Source: Camelus ferus
Taxonomy: Eukaryota
Direction of reading: 5' to 3'
Assembly: GCF_009834535.1 (NCBI RefSeq)
Contig: NC_045696.1
Location: 86,244,001 to 86,308,000, forward strand
DNA: 64,000 nt
Position 1 is the first letter of the stretch, and every line of letters starts with the position of its first letter. Below the pieces are notes generated by a model. The model saw nothing but the letters and a program-made list of their open reading frames with translations, did no database searches and had not been told where the DNA came from. The position numbers and the translations under genes were made by a program. Positions 1-64,000 of the stretch are shown here, piece by piece.

Positions 1-24
1 TGCATGTATAAATTAGTCGATTTA

Positions 25-180
25 TTGGTTTATTATCTTTATCCCTGAAGTAGAATTTAAGGTCCATTAGAGGAGGAAATTTATCTGGCATTTTCACAGA
101 TACCCTAGGTGCTTAGGAAACTGTCAGGCACGTGGTAAGGCTTAGTAATGTTTTTTGAGGGAATGAATGAAAAAATGAGG
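25..180 (+). mobile_element. L2 LINE 3' end fragment
   Basis: Degenerate L2 terminus: ...gtcaggcacgtggtaaggcttagtaatgttttttgagggaatgaatgaa. Confidence 0.65.
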
Positions 181-1088
181 GTTAAAAATCTCCTGAAGAA
201 CTGAGAATGTTTTTCACAGTTACTAAATTCTTTGATATCCCCTTATCAAAAAGAATTTTATCTAGAGAGTAACTAAGTGGCAGTAGAACCCTTTGATTTT
301 TATAGACTAGGAGGAAAAATCAGTAACTAGCATATGATTTCTGATACTTAATTTACGGAATGAAAACAAATGAGACAAATAATCCAAATTATCATTTATT
401 ATCACCAAAATGTAGGAAGAACATTATCTTTAAACACAGGGCAGTCTTTCAGTTTTAATAAATATTGTCATATAAAGAACTAATTACATTGATTCTAATT
501 TTTCACAACTTTTTCCCTTGCAAACTAGGGAAAGCTTATTTATAGACCAATTGGCAAACTTTGTAAAGTGTTGGTTTAAAGCAGAGAATAGAATTCTTTA
601 GTCTAAACTGAAAGCTTGTCAGTTTCAGGTACTTTTTACAGAGTTGGCCAGAGTAGTAAAGTGTTCTCCATGTCTGACACAGGGGGCCGGAGGCTTTGTG
701 TAGCCATTTTTACATTTTCTGCCTTTGAACTTTGCTTTTCTTATTTTGAATACGTCGGCTTTTAAGGTGTTCCATTAATACCCACTAATACTAGTTGCTA
801 ACATCAGTTTTGACTCTAGTCTGGATGCAGAACATGAAAGCAGTGATGGCTTTTGAAAAAGGTGACCATGGCCTTAGCTCTTGAAGTAATTAGGAAATAA
901 TCAGATTTGGAGAAGGATGTAATAGATATTCAACGGGCAGACAGAGGTATTGACATGTGCAAGACAGAGGTGGAACGTAAGGAGTCATATATGGGAAATG
1001 ACTTAGATATTTACTTGCCAGGAGAAATCAAGGCTTAAGATTAAATTTCTATTTATTTCTTTTCTGATTTATATTCTCTGTCCAGAGT

Positions 1089-1092
<4 letters not shown>

Positions 1093-1139
<47 letters not shown>
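1093..1139. repeat. (TG)n microsatellite, ~23 units
   Basis: Directly visible perfect TG run; explains the CV-repeat ORFs at 1092/1096. Confidence 0.98.
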
Positions 1140-1142
<3 letters not shown>

Positions 1143-1149
1143 ACACAGA

Positions 1150-1584
1150 CATCAAAGAAGAATTCTGTATGGCCCCTTGGTTCTGATTTGTCTTGTGATA
1201 CAGCGTTCCAGAATTACTGTCCAGTGGAGAAGTTTCCTTCATGTCCTCACAAGGGGAACCGCTTTACACTTACACATCACTTGAGCGTGAGACGACCGGT
1301 TTTTTCAGAGTTAGCTGAAGCAGGTTTCTCCATTCTCGTTACAGTAAAGAGGATTTGAATGCTTTACCTCTCACTGCTTAGATAGCACACACACATGAGC
1401 CGCCGCCGGGCTCCCGCTCTCCAGACTGAAGAAGAAATAGATATATTTGATTTGTGATGGATATCACTTACAAATGTTATGTTAACTACTGCTGTAGCTG
1501 TCGCTGTTTCCTTAGCCTCTTACACACTCAGGGATATTTTTTTTCCTGAATTGAATATCTGAATATGATTTTTCACAAGAGCAG
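1150..1584 (+). other. Candidate first (5'UTR/non-coding) exon with promoter-proximal sequence, unidentified transcript; start coordinate approximate
   Basis: Unique sequence with about 11 CpGs in 1200-1510 (e.g. gagccgccgccgggctcccgc) in an otherwise CpG-poor window; ends in strong donor CAG|GTAAGC (GT at 1585); near-CRE TGACGTCT at 1845-1852. Confidence 0.5.
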
Positions 1585-2239
1585 GTAAGCAAAAACCAGC
1601 ATGTTAAAATCTTTTATTTTTAGAAATACTCTTTTAGGAAAGAATGTTCTTTTTCTCTATGAAAATGCAAAAATTTTGAGACCACTGTACATTAATTTAT
1701 CTTCTTCTGATACGCACTTAGGGGTTAGGACTGATTTAAATATTGTCAGGATTGCCTTATATATCCTCCTTTGCTTCTCTGTGCCATTTTCGAAGGCCAC
1801 GTTTCTTGAATGTAGCAGCATTTAACTAAAATTGAAAACTCGTCTGACGTCTTTAATAAAAATATAAGCACAGGAAGGAACATTCTTGTCAGTGCCAGTA
1901 TCCATCCATTTACTTCTCCCAGGTAAAATTAAAGAGTCATTCTTTTCTTCATGGTTGTACTGAACTCTGTTTCACAAAAGCAGTTTGCTGTATTTGTATA
2001 AGTTAAAATTTACTCTTTAGGTTTATATCATATTGCTGTTAAAGCTGTCCCTGTTTTCCAAATGAATTACTCTCCTGTGTTCTTGTGATTTACTTGCATG
2101 GCTAGCACATTTTCTTTCTTCATACTAATATTAAAACAGAAGTGTCAGCATATGCATATTTCTACAATTAAAGCACGAATAAGTATAAGTGGAATTAACA
2201 TGATCAAAGTGATGTCTGATGTCTTCTGACCAACGGATA

Positions 2240-3060
2240 ATTCAGGCATCCCCCATCTTCAGCACTCTTCTCTGATATTAAAAGTTTTATACCCTCTAAA
2301 CCTTCTCAATATCATTCTACCTGGTACATCTTTCCAGTTGCTATTCACTTGAGTGGCTTCAATATCCATTTTGATTAATCTTACATATCCTAACCTCTTA
2401 GTTGTTTTACCTTTCTAAACACTAATGACCTTTATCTCAGCACAACTGCAGCCAACTGCCCACATAGGCTATGTTTTAAATTTCACTCTCATTAAAAATT
2501 GACTTCATCAATATCAAATTCCAGTCTATATCCCTCAGATGACAAACTTGCTGCTTCCTACCTGTATTTCCTGTATTATCTTCCCTCTCTTAAACCCTAG
2601 ATTAAATCAAATGAAAATCCCTGACACACCAGTCTTCTAAAATTCCTCAAAATAGCCACTATTCACAGTGCTCTCTGGAATTCTGATTAGTCATTTCTAT
2701 CCTGGAATAGTCACCGCTTCTTGATGATAGGCTTTTTCTCTCTAAATCTTTTACCACGTTGAGTTCAGAGTAAATTCTGTAAAATGCTTAACAGATCATG
2801 TCAGTTCCCTGATGAAAATCCTTGAATAGCTATTTTTTTTTATCTTTATCTAACTTATTTCCAAACATTTTAAAGGACTGTTATGTTTTTCTCTGTAATT
2901 CCCTCTGTCTAAAATATAAGATTTCCCTGTTTTTTTCATGACTGACATCAACTTACCTTTCCTATGTGAGCTTAGATGGAAAATTCTGTGGGAACGTACT
3001 CTGGCCCACCAAATTCAGATTAAACAACACTCAGGGTATTCACACAATCTTATGTGTCTT
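2240..3060 (+). mobile_element. L2 LINE fragment (interrupted by the L1 at 3064-3974)
   Basis: L2-like blocks such as acagatcatgtcagttccctgatgaaaatccttgaatagct; pyrimidine-rich L2 character. Confidence 0.55.
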
Positions 3061-3063
3061 ATT

Positions 3064-3498
3064 TTTTTTCTAATCGAAGTATAGTTGATGTACAATGTTG
3101 TGTTATTTTCTGTTGTACAGCATAGTGATTCAGTTATACATATATATGCCTTTTCATATTTTTTTATTGTAGGTTATTATAAGATTTTGAATATAGTTCT
3201 CTGTTACACAGTAGGACCTTGTTTGTCTATTTTGTATAGTAGTATCTGAAATCTGAAACTCCTTTATTTATCCCTCCCTTCTTTCCCCTTTGGTAACCAT
3301 AAGTTTGTTTTCTGTTTGTGAGTCTGTTTCTGTTTTGTAAGTAGGTTCCTTTGTATCATATTTTGGATTCCACATAAAGTGATATGTGTTATTTGTTTTT
3401 CTCTGATTTACTTCACTTAGTATGATAATCTCTAAGTCCATCCACATTACTGCAAATGGCATTATGTCATTCTTTTTTATGGTTGAGTAGTATTCCAT

Positions 3499-3549
<51 letters not shown>

Positions 3550-3974
3550 ATACATAGTATACATACACACACACACACACACCTTATTTATCCAGTCATC
3601 TGTTGATGGACATTTAGGTTGCTTGCATGTCTTGGCTACTGTAAATACTATTGCTGTAAACATTGCAGAGCGTGTATCTTTTTGAATTAAAGTGTCCTCC
3701 AGATATATGCCCAGGAATAGGATTGCTGAATCATATAGTATCTCTATTTTTAGTTTTTCAAGGAATCTCCATACTGTTTTCCATAGTAGCTGCACCAAGT
3801 TACATTCCCACCAACAGTGTAGGAGGATTCCCTTTTCTCCATACCTCTCCAGCATTTATCATTTGTGGACTTTTTAATGATGGCTATTCTGACCAGTGTG
3901 AGGTGATACCTCATTATAGTTTTGATTTGAATCTTTCTGATAATTAGCAATATTGAGCATCTTTTCATGTGCCA
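3064..3974 (-). mobile_element. 5'-truncated L1 (ORF2 C-terminus + 3'UTR), artiodactyl-type
   Basis: ORFs 3268..3855 and 3750..3968 give L1 ORF2 C-terminal motifs (HCWWEC, KQPKCPS, MEYYS); T-rich tail at left; probable TSD atgtgtcttatt (3052-3063) / atatgtcttatt (3975-3986). Confidence 0.95.
3499..3582. repeat. Compound (TG)n...(CA)n microsatellite inside L1
   Basis: Directly visible. Confidence 0.95.
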
Positions 3975-4079
3975 ATATGTCTTATTATAGGATTATGAAT
4001 CATTGTTTCACTAAGGTACACTCATTTCTGGTGAATATATTTCCATTTATCTACATTTATATAGTTCTGTACTTATCTA

Positions 4080-4410
4080 CATGTTAAATCCTAGCTTTAA
4101 TGCATTATTCAGCTCTGAAGTTAAAAGCCACTTTCTTACAGAAGCCTTATCTAAACTCCTCAGACTGGATTAGGTCCATTTTATAAATATTCTCATAGCT
4201 CAACAGAATTTTTTCTCTGAATAAAGTTTTAGATTATGTATTTGTATGAATTTGTGGGCAAAGATGTCTCCCTGATTAAAGTTTTCAGCTCATCTAGGTA
4301 GGAATTGAGTCTGTTTTGCCAATTATATATTCAACATGTAACACTAAGTCTGAGAATAATAAAAGGCATGTATTAGCTGTTCATTGTATAAATAAATTAC
4401 TTATTTAATT
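4080..4410 (+). mobile_element. L2 3' end fragment
   Basis: gtctccctgattaaagttttcagctcatctaggtaggaattgagtctgttttg resembles the L2 3' terminal region. Confidence 0.5.
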
Positions 4411-5299
4411 GGACTTAAAATATAAACAGTGTTTGCAGGCTGCAATTTTGCTAAATATATATTGTAAAAAATCTTTTTTATTTCAAAATTCTGCTTATGA
4501 ATAAAACATGGTAGGTCATGGCTGGCTAAATCTCTTGGGGCAATTTGTTTCTGACCTAAAAATACTGGAAATTTCATACAGCTTAACCAAAAAAAAAAAA
4601 AAAAGACCTTGCATAAATTATAAGATAATATTATAATGATATCAAAGAGTTGTAATGCTATGAGGATTAGATAAGCAAATATTTCAGACAGAAGAGAACT
4701 TTTCCAACAGAAGGTGATGCTCTCTTCTGGGAGTTCATTAATCCTTGGAATGGGCTAAATATTGGGATTTTTCCAAACCAAAAAAAACATCTGTTAGGAG
4801 AAATAGAAATGAGCCTACAATGTAGCGGTCATGTGAGGCTGATGGGAGCAACTGGACCTAGAGAGAAAGAAACTAATAGGTATTTTTTTTTTCATTGGAC
4901 ATTTGTTGAGTTCTGATGCCGTGTAGGAGACTGGGGAACTAGGTTGAAAGTCTATAAAAGATAGAGTCGATGTCCCTCATCTTATAGTTCTTAAAAAAAA
5001 GAAAAAAAAACCTGTTAGGAAGGATATTTACCTTGAGCACAACAGTTTTATTTCCCTTAAGATACTGCCCAATTTTGAATTTCTTGAAGCTGTAAAAAGA
5101 GAGCTTGATTTGGAGTCTCTGAAGGACACAGCTTGATCTCCCAGAGTACATCAGGGAGGGTCATGCCTTAAAAACAAGGGTGAAGTTAAGCTGCACTTAC
5201 TTTTACTAACCCTGCAATCTAGCCTGACCCTGCTCAGCTCTTGATTCTATTACTTAATAAGGTAAAGAGAGATCCATGATTGGTGAAAGATGAGAACAT

Positions 5300-6790
5300 C
5301 TGGATTTTTTTTTTGGGGGGGGGGATACGCAATTTTCAACATATAATAACAATAAAAAATGATAAAGCATGTGACAGATAAAAGCAATGGCTGATAATCA
5401 AGGGGAAGACAGACAATATATGTGGAATACACAGATGGTCTAGTTACTGGGACTAGCAGATGTAGTCTTTGAAATAACTATGATAAACTTACTAAACAAA
5501 ATTTTTTGAATAAGAAAAAAGCAGAATGAGGGTTTTGAAATAATTATAATCTATTTTAAAAGGAATAAAATGAACATTCTAGAATTGAAAAAAATTAAGA
5601 ACTCACTGATGGCTTCACTAGAAAATAAAGGATCAGTAAACTCAAAGACAGGTCAATAAAAAAATACTCTTAATAAAATATGAAAAGTATTTTAATAGAT
5701 GAAAGGAAGAGACTTGTGAGTTATACCAGAATGGTCGAACTTGTTTGTTAGTGAAATCTCAAAAGGAAACAAAAGAGATAATACGGTAAAAATACTATTT
5801 GAAGTGATAATGGCTGAAAAATTTCAAAACTGATAAGATATCAACCCTCAGATTCAGGAAGTTAGCAAACCTCAAAACCAAAGAAAGCCACACTCATGCA
5901 TAGAAGATAAACCTATTGGTAACCTTAGAAAAAGGTTTAAAAGCAGTCAGAACAAAAAGGCACATTACTTTGAAAGGGCCAACAATATGATAGATAGGTG
6001 ACTACTCAACAGAAATACTGAAAGCCAGAAAGTGATGAAAGACATCTTTAAAATGATACAAGGAAGTAAACACATCTAGAAACATTTGCCCAGTGAAAAC
6101 ATTCTTTAAAAGAGATAATGAAGTAAAGCCTTTTCTAAGCAAATGATGACCAAGGAAATTTGTCACCACAGGACTGCACTTAAAGAAATTAAACACAGTT
6201 CTGGTAAAAGAAAAAGTTCCCAGACAGAAACATGATTATTCAGGGGAAATGAAGACCATCACAGAAGGTAAATATGTAGGTCAATAAAATAAATACCAAC
6301 AAAGAGCAGAATAATTACAGTGTCTTGTAGCATTCAGATTACATTAGGTAAAGCAATGCTTTCCAAAAAAGGAAAAACATTATCGAGGGGAAACAAATTT
6401 TAAAGGATCTAAAGTTCTACAACTTTCAGAATTGGTGAAACTAAGAATTCTTATTTGTTGGAAATGTTAAAGATACATTCAGTAGACACTAATAATAGTA
6501 AAAATATATAATTAGCAAATTAATAGAAGGAAAACAAAATAATACAAATTATAGGTATAAAAGATATAGGATAAATAACAATAAAAGGCATATTTTAGAA
6601 ACACAAAGGAAATATTTTTGATGAAATGACTCCTGGGATTGCTTCAAAATAATCTGGAGGTGAGAGCTATAAATAAGGGAGTATACATAAAACAATATTG
6701 GTCATGAGTTGATGGTAGTTGAAGGTGGGTGATGGATATATGCATATTTATTATACTATTCTCTTGAATTTTGTTACAATTTAAAGAATA
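5300..6790 (+). mobile_element. Ancient L1M/L1ME (or HAL1-like) remnant: degraded ORF1 followed by an L1ME-type 3' end
   Basis: ORF1-like tracts (tttgaagtgataatggctgaaaaatttc; gaaagccagaaagtgatgaaagacatctttaaa); 3' end gattgcttcaaaataatc...ggtcatgagttgatggtagttgaaggtgggtgatgg...attatactattctc. Confidence 0.7.
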
Positions 6791-7789
6791 TATATGCATA
6801 TAAGTATATATATATAAACAAGTTATGACACCTCAAAAAAAGTCATATCTAAATTGCCTATAAATTGATTTTCCAATGTTACTCCAAAGTTTTAAAATAG
6901 ATGTATAGGATAATAGGAACTCTAGATTATGATTCCCAAAATGGAAATGGAGGATACAAAAGTATGAGATATTTTAAAGATATGATAATGTATGAACCTA
7001 CCTAACATCTTAGTATAACATGTCTGTGGCACTTTTGTTGACATTAAGCTTTATGAAGCCTGTACTTTAATGATGGTAGAAACAGATCATTGTAATTTCA
7101 AAATTGATCTCTTTGTGAAAAGGTGTTATCCATAAAAGTTGATCTAGATCTATGATTCACAACCTATTTTAGAATTACTAATTTGTGATTTTCATATGCC
7201 AACAGAATACACAGAACGTATCACAGCATGTTCTCTGAGTCCCTGCAATTCATCTTAGATTAAAAACCCTATGATAAATTAGACCAGCAGTATCCCATTT
7301 AATAATCACTTGAATTTAAACTTAAATTTAAAATTTGCCTGATGATTTTCATTCCTTTACTTAGACCTTCTAGGATTTAAAGTCCCCTGCTATATTAAAT
7401 TATTATCTAGTGCAGGTCATTCCTTGACTCATCTTTTGCTGTTCTGACTACATTTTGGTGTTGTCCATGCTTTCTGCTTCTCAGTCATCACCTCCTTTTA
7501 AAATTACCAATTCTCTTTAGGCTCCCAAATTTTAGAAGGCTTTTGTTCCAGTACAATTGGAACATTGACTCACTTAATGGTTCATAAAATGAACCTATGG
7601 TTCATTGAAGATAACAGCAATCTATATTAGAAAACATTTAGCATATTCACATTTTGTTAACAATGAAAATGTTTGCATTAAATTTTTTGGAAGTTTTAAC
7701 AATGTTTTTTTCCTGCTTAAAAAACAAGATTACATTGCCTTGAATACATCTTTATGTTGAGTTGTTATTTATCCTTCAATTTTTAGGTG

Positions 7790-7915
7790 AAGTGTATTTG
7801 ACAGATGATTACAAACCAAGTACTATATAGGCCAATCATGTGCTAAGTATGAGATACACAAAAAGTAACAGACAAGATAAAGCTTTTCCATTCATATACC
7901 TAATGTCGTTGAGTT
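7790..7915 (-). mobile_element. L2 3' end fragment
   Basis: aagtactatataggccaatcatgtgctaagtatgagatacacaaaaagtaacagacaagata matches the reverse L2 terminus. Confidence 0.55.
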
Positions 7916-8272
7916 TGAAAGACTGTTTTGTTAACCTAGTTACTAATATTCTTACTCATTGCTTCATGTATATTTGTGTATCTCTACTTCAGATAATTTG
8001 GTCTACCTTATTTTAGAATAAATGAATCTCCTTTAAAGCTTTTAATTTCATGGCATAGTTTTATTTTTTCCCCTTTGTTAGGATTTTGTATGTTAATCTT
8101 TGTCTGCTTATACAGCTATTTGATTTACAGTTACAGTGACCTTTCAGTGTTTTAAAACTGGGAGTGAAATTTTGGAATGCAAAGGAATAGTACTGTAGAA
8201 TAAAACATTTATTGAGGTAGAGCCCCAGGTTGGAATATCTGTTTATAGGAGAGCTGAGAAGTCATATAAGTA

Positions 8273-8776
8273 ATATATTAATTTCCTGATGCTGCTATAA
8301 CAAATTATCACAAATTTAGTAACTCAAAGCAACGTAACTTTATTATATTACTATTCTAGGTGTTTAGAGCCCTAAAGTCAAGGTGTCATCAAGCCTGCAT
8401 ACCTTCTGAATGGTTGGTCTAAGAGGGAATCTGTTTTCTTGTCTTTTCCAGCTTCTAGAGGCCATCTGCGTTCCTTAGCTTGTTGTCCCTTCCTCCATCT
8501 TCAAGACCATCAGAAACACCTTCAGATCTCTCTCTGACTTCTGTTTCTGGACTCCAATCTCCTTCTGCCTCTCAACTCTGACTCTGTAGTCTCCCTCTTA
8601 TGAAAGCCTTTCTGATTACATTGGACCTACCCAAGTAATCCAGAATAATCTCACCATTTCAAGATTCTTAATTTAATTGTATCTGTAAAGTCTCTGTTTT
8701 CATGTAAGGCAATGTATTTATAGGTTTTGGAAATTAGGACATGAACATCTTAGGAGAGATTGTTCAGTCTACTCTA
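8273..8776 (-). mobile_element. MaLR solo LTR, MLT1C/MLT1D-like
   Basis: gctgctataacaaattatcacaaatttagt...ttccagcttctagaggcc...gattacattggacctacccaagtaatccagaataatctc...attaggacatgaacatct; ~500 bp. Confidence 0.85.
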
Positions 8777-9339
8777 GGGGTACTCTGTGTCAGCTTCCTT
8801 ATGTATAACAAAAAGGCACTATGTCTTTCTCTAACACTTTTAAGTCTAGGTTGACTTCTTTCCAAAAAAGAAAGTTTAAAGTACTCTGAAGATAATGTAA
8901 TGATGTACAATGATCTTCAATGACTAGAAATTCAAATATTTGAATTTCTGTGTATTTCATCCAACTTTGAAATTAAAGTTACAATCACAATGTGATATAC
9001 TGCTACATCATTGTATGGTAAAATTAGAGTTACTTATTTACATGAATTATTATGAAACACATTGTTAATTTCCAACATTTGAGGATTAGAACTATGCAAG
9101 AAAATAAATCGATTATGTCAATTTTTATTTTTTTGGAATTGGAATCCCATGATGATTAAAGAAATTCATATTAATTATTGCTAAGGCAAGAAAGCCTAAT
9201 TTTTTGTTCCTTAAATATAATGCATAAAGGTTATATTCAAAACTATGTGTACACTATAAATATTAATAGGCAAATTCAATTTTAAATACCTGTACTTCAG
9301 TAGTCATAATGTTTAGTGTTAATTATGAATCCACAATAT

Positions 9340-9470
9340 GAAATAATTGAACAAAAATACTCACTAGGTGCCTACTAATGTAGTTATGTGATATAGTTGA
9401 ATTACAAATCAAAAGCTGTAGGATGCAGTCACTTAACCCTCAAAAAATATAATATTCAGTTATCTAATCT
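9340..9470 (-). mobile_element. L2 3' end fragment
   Basis: gaacaaaaatactcactaggtgcctactaatgtagttatgtgata. Confidence 0.5.
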
Positions 9471-9664
9471 CATAGAAAATAGACACATTAATACACAATT
9501 TAAGATTAATGTTTGTTAAATTTTCAGGGATTTCATGAACTCCTTGTAAAATTCAACTATAATTAAAAATTAAATTATATAAATTTATAATTAAGTAAAT
9601 TACATTTAAAAAGGGACTCCATACTCAAAACACAATATTTCTTAATTTTCTTAATTTTTACTGT

Positions 9665-9902
9665 TATCTGTGCTCTTCAGTGTTTTTATGTCTGAAATAC
9701 CTGTGTGGTAGAAATGCTGTTTGGTTGGTGTGCTTCCGTGCATTTCTTCCATCTGTGTTCAGTGATTTCACTTTGGTTGGTAGCTTAAAATCAGCCAGCA
9801 TGGGGGATATTTATACCACAGAGATCAGCAAATGCTACAAGTCAGGGATTATTTATCTTCCCTTTATGAGTTGGTTATTAAACATTCACTAACATACCAC
9901 TG
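9665..9902. mobile_element. MER63-like hAT-Blackjack DNA transposon fragment
   Basis: ttggttggtagcttaaaatcagcc...cagcaaatgctacaagtcaggg...ttattaaacattcactaacataccactg terminal sequence. Confidence 0.7.
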
Positions 9903-12900
9903 ATTACACAGGAGTTAAAAAAAAAAAAAAACTATCCCTAATATTTTCATGGGCCTTTTGAAGAAAGGAGCCTCAAAGAATTTCTGAACGTGCTATATAA
10001 AGCCATCACATTTTGTAATGTAGTGTAGGTCCCTTCATATAATACCACTCACTGTCTGCATCTCAGATTTTAATATTATAAAGTGTTATAATTTAACAGA
10101 AGTTCAAAATTAATGATAACTTGTATTTTAGAATTTATTTTAAATTTCCCAGTTAAGTAGTTTCCACTTTCTTACTTTATGTTCTATAATGTCTTGGATA
10201 ATACTGACTTTTTTCCTTTATGTTCAAATCTTTGAAATTATTAGTTAAGATTAAATTGGCCTGTATAAACTCATTTTATTCAAAAAAAATGCTGAAAACA
10301 TTTCTATATGGTGTTAGTTAACTTTCTAACGATGATAGGAAATGTAATTTACTCTTTTTTTTTTTTTATAAAGCTTAATGAGTTGACTCAGAAAACCACC
10401 TTGGGTATTAATCATGATTATACGCCTGTAGGTATAAAACATTAAAATGATTGTAATTACCAGAAGCATATTCTGAAAGTCAATCCTTTCACTACATCAT
10501 TGTAACATACTTTTAAATTCTTAAAGTATAGGAGAAAATTTAATAAATTGAGACTTTCCTGTTAGTATTAATTATAGTTATTTTTCTACATCTTTCATGG
10601 ATTCCTACCCCCAGTAATTTGCAAATTTTCCTCTTTGCATTGAAATATTAAATATTGGAATAATTTTTTCTATATCTATGTTATTTCTTCTTTCAATCTA
10701 ATGAAGTATTCCTGAGTTTTCAGTAAATATTTTGTTCATATTAATATACCTCATTCAGAAAAAACATGCTTTTACCAGTTGCTTATATTCTTGTAATTTT
10801 TTCCTCCTGGTTGATTAATGTGATATTTGAATAGATTCCCTCCTTATAACAAAAAATATATAAATTTATAAATTTAACTCCAGTTACACCTCCCCTACAG
10901 GATTTTTGTGTCTTTGAAAAATAACTTTCAGTGCAATTAAGTCTTCGTTTACTCTCTAAGGGCTCTCTTTGCCTGCTTGGTAACAGTGTGCATATTTTGC
11001 AAACAATTAATTTTAATATTCTATTTGATTATACATGTAAAAATTACACTGTCTATATATTTCTTTTGGTGTTGGGTTATTCACACTCACTACACACAGA
11101 AATGATTGCCCTTATAAATGCCTATGACTACATGGCCAGTATATTTTAAAAACATGAGGGGTAGTTATAACTATACTCCTAAAACGACTTTCTTTTTTTA
11201 TCTTTATTCAGATTTATAATATGAATATATTATTAGCCAACCATTGTGCTTAGTATAAAGGAATATCAGATGTGACCTGATCCTAAAGAGAACTTAATTT
11301 TAGTGTGGAACGTAAGAAATCCTTGACACTGTATGCACAAATTCTATTCAAAAAATAAAAAGGTCCCATAGTGATAATGAAGCCAGGAAAATTGAAAAGG
11401 AAAACAATGTGGGATCACAAGTCAGAGAGGACAGTAAAATCAATACTCAGAAGAGCTGATAACTCAGGCCTTCTTATTAAAATAAAACAGAAAAACAAAA
11501 CAAAACTAAAAAACAATAGGCTTTTTACTTAGTCCGTCTATTATGCTGTCTTTGCAAATGAATGACATTATAAAATTAGAAACAAGTTATGTATTTCAAG
11601 CATTTATCACCTGTCCAAATGGAAGTATCCCTTAGGATAATTATATTAGCCACAGCAAAGCACAGAATATTATAAGTTACTGAGCTATTACAATGGATTA
11701 GTTTGCTAAATCAGAGTCACATGTATTAAGATTTCAAGGGTCTAGGAAATCAAGAAGCTTAGAAAAAGCAGAGAAAGGTCCATGACATGGTGAGCATTGC
11801 CCTTCCCACCTTTCTACCCCAATTGCGTGTGTGCACACACACACACACATTACAACCAGCCCTCCTGTCCTTTCTTATATCAGATGGACCCTCTATGGCC
11901 CAAAGTAGACAACCCCATTTTATACCCAAAGAGTTGTACAGCTTATGTAGCATTCTTCAAGGAGCCATGCCTCACAGATCCACAGATTCTGCATTTCCCC
12001 ATCATAAGCAATGCTTTGCCAGGGACATCTGTTGAGAATATTCCATAGCAATAGATTCTCCCTCTAGAGAATGTTACTTATTTTCCCATAAGACTGTGTT
12101 GACAGGGACATTAGCCTGGGTCACTTGCTCTTTTTTCTTCCCTTGGGAGTGGCCCCTTAGGAATCGGGTGAGAAGAGAATTAATGGCAAACTGCTTTACT
12201 CCCCACCCCATTACTAATGTTGGAATTTAGAGAAAATAATACTGAATAGAACTTGTACAGGAAGGAAAAGAAGATAATGGAAGAGTTAAACCATCATGGG
12301 CAAATTTAATGTATACAATTTTCCCCAAGGTCTACCTGCAAAAGATATTTAAAAATCATTTGGCTGTATTCTTAGAAAACAATTCCAATGCTTTGGAATT
12401 CTGTTTTACACAAGTTTTCATGATTGTATCCTAAAATTCAATTGAAAAGAAAAACTTTATCTTACACATGAAAGAAAATGGAAATTTTCTGTAAAAATGA
12501 GACAACTTAATGGGTTTTATGGAAAAATTTAGTCTGGTTCATGTCCATTCTAGTTCTCGTTCTGTTTAGCTGTTAAATTTCCATAAACAGCAACATTTTC
12601 AGTGTGTCATTATTCAAAGAATACATACATTTCTAAAGTTGATTTCAAACCTTATTGAAAAAACAGATAATCACTTAGGATTTTTTCATACTCTCCCAGT
12701 ATGTAGGATATACAGGTATTTTACAGCTGGAGGAAGACAACTCTATCCTTGTCTCTGATGACTCCTAAAAATCTGGCTTTGACTCTTGATCAAGATAACA
12801 TACTGAGGGAGCCTTTCCAAACCAACAAAATCCCCCTCTGCAGCATCCAGGGCTTTGTTTGTTGATGGCTTTCTGTTGGCTTTTTTTTTCCTTTTAAATT

Positions 12901-13089
12901 GCGGGATTATTTATGATTGTGATGTTATAGAATAATTATTAAAAATTATGCAAAAATTACCAAGTATAAAAAAATGAGAAGTAATTATCTTTTTGACAAT
13001 GTTTTAAATGAAGGTAGATCTATATGATGATACTCTATATCATTTTTAAAAATCATGCTTTTTAAAAATATATAATAACAGGAAATTTC

Positions 13090-13380
13090 ATGACGTGGAA
13101 TTAAAATTAGGCAGCTTGACTGGTTATGTGACTAGATGGAAATAGAAAACACCACCGGACACTTTTGCCTAAGCTCCCCAAGAACAGTCCAGAGTAAGTG
13201 TGACCTTATGTGAATGAAAAGGATGCTCTGGAGCTTGTACTTGGTTGTGTCTCAGACACAATCAGCACTTCAGTGCTTACCTGAGCTCTCTTTTCCCTTC
13301 TGTATTTTATTATTTATATTTCAATAAAAGCCTCATGAGTATGGCTTGTGAACCTTTTCAGTTATTTGAACCTGTATAAT
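13090..13380 (+). mobile_element. ERVL-type LTR fragment (MER21/MER68/MER77-like)
   Basis: aataaaagcctcatgagtatggcttgtgaaccttttcagttatttgaacctg resembles the 3' end of this LTR group. Confidence 0.45.
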
Positions 13381-14214
13381 CTTTGCATTCACTTACTGAG
13401 AAAGATTTTTCTTATTCATTTAAAAATTTGCCCAAGCCAAACTTCTTGCACATTCCCACCAAAAATCCGGCATGGGATAGTGTAACATTGCATGTAGATT
13501 CTTAAAGACTTCATTCCAAGTGACCACATTTTTTTTTTTCACCTAATAGAGTGAAATTTTAACAGAATCTAAGATAGTTTAGCATGTGGCATACATCGAG
13601 TATTTCAGCTTTGTACACGTGTGATTTAGTACGTTGTCAAATGTTTTCACTTTGTATAAGTTTTTATTATGTTTAACTTTATTATGTGTAATTTTTTGTG
13701 ACTAGGTACTCAGAGTAGATATATAGTATACAATTATATAGTAAATAGTTGATTACTATTTTCTTTTAAACCCTGGGAATTGAATTTCTGTTATTATTTT
13801 TTCAAATGATAGACATTAGTAAATTGCTTTAGCTGAAGACTAAAATCACACATGCACCCCAGAAAAAAATAAGTCCTTTTGAATTTCTCAATACTTACTG
13901 TTTTTATTTTTCCTTGAATGTTTTATTTTCTATTTTGGTTTTGATTTTCTTATTTTAATTTACTTGTCTTGGGATAGATACCCTAATTCATACAGGATAA
14001 ATCTACAAATTGATTCCACTTTCTAATGTAATTTAGCTTGCCTTCTAAACTCTTCCGTTCTATTGTGGCAGTACAATTTATCCTTCCAGGTTCCCAGCCA
14101 AGGTAACTTGTATTCATATAGAAGCCTTATAAGCATCATTTGCTCCTGGCATTTTGAAGATTTTTTCAGATTATTTTTTATCTTTCTATTACCACCACTG
14201 CTAATACTGTCTCT

Positions 14215-14700
14215 GTAGGCAAGGCAAAACTTCACCTCTAGCCATCCTAGCTTTTCAGCTGATACTCTTTAACAAAAAGATTAAGAAGAGAAACAAACTC
14301 TTTATCAGTGTGTGTGGTTATATGATGTGGGAGAAACCTAAAAGAAAAGTCACTCAAAAGTACTGGTTTAGGACTGCAGCTTATGTGACATCTTCAACAC
14401 GAAACAGTAAATGTACAGAAAATGATATGACAAAGGAAAGCAGTTTTAGGCTTCCAAGGGCAGCAAACTGTGGGAAGGAAAACAAATGGGGGGAAACGAA
14501 ACGAAGGGAGTGAGTTTTGTTTGTGGATTCCTCTGGTGTGGTTTTTAGGCTAAGTCTGTCCAGTATAAGGAAGATTTATGTCCTGTCTTTAAGCATAGAA
14601 TGGTGGAGCTTTTTCTGGGTTTACTGCTTCTTAATTGTCTTCAGTTCAGGATAATTTTTATGTCAAAGGGGCGTATTTGGGGGTGACCCTGGCTTCCTTC
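14215..14700 (-). mobile_element. ERV1 solo LTR, MER34-like
   Basis: Reverse complement begins gaaggaagccagggtcacccccaaatacgcccctttgacataaaaattatcctgaactgaagacaattaagaagcag; 3' end ...tgcctaca. Confidence 0.75.
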
Positions 14701-15344
14701 TAGAACATATGAATTACAAAACAGCTTCTAATAACTCTCTGTAGTTCTGTCCTCTTCAGACTCAAACTGCATCTTTGCCAGAGAAGGCTGTGCTCAAATT
14801 CATACTCATTATGATCTAATACTTACCAAAATTAATATATCAAATATACACAAAACCGTCTGTCTGGTATTCCAGCTCTATTACCATTTACTACTAGCCT
14901 ACTCTGTCTGATATCTTTTCTCTAATGTTTCTAATTTTCTATTCCTCTTCTAAATCTACTATTACTTTTACCCACAGTGGTCATCCCTGCCTTGTTGACT
15001 TGGCTCATACTGCTTCTCTATTTGAGTTGTCTTTTTATTTTTTTCTGGTATCTTTATGTTTCAGGGATTAGAACACATTCTACAACAAATCATTAAAGAC
15101 AATATTAAAGGAAAATATTAAGATATCAATTCAAAATAATAGAACATATACCAAGAGAAGCACCCAAGTATTGCCAATTAAATAATCTCTAAAATATTCG
15201 GGAGGCAGAGTGCTTTTAAAAAAAGTGGTATTTGTTATAATCATGAGAGTTACAATCATTGAATTTGATCATACAAATTTGGCATTAATTTGGCCAGTTT
15301 ATCATGAGAGGAAATGAACACGTGTCATTGAGTGAAGGCTTTAA

Positions 15345-15465
15345 GAGTCTGTTCTGCTTGTGTATTGCTGTGTGATAAACCACCCCAAAATGTAGCACCT
15401 TCACACATCTTATTATAACTCCCAGTTTCTAAGTTAGGAATTCAGACAGGGATCAGGCCAGATGC
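15345..15465 (-). mobile_element. MLT1 LTR fragment
   Basis: tattgctgtgtgataaaccaccccaaaatgtag...aggaattcagacaggg. Confidence 0.6.
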
Positions 15466-17167
15466 AAAGGACAGGGATTAAACTCCATCACTTAATAAAT
15501 GGCATAGGAGTAAAAATTTCATTTTTACTCTGCCATGGTTACTGCGTGATTTATCACTTTCTTTTTATCTCATCCCTCCCTGTGATAATGGAAATATATG
15601 TACAGACGAAGCTTCCATTTGACGGAGTTTCTGAGTGTCTCCAATGAACAGATTTTCTAGAAACTACATTGGAAATGAACAAGTGAGCAACTTTTGTATT
15701 ATGTCATGGATTAGGGGAGTGGGTAGGTGGTAACTGCAGCGTGGTTAGGTTATCAGGACTTATAGAGTATTTTTGCTGGATGTGGAAAGTCAGAGAGACA
15801 ATGTTAAAGGATCAGTCTTTGAAGTCCGGCAGAACTGGCTTCAGTTGCTTCCTTGCTGATAAGTGAGCACGGGAATTAAAAAATAGAGGGTGCCTTTAGG
15901 AGGGCATTTCTAGAATAGGGGAGTGTCTAGGGCTATTAACTAAACCATTTGATAGGAATGGAAGCTTCTGTAAGTAGACAACAGTGATAAATACCTGGAA
16001 AGTATGTTGAAGTGAAATTTTGTTCAACTTGAAAACTGATAGAACTTTAGCTCCATGCAGTAAAAAGAAATCATGAGTCTGTTTATTATAAGGATGTGAC
16101 ACAATACTAGGCACATAAGGCAACCTAGAAAAATAATTTTTATGGAATAAGTTATAGAAAACACTATTGTAATCAAGTCTTTTTGTCAGAATCACTTCTC
16201 TTGGAAACTTTAAATAAACTTTTGTTCTGTTTTCAGACCAGAAAATTCATAAGATATTAAAACATGAACTGTTAGGCTAAGGTAGATATAAAGAAAGACT
16301 TTTTAAAAAGAAAATATAACATTTTGGTTTCATTCAAATGGACTTTCAGATTATGCAGGCACATACAAAGAAAACTTAAGAATTGAGGCAGTTTTGTGGT
16401 TGGAAGCTTGAATCTGGATAATTGCTTCTTTTCCACCTCACTACACCTGGGAACACACACTGAGCATACACATTCCTACATATTGGGAAAAATCAGTTTT
16501 ACTCTTTTATTCAGGGGGGAACTATAACCCAAGAGGTTAAACCTTAATAATATTATTAATATTATGAACAAACTTTGCATGCCTGTTTCACTGATTGGGT
16601 TTAGGTAGGTATTTTAAAACTTCTATTCAAATTCAGAATTATAAATTCAAAGCAATATTTGCTTAAAAAAGCAAATAGGTTTAAACCATGCAGTCTTCAT
16701 TGCTGAATTGAAATGGAAATGGAGCACTGCAATCTGCAGGGAGGTGAAGGAATGCTCATAGTTCATTAAATAATGTGAGTGGTAATGAGGTTTACACAAA
16801 TCAAACAGTGTGTTAGGTAATTGTAATGTTGCTTTGTGGTGAACCACCTGTCAGGAAGCACTTCCAGCCGAAGGCTCAATCTGCTCTCATGCCTCCAGAC
16901 GGTTTCTAATTAGTATAAGCTTCATCTGTGGCAGGCTACCAGAAAATAAAGAAAAAGTTATTTGTAGGCTTCTTTCTTTTCTCTATGATGAAGGAAAATA
17001 ATTACTTCAAGTACTTATTTTATTTTTTCAAGAAGTCCTCTGATATGTAGGCTCTAAAAAAGAAAATGTATGGATATGCTCACACATTAGAGACACAGAT
17101 ACACATTTAGGAAAAGGATGCTTCATAAAAAATCAGCAATACTGAATCCTTCCTGCACCTTGTTACA

Positions 17168-17280
17168 GAAGGAAAGAGAAGAAAGGAAGGGAAGAGAGAG
17201 AGAACAAAGCGAGGAGGAGGAAGAAGGGGGGAGGAAGGGAGAAAGGAAGGAGAGAAAAAAGGAAAAGTGGGAAAGAGAGA
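17168..17280. repeat. Purine-rich (GA) low-complexity tract
   Basis: Directly visible; source of the E/R/K-rich ORF 17118..17309. Confidence 0.9.
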
Positions 17281-17294
17281 CTAGTAAGAATAAT

Positions 17295-18125
17295 AAGACA
17301 TTTCTCTAAAGAAGACGTAAAAATGGTCAGTAGGTATGCGAAAAAATGTTGACATCACCTGTATCAGACAAATGCAAATCAAAACCACAATGAGGTATTA
17401 CCTCACACCTGATATGATGGCTGTTACCAAAAAACAAAACAAGACAAAAAAAAAAAAAAAAAAAGACAAGAACTATTGGTGAGGATATGGAGAAATAAAA
17501 CTTTGTACACTGGGAATGCAAAATGGTGCAGCCACTATGGAAAGTGGCATGGGGGTTCCTCAAAATATTAAAAATAGAGCTACCATGTGATCCAGCCATC
17601 CCACTTCTGGATATTTATTCAAAAGAGTTGAAATCAGGATCTCAGAGAGATGTTAGTACTCACATGTTCATTTCAGAACTATTCATAATAGCTGAGATGT
17701 GGAAATAACCTGTGTTCATTAACAAATGAATTGATAAAGAATATGTAGTATAAAATGAAATAGTACTCAGCTTTAAGAAAGAAGGAAATCCTGCAGTATG
17801 CAAAAGCACCGATGAACCTTGAGGATACTATGCTAAGTGAAGTACGCCAATCATAGAAGGACAAATATTGCATACTTCCACTTAAAGTGAGGTATCTAAA
17901 ATAGTCAAACTCATAGAAGCAGAGAGCAGAACAGTGGTTGCTGGGAACAAAGAGAATGAGGAAATCAGAAATTAGTGAACCAGTGGAACGTTTCAGTAAT
18001 ACAAGATAAATAAGTTCTAGAGATTTGCTCTGTATAAAATTTCGCCTATAGTTAAGAGTTGTACACATAATCTGTTAAGAGGGTAAATCTTATGTTAAGT
18101 ATTCTTACTGTATTAGAAAAACTAA
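17295..18125 (+). mobile_element. L1 3' fragment (ORF2 end + 3'UTR), L1MA-type
   Basis: ORF 17523..17708 (VQPLWK...[10 protein letters not shown]); aatgcaaatcaaaaccacaatgagg; 3'UTR aagagggtaaatcttatgttaagtattcttac. Confidence 0.9.
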
Positions 18126-19044
18126 ACATACATACATAGAAAGCTTGACTGTTGCTGTTAAAAAATTCCAATTGTGAGGCCACCCAGATACCATTCTACA
18201 TAAAATGTCATTTAGTTTATTATTATAATTGTTCTCTATTTACTCATCTCTGTAAAAGTTCTAGATTGCTAAATTGGGGTGGACGTATGTAAAATAGTTA
18301 ATGAAATATAATAGAATGATGGGGTTAGCAGATATAAGATTTTTTTCTTATGTAGAGAAATACACAATACTGAAGCTTGTTATGAAATTCTAATTTTCCA
18401 GAAACATACCCATTACTGTCTTTAGTCATAACCATCAATGAACACAGAGAACAGCAAGAAATGAAATAATTTTGAAACATTAGGCAACCTTAATCTTTCT
18501 TCTTTCTCTGCTAATATCTAAGTTTTGATAAGATACTAAACATCATGCCTACTGTGTCTAAGCTTAATCGTGCATAAAATTAGGACAGTAAATGGGTTGA
18601 TTATGAAAGTTAGGCACAGTATTTAGCATTTTTAAAAGAGATAATTTACTGTTTGATTAGGTATCAAATTGTACTTCATTATCTTTTTCCATTATTCAAA
18701 AAAATTGATACATTTGATTAAATCTTATTTAGAAGCTTATGGAAATGTATAGTATCAAGTTCAGAAAAATATAACTTTATGAATGGTTGTAATGACAAGG
18801 CTAATATTGCACGATAAATATCTTTTCCTTAATTCTTTATCAAGTATTAGGTTCTCAAATTTAACACAGAGTAAAATGATTCAAATAATTATTTTAAAAA
18901 TACACGACTATATATATTTACTTTTGCCTAACAGCTAAAACATTCAAATGCTATAGTAAATTTCTTATTGTTTAGCAGCATATTTCACAATAATTTATCA
19001 TGTCTTCCAAAAAGTAGCTGTCAGTAAATTACTAGAAAAACATT

Positions 19045-20370
19045 TTCTTAATTTAATTTTTAATTTATTGAAGTAACATTGGTTTAAAACATTATATAAG
19101 TCCAGTATGAGTTTCATATGTAGTTTATTGAGGTAACATTGGTTTAAAACATTGTATAAGTTTCATGTATTTTGCCTCCTGTATGCACTACAAGTTTCTC
19201 CCACCAACAGTTTATTTTCTGTCTGGCAGTGTACAGTTCACCCCCTTTACCATTTTATCCTCTCCTAAACCACTGTGCCCTCTGGTAACCACTATTCTAT
19301 TTTTGCTATTTATGTGTTTGTTTTTGTTTGGTTTGGTTTCTCCATTTATTTAAATTTTTTCTTAATTTTCATATTCCATATATGAGTGAAATAATATGGT
19401 ATTTTTTCCTCTGTATAACTTATTTTACTTAGCATAACACCCTCAGGGTCCATTCATGTTGCCATGTGTAGATATTTCATCTTTTTTATGCTTAAGTAGT
19501 ATGTGTGTGTATTGTATTTCCCTAATATTTAGTGATGTTGAACATCTTTTCATGTGCATATTGACCATCTGTATGTCTTTGGAAAAACATCTACTCAGTT
19601 CTTTTTCTCATTTCTCAATCAAGTTGTTTGCTTTTAATTGCTTAGTTGAATGAGGAGTTCTTTATATATTCTGGATTTGAATTTCTTATCAGATATATGA
19701 TTTACACATATTTTCTCCCATTCTGTATGTTGTCTTTTCATTTTGTTGATGGTTTCCCTTGTTGTGTAGAAGGTTTTTAGCTTGATGTAGTCCCTTTTAT
19801 TTTTGCTTTTGTTTCCCTTGCCTGAGGAGACATATTGAGAAAGATCTTGTTAAGACTGATGTCAGAGAGCATACTGCCTATGTTTTCTTACATGTGTTTT
19901 ATGGTGTCACATCTTTCATTCAATTCCTTTTTGAGTTGATTTTTGTGTATGATGTGAGATAGTGGTTTAATTTCAGACTTTTACATGTGGCTTTTCAGTT
20001 TTCCCAAAATCATTAATTGAAGAGACTGTTCTTTCTCCATTGTATGTTCTTTGTTCCTGTGCTGTAAATCAGTTGTCCATATATGTGTGTGTTTATTTCT
20101 GGGCTTTCAGTTCTATTGCATTGACTTCGGTGTTCATTGTTCCTGCAAATACCATGCTGTTTTAATTACTACAGCTTTGTAATATAATTTCAAATCTGAG
20201 AGTGTGATACCTCCAGCTTTGTAATTTTTTCTCAGGATAACTTTGGCTATTTTTGTTTTATTTCTGTGAAAAATATCATTGAAATTTTGATAGGGATTGT
20301 ATTATATCTGTTGATTCCTTTAGGTAATGTGGACATTTTAACAATATTATTTCTTCCAGTCCATTAGCAC
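19045..20370 (-). mobile_element. L1 3' segment (non-inverted part of a 5'-inverted L1)
   Basis: T-rich tail at left, L1 3'UTR, then antisense ORF2 (aagagactgttctttctccattg; ttttgatagggattg). Confidence 0.9.
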
Positions 20371-21520
20371 AAAGGACAATAAAAGAATATTATGACGATC
20401 TGTACACTAACAAATTGGTCAACTTAAAAGAAGTGGATAAATTCTTATAAACATACAGTCTTCCAAGGCTGAACCATGAAAAATAGAAAATCTGAATAGA
20501 GTAATCACTAGTAAGGAGATTAACCACCCAGACAAGAAACAAAAGTCCAGAACAAGATGGCTTCACAGGTAAATTCTACTGAACATTCAAAGACAATTTA
20601 ATACTCATTGTTCTCCAGCTCTGTCAAAAAATTGAAGAAGAGAAAATGGTTTCTAACTTATTTTATGGTGCCAACATTACTCTAATACCAAAATCACACC
20701 AAAAAAAGAGAAATTACAGGTAGTATATCTAATGAACACAGATGCAAAAACCCTCAACAAAGTATTCATAACTGAATATAACAATACATTAAAGGGATCA
20801 TACACCATGGGATGCAAAGATAGTTCAGCATCCATTTATTAATCAACATGGTACACCATGTTAGTAAAATTATAAAGATAAAAGTAATATGATCATCTCA
20901 ATACATACAGATAAAGTAATCCTCATTTATGATTAAAAACTTAATAAAATATAAGGAACATGCTTCAATGTAATGAAGACCATATATGACAAACACATAG
21001 CTAGCATCATACTCGGGAAAACCTGAAAGCTTTTCCTCTAAGATCAGGAACAAGACAAGGATGCCGTTTTCTCACCATTCGTATTCAACATAGTATTAAG
21101 TCCTAGCCAGAGCAATTTGGAAAGAGAAATAAATCAAAGGGATCCAAGTTAGAAAGGAAGAAGTAAAATGGTCACTCTCTGTGGATGGCATCATTTTACA
21201 TCTAGAATACCCTAAAGATGCCACTCAAAAACTATTAGAAATAATAAACAAATGTATTAAACTTGCAGAGTACAAAATCAATATGTAAAAATCTGTTGCA
21301 TGTCTATACACTAAAAACAAACTAGCAGAAAGAGAAATTAAGAGAATAAACCTATTTACAATTACAACAAAAAGAATAAAATTTAACAAAGGAGGTGAAA
21401 GATCTGTACCCTGAAAACTATAAGACATTGTTGAAAGAAATTGAAGAGGACACAAAGAAATGGAAAGATATTCTGTGCTCATGGATTGGGAAGATTAACA
21501 TTGTTAAAATGTCCATACTA
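20371..21520 (+). mobile_element. L1 ORF2 (RT region) inverted segment of the same insertion
   Basis: Sense ORF2 sequence (gatggcttcacaggtaaattcta; gatgcaaaaaccctcaacaaa; ctaagatcaggaacaagacaaggatgcc) abutting the minus-strand part. Confidence 0.9.
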
Positions 21521-22024
21521 GAAATTAATTAATGACAGGCCTTTGTAGACTTTAATCACAAAAATCTGGGGTTAAGTCTTATTCTGTAAACATTGATCAC
21601 ATCTTTGAGCATAATTCTAAGGACTTTCTCTTTTTTCTTTTTTTATACAATAAAAATACTTTTATATAATTTTACTGTTGATCTTTTTACTTAAAACCCA
21701 TAGGAGTGATTTATTATTATTGAGAGATTTTCTTTGATCAGATGACATCATTCATGATCTAGCTGTTTAAGGGAACCACAGTGATCCATCAAAAAATGTT
21801 CTCTATGTTCCAAGGATTATCCCAATCAAAATAAAGAACAACAAAGAAAAGTAATCTTAGGAAACTAAAGTCATGATTCTGAGAATTGGAATTAAATAAT
21901 AAATATGTAAAAGTCAGTTAGTTAGAGATTCATAATAAGTCTCTTTTACTCCACAGATCTCCCGGTCCCTCTAGTTACCACTTATTGAGTGTCAGGAAAG
22001 GTTAGTTTAATGGTTGATTTGTCT

Positions 22025-22118
22025 TTTTGAGATTGAGATTGACAATAAAGGTCTATATATTTAAAGTGTACAATAAGATGATTTTCTATGTATACATCGT
22101 GAAATTATTTGTCACCAA
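22025..22118 (-). mobile_element. Short L1MA-type 3' terminus
   Basis: ttgacaataaaggtctatatatttaaagtgtacaataagatgattttctatgtatacatcgtgaaatta. Confidence 0.55.
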
Positions 22119-23984
22119 TGCGATTTTTTATGTAGGTCACATTTCAGTTGGCAGAGAAGTGTCACATGGAGAGGTTTATGGCAGAATGTTTGGGAGAAGG
22201 CCCAGAGATTTTTACAAAGCAAACTCCGTAAAACAATTACTTCAATTTATTCTCCCTTGACACTCTTAAACCAGTGAGAGTCATTATTAATCACTTACTG
22301 CTTAAACCTTAGAAAAGACATGCCGCTTCTTCCCCCTTACTCATTTGTGTAAGGAAATAAGTCTCCAACCCCTCCCCCCCCATATTGCTGGAAGCACATG
22401 CAAAATAATTTAAGACTGCTTTTTAAATACTAAGATGAAATATAAAAACTAGATTTTACCCATAGATTATATTTATCACATAATACCACTCAGCTAGAGA
22501 GGGTTATGTGGAGTATGTTATTTTACTAAAACATTTTTCTCTCTTCCTTTTTAAAAATACAAGTTTTAAACGTGAATTCATACAACAAGTGAACTGGGAA
22601 TACATTTGAAATGCATAATAGAATAGTTTATGTCTTATTTTTTTAACCAGTGGAGAATTCAAAAGGATGGGACACTTCTCTAGGGGTTGGAAAAAGACAG
22701 ACAACAGAATAATTGAATATGAATGAATATCTAAAGTAAAAAATGTAAAGTGAGGTGGGTTGCATTTGTGATCCATTTCATAAATGTAAAGCTGACAGGT
22801 TGAATCCAAGGAATAGTTCTGCACAATATCTTCTATTTAAGTTAAAATACTAGTGGAGGAGAGACCAAAGTTAAATCTAAGTATATAATTTAATACAAGT
22901 TTATGAGCCCATTCAGAGATATTTTAAATACAGTTAGTGATTTAGAAAAGTCTTATTCTACTGAGACCATTTTTTTATACAAAAGAATCAAATTGCTCTT
23001 GATTTAGAAGAGAAAACATAGAAGTAGCCATCAACTTTTACTGCTATATCCCAAACAGGTTTTTCTGCCGTACTCCTAAAGCTTCTTAAAATCAGATCAT
23101 ATTACTGACATAAGTCATCAGTAAGATATTTTCTCATTGTGGCATTCAGTGAATAACTATGTAGATCATAAAATGTACAGTGAAAATACTTTTCATGGTA
23201 GAGATAAAAATAAGTGTACTCTTTTTTCAGAAACACTAAAATAACAATATAATGTTTTAATTTAAATTATAATTAGTATAAAAAGAGCACTTTTTCTTTC
23301 CCCTATGTATACAAACTACTTTTCTGACCAATTCCAGATTGAACAAATTTTGTATTTCCGATATTCTTTGAGTATAATGCGTTCTCATAGGCATGTCTCT
23401 AGTTCAAAACCTTTTTAACTCTCACCTGAACCAATAACCCTGTACTAAGACTTTCTATGTTTTGTATTTCTTTATTCCAATCAAACTTCAACAGTGTTAG
23501 CAGATTGATTTTTTGGAAACAGCTCTGATTATGTAAAACCTTTAATTAAGAATAAATGCCTCTTTCTGGCATTCGAAGTCTTCTATAGCAAGCCCTAAGT
23601 TTTGAACTTCATCTTTTATAGACTGTGTTCCACTTAATATAGACCACACACTATTTTCTAAATATTCTAAAGCATTGATTGCTCATTATGTACAGTAAAA
23701 ATAAACTCCATTTCCCTATTTCTAATTTTTAAATGCTTTGATTATTCTAGATACTCTTTGATAAAATATTTCCCAATTTCTCCTCTCTTTAAATGTTACA
23801 TATTTAATTGGTTATTCTACTAGGTTGTAATATCTCCTAATTTATCTACCTAATTTTATGGTTATTTTACATACACAGGGTCAATACGAATACAAGTTTA
23901 ATTTTTTCAGTAATAGAAATGAATATTTCTTTGATTTCTGTCTGAAATTTTATTTCTTACCAACCTGCTTTGAAGTTCTAAATA

Positions 23985-24610
23985 TCTATGCCTAGGTAAT
24001 CAGAGCTACTCTCAAGGCCAGACCAGATTCATGAGTATGGACAAATAAACACCCTATGTAAATGGGAGAAGTGACAAAGAAAATGTGGCCATTTTCACTC
24101 AAACGTATTTCAACCACTAGTCACAAGTTATTTACACTCTTCTCATATGCAGAATATATTCAACCTCCCCAAGGTCCTCAAAACTCTCAGGACATTATGA
24201 CATCAGGCTCAGGCTTAAACTCCTGCGTCTCATCATCTAAATCATAGCCAGGTACAGATGAGTTTCCTCAGTTATGGCTCCTCTGGATTCAAAGACCTGT
24301 TAATTAAAGAGACAAACTATCTGGTCCATTTTCTCCCAAACATAACATACAGTTTTTAGGTAAGGACTTGAAATAATGTCCATTTAAAGGGGTAACAATG
24401 GGTGTACATACTGGTCACTGGTCCATTGAAGTTCCTGAATACAGCCTGGCACAAGTCTCCAGTTTTTGGATTAAAGCTTTACTTGCGCCCTGGGAGTGAG
24501 TCTATATGGCTTTTGTGTTCATTCTTCTGGTATTGTGGCTCCAGACTCTGAGTTATCATTTATTTTTCATTAGAAATGGTCTGTGTTTACATCTGAAGAA
24601 TCTTGCAGAC
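23985..24610 (-). mobile_element. MLT1 (G/H-like) LTR portion plus MaLR internal sequence
   Basis: aaggccagaccagattc...atgggagaagtgacaaagaaaatgtggccatttt followed by MLT1-int-like atctaaatcatagccaggtacagatgag...aagacctgttaattaaagagacaa. Confidence 0.7.
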
Positions 24611-25099
24611 TTAAACTAGTTTGACTTCATTTCCCATTTTACAGTATGATTATTTCTCATTTATATCATCACCTTTTATTTTAGTGATTGCATGATTTGA
24701 ATAACTTACTGGGCTTTTTATCTTTATTTACCAACTTTAGAAGTGTTACTGTTTATCATCTACCATGAAATATTAAAAAATTAGGGCAAATGACATTCAC
24801 ACTATAAAGATATAGTGAAAGATATATTACATAAGTCCTCTAAGCTTTGTCTGTAGAATACTTATAAATAACTGGGTTTTACCATTTGTACTAATGTACA
24901 TATTAAATACTCTGGTACATAACAGTGTTGTTGGAATCATATTTTAAAAACCAACCTTTAAACAATTAAAGTTTACTATTAAATTGTGAATCTTCCAAGA
25001 ATTCAGTCTAATAAACCCTCTTTTCATTTCTTTCTAGCTTCATTTTCCTTATATGAATTGTACTCCATGCCTTCCAGTTTCTTTAAGTCAACTTTCACT

Positions 25100-25430
25100 T
25101 TTTAGCTTGTATTAGCTCTTCCCAGCCCCATCTCAGGAGCCAGAACTATGTGAGTAAACTTCTTAAGATATTGCATGCATCAAGATCTTTCTATTTGCAT
25201 TCATATTTGAAATTTGGTTGAGGTAGAATTCTGAGATGAATACGATTTATTTTTCCTATAGAATTTGCAATACAATGTTTCTAGCATTCAAGGATAAATG
25301 ACTGAAGTCTCATTTTGTTTCCTTTTATGTAACATACTTCCTTATAAAACCTTTTTTCCCCCCTGTGGTATATAAATATTATAAATATGTGACAAGAATT
25401 TTCAAACCTAATGTTGCTTTTCTGTTCTTG
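25100..25430 (-). mobile_element. Ancient L1/HAL1 ORF1 remnant
   Basis: ttggttgaggtagaattctgagatg...tttctagcattcaagg...gaagtctcattttgtttccttttatgtaac resembles antisense ORF1 C-terminal region. Confidence 0.5.
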
Positions 25431-26264
25431 AAATCTATAAAACCACTACGAGAAATGAAAACCTTCTGATTCTCTCTCCGTAAAGCCATCTGTTCCTGTC
25501 ATGACTAAGTCCTATAAACAGGAGAATAAGTGATGTCTCATCAGCCTAGAAACACATTATGGTTTACATAAGGCTGCATCTGGACAGACTTCTTGAATGC
25601 AAAAATATTCCAAGGGTCCTATGGAAAGCGTTAGTCTGTTTTGACAGGTAGCATTTCCTACACAATTAGTGGCTTAATGAGGATGAGGTTAGCAGGTTGG
25701 GAATGTTCACAGAAGACCTAGTAGGGAGAGCCTAATTCTAAGGGTAGTGTGTTTCAGTCCTGCAGACAGCTCTGCCTGTCACTGAGACCCCCTTGTCCTT
25801 ACTAGAAGGACCTTGGTAAATCACATACTTTGGCTCAAATGTAGTTCTTAGGCTTTACTTGGGGGGGCAGGGTGGCGAGGGGGCAAGAAAGTCATAGCAG
25901 CAAATCAAAAACGTATTGAAGTGGAGTAATTTCAGTTCCCTAGCTGACAAATGTCTTATTTTTTAATTAAATTTATTTATTTATATTCCTTTCTGTATCT
26001 CATATTTGCTATTATAATTTATTATAAAAAGGATTTGGAATCTCTTCTGTTTTCTCATGAAAGGAAATAAAATTATTTCTTGTGTTTTATCTACAGTTGA
26101 CGTTTTATCCCTCAATCACATCAACCTTCTATAAACACTTAAAATTATTACTTAACTTTTGGACTCTCCCACTTCCTTAAATATTTCATCTCTTTAAAAA
26201 AAGTTGGTAACTTTTATGAGAACTCAGAATTGAGAACAAGCAGACATATAAATTCTTTTTACCA

Positions 26265-26480
26265 GAAGACAAGTTGTGGAATTAGACTTTCTAGGTTCAA
26301 AACCCAGCTCAGCTACTCATTGGCAGTGTAACACCAGGCAAGTTTCTTAACCTCTCTGTGCCTCAGCTTCTTCATACATTGACTGTAGATAATGATAGTA
26401 TCTATTTCATAGGGAATTTATGAGAATGGAATGAGTTCATACTGGTACATCACTTAGATAATCATTGTCATATGATGAGG
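26265..26480 (+). mobile_element. MIR SINE
   Basis: Core ggcaagtttcttaacctctctgtgcctcagcttcttcat...ataatgatagtatctatttcataggg. Confidence 0.85.
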
Positions 26481-26692
26481 GAAATAAAAGTTTTGACAAG
26501 TCAAAAGTAAAAATCTTCATTTAAAAGATGACACATCACAAATGTAATTTTTTTATATTAACAAATTTTAAACTTTGTTGTAAGTTAGCCTGTAATTTGT
26601 ATAACTCTGTATAGAAAGACACAGTATACTTGGATTTTCTTTAGTAACAGATCAGACTTATTACAAAGATCAGGAGAACCATGTGAATGTAA

Positions 26693-26756
26693 TGTATGTA
26701 TGTGTGTGTGTGTGTGTGTATTTATATGTATATATGTATACACATATACATATACA
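26693..26756. repeat. Compound TG/TA microsatellite
   Basis: Directly visible. Confidence 0.9.
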
Positions 26757-26769
26757 TCTTGCTTTAAAA

Positions 26770-26925
26770 AGAATATGTTCAATATCTTGTAGCCACTTAT
26801 GGTGAAAAAGAATATGAAAACTAATAAATGTATGTTTATGTATGACTGAAGCATTATGCTGTACACCAGAAATTGACACACTATAAACTGACTATACTTC
26901 AGTAAAAATATATATACAAAATAAA
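26770..26925 (+). mobile_element. Very short young L1 3' terminus (similar family to the 34274-37335 element)
   Basis: atatcttgtagccacttatggtgaaaaagaatatgaa...tatgctgtacaccagaaattgacacactataaactgactatacttcagtaaaaa is the reverse-complement counterpart of 34285-34420. Confidence 0.85.
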
Positions 26926-27334
26926 TAAATATTTTTTCAATGACTGAAAAAAAAGGAAATACATTACATTCATTTTGAAGGCTGCTTGAAGCATGACAGT
27001 TAGTTAAATGTGTCAAGAGCTTCTGTAAATGTAGAACAACTGCAGAAGTTTTTATTCCAAAATGTCACACCCTGTGAAAACATTGATAGATCGAGTGTAT
27101 TTTAGTTAGAGTGAAGCTCTTAAGTGTCATGCAAACTTTCAGTTATTCTATCATGTTTTTCTCTCATGTGAAGTTAGTATTTTAACTCTGTAAGAGTGGG
27201 AAAGAAATGGTTCTTATATGAAGGAGATTCCCTCAAGTGATTTCGTTTGAGATTATTAATGAAAATAGTTTGGGAGGAAAGGAGGAATTTTTGAGCCTTT
27301 GAAAAAGTCAAAGAGAAGACTCAATAAGGAGACT

Positions 27335-27750
27335 TGCTCGTTGTGCCCAATCATCATGAAGTCACCAATATAATGAATCAATTTAATGTTCTATAGAATG
27401 TGCAGAAAGTCCAGATCTTTTTGAATTATAGTATGAGAGCGAAGAGAAGAGTTAACATATCCCTAAGGCAGACTGTCACTGAATATTATTGTATTTTCCA
27501 TATGCATGTGAACTATTTTTGGTCAGCTCTTCTATCAGTATAGAAATGAATAATTTACTAAATCAGTGATCACACACCGTATACTTGAATCCTTGTTGAA
27601 CCATCTAGTAACAGTACAATCCATGACAGTTTTGATCAGGGCTACAACTTTGATGAATTAGCAGTCTCTAGTCATTCTCTAGGATCCATTCAGTTTTTGC
27701 TTGTGTCAGACCAGTGAAGCAGAAATATGATAGGCAATACCACATTTACA
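27335..27750 (-). mobile_element. Degraded ERVL-class pol (reverse transcriptase) fragment
   Basis: Minus-strand translation gives LNGS*RMT (cf. DGSWRMT; 27671-27693), LP*GYVNS (cf. LPQGYxNSP; ~27448-27471) and KLIHYIGDFMMIG (cf. LVHYIDDIMLIG; YIGD at 27361-27372) in the right order and spacing. Confidence 0.8.
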
Positions 27751-28494
27751 AACTTTAGATCTTTAAGGGTGGGACAAACTGCTCCCTTTCTCACACTCTG
27801 AGATAAACCTCCTTAAAAAACAACTGAGCAGCAAAGATTAAAAAAAAAAAGAAAATTTTGATGAGATTCTTAGTACTGTTTAAATTAGTGAAATGTGTAA
27901 AATATATATTGTTTTATAATAAAATTTTAGAAGTCCTGGTGAAATAATCATATCTCATTTATTTGCATATAAATAATATTTGTCGAGACTTTAAAATTAT
28001 TTTCACCTAGTAGGCCTTTAATACATTTTTATATCCTTTGTTGATGTATTTGGTAAACTGTTCCTAAAAAGTTAAGACTCAAACTTAACCTAAGGTTATA
28101 TTATGAAATACACCAAGACAATCTTCTGCCAGAAATAATTCAGTTTCTTCTTTCATTTTCATTAACGAGTACAAGATTCTGTCACAAAAACATGCCAGGA
28201 AGATATAGCACTCCCTTGTGATTTTTTTCTTCCAATAAGTATAACAGAGTCCCTAATATCTGGAGGTCTAACCAGTTAGTCACCTATTTGTAATCACTCA
28301 GCTGAGAGCTCTGAGCTCAAATGTAAAAAGTTGGTTTTAAAAATGCTAAGTTTTGTGAAGCTTTTTCTACAGTTTTTATAGTTCTTACACGTAAGAAAAC
28401 TGTAACACCCATGATCTCTACAGTTAAAGCTTATTTTCCAACAAGATAATATAAAATGTATCAAGCAAATACCTTTTATTTTCTATCCATAACC

Positions 28495-28692
28495 TCAGAA
28501 CTAGATAAACTTGACATTCAAATCTAGAATAACTCATTCCATTTCTGTGGCCTTAGGTATAATTAGCATTTCTCGTATAACTGGTCATCCACAGAGTTAG
28601 ACTAATTGCACCATCTTTCATGGCTCTTGTATGAATGGGATAATAAATGCAAAGCCTCCTCATTGTAGGTGCTGAAATGATAGGTGTTATTT
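28495..28692 (+). mobile_element. Degraded MIR
   Basis: aacttgacattcaaatctag...ctgtggccttaggtataatt...gggataataaatgcaaagc...gtaggtgctgaaatgataggtgttatt. Confidence 0.5.
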
Positions 28693-31449
28693 TGCTTTTG
28701 ATTTGAGTACTTGCTTTTGTCTATATCATTAAAATACTTCATTGTATGAGTAATTATATGGAAGAATGGCCCAAGAAATCATGAATTTGTGTTTCAAAAT
28801 GTTAAAGGATATCAGTGTTTGAAATGTAAACATTTAAAATTATATTAGTTTAAACGTATCTTGTTACAAAAGATGTTATTTTCTGATTCTATATTTTACC
28901 TAAGAAAGCCCAGAATGAAGAACTGAAAAGACTGAGGACAGTCAAGTTATATTTAGCTCTCCTAGCTGATTTCAAATGCACACTGATTGCAGAGACAACA
29001 AAAATATCTCCTGCAATTAAATGGGTTGCCTAACTTGATAAGTACCTGTATACATTTAGCTGAATTCAAGGTTCTGGAATAGATTATAGAAACTTAACTA
29101 TAAAGGAGCGGCTAAAAATTGTGTATTTGCAATCAACATCTCTTCTAAATGATGAAGAGGAAAGAAAATATATCATTTACATTGTTCTAAATTTCTTTTT
29201 TTTCCCAGTATGCTTTGCATATTTTATATATGTTACAAGTCCATAGCCCTGTGAAACTGAAATCACATTTTCTATCATTGTTTTGAAAAAATAAAGAACC
29301 CATTTTCCAAAATAATCTTTGTGATTAATGTTTCAGTGTGTAAGAGTCACTGAATCAAATGTGTCTTAATTTTGTAGTTATCAAATATATATATATATAT
29401 GTTATCATATATATATGTGAAAGATAGAGATTAAAGCTAACAGACTAGTTAGGCACTTCTCTGCAGTATGTAACTTCCTGAAAAAAAGTGTATGCAAATC
29501 ATAATACACATTGGTTGGTTGTATTCTTTCATGAAGAAAATGAATTTGGGAACTGAATGGTACTTTTAAAGTATAGCAAGGAAAGGACATGGCACAGAAG
29601 TATCTCTCCCAAAGTAACTTTAAATACAAATATATCTAGTGAATTTAGGCTTATTACTACATTTCTGAATCTACAGTATTGTTTATCTGATAATGATCTT
29701 TGGTTTCTGGTTTCTTCCTGGACTTTTAATTTTAAATTACCTTCTTTGTCTACCTGTATGTCTCTCTCCATGAACTATAGTCTGTTTATGGGTGCTCAGT
29801 ATTGAATCTATTTATCTTTCTCTTTCATATTTGTTCAGTTTCTCTGCCAGGAATAAGCCCACATCTTCAAGGACAAATAATGGAAGACATGAAGTGTTTT
29901 TGTCTCTCTTTTGGCACAGCATCTTTCCTACTTCACCAAGAATTGGACTCTTCAAATTGGAATTCAAAATATGAAAGAAAATATGTCCCTGAAGTTTAAA
30001 GTCACAACATTCCTAAGTGTTAGGAAATTTTTACACATTTCTATCTTTAATAGCAGAGTTTGATGAGAAGTCCAAGGTAGATCCATGGTGCCATTTTCAG
30101 TTAGTAGCCTAAATGGCACATACACAACCTCAGTAACTCAAACATGAGGATTGGTCAAATTCATACTTTGACCATTCAGCTGGAAAGATGTGTGGCCATG
30201 TGTATGTATGACCTTGAGGAAATATAAATACTGTTTTTAAATAGAGATGCCTTTGGAAGTAATTTTATGACACAGAGAAGTGATGCAAAAGTTGATGGAC
30301 AGATAGACTGATTATTACACAGAAGACTGGTAGATAGATAGACAAAAGACAGATAAAAAAGGAAGAAAGAAAACAAAGAAGGCAAAATGGGGGAGTGGGG
30401 AGAAACTAAAGGAGGAGGCTTGGTTGTGGAAGTGAGTTTCAAAGAGTTTCTATCAGTCTGACATCCTTTCCATTTGACCCTTACTGAAATCAATTAATTG
30501 TAATGGTTTTTCTCCTCCAGTCATGCCGATTGTGGTAACTAGCTTTGGCTTTCAATTCCTTCTGAGTTTCTGTTGTTGGCTTTGCTATTCTTCCCCCAAA
30601 TTTATTCCCTAGGCCTAGAATTGAACATACCACTATTTCCTGTAGCCCCAAGATTCCACTTTCATCTTTACTCATTTCCAAATATGATTATTGAAGCCAA
30701 TAACAATTTTTCTAGAATTTTAAAATATTGACTGTGTTTAACGAGGAAGTAGTAGAATAGTGATACACCAGACTTTTTTATTAACATACATAGAATGTGA
30801 GGAGCTAATTAAGATGCTGATGTATTCTACTCTAATATCAAGCTCATTTCACCTTTAGTTTCAATTTAATTGTTATTTTCTGAGATTTAGATCATGGAGC
30901 AATGGTACAAAATAGATAAATAAAATAAATAATAAAATCATGCATAGGTCAAGATTTATACTATGAAAGGATGACATTTTAATTTAGTAAAAATAAAAAC
31001 TATTCTATAAGATGCCATGCTTTTTCAATTGGTTTTTAATGAAACAAAATTTATTAGTAGAGGAGTTGGTATTGAAACTGAGGCAAGTCTGATTCTGAAC
31101 AAACTTTTTCAATTTGAAAATTCTGCCTCCTTAAATAAAAATTTCAATGACTGTTTTTGCTTTTTATTCTTATGACAATTTTGAGGGAAATCTATTAAAT
31201 TTCAAGAATTAAAACAACCCACATGCAGTCGGTATTAATGTGTATTTTTTTCAGTTCCTTGTCTTTACATATCCAGCTTTTTTTTTTTATGAAAATGAAA
31301 TTGTAGCCCACAGATACATAATTGTTTTTATATTTTTAACTCATTCCACTTTGAATGCTTTTTCCTTAAAGGAACAATTCTTAAGAGTTCTTACTTATAT
31401 AATTTCTCATCAAAATTTAATATATCACTCTCTTTAAGTATGAGCTATT

Positions 31450-32265
31450 ATGAAACAAGTCTGTCTTGATTTTCCGTCTATCATCTTAAATGTTTATTTT
31501 CATTCACTGTTGCATTCTCCTTCTCTATTCACATAAGTATTGTAGATCTTCAGGGTTTCGCGTTTATTTCTCTGTTCTTCTCACTCTAGAATGTTTCCTT
31601 GCGGGACTTCATCAAGCATTGTGTCATAATTACCTCTTACATATTAAATAAATGCTTAAACTGCTAACTGAGTAGCTCCACATAGATCTTATGTATATTT
31701 GTCCAAAACTGAACTCAGGTTTTCTAAAAAGCAATTATCACCATTCCCTTAAATTTTCTTATTGCCTTCAGGATGAAGTTTAAATTCTTCAGTATATTCT
31801 ATGAAGTCCTTCAGTATCTTTTTCCTACCTGCTTTCCCAATTTCCATTCTTGCCATCTCCATTCTTCTTCTTTGTTCCAGTTGTATTATTCTGTTTCAGC
31901 TGCTTTGTATTTTATACCTCTGTGTCTTTGAACCTCTGGTTTTTCTCCCCTTGAAATGCTCTCCTCTCACCAACTTTTTACCTATTTAGCCCATTACTAC
32001 TCTTAACAAGTACTTAAGTCAGATTTCTCTGATCAGTAAAGCCTGAACTGATATGATCATATCCCAAGACTTAGTTAAATGTTGATCTTTCCTGCTCAAA
32101 TGATAGGCTGCCCTTACATTTATCTTAGGGATTATAATACTTTGCTAATGTTATGTATTTATCATATATTATCTAATGTGATATCATCATCATCTAAAAT
32201 TGTACTTGGCAGAGAGTATAAATACATAATCTTTTTGTGACTGAATAAAGAGGTCAATAAATATT
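31450..32265 (+). mobile_element. L2 LINE fragments
   Basis: gtccaaaactgaactc; attgccttcaggatgaagtttaaattcttcagt; cctctgtgtctttgaacctctggtttttctccccttgaaatgctct. Confidence 0.65.
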
Positions 32266-34000
32266 GTCTTATTTTCACTAATCAGAAATGTCTTAATCAA
32301 AAATTAGTATAATTTGTAAACTACTGGCAGAAATAAATTTGAATAATGACCACTTTTATTTTTAACTTATGGTGTCAGATGCTCTCCAAAATTTTGTTGG
32401 GTTGTAGCTCTTAACCCATTAGATCTGACTCCTTTTAGGCAAATTCATGTGCATAATTTGCACCAAAATTATTTTGAGAAGTTCACTGGGAAATCTTCTC
32501 AGTCAAAATTAGACATTTCATGAGATCATTATTCAGATTTTTTAGTTGTCACAGTGCTAACTATTACTCTTTGCTCCACCATGCTTTAGGGAATAGAAAA
32601 TGAGTAACTTAATTACACGTCTTTGTATGCTAAGGCAGTCTCAGAAATGCTTCCTAAGAAAAATCTTGACTTTGCTTACAATAATACTTATGTTTTATTT
32701 ACTGTTAGTTCCAGTTATTTGGTGGAAACATTGAGAGACTTTAAAGCAGATAGCCTAGTGTGGATTCTATAAATTAGTGCTTAGCTAAAGATATACTCTT
32801 CTACTTCTAGTCTGTGGTGGAGAAACATTCTTGGGACAGGCTCTAACAAAAGAAATTAATCAAAGTCGTCACATAAAGAGGATCAATATCAGGAAGAAGA
32901 TGGTAAACAACTGTGTTCCTATTCCACTGAGTGCTATAGAAGATTAATTTGTAGCACAAAGAATTTGAGGTCACCATAAGGAAGCAATTGTTTATCAATC
33001 TGTATAATAATTATCCCAAGGAAGATTATACTATAGATATTAGTATTAGTATTTTTAAAAATGGAGTTAACAATAGGATTTCAGCTTAGTTTCCAAAGCA
33101 AATAAATAGATAATCACTTTAATTTTTTGTATGAATGATTCAGCATTCACAGAATTCTAAATTTAGGCTTGCAATTAAATATTGCATATGGAATGGCATA
33201 AAGTTTTTACGTCAAACTGTTCTCTTTTCTTGTCATGATGAATTACCTATTAAATGAATAATTCAATTGTATTTCAAATCCATTCAGCATAAATCTTCTT
33301 TTGTTATGTTTGCTTAGAAGAGCGTTGTGTTGAGCAGTGTCTACTTATCTTGAGTATAAGAAACCTGAGCTCTGGCAATATTTTTGTCACTGTACCTTTA
33401 ATTTATTATTATTAATTTTCTATATGAGTAATTTTATGTGGTAAAACTATTCGGTAGTTTATAAGTTACATAAAAATGCCTGGAAGCTTCAAGATTTCTA
33501 ATTATCTTATAAGTTGCTCATCATGCTCATTATTAATCCCTGATCTATTATTCATAAGAGCATATCTTGTGAAGTCCAAGGAAGCCTTGGTATAGCCCCT
33601 GGCTTTTTTGCTTTTTAACTCCTAATACTAGGTTTCATGTATAAGAAGTTTTTCTTGCATGTGCAGAACAAACTAGCATTTTCAGTACACACAGTTCTCC
33701 TAGTCTCTGCATAAATGCTTACAGTCTCTGCATAACTGCTAAATCCCAAGTCCTTTGCAGTTAACAAGTGTAACTTTTTTATTGTTGTTCATCCAGAGTA
33801 CCTGAATGAAAAAGTGAGTTTCAAGTATTTTACTGAAGAGATAAGGAATTTTCATCCATGTCAGTACTTTGGATAACTTATACAAGTCATCAAAGCGAGT
33901 GAGAAATTTCTCATGTAATTATGGAAAATCTTGCCTTTTAAATAGGCTGTTGCCTAAAAATAAATACAAATTACTGTCTGACATGTTCTCTCAATCACAG

Positions 34001-34080
34001 GTATCCTTGTTGCCCTACACTGTTGATTGCTACAGATGAGAAATGTTCATTGTTTAGATGCCAGAGAATCAATGTTAAAA
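34001..34080 (+). other. Candidate 80-nt internal exon
   Basis: Branch-like CTGAC (33978-33982), pyrimidine tract and CAG|G acceptor at 34000; weaker donor AA|GTTTGT at 34081; not repeat-like. Confidence 0.35.
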
Positions 34081-34589
34081 GTTTGTCTTTTTTAAAATGG
34101 AAATTCTACTTATGCAAATTGAAGAAAAGAAAAAAATACCAGTTTTGAAACAAACTGAGTTAATTTATGAATATATATACTTTAATGATATTTTGTGGAG
34201 AATGTCAGTTCAAAATTGGTTAGTTCGTAAGAAAAATGTACTAGTTAAATGTATTTTCAAACTATTTACATTTTTTTAAACTTTTTTTATTGAGTTATAG
34301 TCAGTTTACAATGTTATGTCAAATTCCAGTGTAGAGCACAATTTTTCAGTTATACATGAACATACATATATTCATTGTCACATTTTTTTTTTTTGCTGTG
34401 AGCTACCACAAGATCTTGTATATATTTCCCTGTGCTATACAGTATAATCTTGTGTATCTGTTCTACATTTTAAAATCTCAGTCTGTCCCTTCCCACCCCC
34501 CACTCCCTTGGCAACCACAAGTTTGTATTCTATGTCTATGAGTCTGTTTCTGTTTCATATTTTTGTATTTATTTATTTATTTATTTGTT

Positions 34590-34958
34590 TTAGATTCCAC
34601 ATATGAGTGATCTCATATGGTATTTTTCTTCCTCTTTCTGGCTTACTTCACTTAGAATGACATTCTCCAGGAACATCCACGTTGCTGCAAGTGGTGTTAT
34701 GTTGTCATTTTTTGTGGCTGAATAGTATTCCATTGTATAAATCTACCACATCTTCTTTTTCCAGTCATCTGTTGATGGACATTTAGGCTGTTTCCATGTC
34801 TTGGCTATTGTAAATAGTGCTGCTATGAACATTGGGGTGCAGGTGTCATTTTGAAGTAGGGTTCCTTCTGGATATATGCCCAGGAGTAGGATTCCTGGGT
34901 CATATGGTAAGTCTATTCCTAGTCTTTTGAGGAATCTCCATACTGTTTCCCACAGTGG
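34590..34958 (-). pseudogene. L1 ORF2 C-terminal remnant (123 codons including the terminal stop, one internal stop)
   Basis: PLWETVWRFLKRLGIDLPYDPGILLLGIYPEG...KTWKQPKCPSTDDW...MW*IYTMEYYSA...SLICGI*. Confidence 0.9.
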
Positions 34959-35101
34959 CTTTCCTTGCTTCCCTCTCCTACTCTTACTGATTTAGATGTC
35001 TTCTTTTACAATTTTGTGTTTATTCTATTTGTAATTCATGGTAGTTATCACCTTTCCAGTTAAGAGTTTCTCATTTTTGTAGCATCCTGCTTCTTTTCTA
35101 T

Positions 35102-36001
35102 TCATAGTAGACCTGTCAATATTTCTTTTAGCATGTGTTTAGTGTTGCTAAATTCTTGTAGTTTTTGCTTGTCTGTGAAGTTCTTTATCTCTCCTTCTAT
35201 TCTAAAGGATAGCCTTGCTGGATAGAGTATCCTAGGCTGCATCTTTTTTTCATTCGGGACTTTGAATATATCTTGCCACTCCCTTCTGGCCTGTAGTGTT
35301 TGTGTAGAGAAATCAGCTGAAAGCCTTATGGGGGTTCCCTTGTAACTCACTCTTTGTTTTTCTCTTACTGCCTTTAGGATCATTTCTTTATCCTTGACTC
35401 TGATCATCTTGATTATGGTATGTCTTGGTGTGGTTCTGTTTTGGTTCTTCCTGTTTGGGACCCTCTGAGCCTCCTGTACTTGGATATCTGATTCCTTCTT
35501 TAGGTTTGGGAAGTTTTCAGTCATGATTTCTTCAAATACCTTTTCAATCCCCTTTGTTCTTTCTTCCCCTTCTGGAACCCCTATTATGTGTAGATTGGCA
35601 TGCTTTATATTATCCCATAGGTCCCTTATATTGTTTTCATTGTTTTTTGTTTATTTTTCTCTCAGCTGTTCTGATTGGGTGCTTTCTGTTGTCCTGTCTT
35701 CTAGGTCACTTGTTCGTTCCTCTGCATTATCTAGCCTGCTTTGTACAGCCTTTAGGTCAGCTCTCCTCTCAGCAAATGAGTTTACCAGTTCTACTTGATT
35801 CTTTATAGCTTCTATTTCATTTTTGACATATTTTATATCTCTAAACACTATTTCTTTTAGTTCCTTCAGTACTTTGATCACTCCTTTTTTGAAATCTTGA
35901 TCTAGTAGGCCATCAATGTCTATTTCCTTGATCGTGCTTTCAGGGGATTTCTCTTGATCTTTTAGCTGGGAGTGGTTCCTCTGCTTCTTCATATTGCTCA
36001 T
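35102..36001 (-). pseudogene. L1 ORF1p (300 codons, single in-frame premature TAA at 35651-35653)
   Basis: ORFs 35651..36001 and 35102..35524 are in the same frame; the gap translates TKNNENNIRDLWDNIKHANLHIIGVPEGEERTKGIEKVFEEI; ORF1 motifs ENFPNL, QARREWQDIF, YPARLSF. Confidence 0.95.
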
Positions 36002-37335
36002 ACCAGCACTGTGGCTTAAGGAGTATCAGATATTTAGTTCTCCTGGAGACTGTGTGCTTTAAATGATTTTATTGAGAGGTCTTTGTGTCTTCGCCCTGTT
36101 TCGCGAACTCAGCTTGCTGTTTCCAGAGGCCCTCCATTGGCTCCCTCGTCTGTGCTGCTCCCAGTGGCTGTCAGCTAGCAGGTCATGCACCCTCCCAACA
36201 CTGGGTCAGGTGCTGAGCTCTTACCAGGTGGGCGGGCGGGTCACTCCCCTTGCCGATGCCGCAGTCAGACCTGCACTTATGCAAGGCAGGTGGGCAGATT
36301 GTGCCCTCTCCCAGCACCGTGGTCAGGTGCTGCATTCCTGCTGGAAAGTGGGTGGCCGCCCACCCTCTCCAGGCACCAGTCACTCCGCTGCTCTGTGCAG
36401 CTGCCCACTCCACCTCGGGCCAGAGCTCCATAGGCGGGCTCCGGGAAGACCATGGAACAGCCCCGCCCCTGCTCCGTGCCAAATCTCAGCTCCTTGTTTG
36501 CCTTGGTGGTGTGAGTTCTCTGAGGTGCCAGGGCAGAAAGGTCCTATCTGCCTTGGGCTGTAAACAAGTCTCAGTCCTGCCTAGGAGGTTGCAGAGCCCC
36601 AGGTGCAGATTCAGGTCTTGGCCCCACCCCAGCCCAGGTGCTGTGCACAGGAGGAGATGGCAGCTGTGGCTGCGCCCCACCTCTCTTCTCCCAAGAAGCG
36701 CCAGTAATGGTGGCGCAGGTTTGAGGAGACAAAGGCTATGGTACCCCTCCTCCCAGGACACACCAGTGGTGGTGTTCTGCTTTTTTCACAATTTATGGGG
36801 GACCAAGGTTGTTCTACTCCGTATCCCCTCCCAGCCATGGCATGCAGCCCCACGCAGTCCCCCGGGGCTGCCTCAGTGCAGCTGCCCCAGACTTCTGCCT
36901 GGCTTGGGCGGCCTGTCCCGGCCCCAGCTGCTGGCTCACGTCTTAGACTGGGTGTTGCAGGGATTGCTCATGCCCGTTTAACTTAGTACTGTCAGTCAAG
37001 GGGTGCTCGGGGCAGATCTGAGCCTCGAAGGCTCCCCCTCCATCCCGTTGGGCTCTCCATTGGAGGGCGGAGACCCAGGGAATGAGCATTATTCCTCCTT
37101 TGCTGCTCCCTCCCCATGGGACCGATCTTAAACTGTTTTTCTTTTTCTTCTTTCTTTTTCCCTTTTCTCCTACCAGATTTTTGGCGTCTTTGTCTTTCGA
37201 AGAGGGCGATGTTCTGTCGGAGTTCGGTAGGTGCTCTGGTTGGCTGAGTGGGTCTGTAGATGTGAGTTTTGGTGTATTTGTGGGAGAGGGTGAGCTACGA
37301 GCGTCCTTCTACTCCACCATCTTGCTTCTCTTTCC
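36002..37335 (-). promoter_or_regulatory. L1 5'UTR / internal promoter (GC- and CpG-rich)
   Basis: Only extended GC-rich block in the window, many retained CpGs, lies directly upstream of the ORF1 ATG. Confidence 0.85.
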
Positions 37336-40300
37336 TCAAACTATATACATTTAAATAAAAGTAATATATGTGTCTCAATAACATTTGCTGTAGTTAGGTA
37401 AAACTTGCACCCCAAGAATCAGCATGAGTTTTTAAACTAAAAGGTAAAAATGCTATAGTGTCTTTTTAAAAAATATTCTGTCCCCAGAATTAGTCCTTTG
37501 AGTTTTTTCGGGGGGGGGGCGCAAATAATATTTGTAAAATCAAATAACTTATAAATAACTTAATTAGTACTACATAAAAATTAGTGCAGTGAAACATATA
37601 ATTGTGATTGATTTACATAATTAGCCAGGTGGAAGTTAATATGTTGATATTCATATTACCTGATATATTTTAATATCATTATATTTATTCTAAAAAGATT
37701 AAAAAATACATAAGAATTTTGAAAGATATATATTAAGATATTTTGAAACATCATATTTTCACGAAGTCTCGATTACTAGATCCAATATTTAAAATACTAA
37801 GACCCTACAGTAAATAAATCCCAAAAACAGCTATGTGATTTCTTGAACTATTTAATCACCATGATACTGAGTATTTTAATCATCTAATATATATTCTTTG
37901 TATGTAAAATCATATTAATGCTTGGGAAAACTTTTGAAATTAAACCACAAATTATTGTACTTACAAGAAAGCATGCCTAGATTATCACTCATAATTAAAC
38001 CAAGTGAATATTTATGATGTATATATGTGTTTGGTTCAGTTTTTTGCAGATCTTCAAAATCAATATTTTTAATCAGCTTAATAATATCTTAAGCAGTCTA
38101 CCTCAGATCTTGAATAATAAATAAATTTGTGGTTTTCTTATATACCACATTTTTACTTTTGGAACACCAACAATCTTGCTAAGATGCTTAAGTCATATGG
38201 AATGTAAAGCCACAAAATATGGCAATTTTTAGTTAGATATACCAAGCAACTACTGATATTTCAGAAAAAATGAAGGTATGCATTTCAAACTAGGTCATAT
38301 TTCAAAATGTTATCTCATTGTGTACTTTAAAACAATACATGTATAATGTTTTATCATAAGATGCATTTTTGAACACTTCAGTGACCACCAGTCCTTTAGA
38401 ATTATCAAGCCATGTATATAACTAAATATTATGGAAAACAGCCTTAAAATTGACAATTTTGTTTGGGTTGCAAATTACTTTGTAAGGATCTATTTTCCTG
38501 ACAACTCTCCACTAAAGTTAGTTTTTGGATTTATTTTTCCTAATCTGTGATTTGCTGAGCATAATGTCAGAGATCTGATAGTTTAAAAATACTAAAATTC
38601 TCTTTCAGAAGAAGGGGTGTACTAAAATTAATTTATTAAATTTTGCAACTCAACTCTGGGAAATAAAGCATGCTTTTTCTAAAATAATGCTGCCTATAAA
38701 TGCATGTGTTTGGTGGTTGTTTCAGTTTATTACACAGCAAATTTGGCTCCTTATTTCAGCAGTATTTCCATCAGACAGCAGCAGCTCCAAATTCTGTGAG
38801 CTTCTATATTGTTGGTCTTAATAAGCATTATTCACTTTACCTTCACCAACAGAATATCTTACAAGCTCATAAAATATACATTTTTCAGAAGTGAATAGAT
38901 GGCACTATCTTCTTGTGGTTTCCTTTTCAAATTGTGGATAGCCAGAGGCTCAGGAAATACAGGGATGGCATCAGTCTGCTGTATTTTAGACAGCATGAGA
39001 TATTTTTTTAAAATCAGCAAGTTTCAATGGATCAAATTAAGAACGGTAAAAGAAAAGAAAAGCCAACAGTACTGACCAAATACATGATAATTCATTTTTG
39101 TAATATATGTTTGAGTCAAAGATGTTTGTTGTGTGGAATATTACAGGAGAATAAAACTTCCTCTGCAGTGTGCTTCCCAAGAGACCACCATATCTGGTTC
39201 TTCTGCATGATGAAGGGGAAAATGAACTCTTGTACCTATAGTAAAGAAAGAAAAAAAAATCATGTTGAAGATATTTAGCTACTTTTATGTCCTGAAAAGT
39301 GAATGAACAGTGGAACTCTAAGCATGATACTATGGGAACAAAGTGGCATGGGGCGAGGGAGGCATCCAATTTGTGGCTGTGCTTTAGCACTTGTGGGCCA
39401 CTGTGGTAACATTTGCTGTGCTGGCAGAGTTCATTTACTAAATAGACTGTGAACTGCAAGAGCAAATGCATATCCCAGATGTAAGCTGATATTCTCTTCT
39501 CACAATTAGAACCAAGCACAGTTTAAACACATTTCAATTACCTGTAATTTGCATGTTTTTGTTTAAGAACATTCATCTTCATCACCTTACTGTAACATTT
39601 TTATTTCAGCAAGGCAGGTAAAAAGCAATCACATTTAGAACACATTCAAGAATGATCAGGTGTTTTCATCTAGTATAGATTTAAAGTAACATTCCAACAG
39701 CAATTAATAGAGTATGAAATGTTACAAATTGGAAAAGTTTTGTAGAAGTCTAATATACAAATTTCGGGATAAGTTCTTTTTGAATAATGACATAATATAT
39801 TTAGTGATATTTTCAGTTTTTCATCTCCACTATATAAAAGAGAAAATTGAATCTCAACACTCTCCAGTAATCCTAAGACATAATATTTTATCATCATTTA
39901 CTAAACAGGAATATAGCTCCTGGTTTTGCACTAATTTTAAATAGACTAAATCAAAAGAAGGTACACTTTTAGCCCAATATATAAATCTACTTCTTGTTAT
40001 ATGCTTACCTCTGTGGTAACCAGAGAAGGTAGAAACAATCTTGAGTGCATTCCATGGCAACAAATTATCTAAAAAATATAGAAAAACATTTTTTGTTCAG
40101 TAGTTTCATTACTTTGAACTGCTGTCTGCCTTAATATTTTATTTCCATGTGAACAAATTTTGAGCACATCAAAATGCTAATCAGTTGTCAGAAAAATAGT
40201 TATTCCATGCAGATTTCTCTTCTGTGGGAGCAAACAGAAGGATCACCTGACGTAACCTACAATAACATTTTCCTCCTAATGGGCAGAGTCTATCTGTTGT

Positions 40301-41499
40301 TTCCTTGCTGGTTATAACTAACCTTTGTGGATAGTTCATTTGATCACTGAGCTTTTACATTTATGTTTTTATATTTAAAGATACAGCTATAGCTATTTTT
40401 CAAAGGGGACGTGGAAAGAATTATAAGGTTGATTGATGATTGCAATGATCTTATAATCTTTCCCTCCTATACATATGTAATCAACTAGATGTTGAAAACA
40501 TGGATGCTAGTGGCTCTGAGTAGTCTGAGATTTTATATTCGCATTATTTCTCTGAGTGGCAAGCACAGAACTTGTTCGAAAATTAGTACTTAAAATGTGA
40601 AGATGTTTCATAATTCATGCTATTTAACTTTTGCTTCTTTCTATAATTGTATTCTCCTTTCATTAGTTAGGTGATGTGCTTATTGTTTTTCTGAACATTA
40701 ATTATGCTTAATGGAGAAAAATGTGAAAAGATAAAATGTGTATATATTGTATATACATTTTTAATTTCAATGCATATTATGTATGTAATTTTTATATAAC
40801 AAGATAATTTATGAAGCCATTCAACATTTTCATATATTATTATATAATATTAATTATATTTCATGTCATATATATAATTTACTAGCAGTTCTTTTATTAT
40901 TGAACATATAAGTGGTTCCTAATTTTCTTATAAATAACCCTGTGATGATCAAGCTTGTCCCTGGTATCTTGGTACACATGTTTGCCTTTTCAAAAACAAT
41001 TCATTACTAAGAAAAGAATGCTGCTCAAGATTGTTGAAGTTTTAATGCTCTGGATGCATAATCATACTATTTATACCAAATTCCTTCCTCTTTGCAGTCC
41101 CTCTGTAAGTTCATGGAAAGGGCTGCTTGCTCTTGTGCCTCATTGTAATGGTTTGTTTTAATAGTTGCTAAGTTGATAGAAATTACCTATTTTGATTTTA
41201 AATGAGATTAAATACTATACATATTGTATACTAAACATTTTACTTACCTAATTATGGTTGTCTTCATATAACTTGCTATTCTTTTTATTATCTTAGAATT
41301 TTAATTCATGTCTTTCTAATAATAAAATTTTAAATTTGTCTATTTGTGAGAATACTTTTGTATTTTCATTTTAACTTTTAATATTTTTATAGATGTTCCA
41401 ATGTGCATTTGCTTAATTGTGCATTAGATTAATTGCACATTTTCTAATTTCTTTTGTAATTTTCTTTCTAATATTATCAATTGACCTAAGTTTTCTACT

Positions 41500-42115
41500 T
41501 CTTATACTTATTTACTAATTAAACAAATACTATTTGAGTGTGTATTATGTCAGGCAGTATGACAGATACTGGAGATAGAGCATAACCTTAAGGATCTTAT
41601 GATCTATTAATGAAGAAAAAAACAAAGAGAAAATTAGAGAATAATAGTGAAAAGTGTAGTAGTAGTAGTAGTAGAAATAGTGTGAAAAGTATAATGACAT
41701 GTATGAACAGAGTGGAAATGGGAACACACAGGACATCTATTTAAAATTGGAGGGAGTAAGAGCACTTAGAGAAAATGATCCTTGCAAACCCTGAATTCTG
41801 AGTAGACATTAGCCTGGAGTAAGAGAAAAGAGAGGCTTTCAAGGCAGGTGGAACTATGTGGAAGTGCAGCCACCGCTGAACAATCTGTCCAAATTTGACG
41901 CTGAGATTCTTGTAGGAGAGAGAGAGAGAGAATACTGGGAGAAAGAAAGCTGTACATATTAGGAAGGTCAGATTCTGAAGGGCGTAGCACAACAACAGTG
42001 GAGCTTAAACTTTATGTTGAAGACAACAGGAACATCATTCAGCCTTCAATGTGGAAACAGCATCAGGGAGCAATGACAAATGGCAGGATGACCAGTTAGG
42101 AGGATGTCAAAACTC
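41500..42115 (-). mobile_element. L2 LINE 3' portion
   Basis: aaacaaatactatttgagtgtgtattatgtcaggcagtatgacagatactggagatagag followed by purine-rich L2 body. Confidence 0.75.
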
Positions 42116-42139
42116 AGGGGCTAGCATTCTAAATGTCTT

Positions 42140-42295
42140 ATTACACAAATTAATCCATCAGACCCTCAGCTTCCTCATCTAAAACGGGGATAATAACACC
42201 TACTGTAAAATTGTGTGACAATGATTAAATGTGATAATATTTTAAAAGAATCCAAATTAGTCAGGTATAGAATAAGCACCAAATAGAATAAATTA
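42140..42295 (+). mobile_element. MIR SINE (3' half)
   Basis: cctcagcttcctcatctaaaacggggataataacacctac...gattaaatgtgataata. Confidence 0.8.
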
Positions 42296-42659
42296 ATACG
42301 GATTGAGGGATTAAATATAAATTAAAATTTTGATGTTTGAGAAAATATTAAATTTTCTACTCTATATGCATTGTTTGATAATTTTATGATCTCCTAATTA
42401 CTATTTATAATCTGACATCTGGAAATCTCATCTGAGAAGCCTCACAGAATCAACATGGCTCACTTTAAATCATTTCATATAATTTTACCCACAAATTGGG
42501 CCCTCCTGCTATACTCCTCCATCTCAATGAATAGTACTGGTTCCTCATAGAAGTACCAGAGAGTCATCCTTGAATCTTTCTTTTGGAATTTACTTATTTT
42601 CATATTCTTATAAGCAAATCAATATCAAGTCTTGTCTATTGTAATTTTAACCTGATGTT

Positions 42660-43300
42660 TTAATGTATTTATTTTCTGTTCTTTGGAAAATTCTGTTTTT
42701 CCCTCTGTCTGGATGCTTGCAGTTTATCTAAGTTTTGGTACGTGAAAACTTCAACAAAATAATGTTAAAGTGTGGGTGTTTTAATTAATATCAGTGGTAC
42801 TACTGGGTCCCTTCGTTGTAAAGATTCATGCTTATTCTGCATAGGAATCTCTTGTTTTATAGCTTTTTTTTTTTTTTTTTTTTTTTTTTGCTTCTCTGGC
42901 TGTTCTCATCTCACTCAGAATTTTGCTGTTTCATGAGTATTGGATCATCTACTCTGTGTCTGCTTTATTTTTGCTTAGTATATTCATATTTTTCTGGTTT
43001 TACTCAAAATTCTAAAACAATATTTAACACTGAGTTGTTTGTCAGATAAGGTCAGTGTGTCACTGTCTATTGCGTGGTACAAATACATCTTTCATCAGAA
43101 ACTGCTCATTCCTGGTCCAGGATCATTTGGGAAGATGTTATCACAAATCTTGTAATTAATATTATCTTTTTCTTTTAGCTTTTATTCTGTTTCATGAAGA
43201 AATTTGTTGCTTTACTTTACTAGCATGGTACACTGCCTTTGAATTTTTTTTCACATACCTACTGATGTTTAAAGAAAGTTGTCTCTGTACGTTATTAGGA
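42660..43300 (-). mobile_element. Ancient HAL1/L1 ORF1 remnant
   Basis: tgtctggatgcttgcag...aaagtgtgggtgttttaattaatatcagtggtactactgggtcccttcgttgtaaagattcatg. Confidence 0.5.
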
Positions 43301-43869
43301 CTGTAATTGAATTCTATGTGAATTTATTCAAAATATTGATCCTCCAGAATAAAAGTGGCAACCACAGGTTATCTAACTTTAGTTTGTTCAATCAAGGTTT
43401 ACTTGCCTATGAGGTATAAAGCACAAAAAACTAGGAAGCCAGTTCTACAAAAGCCATTACACTGGCTTTCTGGGTGTTTTCTTTTAGATACTTTATGTTA
43501 AGTATATAATGTAACTTAAGAGCCATTCCCAAATGATTCTTGGGAGTTACTTATTCCTCCCAAGGAATTGTCCCATGTGCTACCTTTACCAACAGTTTTT
43601 GGTCCTTCAAACCAATAAAACAATTTGTGGTGGAAGGTAGAGAAATAGATACAGGGAAAATCATTTCATGGTTGGTGAAACCTCTTTTATGCTAAGGCTT
43701 TTGGTGGTTTGCTTCTTTTGCTTGTTTGGAGCAGCCTAAAAGTAGCTGTGGCATGTTCTTTTTTTCTTCTTCATTGTCATCATCATTATTATCATTGCTG
43801 CTGCTGCTGCTGTTATATTTTTCAGTGTCTTTTTTAAAAATTTTGTTCACAAAGCTAATGAAGGTGGTA

Positions 43870-45230
43870 GCTTTTTGTTTAACAGTTTTGTTGGATTGCA
43901 TTTAACATAAAATTCTCTGTACATACTTTAACTGTAAACTTTGATGTTTTGAAATATGTATATACCATGAAACCATAAATACATTAAAGATAGTAAAACA
44001 CATTCATCACTCCCGAAAGTTGCCTCATATCCCTTTGTTTTTCCTCTCCCCGCTATCCTCCCTCAGCAGCTCTAGTTGACCATGTGCTTTCTGTCACTGT
44101 ACATTAGTATGCCTTTTCTAGAGATGAACATACATAGAATCACATAGTATTTCTTTTTTTTTTTGATCTTGCTTCTTTCACTCAGCATAATTATTCTGAG
44201 ATTTGTCAATGTTGTTTTATATATCAATAGTTCATTCATATATTTTTTGCTGTGTGGTATACCATTGTGTGTATGTTTGTGTGTGTGTGTGTGTATATTG
44301 CAATTTGATTATCTGTTCACCTGTAGGTGGACATTTTGGCTGTCTCTAGTTTGGGGCTATTGCAGAATTACAAATGACATTTCAGTGAACACTCATGTAC
44401 AAGTCTTTGTATGGACATATGCTTTAATTTGTCCTGGAGAATACCTGTGTATGATATCACATGGATTATATGATAGGTGTATATTTAAAATTGAACAAAT
44501 TGCCAGATTTTTTCTGAAGTGGTAGGATCATTTTACATTACCACTCCAGTATATGAGAGTCACTGTTGCCCCACAGCCTTGCCAATACTTGCAGTTGTCA
44601 ATCTTTTTAAAGATAATCTAGTAAATATTTAGTGTTACCCATCATGCTTTAAATTTACATTTTCTTAATGACTAATAATATATATTTTTATGAGTTTATT
44701 TGCTATCTACAATTCTTCTTTCACAAACTGTTCAAATATTTTGTCCATTTTTACTTGAGTTGTCTTCTTACTGAGTTTTGGGAGTACCCTGTATATTCTA
44801 GATACAAGTTCTGATAAAATAAAAAATTTACAAATATTTTCCCAGTCTTGATTTTGAAGAGCAACATTTTTAATTTTCATGAAGTCAAATTATCAAATTT
44901 TCTTGAGTGAATCATGCCTTTGATGACATAGTTCAGAATTTTTTAGCCAAGACTAAGAAGGTTGTTTTGTGTATTTTCTTCTAGGAGTTTTATAGCTTTA
45001 GATTTTACATTTGGATCTATGATCCATTTAAAATTAATATTTGTATATAGGGTGATATTTGTATCAAAATTTGTTGATATATGGATGTCCAATTATTCTA
45101 GCACTATTTGTTGAAAAGCCTAGCCTTTCTCCACTGACTTGCCTTTTACACTTTTGTCACATTTGTTTCTTTACGTATGAATCTATTTCTGAACTCTAAT
45201 TGTTCTGTTGATCTATTCATCTCTATAGAT
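43870..45230 (-). mobile_element. Old L1 (L1MB/MC-like) 3'UTR + ORF2 end
   Basis: acattcatcactcccgaaagttgcctcat; cttctttcactcagcataattattctgagatt; ctgtaggtggacattttggctg; ttttcttctaggagttttatag. Confidence 0.85.
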
Positions 45231-48200
45231 CAATTCTATCTATGTTATCTAGAAAATTAAAATACCCTATTTTAAAATACGTAAATAAAGTCATTGTACA
45301 GTTTCTACCAATTCATCAATAAGTGCATCCTTTACCATTATTATAACATAAAATTGAAATTTTAATATTAGAAATAAAGTAATAGGGTTTGCAGCAATGC
45401 TCAGTAATATCGTTAAAGCACTGAAACAACTATATTTGATATGAATCTAAATACTCAAGTCTTTTTCCTCCCTATGATTTTCCATGTAATTTCTAGTTCA
45501 TACAAAATTCAGAGGCTCTCATTCTTCCTGGCAGTTTTATTTGTGTTTTACTGAACACAGACTCTAAAAGATTTTGCATTGATTTCTAAATGATTTTACT
45601 CTCATAGAAGATACTTAATGGCTTTGGCCTTGCGCTTTCTTGGGAGACCTTTCCTCACCTTCTGTACCTTGTTGTTCACTTAGATCTGAATCTGCTAGGT
45701 TTTTAATGTGTTCTAATCATTACCTTCAGATAATGTGAGCAAAATGTCTGGTAATTAAGCTCCTCAATAGGAAGTAAGTTCCATGCTGAACTTCCAAATG
45801 ACTACCGTATTGTAATTTTGTAAAGCTTGAAAAATACCTTAGTAAGCACCACTTTGAACTATTTTTATTTTCAAAGATTTAAATTTACTTTAAAAATACT
45901 AAATGTATTTTGAATCTCACCATGCTTAAACAATCAATATGGATAGTTGAGTGCTAAATTAATAATTTTATAGTGTAATATTTCACACATACATGGCAAA
46001 TGGCTTCATGGCAATATAAAAACAATAATATATTCCCATGAGAAAAGACAAGACATAATCATTACTTTTGATTTCTTCCATATATTGGTAACACATATAA
46101 TTCATAGCTTCAGCAAACCATATGAATATATGTATATTGATGCCATCACTTACTTTGTAACCTTCTCATGAAATACTCCCTTATTCTTTAAATAACAGAA
46201 TGAACAGCTAGATAGAAACAAGATTTCATAGGATTTGTTTTCATTGTATTTTAGGAATCATTTGATTAATTTTAATAACATAATGTATATAGATTTGATG
46301 ATAGTGCACATGTATAATTTAAGAGGACCTTTTATCTTCCTGCAGTTACTTTCTTATTTAAATATGTATAAATATATATGTAGCTTTTTGATGTATGTAA
46401 TCAAAGGCTTCCCAAAGCACATCCATTGTTAAATTAAGAATTGTGATTTTAGAAAGCAGTAGAAAACTGAATTTAATAGGTTAAGTTTGATTCAACCATC
46501 TATGAGCTTTTTGAGCTAAGGCAAATCACTTTACCTCTCCATGTTTTTGTTCCAGTAAAGCTGCTCATATGTTAAGTCTCAAATGAGAAGTCCTCAGGAT
46601 TTATAAGTCATTAACTGAAATTTTATTTCTTGCTGTTTCTCCCATTGCTCTTTATAATATATTGAGAACATAAAGTCTTATCCATATGGCAGTTTCTAAA
46701 ATTAAAAGTAGAAATAAAGCCTCTTAAAATTCTTATGATGAAGTTATGGATGTAAATGAAGCTGAGGAAAAAGTTTTATAGTGGCAAAACTTTTTTGACT
46801 GATCTTTATTTTCAATTTGTAAAGATCACTCCTTCAAAAATACATAAAAGTACTTCTTAAAATTTATTGAAATAAACTATATGATACTTGAAGGTGTATC
46901 ATCTGAATATGTCTAAATAAAAATTAATAATCAGATGATGTTAATGCATTTGGATTATTCTAAGTTTTCTTACAATTTCGGCTCTAGAGGTTTCAGGCTA
47001 CACTAGAATATCAAAAATATAAGTAAGAGCAAGCAAGCCAGTCTCTTAGATCATTATTTCACACATGGGAATAACACTACTGTATTAGCAGGCAAAACTT
47101 AAAAGGTACTAGTTTTACGATCTATAACAAGATCATTTTTCTCAATGTTTCTTCTTACATTATTTTGGATGCACACTGTACTACAGTGAGAAGGTAATAA
47201 ATAGGTTGGAAGTGGGTAGGGAAGGTCCAGAGATATAAGTATACTTTGCTTTTTGTAAAAATTTAAGGATGATTCCAACTTAGAACATGCAATTTTATTT
47301 TGCATAAGATGTTTGTCTTTTTGTTTTGATTTATTTTCATAGAACACATTCAAAAATTGATTTTGATTAAAATAACTTGAAATTTTCACTGAAGTATTAG
47401 AACAATCATTGAAGTGTGTTATAATATGGCCTATTAACTGATACTTTAGCTGAATACAAACAAATGAAAAATGAGGCTCTTGATTTTATGCAATTTAGTA
47501 GTACAATATCTCTCAGAATAACACTCCAAATAAAAATGTAGTAAGATATGAATTATTTTTATCATAATGCAAAATCAAATTTATTTCTAATATTTTTCAG
47601 CATTTTTTTAATCTTTGCAGGTAGTTCCAAAAGAGTTAAAAAAAAAAAATACAGTATGAAACAAATACAGCTCTTCATCAGAGTTCTCTTTTATTACAAG
47701 TTTATAACATGAACTTACTCCTAATGTTAGATTTTATACTGATTAATAGATAATACTTCTTTCAAACCATGACAAAAATGCTAGTATATTTTTAAATTTT
47801 TATTTTAATGTATTACATCAAAGTAATTTTTATTTGTTCCAGTATAGTAAGAATTATCTCAGGAAGACTTACCTTCAGATTGTGTAGATTATAAAACATG
47901 TATTTTTTCGATATTGAATTAAATGCATGTTTAATTTTAGAAATTAAGAAATAGTGGCTTGGCTCAGAATTCCATCACCTTTCTTACCAGCGTATGAATC
48001 TGCTGACTGTATAAGTGGGTCAGCTGTGCTCTCCTTTGGGGTTGTTAGCCGTACTTGCCTACTTAATTCCAAAGCAATAACCTGGGGCTTGGTGTATTAC
48101 TTTAAAAATTACAATACTATTTCTTGTCGAGTCCTCGCAATTATGCTTAAATGCGCTCCAGTTCTGTTCACTTTGAAACTTTTTTTATTGAAAGCCCAAT

Positions 48201-49724
48201 CAAAATGACTTTTAAATTTGATTCCATACTTTAAAAATAACAGTGACAACAATATCTTATATGGGAAAAAAGTTAATTTGTCTAAAGAAATGAATATTTA
48301 TAATTTATAATTTGCCAATTATACAGAAATTATTTTATGTTGGATTTGTACCTAGTAGTATATTTTTATAATGTTCACCTTATGTGAAAAAAGAAAATTT
48401 CCCATAAAAGAGTTTGTAGTAAACCATATAATAAAAGGTACAATATGAATACCATAGGAGAATGTTAAGCATGCATTAAAAAAATTATACATGCTGTGCC
48501 TGAAAGCCGTAACTTTGTAAACTGAATTTTAAAAACGGTACCGTGCTCATAACTAGGTGTAGTTAATTGCATGTCTTTATTTGTCAGGTATATATGGAAA
48601 AAAATTTAATGAAACTAAACACAACTCGTATAACCTCCTGAATTATTCAAAATCAACTGAGAAGATGCAAACTGCCAAGTGCTTTCCAGGGTATGGATAA
48701 TGCATCATGATCAATAAGCAAATGCTGTCCTTCACTTATAACCAAATTTAAGAATGTATTATTAAAGAGGCATAAAATTGGTTGGCTCCATCATTTATGC
48801 AAATATGCATGTCTGATGAGATTTGCATTGTGATAGAAAATGCAACTTTTAATTCCTCAATTTTAAGCAATGCTTGAAGTATTGCATGTGGAAGACCCTG
48901 ACCACAAAGAAAGAAAAGTAAATAATTCCTTAACTATTGACAAAAGGATTACAGGCTCTAGCAATTCATTATCTGATTTGGTTCTTACCTTCAGTAAGCC
49001 TATTCAGAAAAGAAGTAAACAAACACTGAGCATTTCTTTCTAAATCAAATATCCATAATGGAAAATCTATCACCTCCCTTGACAATTTATGCAGGTTTCT
49101 AGAATTAAACTGAGTTTACTTAATCTTTCTCATGGAACTTTCTTGGTTAGGCTCCATATTTCTTGGTTTGAAACTTTGAGAGGAACACTTGTATTTGGTA
49201 TCCATCTTTTAAAAGCCTGGAAAATGCTGAACAAATTAATGTACATTGCATAATTTCCATCACCTTGACTATTACAAAAATTGGATTAGAATGTATTTAT
49301 GAAAAATCGGTTTAATTTTAAACTCCTTAATTTTTTTGATTCATGAATTTTAGTAGTTTTATCATAGTTTAGTAACATTAATGAAATAACTTACCAAGAA
49401 AAATTAATTCATTTTCAATAAAAATAGAATTACTAATATGCTAATTAAAAAGATAGAAACACCTTGGCTAGAAATAGAAAATAGAAATGTGAAAAAGGCA
49501 AAAAAAAAAAAAAAAAAAGGTGTTTAAATGTAGACAATAGAAAATTACACTTGTATGCAGAGGGTCATCCCCCTCATTCCCTGACTGTTTTGGCTCCTGG
49601 CTTACTGTTTCTTTCTCCAGCCCTACTTCTGTTATAATTATTGTAATTTAAATTCCCATGCAGATTCTTTCCAATAACCTTAAGCTTGCTTCTCCAGTGA
49701 ACTTGTCCTCCCCCCCTTTTCTTG

Positions 49725-50272
49725 GAACATTTTCTTTAGAACACTTGTAACTTTTTTCTCTTTAAAATGTGTGTAAATCTTTTTAAAAGCTAAATAAGTG
49801 TCTTGCCAGCTTTAAGACCAAGGAATGTCTTAAATATCCTGAGAGCCACCTCTTTGAAATGTAATTATCAAGAAAGATAGCATTCTAGTTTCTTTTGGAG
49901 GGTAAGAGCCTAACTTCAGTGGGCACCTTACTTTAAGTCACTAAAGTTCCTCCTGTCATAAAGATATGTTTATTTTTCCTTTAGGAAAAAAGCCAGTTAG
50001 CAAATACAAATGGCCACCCCAATTACCAGGTGAAACTAGGATGAACTATGTGGACAAATGATGCTGTTAGATCCTCTTACTTGAGAACTTGTTATTGTTT
50101 ATATTGAGAATGTGTATGTCAGTGGGTTGTATCATCTGGTTATATAAAAGGATGAATTTTCTTTTTGTTTTAAAAACATATTTAGTAATAAAACTGTTTG
50201 CTTTCTCTTCTGCTTTTGTGTAGTGGTTTTCTGGGTTGCCTGAAGATTTTGTTTTTAATAATATTCCTCAAT
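49725..50272 (+). mobile_element. ERV1 solo LTR, MER67/MER31-like, inserted in an L2
   Basis: tcttgccagctttaagaccaaggaatgtc...gagccacctctttgaaatgtaattatcaagaaagatagc...gagggtaagagcctaacttcagtgggcacctt; TATA-like tatataaaag and aataaa near the 3' end. Confidence 0.75.
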
Positions 50273-50274
50273 TC

Positions 50275-51480
50275 CGTCTAGCTTGCTTATTTGAAGACAT
50301 TACCCCAGAAATTCTTCCCTCTCTTTCATGCCTTTTAAAATATTTTGTTTCTTAATTGATCTTTCTTAGTAGCTGCAGTTTCTTCCATCTTGAGCCTTAC
50401 ACTTCCTCCAACAATGATCCCATCTTTCTACTGTCTTTGGAATAAATTTTCTCCTTTCAAAATTAGACATGCTTCCCCTCGTGTGTCATTTCTGGTAGGC
50501 ACTGTAACTAGGCTTTGACTTCACCACTAAATAAAATAGTTTTTGCTAGTATTAGCAATAATCTCCAATGACAAAATGTGAGTCTTCGCATTTCTTCACT
50601 GTTGGCAATCTTTGACAGAATTGATCAACCCCTCTAGCTTGAAACCTTGTGTTCTTGCTCCTGGGACATCACCTCACTCATTTCTACAATTGACTCTCTG
50701 TCTGGTGCTTTGCATTCTCCTTCGTAAATTCCTCTTTATCCCTTAGACTCTAAACCATGGAGTGCCCTAAGATCAGCCTTGGCTTTCTGATCTGTTTGGT
50801 CTACTCCAACTTTCCTGATTGTTGCATTCAAACTCATAGGTTTATGTGTAACCTAACACTGATACCTTCCAAATATATTTCTCCAGTTTGAATCCAAACA
50901 CATTTCCAACTGCTTGTTTAACATCTCTAAAATGAACAAATCTTGTAAGAGATCTACCTAAATCAAAAGATCTAAAACATAAATTGCATATCTAGTGTAT
51001 ACATTTTACATCAATGAATCTAAATTCTGAAATCTAAAATCCAACCACTTCTACCACCTCTGTTTAGTTATCATCTTATATCAAGTTACCATTGTCTCTG
51101 ACATGGCTTTTTGTTTCCACTGTTGCCTTTTAACTGTCTTTTCACAACAATCAATCCTTTGCTTTAAACTACATAATATCTTCCTGTTACCCTCAGAGTA
51201 AAACAAGAAATCTTTACAAAGATCTACAAGGTCTTATATTTTTAACTCTAACACTCTGAATTTATTTTTGACTATATTCCTTCCACACTGTCCTTCTTCC
51301 TGACCTTTTAGCACATCAGATCTTTTATTTCACACCACCTATTTCAAGTGTTTTTTTTCCTCAGAACTAGATACCCTTCTGGATTAATGCTTGGCTGATT
51401 CCTTAGCCTCTAGCAGATATTTGTACAATTGGCTTATGTTAGGAAAGACTTTCCAGAATGCTCCATACAAAATTAAATGT
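50275..51480 (+). mobile_element. L2 LINE (RT region and 3' part)
   Basis: ggcaatctttgacagaattgatcaacccctctagcttgaaac; ctaaaccatggagtgccctaagatcagccttgg; actgataccttccaaatatatttctccag. Confidence 0.75.
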
Positions 51481-51532
51481 TTCATTTGGTGTATCATTTT
51501 TGGTGAGTAATATAGCTTCAGTGACTCATTCA

Positions 51533-51568
51533 TTCTCTCTCTCTTTCTCTCTCCCTCTCTCTCTCTCT
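51533..51568. repeat. (CT)n microsatellite, imperfect
   Basis: Directly visible. Confidence 0.9.
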
Positions 51569-51694
51569 GTGTACACATGTATATGACAAAGTGTTTGTGC
51601 CACTATATGTATAAATATACATAGTTTCGTAGTTTCAGAATCACTAACTGATACCGCAGTTAAATGGAAACCAATGAACAAAAATTCAGTATTT

Positions 51695-53340
51695 TATAAT
51701 GGTTTTAGTTTCAATATACATGCAGTGAAATGAACAAATCTTGTGTACAGTTTGAGCTTTGAGCTTACACGTGTACACCTGTGTAACCAGACCCTAATAA
51801 GAAATAGAACATAACCATAATCTCAGAAAGTTCCCTCATTCTCTTCTCAATTAATATTCCTCTGCCCAAGGCCACCACCACTCTATTTTTTTTAACATAT
51901 ATTAGTTATTCCTATCCTATTTACATTTGTTCTAAAAATTCATACGAATGGTGTTATATAGTATTACTTTTCTGTTCCTGGATTCTTTCTTTCAGCATAG
52001 TGTCCACTAGATTTATGCATTTTTTTGCATGCTTCAGTAGTTCGTTCCTTTTTGTGATTAAGTATAAATATACTGATCTATTTATCAGTTCTTACTGATA
52101 CGTGTTTGTGTTATTTCTACTGTTTAGCTATTGTGAATAGAGTGATTATGAACATTCGAACAGACATTTTTTGTTGGCATATATTTTCATTTCTCTTGGA
52201 TAAATACCTACAAATGAAATCCCTATGTCCTAGGACAGCTGTATGTTTCCCTCTATAATACATCACCAAAGCATTTTCCATTGTGTAATTTTACATACCC
52301 ACTGCAAATGTGTAAGAGTTCCAGTTACTCTCTCTAGTTAACATTCAGTGTTCTCAAACTTTAAATTTCAGCCAAACTTGTTTTATAATAGTATTTTATT
52401 GTGGTTTTCATTTGAATTTCATTTGAATTTTCATTTGACAAGTAATTTCACATTCTTAACTTTTCTTCATTTTTATCTCCCTTTGTGGCATGTCTGTTCA
52501 AATCTTTGTCCATTTTTATTTATTGACTTGTTTGTCATCTTATTGTCACATGGAAATTTTTATATATTTGATTTAGTTTTTTTGTAAGATAAATATTTTG
52601 CAGACAATTTCTTCCAGATTATGGTTTGCTTATTGATTTTTAATAGTGTTATTTGATAAGCAGCATTTTTAAATTTGATGATGTCTAGCTTTTAATTTAC
52701 TCCTTTAAATTTTTAAGGCTCTTTTTGTATCTGTTCTCAAGTCATGAAGATATTCTCCCATGTTTTATAAGATTTATAGTTTTGTTTTTTATGTTTAGAT
52801 ATACGTCTACCCCAAATTAAATACTGTATGTAGCATAAAGTAAGGGTTGATATTCTTTTTTTCATATGTGGACATATAATATTTTAAATATAATTTATTG
52901 AAAAACCTTACTTTATTAAATTACCTTGGCAACTTTACCAAAAATAACTGACTGATATGTGTGAGTCTATTTCTAGACCATCTATTCTCTGCCTTTGATA
53001 TTTTTTTCTATCATCATGCCACTATTACTGTATTATTATTATCTTATAATAGTTTTATTTTTAGGTTTTTGTATTTCCATGTAAAGTATAGATTCACATG
53101 TCAATTTTTATAAGAAATTCTGCTGGAATTATGATTGTGATTACTTTGAATCTATAGATCAATTTTGAGAGATTGACATTTTCACAGTATTGACTCTTCA
53201 AATCTATAGGCATGATATATCTCTCCAATAATTTAGATCTTTATCTTTTCTCAGAAATATTTCATGCTCTGGCTACAGGTCTTTAACTTATTTTGTTCAG
53301 TATGCTCCTAAGTATTTTAGTAGTTTAATTCTATTAAAAT
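51695..53340 (-). mobile_element. Old L1 (L1ME/MD-like) 3'UTR + ORF2 3' part
   Basis: aacaaatcttgtgtacagtttg...gaacataaccataatctcagaaagttccctc; ttttcatttctcttggataaatacct; tgaatctatagatcaattttgagagattgacatt. Confidence 0.85.
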
Positions 53341-53349
53341 TAATTTTTT

Positions 53350-53725
53350 AAATCCTTTTATTTTGAAATAATTATAGACTGAAAATTTTACAAATAGTGT
53401 GAAGTGTCAAGTTTCCTTTAATGGTGACATAGTGTAGCTGAAGTGCAATATCAAAACCAAGAAAATGATGTTCGTACATCACTGCTAACTATAGATCTTA
53501 TTCAATTGTCATTGTTTTTAACCTGCATTTCTATATGTGTGTATTTATATAATTCTGACAGGTTTATTCCATGTAATGATTTGTTCAACCACCACAAAAA
53601 TCACCTGTGACCACAAAGGAACTCCTTTATGCCATTCCTTTCCCATAGCAGCCACTAATCTGTTTTCCATCTCTATAGTTTTGTCCTTTAGAGAGTGTTA
53701 TATAAATGGAATCATGTATAATACC
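53350..53725 (-). mobile_element. L1MC-like 3' end
   Basis: ttttattttgaaataattatagac...caatatcaaaaccaagaaaatga...gcagccactaatctgttttccatctctatagttttgtcc. Confidence 0.75.
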
Positions 53726-53744
53726 ATGTTTTTAAGTTACTTCA

Positions 53745-53900
53745 AAAAAAACTTGAGAGTTGCTTGAAGTGGGTGGTAGTATAGATGAAAATTTTAATCA
53801 TGACTTGGTAATCATCAAAACAGGTGAAGGGGGTCGTAAGGAATCATTACACTATATTGTCTACTTTGAAGTACTTTTGATATTTGTCTTAATAATAATT
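53745..53900 (+). mobile_element. L1ME-type 3' end
   Basis: atagatgaaaattttaatcatgacttggtaatcatcaaaacaggtgaagg...cattacactatattgtctactttg; similar to 6620-6790. Confidence 0.55.
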
Positions 53901-54465
53901 TAAGAAGTTATCAAAGAGTAGATTAAAATGTCTAAAGTAGAGGATATTGAGAGCAGAAGAAGATGAAAAGAATGCTGTTGAAATTGAGGAAATACAATAG
54001 AAAAATAATTTGGAATGTCAAAGATCATATAGGAAATAAAGTGTAATATGTGTGAAAAGCAGATAAAATATACTAAATAAATTTAATGGGTGGGTGATCC
54101 TAAAGAAACAAATACAAAAATAAAATTAGTTTGTTACATGCATTTCATAGATGGTTTTTAATAGGAAATTAGGTAAAAGTAGAATTGCTGTTAAATGTAT
54201 TATTAATACAATATTTATTGTAGATCAGGGACAATTAAAAAATAATATTAAATAATGATATAGGAAATACATAGAAAAAGTTTAGCCAATATTGAGGAGT
54301 CTTGAAAATGGACCAAAGTGATTTTAAAATAACACTTTCTTTAAGGGTAGCTTTAGGCCAACTGGGCAGGAATTTTCAGCTCAATGATGGCAGCTACTCT
54401 TTGGATTTGTGACCCACCAGGAGTCAACAGTGGTGAGATCTTCTTCAGTGCCATTACTCCAGAGC

Positions 54466-54668
54466 AGCTCATTCCAACAAAACTATCTGCAATGTTAGAA
54501 ATTCTCTATATCTGGGCTTCCCGGTATCCTAGGCACATGTGGTTATTGAGCACTGGAAATATCGGCTCTGTGACCGAGGAACCGAAATTTTAATTTAGCA
54601 TAACTTTAATTAATTTGATTTTAAATAGTCACATGTAGCTAGTAAATAGAGTATTGGAATACGTGGGA
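54466..54668. mobile_element. MER3-like hAT-Charlie MITE
   Basis: ttccaacaaaactatctgcaatgttagaaattctctatatctg...ggcacatgtggttattgagcactggaaat...gaggaaccgaaattttaattt...aatagtcacatgtagctagt; ~200 bp. Confidence 0.85.
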
Positions 54669-55046
54669 CTGGAGGAACCCTTAAGTTCCTTCCTCTCAAT
54701 CAGCCCATTTTAGCCACGCAGACTTCGGAATTAGTCATGGATCTAACTTGATTTCCTGCTCCAAAATTCCTTAGGAGTCTATATTGTTAACTCAAAGGGA
54801 TGATTGTGTAAGTCTCTTTCTTATTCCTCCCAGCCCATTCTGCTTAGGCCCAAGTACAATTCTCTAATATTTTCATATTTGAATTACCCAGTCATAGCTT
54901 TAAAGGCCTATGGCACAATCCATGTAGTGTGCCTGTATGTCATGTACAGTCATAAGAAGAAAAAAAACAAACAAAACTTGAGTCTTTTTTTTTAAGGAGA
55001 AAGAATGTCCATGCTCACTCTGAACCTGAACAATTAAGTAAAAAAG

Positions 55047-55160
55047 TATGTGTGTGTGTGTGTGTACACACACACACACACACACACATACAAACTGTAT
55101 ATATACACTTTAAACATATATTTCTTAAATATATATATATATTTTTATATATATATATGC
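55047..55160. repeat. (TG)n(CA)n palindromic microsatellite plus (TA)n tract
   Basis: Directly visible. Confidence 0.95.
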
Positions 55161-56394
55161 TTGGCTTTGAACAATGACTCTATTCTCTATTCAACTCAAG
55201 TATAGCTCCTGGCATCTAAGCAGGTAAGTTGGCTTATATCCTTCAATGTTATATTAGGGCATCTTAGACCAACCTGATTCAGTTTGGCTGAAAGAAGACA
55301 TTCAACCCATGGGGATTTTGAAGTAGCTTAAGCCAGCAAAGCTTACATTCTGCTATTATCTGCATTTTCAGATGTGCTCATTACTTAGCTTCTGAGCAGA
55401 TATAAGAGGCTAATTACGATACTTAAAGGAATGTATAGTTAAGTTTCAACTTTTCAGTCTACCTGCAATATCAACCAGAAATCTGATTAAACAAATGGGC
55501 CTCACCCCATGACCCACAAAATCAGTACAAAGATTTTGGAGAAGCAAGAAAAGAAAGTGCCAAAAGTTACTCTTTCTTCATGGAAAAAGCCCTGAGGCAC
55601 CTAAGTATGCTAATGCTGAATCAGCATTACACTTCTAACTTGGCAAAGTCAAAAGGAACAACACTGCAAAGAAGCTTTATTATGGTTCCTCAAATCATGA
55701 GATATAAGCATTATTAATATTTATTTTAAATATACTAATTAATTACATGGATTTAGGAGCATAAAGACCCACATGTCTCTAAAAGCCTACTTTATTATTG
55801 AGTTATATTACAAACTAAGATGAGGCATAGACGTGAACCACACTGAAAGTAAAAATTTAAAAACCTGAAGACAGCTTATCATAGAAAGCAAATAGCAAAA
55901 ATACCACACGAGGGCCTGGGTTTCGGTTTATACATGGTTCAAAGTTGGCATTAATAGTAGCTTAATTTCATATGGAAAACATTTCACGAGCTGGGAGTAG
56001 ACCTTCTGACTATTTTCAGTTTCTAGAACCAAACTTGAATTTATACCTTCTCATAGCTTAAAGATCTCAAAAAATTATTTTATGCCTCATCAAGTAAGCC
56101 ATTCAGAATTAATATTTAGTAAATTCTTAATTCTTATTTAAGAAATCCCAGATTACAACTGCAATAATCTTGTAACCTTTTTATGTAATATCAATCTCCA
56201 AACTTGTATATCTACATATATGCATAAATAAATATGTGTGTATAAATGTGTATGTATGTATGTATGTATCTATCTATATCTATATCTATATATATATTTA
56301 CGTATATACTTAGGTTGTTTTGAGTGATGAGCTAGAGGGCACAGAATAGTGGGGCGATATCAACCATAACTCCCAAGACTGTTACATATTTTTC

Positions 56395-56545
56395 TCTCAT
56401 TCATCATACCATCATTTATTCATTCATGCATTCATTTAAATACATGATCAATAAATGCTTTCTGTGTCAGATGTAGGGTAGGCCCTAGGAATATAAAAAA
56501 ATGAATTTTATACTCTTTGTACTAAAGAAGCAGTCAGCTTACTCA
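56395..56545 (-). mobile_element. L2 3' end fragment
   Basis: ttattcattcatgcattcatttaaatacatgatcaataaatgctttctgtgtcagatgtagggtaggccctaggaatata. Confidence 0.6.
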
Positions 56546-56828
56546 CTATAAGCAGAATGATGTTTTAGATATCGTGGAGGGTAATAAGAGAAATCAGTAT
56601 GCCATTTCTTCTTAAAAGAAAGTTATATGCTAATTAAATTGTTTATATTAACTTTACACTGCTCATTTTTAATATGGCTTTCATGTGTTTTCAAATTATA
56701 TTTGAGTCTTATTAAATGTCATTGAAATACAAAATGTGATATTTTAAAACAAAAATACTATATAGAATATAAGGAAAATAATGAAGATATAGAAATCACT
56801 TAATTTAATAATCCTACTTTGTTTCTTT

Positions 56829-57904
56829 TTTTTTTCTTTTTTTATTGAAGTATAGTTGATTTACAATGTTGTGTTAGTTTCAGGTGTACAGCAAAGTGAT
56901 TGTTCTTTTTTAGATTCTTTTTCATTATAGGTTATTATAAGATGTTGAATATAGTTCCCTATGCTATATAATAGGTTCTTATTTATCTATTTTATATGTA
57001 GTAGTGTGTATCTGTTAATCTCAAACTTCTGATTTATCCCTCCGTCTGTTTCCCCTTTGGTAACCATAAATTTGTTTTCTATGTCTTTGAACCTATTTCT
57101 GTTTTATAAATAAGTTCATTTGTGTCATTTTTTTTTAGATTCCACATATGTGATACCATACGATATTTATTTTTCTCTGTCTGGCTTCACCTAGTAAGAT
57201 AATCTCTAGGTCCATCCATGTTGCTGCAGATGGCATTGTTTTATTCTATTTTATGGCTGAGTAACATTCCATTGTATGTATATACCACTTACTCTTTATC
57301 CACTCATTTGTCAGCGGACGTTTAAGTTGCTTCCATGTCTTGGCAATTGTAAATAGAGCTGCTATGAACACTGGGGTACATGTATCTTTTTGAATTAGAG
57401 TTTTCACCTTTTCCAGATATATGCTTAGGGGTGGGATTGCTGGATCACATGGTGACTGTATTTTAAGTTTTTAAAGGAACCTCCATACTATTCTCCATAG
57501 TGGCTGCAGCAATTTGCATTCCCACCAACAGTGTAGGAGGGTTTCCTTTTCTCCACACTCTCTCAGACATTTATTATTTGTAGACTTTTTGATGATGGCC
57601 ATTCTGACCTGTGTGAGATGATACCTTATTGTAGTTTTGATTTGCATTTCTCTGATAATTAGCAATGTTGAGCATTTTTTCATGTGCCTCTTGGCTGTCT
57701 GTGTCTCCTTTGGAGAAATATCCATTTAGGTATTCTGCCCATTTTTTAATTGGATTGTTTGTTTGAGCTGCTTTTATATTTTGGAAATTAATTCCTTGTC
57801 ATTTGTGTCATTTGAGAATATTTTCTCCCTTCTGTAGATTGTCTTTTCATTTTGTTTGTGATTTCCTTTGCTGTGCAAAAACTTTTAAGTTTGATTAGAT
57901 CTCA

Positions 57905-57935
<31 letters not shown>

Positions 57936-58650
57936 GTTTTGTTTTGTTTTTGCTTTTCTTTCCAATACTCTAGGAGATGGATCCAAAAAAAATAATATTG
58001 TATTCTATGTCAAGGAGTGTTCCGCCTATGCTTTCCTCTAGGAGTTTTATAGTATGCAGTGTTACATTTAGGTCTTTAATCCATTTTGAGTTTATTTTTG
58101 TATATGATTGTAGAGAATTTTCTAATTTCATTCTTTTATATGCAGCTCTTGTGTTTTTCCAGCACCATTTATTGAAGAGACTGTCTTTTCTCCATTGTAT
58201 ATTCATGCCTCCTATGCTGTAGATTAATTAACCATAAGTGTTTATAAGGGTTTATTTCTGGGCTTTCTATCCTGTTCCATTGATCTGTGTGTCTGTTTTT
58301 TGCACCAGTACCATACTGTTTTAATTACTGTAGCTTTGAAGTATAGTCTTAAGTCAGGGAGCATGATTCCTCCAGCTTCGTTCTTCACACTCAAGATTGT
58401 TTTGGCTATTTGGGATCTTTTGCTTTCCATACAAATTGTAAAATTATTTGTTCTAGTTCTGTGAAAAATGTCACTGGTAATTTGATAGGGGTTGCATTGA
58501 ATATGTAGATTTCCTTAGATAGTATGGTCATTTTAACAATACTGATTCTTTCAATCCAAGAACATGATATATCTTTCCATCTGTTTATGTCATCTTCAGT
58601 TTCTTTCATCAATATCTTGTATTTTTCAGAGTATAGGTCTTTTGCCTCTT
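56829..58650 (-). mobile_element. 5'-truncated L1 (1.8 kb; ORF2 3' part + 3'UTR), artiodactyl-type
   Basis: 20-bp TSD taatcctactttgtttcttt (56809-56828) / taatcctattttgtttcttt (58651-58670); ORF2 fragments 58406..58612, 58242..58430, 57970..58206, 57471..57725 ([27 protein letters not shown]); poly-T tail. Confidence 0.97.
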
Positions 58651-59199
58651 TAATCCTATTTTGTTTCTTTGAGAAAAATTCACACCCTAAATGGCCTCTA
58701 ATAACAATATCTATCCATAAAACTTATATTGACAAGCACTGGCTGATACATTTCCTTGAATATTTTAGTTTTTTATCTTAAATTCCTTAAGATTTTTTCC
58801 ACTCTTTCTATTCTTTTGATTTCCTTCCTCAGTAAATGTAGAAAAATGCTGGATATGCAACAGATGTTTATAAAAGAACTATTTGATGCAGAAATTGATC
58901 AGTTAATCATTCTTCATCTTCTGTTCTGAATTGGACAGTTGATTGAGTTTTCAAATGTCAAATATTCAATATTATGATCAAGAACATTGGTCCCACATCT
59001 GATAGTAGCAGACAAAATATGACTAACCCAGCACCCTTGAATTGTTATAGACTGCTTACTGTTACCTAGTGCTTCATCTATGATAGAAGCCCAGTGGACT
59101 GGAGAGAACTCTCAGTAAACACATTGTTAATCGCAGCTTTTGGCCTTAACCCCGGTGTGTTCTCTTTGTTATATGAGTTGGAGAAAATTTGAAATATAA

Positions 59200-59610
59200 G
59201 GTATAGAGGAGGTAAAAATTTATCTCTACCCTCAGGGTTTTTTGGCTAGGTTTGAGAATAAAACTGACATAAAACAAATTAACAGGAGGAAAAGCGCAGT
59301 TTATATGCATATGCTTTATGTGACATGGGAGCTCTCATAAGCAAATGAAGATCCAAAGAAATGGTGAAACCTACTTGCTTTAATATTAGGTTGAATAAAC
59401 AGGCAGTTGTGGAAAAGTAAACTATGTGACGTAGCTAAAAGAAGATAAGATTTATTTGAGTAAGGTCTGTTTGTTAAGAATTCTCTTGGCTTTGACACCA
59501 TCAGTGTTTCTTTTCTCTTGGTACAGGAAGGGCATCTTTCATATGGGAGTTTTTAATCTCCTGTTTCCAGGAAGAAAAGAGAGATTAGAATTCCCCTTTT
59601 ACATCTACCA
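59200..59610 (-). mobile_element. ERV1 LTR, MER34-like
   Basis: aaaactgacataaaacaaattaacaggaggaaaagc...tttatgtgacatgggagctctcataagcaaatgaagatccaaagaaatggtgaaacct. Confidence 0.7.
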
Positions 59611-60659
59611 ACCTTCAGCACTTTGAACCTGTGACACATATCGCTTCCCATCCAGAAATGAAGTAAAGGGAGGGAGACACAAAGATGAGAATCTGCAGTT
59701 CTTTGTAGAAACCAATATTCAGTAAATGCAAGTTGTGTTCTTTAGCAATTGTAAACATTTAAAAAATAATATTAAATACATAAATTACTTCAAGCAAAAT
59801 AATTCAAAATATATAATGGTAATTGTTGGTACTCTCAATTCAGCCTAACAGATATATAATCATCCGATTTGCCAAGAAAAGAGACTAAAATTTAAAAGAA
59901 AATTGATTTAGTCCTTAATACATTTATCTCTCCCTTGCACTGACACTTGGTATGACTTACTTGCTGGTAATAATCTACAATATCACATATTAATATAAAA
60001 TATTTTTCTGTCATAAATTCTGAAAAATATATCTAAATCTATTTTCTATTTTATTATTAATACATAGTCACTCCTTTTTAAAGCATCACACTATGGTAAA
60101 TTCAACAAAATATTAAATATTGGTGGTATATTTCAATTGTTATATATTTCAGAAAAACCATCTTTTTCTTATCTGCCTTTGTTACCTAGGTCTTCTTTCT
60201 CTAGCCCCAGATGTTCTAAACATAAGTCTATTTTTCAACATTCAACTTATATCAAGAATGTTCTCTTTTTCTTGTTTGTTTTACCTCCTTATCAATTATC
60301 AGAAATTCCCTTGCCTTAAACAGTAGCATTTTATATTGCGTGGAAGCAATGCAATAAAGCTTGCAGAAATAGCAGCGTTTTCAGCAGAATAGGATTGAAT
60401 CTCAAATTAATCACCATTGTCTTGCTGCTATTTCTGCTTATGGTAATAAATACCCTATTGGCGTACTGCTGGGTTTCATTCTTTTTTTTCTTAATGTTCT
60501 ATTTGAATTGACTAAGTTACCTGCTGCTGGACTGTGTTTTGGTAATGTCTCTTACCTGCTTTCTTACCTCTTATTTGAGCTAGTTTAGGTAACCTCCTTA
60601 TGCAAATTCTTTTTACCCAGGTGATCACATTCCTACATTCTATTTCTTTTAACTATGAA

Positions 60660-60795
60660 CTGTGATACTAGTTGGCTAGAATTTAGGCTTCCTAAGAGTA
60701 GAGACAGTGTTTTCTACTTCTTGTTTAGGGCTTCCCAGTGCCTCTAAAACTCCTGAAATTTTGACTACATAATAGTAAATTAAATAAAGTTTACT
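60660..60795 (+). mobile_element. L2 3' end fragment
   Basis: ctagaatttaggcttcctaagagtagagacagtgttttc...ttcccagtgcct. Confidence 0.55.
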
Positions 60796-61090
60796 AAAAT
60801 ACATTTTATATAGATTTAAGATAGTTCACATTCATTTTAATAAAATTTTTACATGCTAATATTCACCACATACATTTTTTGTTACTTTTTTCAAATAATT
60901 TTACTAAATGAAAAAGGAATAGTAACAATATTATAGGCTCCAGTATGGTACAAAGAAGTTCAATAGTATAAACATTTTATGAAATAACTATCAAAGTATT
61001 AAAAGTACAAGTATGTTCCATATTAAAATGTATAGTATCGTTTACTTCTGCAAATAAAATTGTCTTTCCTAATATTAACCTCTCCATCAG

Positions 61091-61521
61091 GGGTGGAAGT
61101 GACCGATGTTATTGACATCATTAAGAAACACAATACTAAAGTGAATTTCTTAGAAAGGAAAGATAAACCAGAGCCAAAAGATTTCCTTTGAAATCTAGTT
61201 TCCAATTCAATGTATCCTCTTTATTCCAAGTTCTGACCCTTAGATGTTGAATGGCGTAAGAACTGAGTATTTTAAGGACTGATTTAAATCTCCTTTCTCA
61301 CGTAATCTCCACTGGATTGACACAAAACATCAATCTGTTCTCAGGCTTGCTGATCTAAAAGTTCAAGAAAGAACTGTCTCTTTTAAGAGTAAAATTCCCA
61401 TTTCAATTCTTCTTCAGCATAGATACATTAAGAGAAAGGTATCCGGCACATGACTTGATTAGATCTGTCAATGTAGTTTTTGCTGAACTTCTCAGGATTC
61501 TCAAGGAACTGAACTGTACAG
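61091..61521 (+). other. Candidate 431-nt exon (no full-length ORF; UTR/non-coding-like)
   Basis: Acceptor tgtctttcctaatattaacctctccatcag|G at 61090; donor ACAG|GTAAAA at 61522; unique, less AT-rich than flanks, several CpGs. Confidence 0.35.
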
Positions 61522-62692
61522 GTAAAATAAATGCAACATATCATTAATTCAGCCTCCTGCCAAAATGTAAAAGGTAGTAGAGAAATATATAAAGATCTAT
61601 AATTCAAAATAATTAAATTAAGAAAGATATTGATTTGTTAATGAATGTAACTAAGCCACTATGGCCTTTTCATGTTCTTTTAGCACCAAAAACCTCACAA
61701 TTTAGGCTGTCTTTTAATTTAAAATGGTTCTATGTTGATTTCTAAGTCTCGGTTTTGTTCAATATTTTCCCTTTTCTGGACTCAATTTTAAGTTCCTCGA
61801 GGGCAGGACAGTACCTTTTCATTTTGCCAATATACATTTTAAAGAAAGCCTAGCCTTTTCCTCCTATCAGAGGTGACGTCTCTCCATTACTCATGTGCTT
61901 GAGTCTCACACGCTCCCCCAGGGAAAAGCACATTTTGTCTCACAACTCACTTCTGTTCCTTTAGAGCCTTTATCTTTATTTCAGTGTTCCTTAATAAATG
62001 CTTCAAATTTCAGTCAAGGGGGGAAATATATTGAAAATGTATTTCTGTGCCTATTAGTCCTTACAGAGTTTCAGTAGATGAGAAAATGTAATAGCTAAAG
62101 TTTAGAGATTATTGGAAGATTTGTTTACTTCAGGCTCTTGTTCATCTGAACAGTTCATTCAAAGTGGAAACTAGGCAGGCAGAAAACTCCCAGTCTCCCC
62201 ACATCATATGCAAGGCCCGTGATATCCATCAGAGATTTATTGAATTGTTTTGTAACTGTGTACTGATTTCCACCAAACCACCTAGAGGAAGGTCATGGAG
62301 AGCAGTGTGACCTTGGTGTTATTAATTGTACCTTGTCAGGCACATGCTATTTGGACAAAATCTATTTTGTGTTCAGGAAGTATTAGATAAGAAACCCCAG
62401 AGTTCCCAAGGTATGAGAGATCTGAAACTGTTTGAATAAGAGGAAGAAAACAACAGAATAAGATAACAGTACCAAGAAAACAAAATAGGCTTGGGCTACA
62501 AACATTTTTAGACATTGAAAAGTATCAAGAAAGAGAACTGGAGAGAGAAGGGGAGAGGGGCTGAAATTGGGCAGCAGGGACTGAAGGAGCCAGGGAAGCA
62601 GTCTCACATTATTGGTACACAGCCACACATTTTACCACCTTAGTAGGAAAATTACCTTATTTTAAAACTCAGTGTGTGTAGGGAACCAACTC

Positions 62693-63069
62693 TGTCATGC
62701 ACTGAGTTGATGTTATACATCAGCCAGGTTTCCCTCTTGAATTGTAGGAATCATTTCCCTAGCTGTGGGGAGTTTTGCCAGCCTATATAACTCTTTTGGA
62801 AATTGCTCTGGGCTCAGAGGAACTCAAGGTCATACTACCTTCCCAGAGGCAACTGGTATCCAGGGTTGTGCTCAGCCTCCTCACCATAATGGGGCACAAC
62901 TATGTATAGTTTTGATCAACTGAGGTACTAAAGCCCAGTTCATCCCTCCATTCAGTCCTGTTTCCTTCCTTTCTTTCCATACCTGTTGATTTGAAGAGAT
63001 TCCCAGTAAACTTACTGCATGTTAATCTCTGTCTCAAAGTTGGCTTCCTGGGTAACAGGACTTGCAAAA
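62693..63069 (+). mobile_element. ERVL solo LTR, LTR16-like
   Basis: 3' end cccagtaaacttactgcatgttaatctctgtctcaaagttggcttcctgggtaac; internal caaggtcatactaccttcccagaggcaac. Confidence 0.75.
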
Positions 63070-63174
63070 CCCAGGTAATTTAAATAATACCGTATTTGTA
63101 TAACATAATTTCACACAGAGAGAAGGTTCATGAACTATAGAATGAACTCTTACTGTTAACACAAATAAATTAAT

Positions 63175-63370
63175 AATATTTTAAGTGCTAACTCTAAGCT
63201 ATTAAGTTTGGCACTAACCATATAGTCTAATATGGCCAGAGAATAGAGCACCTTCAAGTTTCAGATAAGGGTGATTAACTTGGCATAAGGTTACAGACAG
63301 TTGTTGGGCTAGATTTGAACCGAAGTCCTTTAACTCTAAAATATATTGTATTTCCCATTGCATCCTGTGA
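63175..63370 (-). mobile_element. MIR SINE
   Basis: gtgattaacttggcataaggttacagacagttgttgggctagatttgaaccgaagtcctttaactctaaa. Confidence 0.7.
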
Positions 63371-64000
63371 CTGTAAACTAACTTGGTAAAGATGGCTATC
63401 TGTTTATGAAAGTTAAGTTAAACATATTAAAAATTTAAACTCAAATGGTTACTTGAATACAGATGGGCTTCACTGGGCAACAATATAAACACTTACATAA
63501 CCACTAGTAAGAAAATGGGATGTAGGAATTATTTTGTTAATTTGTTTTTTCAGAAAGGAGGCAAATTAGTTCAAAAATCGAATTGTTAACTTCTAATTTG
63601 GCAATAGATTCTGTGATGGGTATATTGCCGTATAAGTGAGTTGCAGGTGTAAGTGATTTCTCTAACAAATATAACAGTGTAGTTCCACATTTTTTCCTAA
63701 ATTAAGCTCATATTTTTTCCTTCTTCTGGATCTCAGTTACCACTCCTGAATTTAATCTGTATTCGCCTTGTTTTCATTAGTATATCATGTTCTAGGTTGG
63801 AATTCTGAATACACGAACCCTAGGCTATAGATGCCCTGCTGAATGAAACTCAGGTCAGTGGTTGCTACCAAGGCCTATAGCTCAAGATTTTGACAAGATT
63901 TCCAGTGGGGCTTTAATAGTGGTTGGAATAAGTAGCGTTCCCTACTTCATTCTGCTATGCAGTATCTCCACCATCCTTCCATCTTCTTGTGCTTAATTGT

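Follow-up and report, generated by a model that had tools for sequence, protein, structure and literature searches.

Families of half-L1 elements (HAL1s) are said to have been described by Smit in 1999 and by Bao and Jurka in 2010. They have originated repeatedly in mammals according to PMC5753468, and the pig has one, HAL1_Ssc, according to PMC6501411; as portrayed in PMC5753468 and PMC13756887, HAL1s are amplified families that combine a 5'UTR, an ORF1, an L1 3' end and a TSD with the loss of endonuclease (EN) and RT. The splicing of L1 RNA and its subsequent re-integration are also established, for the SpIREs of Larson et al. 2018 (PMC5860796); the SpIREs described there carry a deletion within the 5'UTR or from the 5'UTR into ORF1, have a 3' break after AG, and keep ORF2. 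Cultured cells also yield L1 insertions with an internal deletion, which have both ends, a TSD and an A-tail but lack the middle, and the account in PMC3414825 offers cis preference as the reason that short internally deleted L1s form no family. The long-intergenic-region L1s of the pig, as represented in PMC6501411, are full-length consensus sequences with a complete ORF2 and spacers of 390-529 bp (67-68 bp in two subfamilies), and ORF2 is about 3.8 kb in mammalian L1s (PMC5381506, PMC6501411). General background on L1 can be found in parts of PMC5203782, PMC2912911, bioRxiv 2024.08.27.596794, PMC6726744 and PMC13756887.

Here we describe an L1 of the camelid lineage that has kept ORF1, lacks EN and RT, and lies within one TSD pair. 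The insertion occupies the minus strand at 37335-34274 (3,062 bp) of the window, i.e. the whole 64,000-nt stretch of camel DNA that was analysed, and its parts are listed in Table 1. All hallmarks of target-primed reverse transcription are present: the TSD, which is the best direct repeat between the element's two ends, an A-rich cut site that agrees with the L1 endonuclease consensus (as given in PMC5860796), and an A-tail. A preliminary description of this DNA had listed a TSD, a full 5'UTR, a 300-codon ORF1 with one stop and about 140 nt of spacer, followed by a jump to the last ~123 codons of ORF2, a 3'UTR and an A-tail; we find each of these parts where it had been placed, and EN and RT are indeed gone, ORF2 being reduced to its last 123 codons. 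Its characterization of the 5'UTR as CpG-rich stands insofar as CpG o/e is enriched over the flank (0.35 vs 0.11), although the 5'UTR is CpG-rich only in part. We take the stretch at 37324-37317 in the 5'UTR to be a YY1-site-like motif. By eye, the start of the 5'UTR looks like the 5' end of pig L1B1 in supplement 1 of PMC6501411. The copy is dead, as a full ORF1p and any ORF2p are beyond its coding capacity, and we interpret it, with modest confidence, as a single internally deleted camel L1. An origin from two separate insertions was ruled out by the single TSD pair and the absence of an inner A-tail. ARAGORN detected no tRNA-type genes across the window, and no Rfam match was obtained in 1-34300 or 34700-64000.

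Table 1. Parts of the L1 insertion, ordered from its 5' to its 3' end, in window coordinates
Feature	Position	Strand	Remarks
TSD, 5' copy	37336..37352	minus	17 bp direct repeat, 1 mismatch
L1 5'UTR, full length, 1,334 bp	36002..37335	minus	GC 57%, CpG o/e 0.35
ORF1, 900 nt, coding for 299 aa plus the stop; codon 117 (35653-35651) is a premature TAA	35102..36001	minus	
Inter-ORF spacer, 5' part, 141 nt	34961..35101	minus	35000-34960 alignable to pig L1B1 spacer
Junction AG	34959..34960	minus	A assignable to either side; G most likely from ORF2 Gln codon
ORF2 3' end, last 123 codons including stop; internal TAG at 34745-34743, no frameshifts	34590..34958	minus	
3'UTR, polyadenylation signal and decayed A-tail	34274..34589	minus	Matched by the 3' ends of other window L1s
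TSD, 3' copy	34257..34273	minus	Paired with 37336..37352

The ORF1 product contains the trimerisation, RRM and CTD domains (Pfam PF17489, PF02994 and PF17490, all above cut-off), and it is 85-89% identical to P0002/P0003 and 61% identical to pig L1 ORF1p. The ORF2 remnant is colinear, and its identity to four ORF2 fragments, of which two bear the label Camelus dromedarius, is 84-92%; its closest named matches among those listed are the Camelus dromedarius L1 ORF2 fragments KAB1282936.1 and KAB1274901.1, at 89%. A UniRef entry labelled painted turtle (P0130) is 91-92% identical to the remnant, above the Camelus-labelled matches, and its label is probably mammalian contamination or a mislabelling; an entry labelled Delftia sp. 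(P0048) is likewise an L1 ORF1p. Elsewhere in the window, an old C-terminal ORF1 fragment at 5928-6191 (plus strand) is 30-35% identical to P0002/P0008. Decay of the two coding parts was compared by counting private amino-acid changes, which number 13 in 251 positions of ORF1 (5.2%) and 9 in 113 of the ORF2 remnant (8.0%; Fisher p=0.34); the counts were taken against different reference sets, three close relatives for ORF1 and four for the remnant, and leave out the remnant's last 9 codons. By this small test the remnant appears to have undergone no detectable extra decay relative to ORF1, though its rate is nominally higher, and the private changes suggest a nucleotide decay of about a few percent since insertion. 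An ATG that overlaps the ORF1 stop (ATGA, 35105-35102, minus strand) shares the reading frame of the ORF2 remnant; such a match of frames has a one-in-three chance of occurring, and ORF1 of pig L1B1 ends in TAA with no such overlap in PMC6501411. A fusion frame coupled to the ORF1 stop and leading into the remnant was ruled out, as two stops intervene.

On the ORF2 side of the break, the junction contains an AG at 34960-34959, as the preliminary description had stated. Self-BLAST matches the element to three L1 3' ends of the window (57.5 kb, 3.8 kb and 17.5 kb); every match starts at 34960, and each of the three reads GCAG/C at the homologous point (the slash marks the break), which confirms the earlier count of CAGs at this place. 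These 3' ends belong to older, 5'-truncated L1s at 56820-58700 (minus), 3060-3980 (minus) and 17360-17900 (plus), which are 66-80% identical to the 3' part of the element. Two further L1 ORF2 pieces lie in opposed orientation within 19500-21520 (20363-19512 minus and 21389-21520 plus), possibly as a 5'-inverted insertion. The coincidence of the junction AG with the CAG of three other L1s is what would be expected had a donor in the spacer been joined to the CAG of ORF2 and the resulting ORF2-less RNA been retrotransposed in trans (whether a single time or in a family), an origin that we consider improbable. The deletion does end at a conserved CAG, but this CAG is the codon for the Gln that precedes the conserved PLW of ORF2, a position occupied by Q in 108 of 120 homologues (another residue in 11 and unplaceable in one; best 120 of 7,990 matches). 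Because the CAG encodes this Gln, its recurrence among L1s reflects protein constraint and is therefore uninformative on splicing, and the idea that it is conserved as a splice signal was rejected. Two of the pig L1 consensuses given in PMC6501411 (supplement 1) spell the same codon CAA. As an acceptor the site appears weak, with 6-7 pyrimidines in the 20 nt upstream of the CAG in the three window L1s, and over 1,520 nt of ORF2 (57.1-58.7 kb) 34 of 44 YAGs, the junction site included, have an equal or better tract when graded by a crude pyrimidine count. AG begins at 7.2% of positions in the same stretch of ORF2, and the sharing of the junction AG with the window L1s appears to be not far beyond chance expectation.

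The spacer side of the break was studied with the pig as the nearest readable relative, its L1s serving as a proxy for the camel parent although their ORF1p is only 61% identical. Supplement 1 of PMC6501411 yielded 46 passages, from which four of ERV text were dropped, and the remaining 42 L1 consensus spacers were read by eye. The camel stretch 35000-34960 can be aligned gap-free with the spacer of pig L1B1, 29 of 41 positions being equal, and at four other places in the supplement 13 of the last 14 camel spacer bases are equal and are followed by T (both by eye). At the position that corresponds to camel 34959, these pig spacers have T in 40 cases, A in two and G in none. Because they have no G here, the junction G was most likely contributed by the ORF2 codon and the A alone is shared, so that the microhomology at the join would amount to about 1 nt. 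A splice origin requires the register G/GT, and GT occupies the two positions directly after the break in 0 of the 42 pig spacers. Of the 42, 20 do have a donor-like GT, placed 2-3 nt upstream of this register (13 GAG/GT, 6 GAA/GT and 1 GGA/GT), which lends the splice origin some plausibility, but a cut at this GT could not produce the camel junction, as it would require an acceptor AG where ORF2 reads GC. Twenty of the pig spacers (places 23-42 of the supplement) have a donor-like GTAAAT just before the T-rich tract, absent in places 1-22; one lineage of pig L1s may here have acquired a cryptic donor. The GT sites of the pig show that a donor can arise here, and one in the right register could have been acquired by a camel lineage. 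For camelid spacers we presume, purely as a prior, that they have no donor at this place and resemble the pig type that continues with T.

Additional observations bear on whether the ORF2 region was removed by splicing. A donor-like site that agrees with the consensus at 7 of 9 positions lies farther upstream, at 35051, and was retained in the element. The known SpIREs of PMC5860796 have lost 5'UTR or 5'UTR/ORF1 sequence and kept ORF2, whereas the camel element has kept its promoter and dropped ORF2, and its acceptor appears weak; moreover, a splice origin requires the trans route, which is less favoured than cis. The AAG/GT donor that had been proposed to be spliced to the ORF2 CAG is thus unsupported, given the poor acceptor and the 0/42 count of G/GT in pig spacers, but it is not refuted, as the pig is only a proxy. 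A plain deletion is the more likely cause of the ORF2 loss, and we regard as extremely unlikely the fullest version of the splicing model, in which a camelid L1 gained a spacer donor that was spliced to the Gln-codon CAG, and the product re-transposed with borrowed ORF2p and founded a family. Camel DNA with the spacer or ORF1 was looked for and not found among viral contigs, GTDB contigs, plasmids and phages, and a metagenome scan returned two loci, at 67% and 55%, neither of the element's lineage. One locus from the metagenome scan (L001, 1-1149) is a mammalian L1 with a short spacer, in which the start of ORF2 is broken by about 700 nt; the interruption holds two inserts in opposite orientation that look SINE-like by eye.

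The internally deleted L1 that we favour can be accounted for in a few steps. A full-length camelid L1 was inserted by target-primed reverse transcription, to which the TSD, the endonuclease-type site, the intact 5' end and the A-tail attest; ORF2p would have acted in cis from the full-length RNA, so that a trans step would be unnecessary. Between the spacer and codon -123 of ORF2, about 3.7-3.9 kb is missing, a size estimated from the lengths of pig and other mammalian L1s, and the pig spacers suggest that about 1 nt of microhomology bridged the two sides. The likeliest route would be a jump between templates, or repair by end joining, as the copy of the full-length RNA was inserted; a later genomic deletion is an alternative timing that would be identical in appearance. 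Decay has since introduced one stop in ORF1 and one in the ORF2 remnant. The insertions recovered in cultured cells (PMC3414825) resemble the camel element in having both ends, a TSD and an A-tail with the middle missing, and like it they do not require a separate family. They differ from it in that the camel element is an old germline copy, whose deletion may have occurred during or after insertion.

We also considered that the locus is one copy of a camelid HAL1-like family, founded by a master that had suffered a deletion unrelated to splicing and copied by ORF2p in trans, which we judge unlikely. The parts that such a family would need have been retained (a full 5'UTR, a full-length ORF1, a 3'UTR and an A-tail), and HAL1s have precedents in the repeated mammalian origins of PMC5753468 and the pig HAL1_Ssc of PMC6501411. 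A multi-copy family would also be likelier than a singleton to turn up in a random window, and the decay of the remnant is nominally above that of ORF1. Against these points, the remnant is colinear and free of frameshifts, and the difference in decay is not significant, which makes a long independent history unlikely. No second copy of the junction was found by self-BLAST in the 64,000-nt window. Peptides that span the junction gave no candidate copy either: in the sense frame, none of the 120 homologues listed (of 7,990) has a spacer-derived N-terminus, and the antisense frame yielded three unrelated weak matches, both comparisons being almost powerless with no start codon upstream. Our search of literature listings found no ORF1-only L1 from a camelid; name searches returned L1-2_Vpa and HAL1_Ssc and no camelid HAL1 name, and the main text of the camel TE survey PMC8605555 mentions neither ORF1 nor HAL1. 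Most likely, the internally deleted copy is unique or nearly so, as we presume.

Collapse of the interior of L1s is a known failure of short-read assembly. The genome could accordingly contain a full-length or differently broken L1 at this place, the middle of which was collapsed in the assembly, but we think this very unlikely. The window contains no N, and a mis-join based on overlap would need a long shared word, while the two sides of the join seem to share only 1-2 nt. Sequencing runs leave room for such an error: among 24 listed rows, the best DNA or unlabelled runs number 14, carry three organism labels and contain 70-74% of the words sampled from 33000-38600, shares that cannot show that the junction exists. 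Six RNA runs hold 9-36% of the sampled words, and the shares of both groups are uninformative, the words being common to other L1 copies.

In its workings the element is comparable to an internally deleted L1, and its gene content is that of a HAL1, ORF1p being the one protein that it specifies, with one stop in the ORF1 of this copy. It shares with the HAL1s of PMC5753468 and PMC13756887 an ORF1 without EN and RT, a 5'UTR, an L1 3' end and a TSD, and its further copying would, as for a HAL1, need ORF2p in trans; however, HAL1s as described there are amplified families, whereas the camel element is known from one locus and contains a colinear ORF2 remnant of 123 codons. With the SpIREs of PMC5860796 it has in common a deletion within a retrotransposed L1 and a 3' break after AG. 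With the long-intergenic-region L1s of the pig in PMC6501411 it shares an ORF1p of about 300 aa (61% identical), a similar 5' end and a homologous long spacer, and it differs from these full-length consensus sequences in having lost most of ORF2. We have filed the element under neither HAL1 nor SpIRE, as amplification is defining for the former and a donor in the parent for the latter.

The element is real and of an ordinary kind, and as a lone internally deleted L1 it is of minor importance. Were the junction to recur at multiple loci, it would mark a HAL1-type family young enough for its birth junction and its parent to be read, and it would help to settle both the origins of HAL1s and how an ORF1-only RNA evades cis preference. 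Were a splice origin true, it would represent an extra route by which spliced L1 RNAs escape their dead end, as the product, unlike the 'dead on arrival' SpIREs, would have kept its own promoter and ORF1, and it would provide a HAL1-type family with a splice origin whose junction is still legible.
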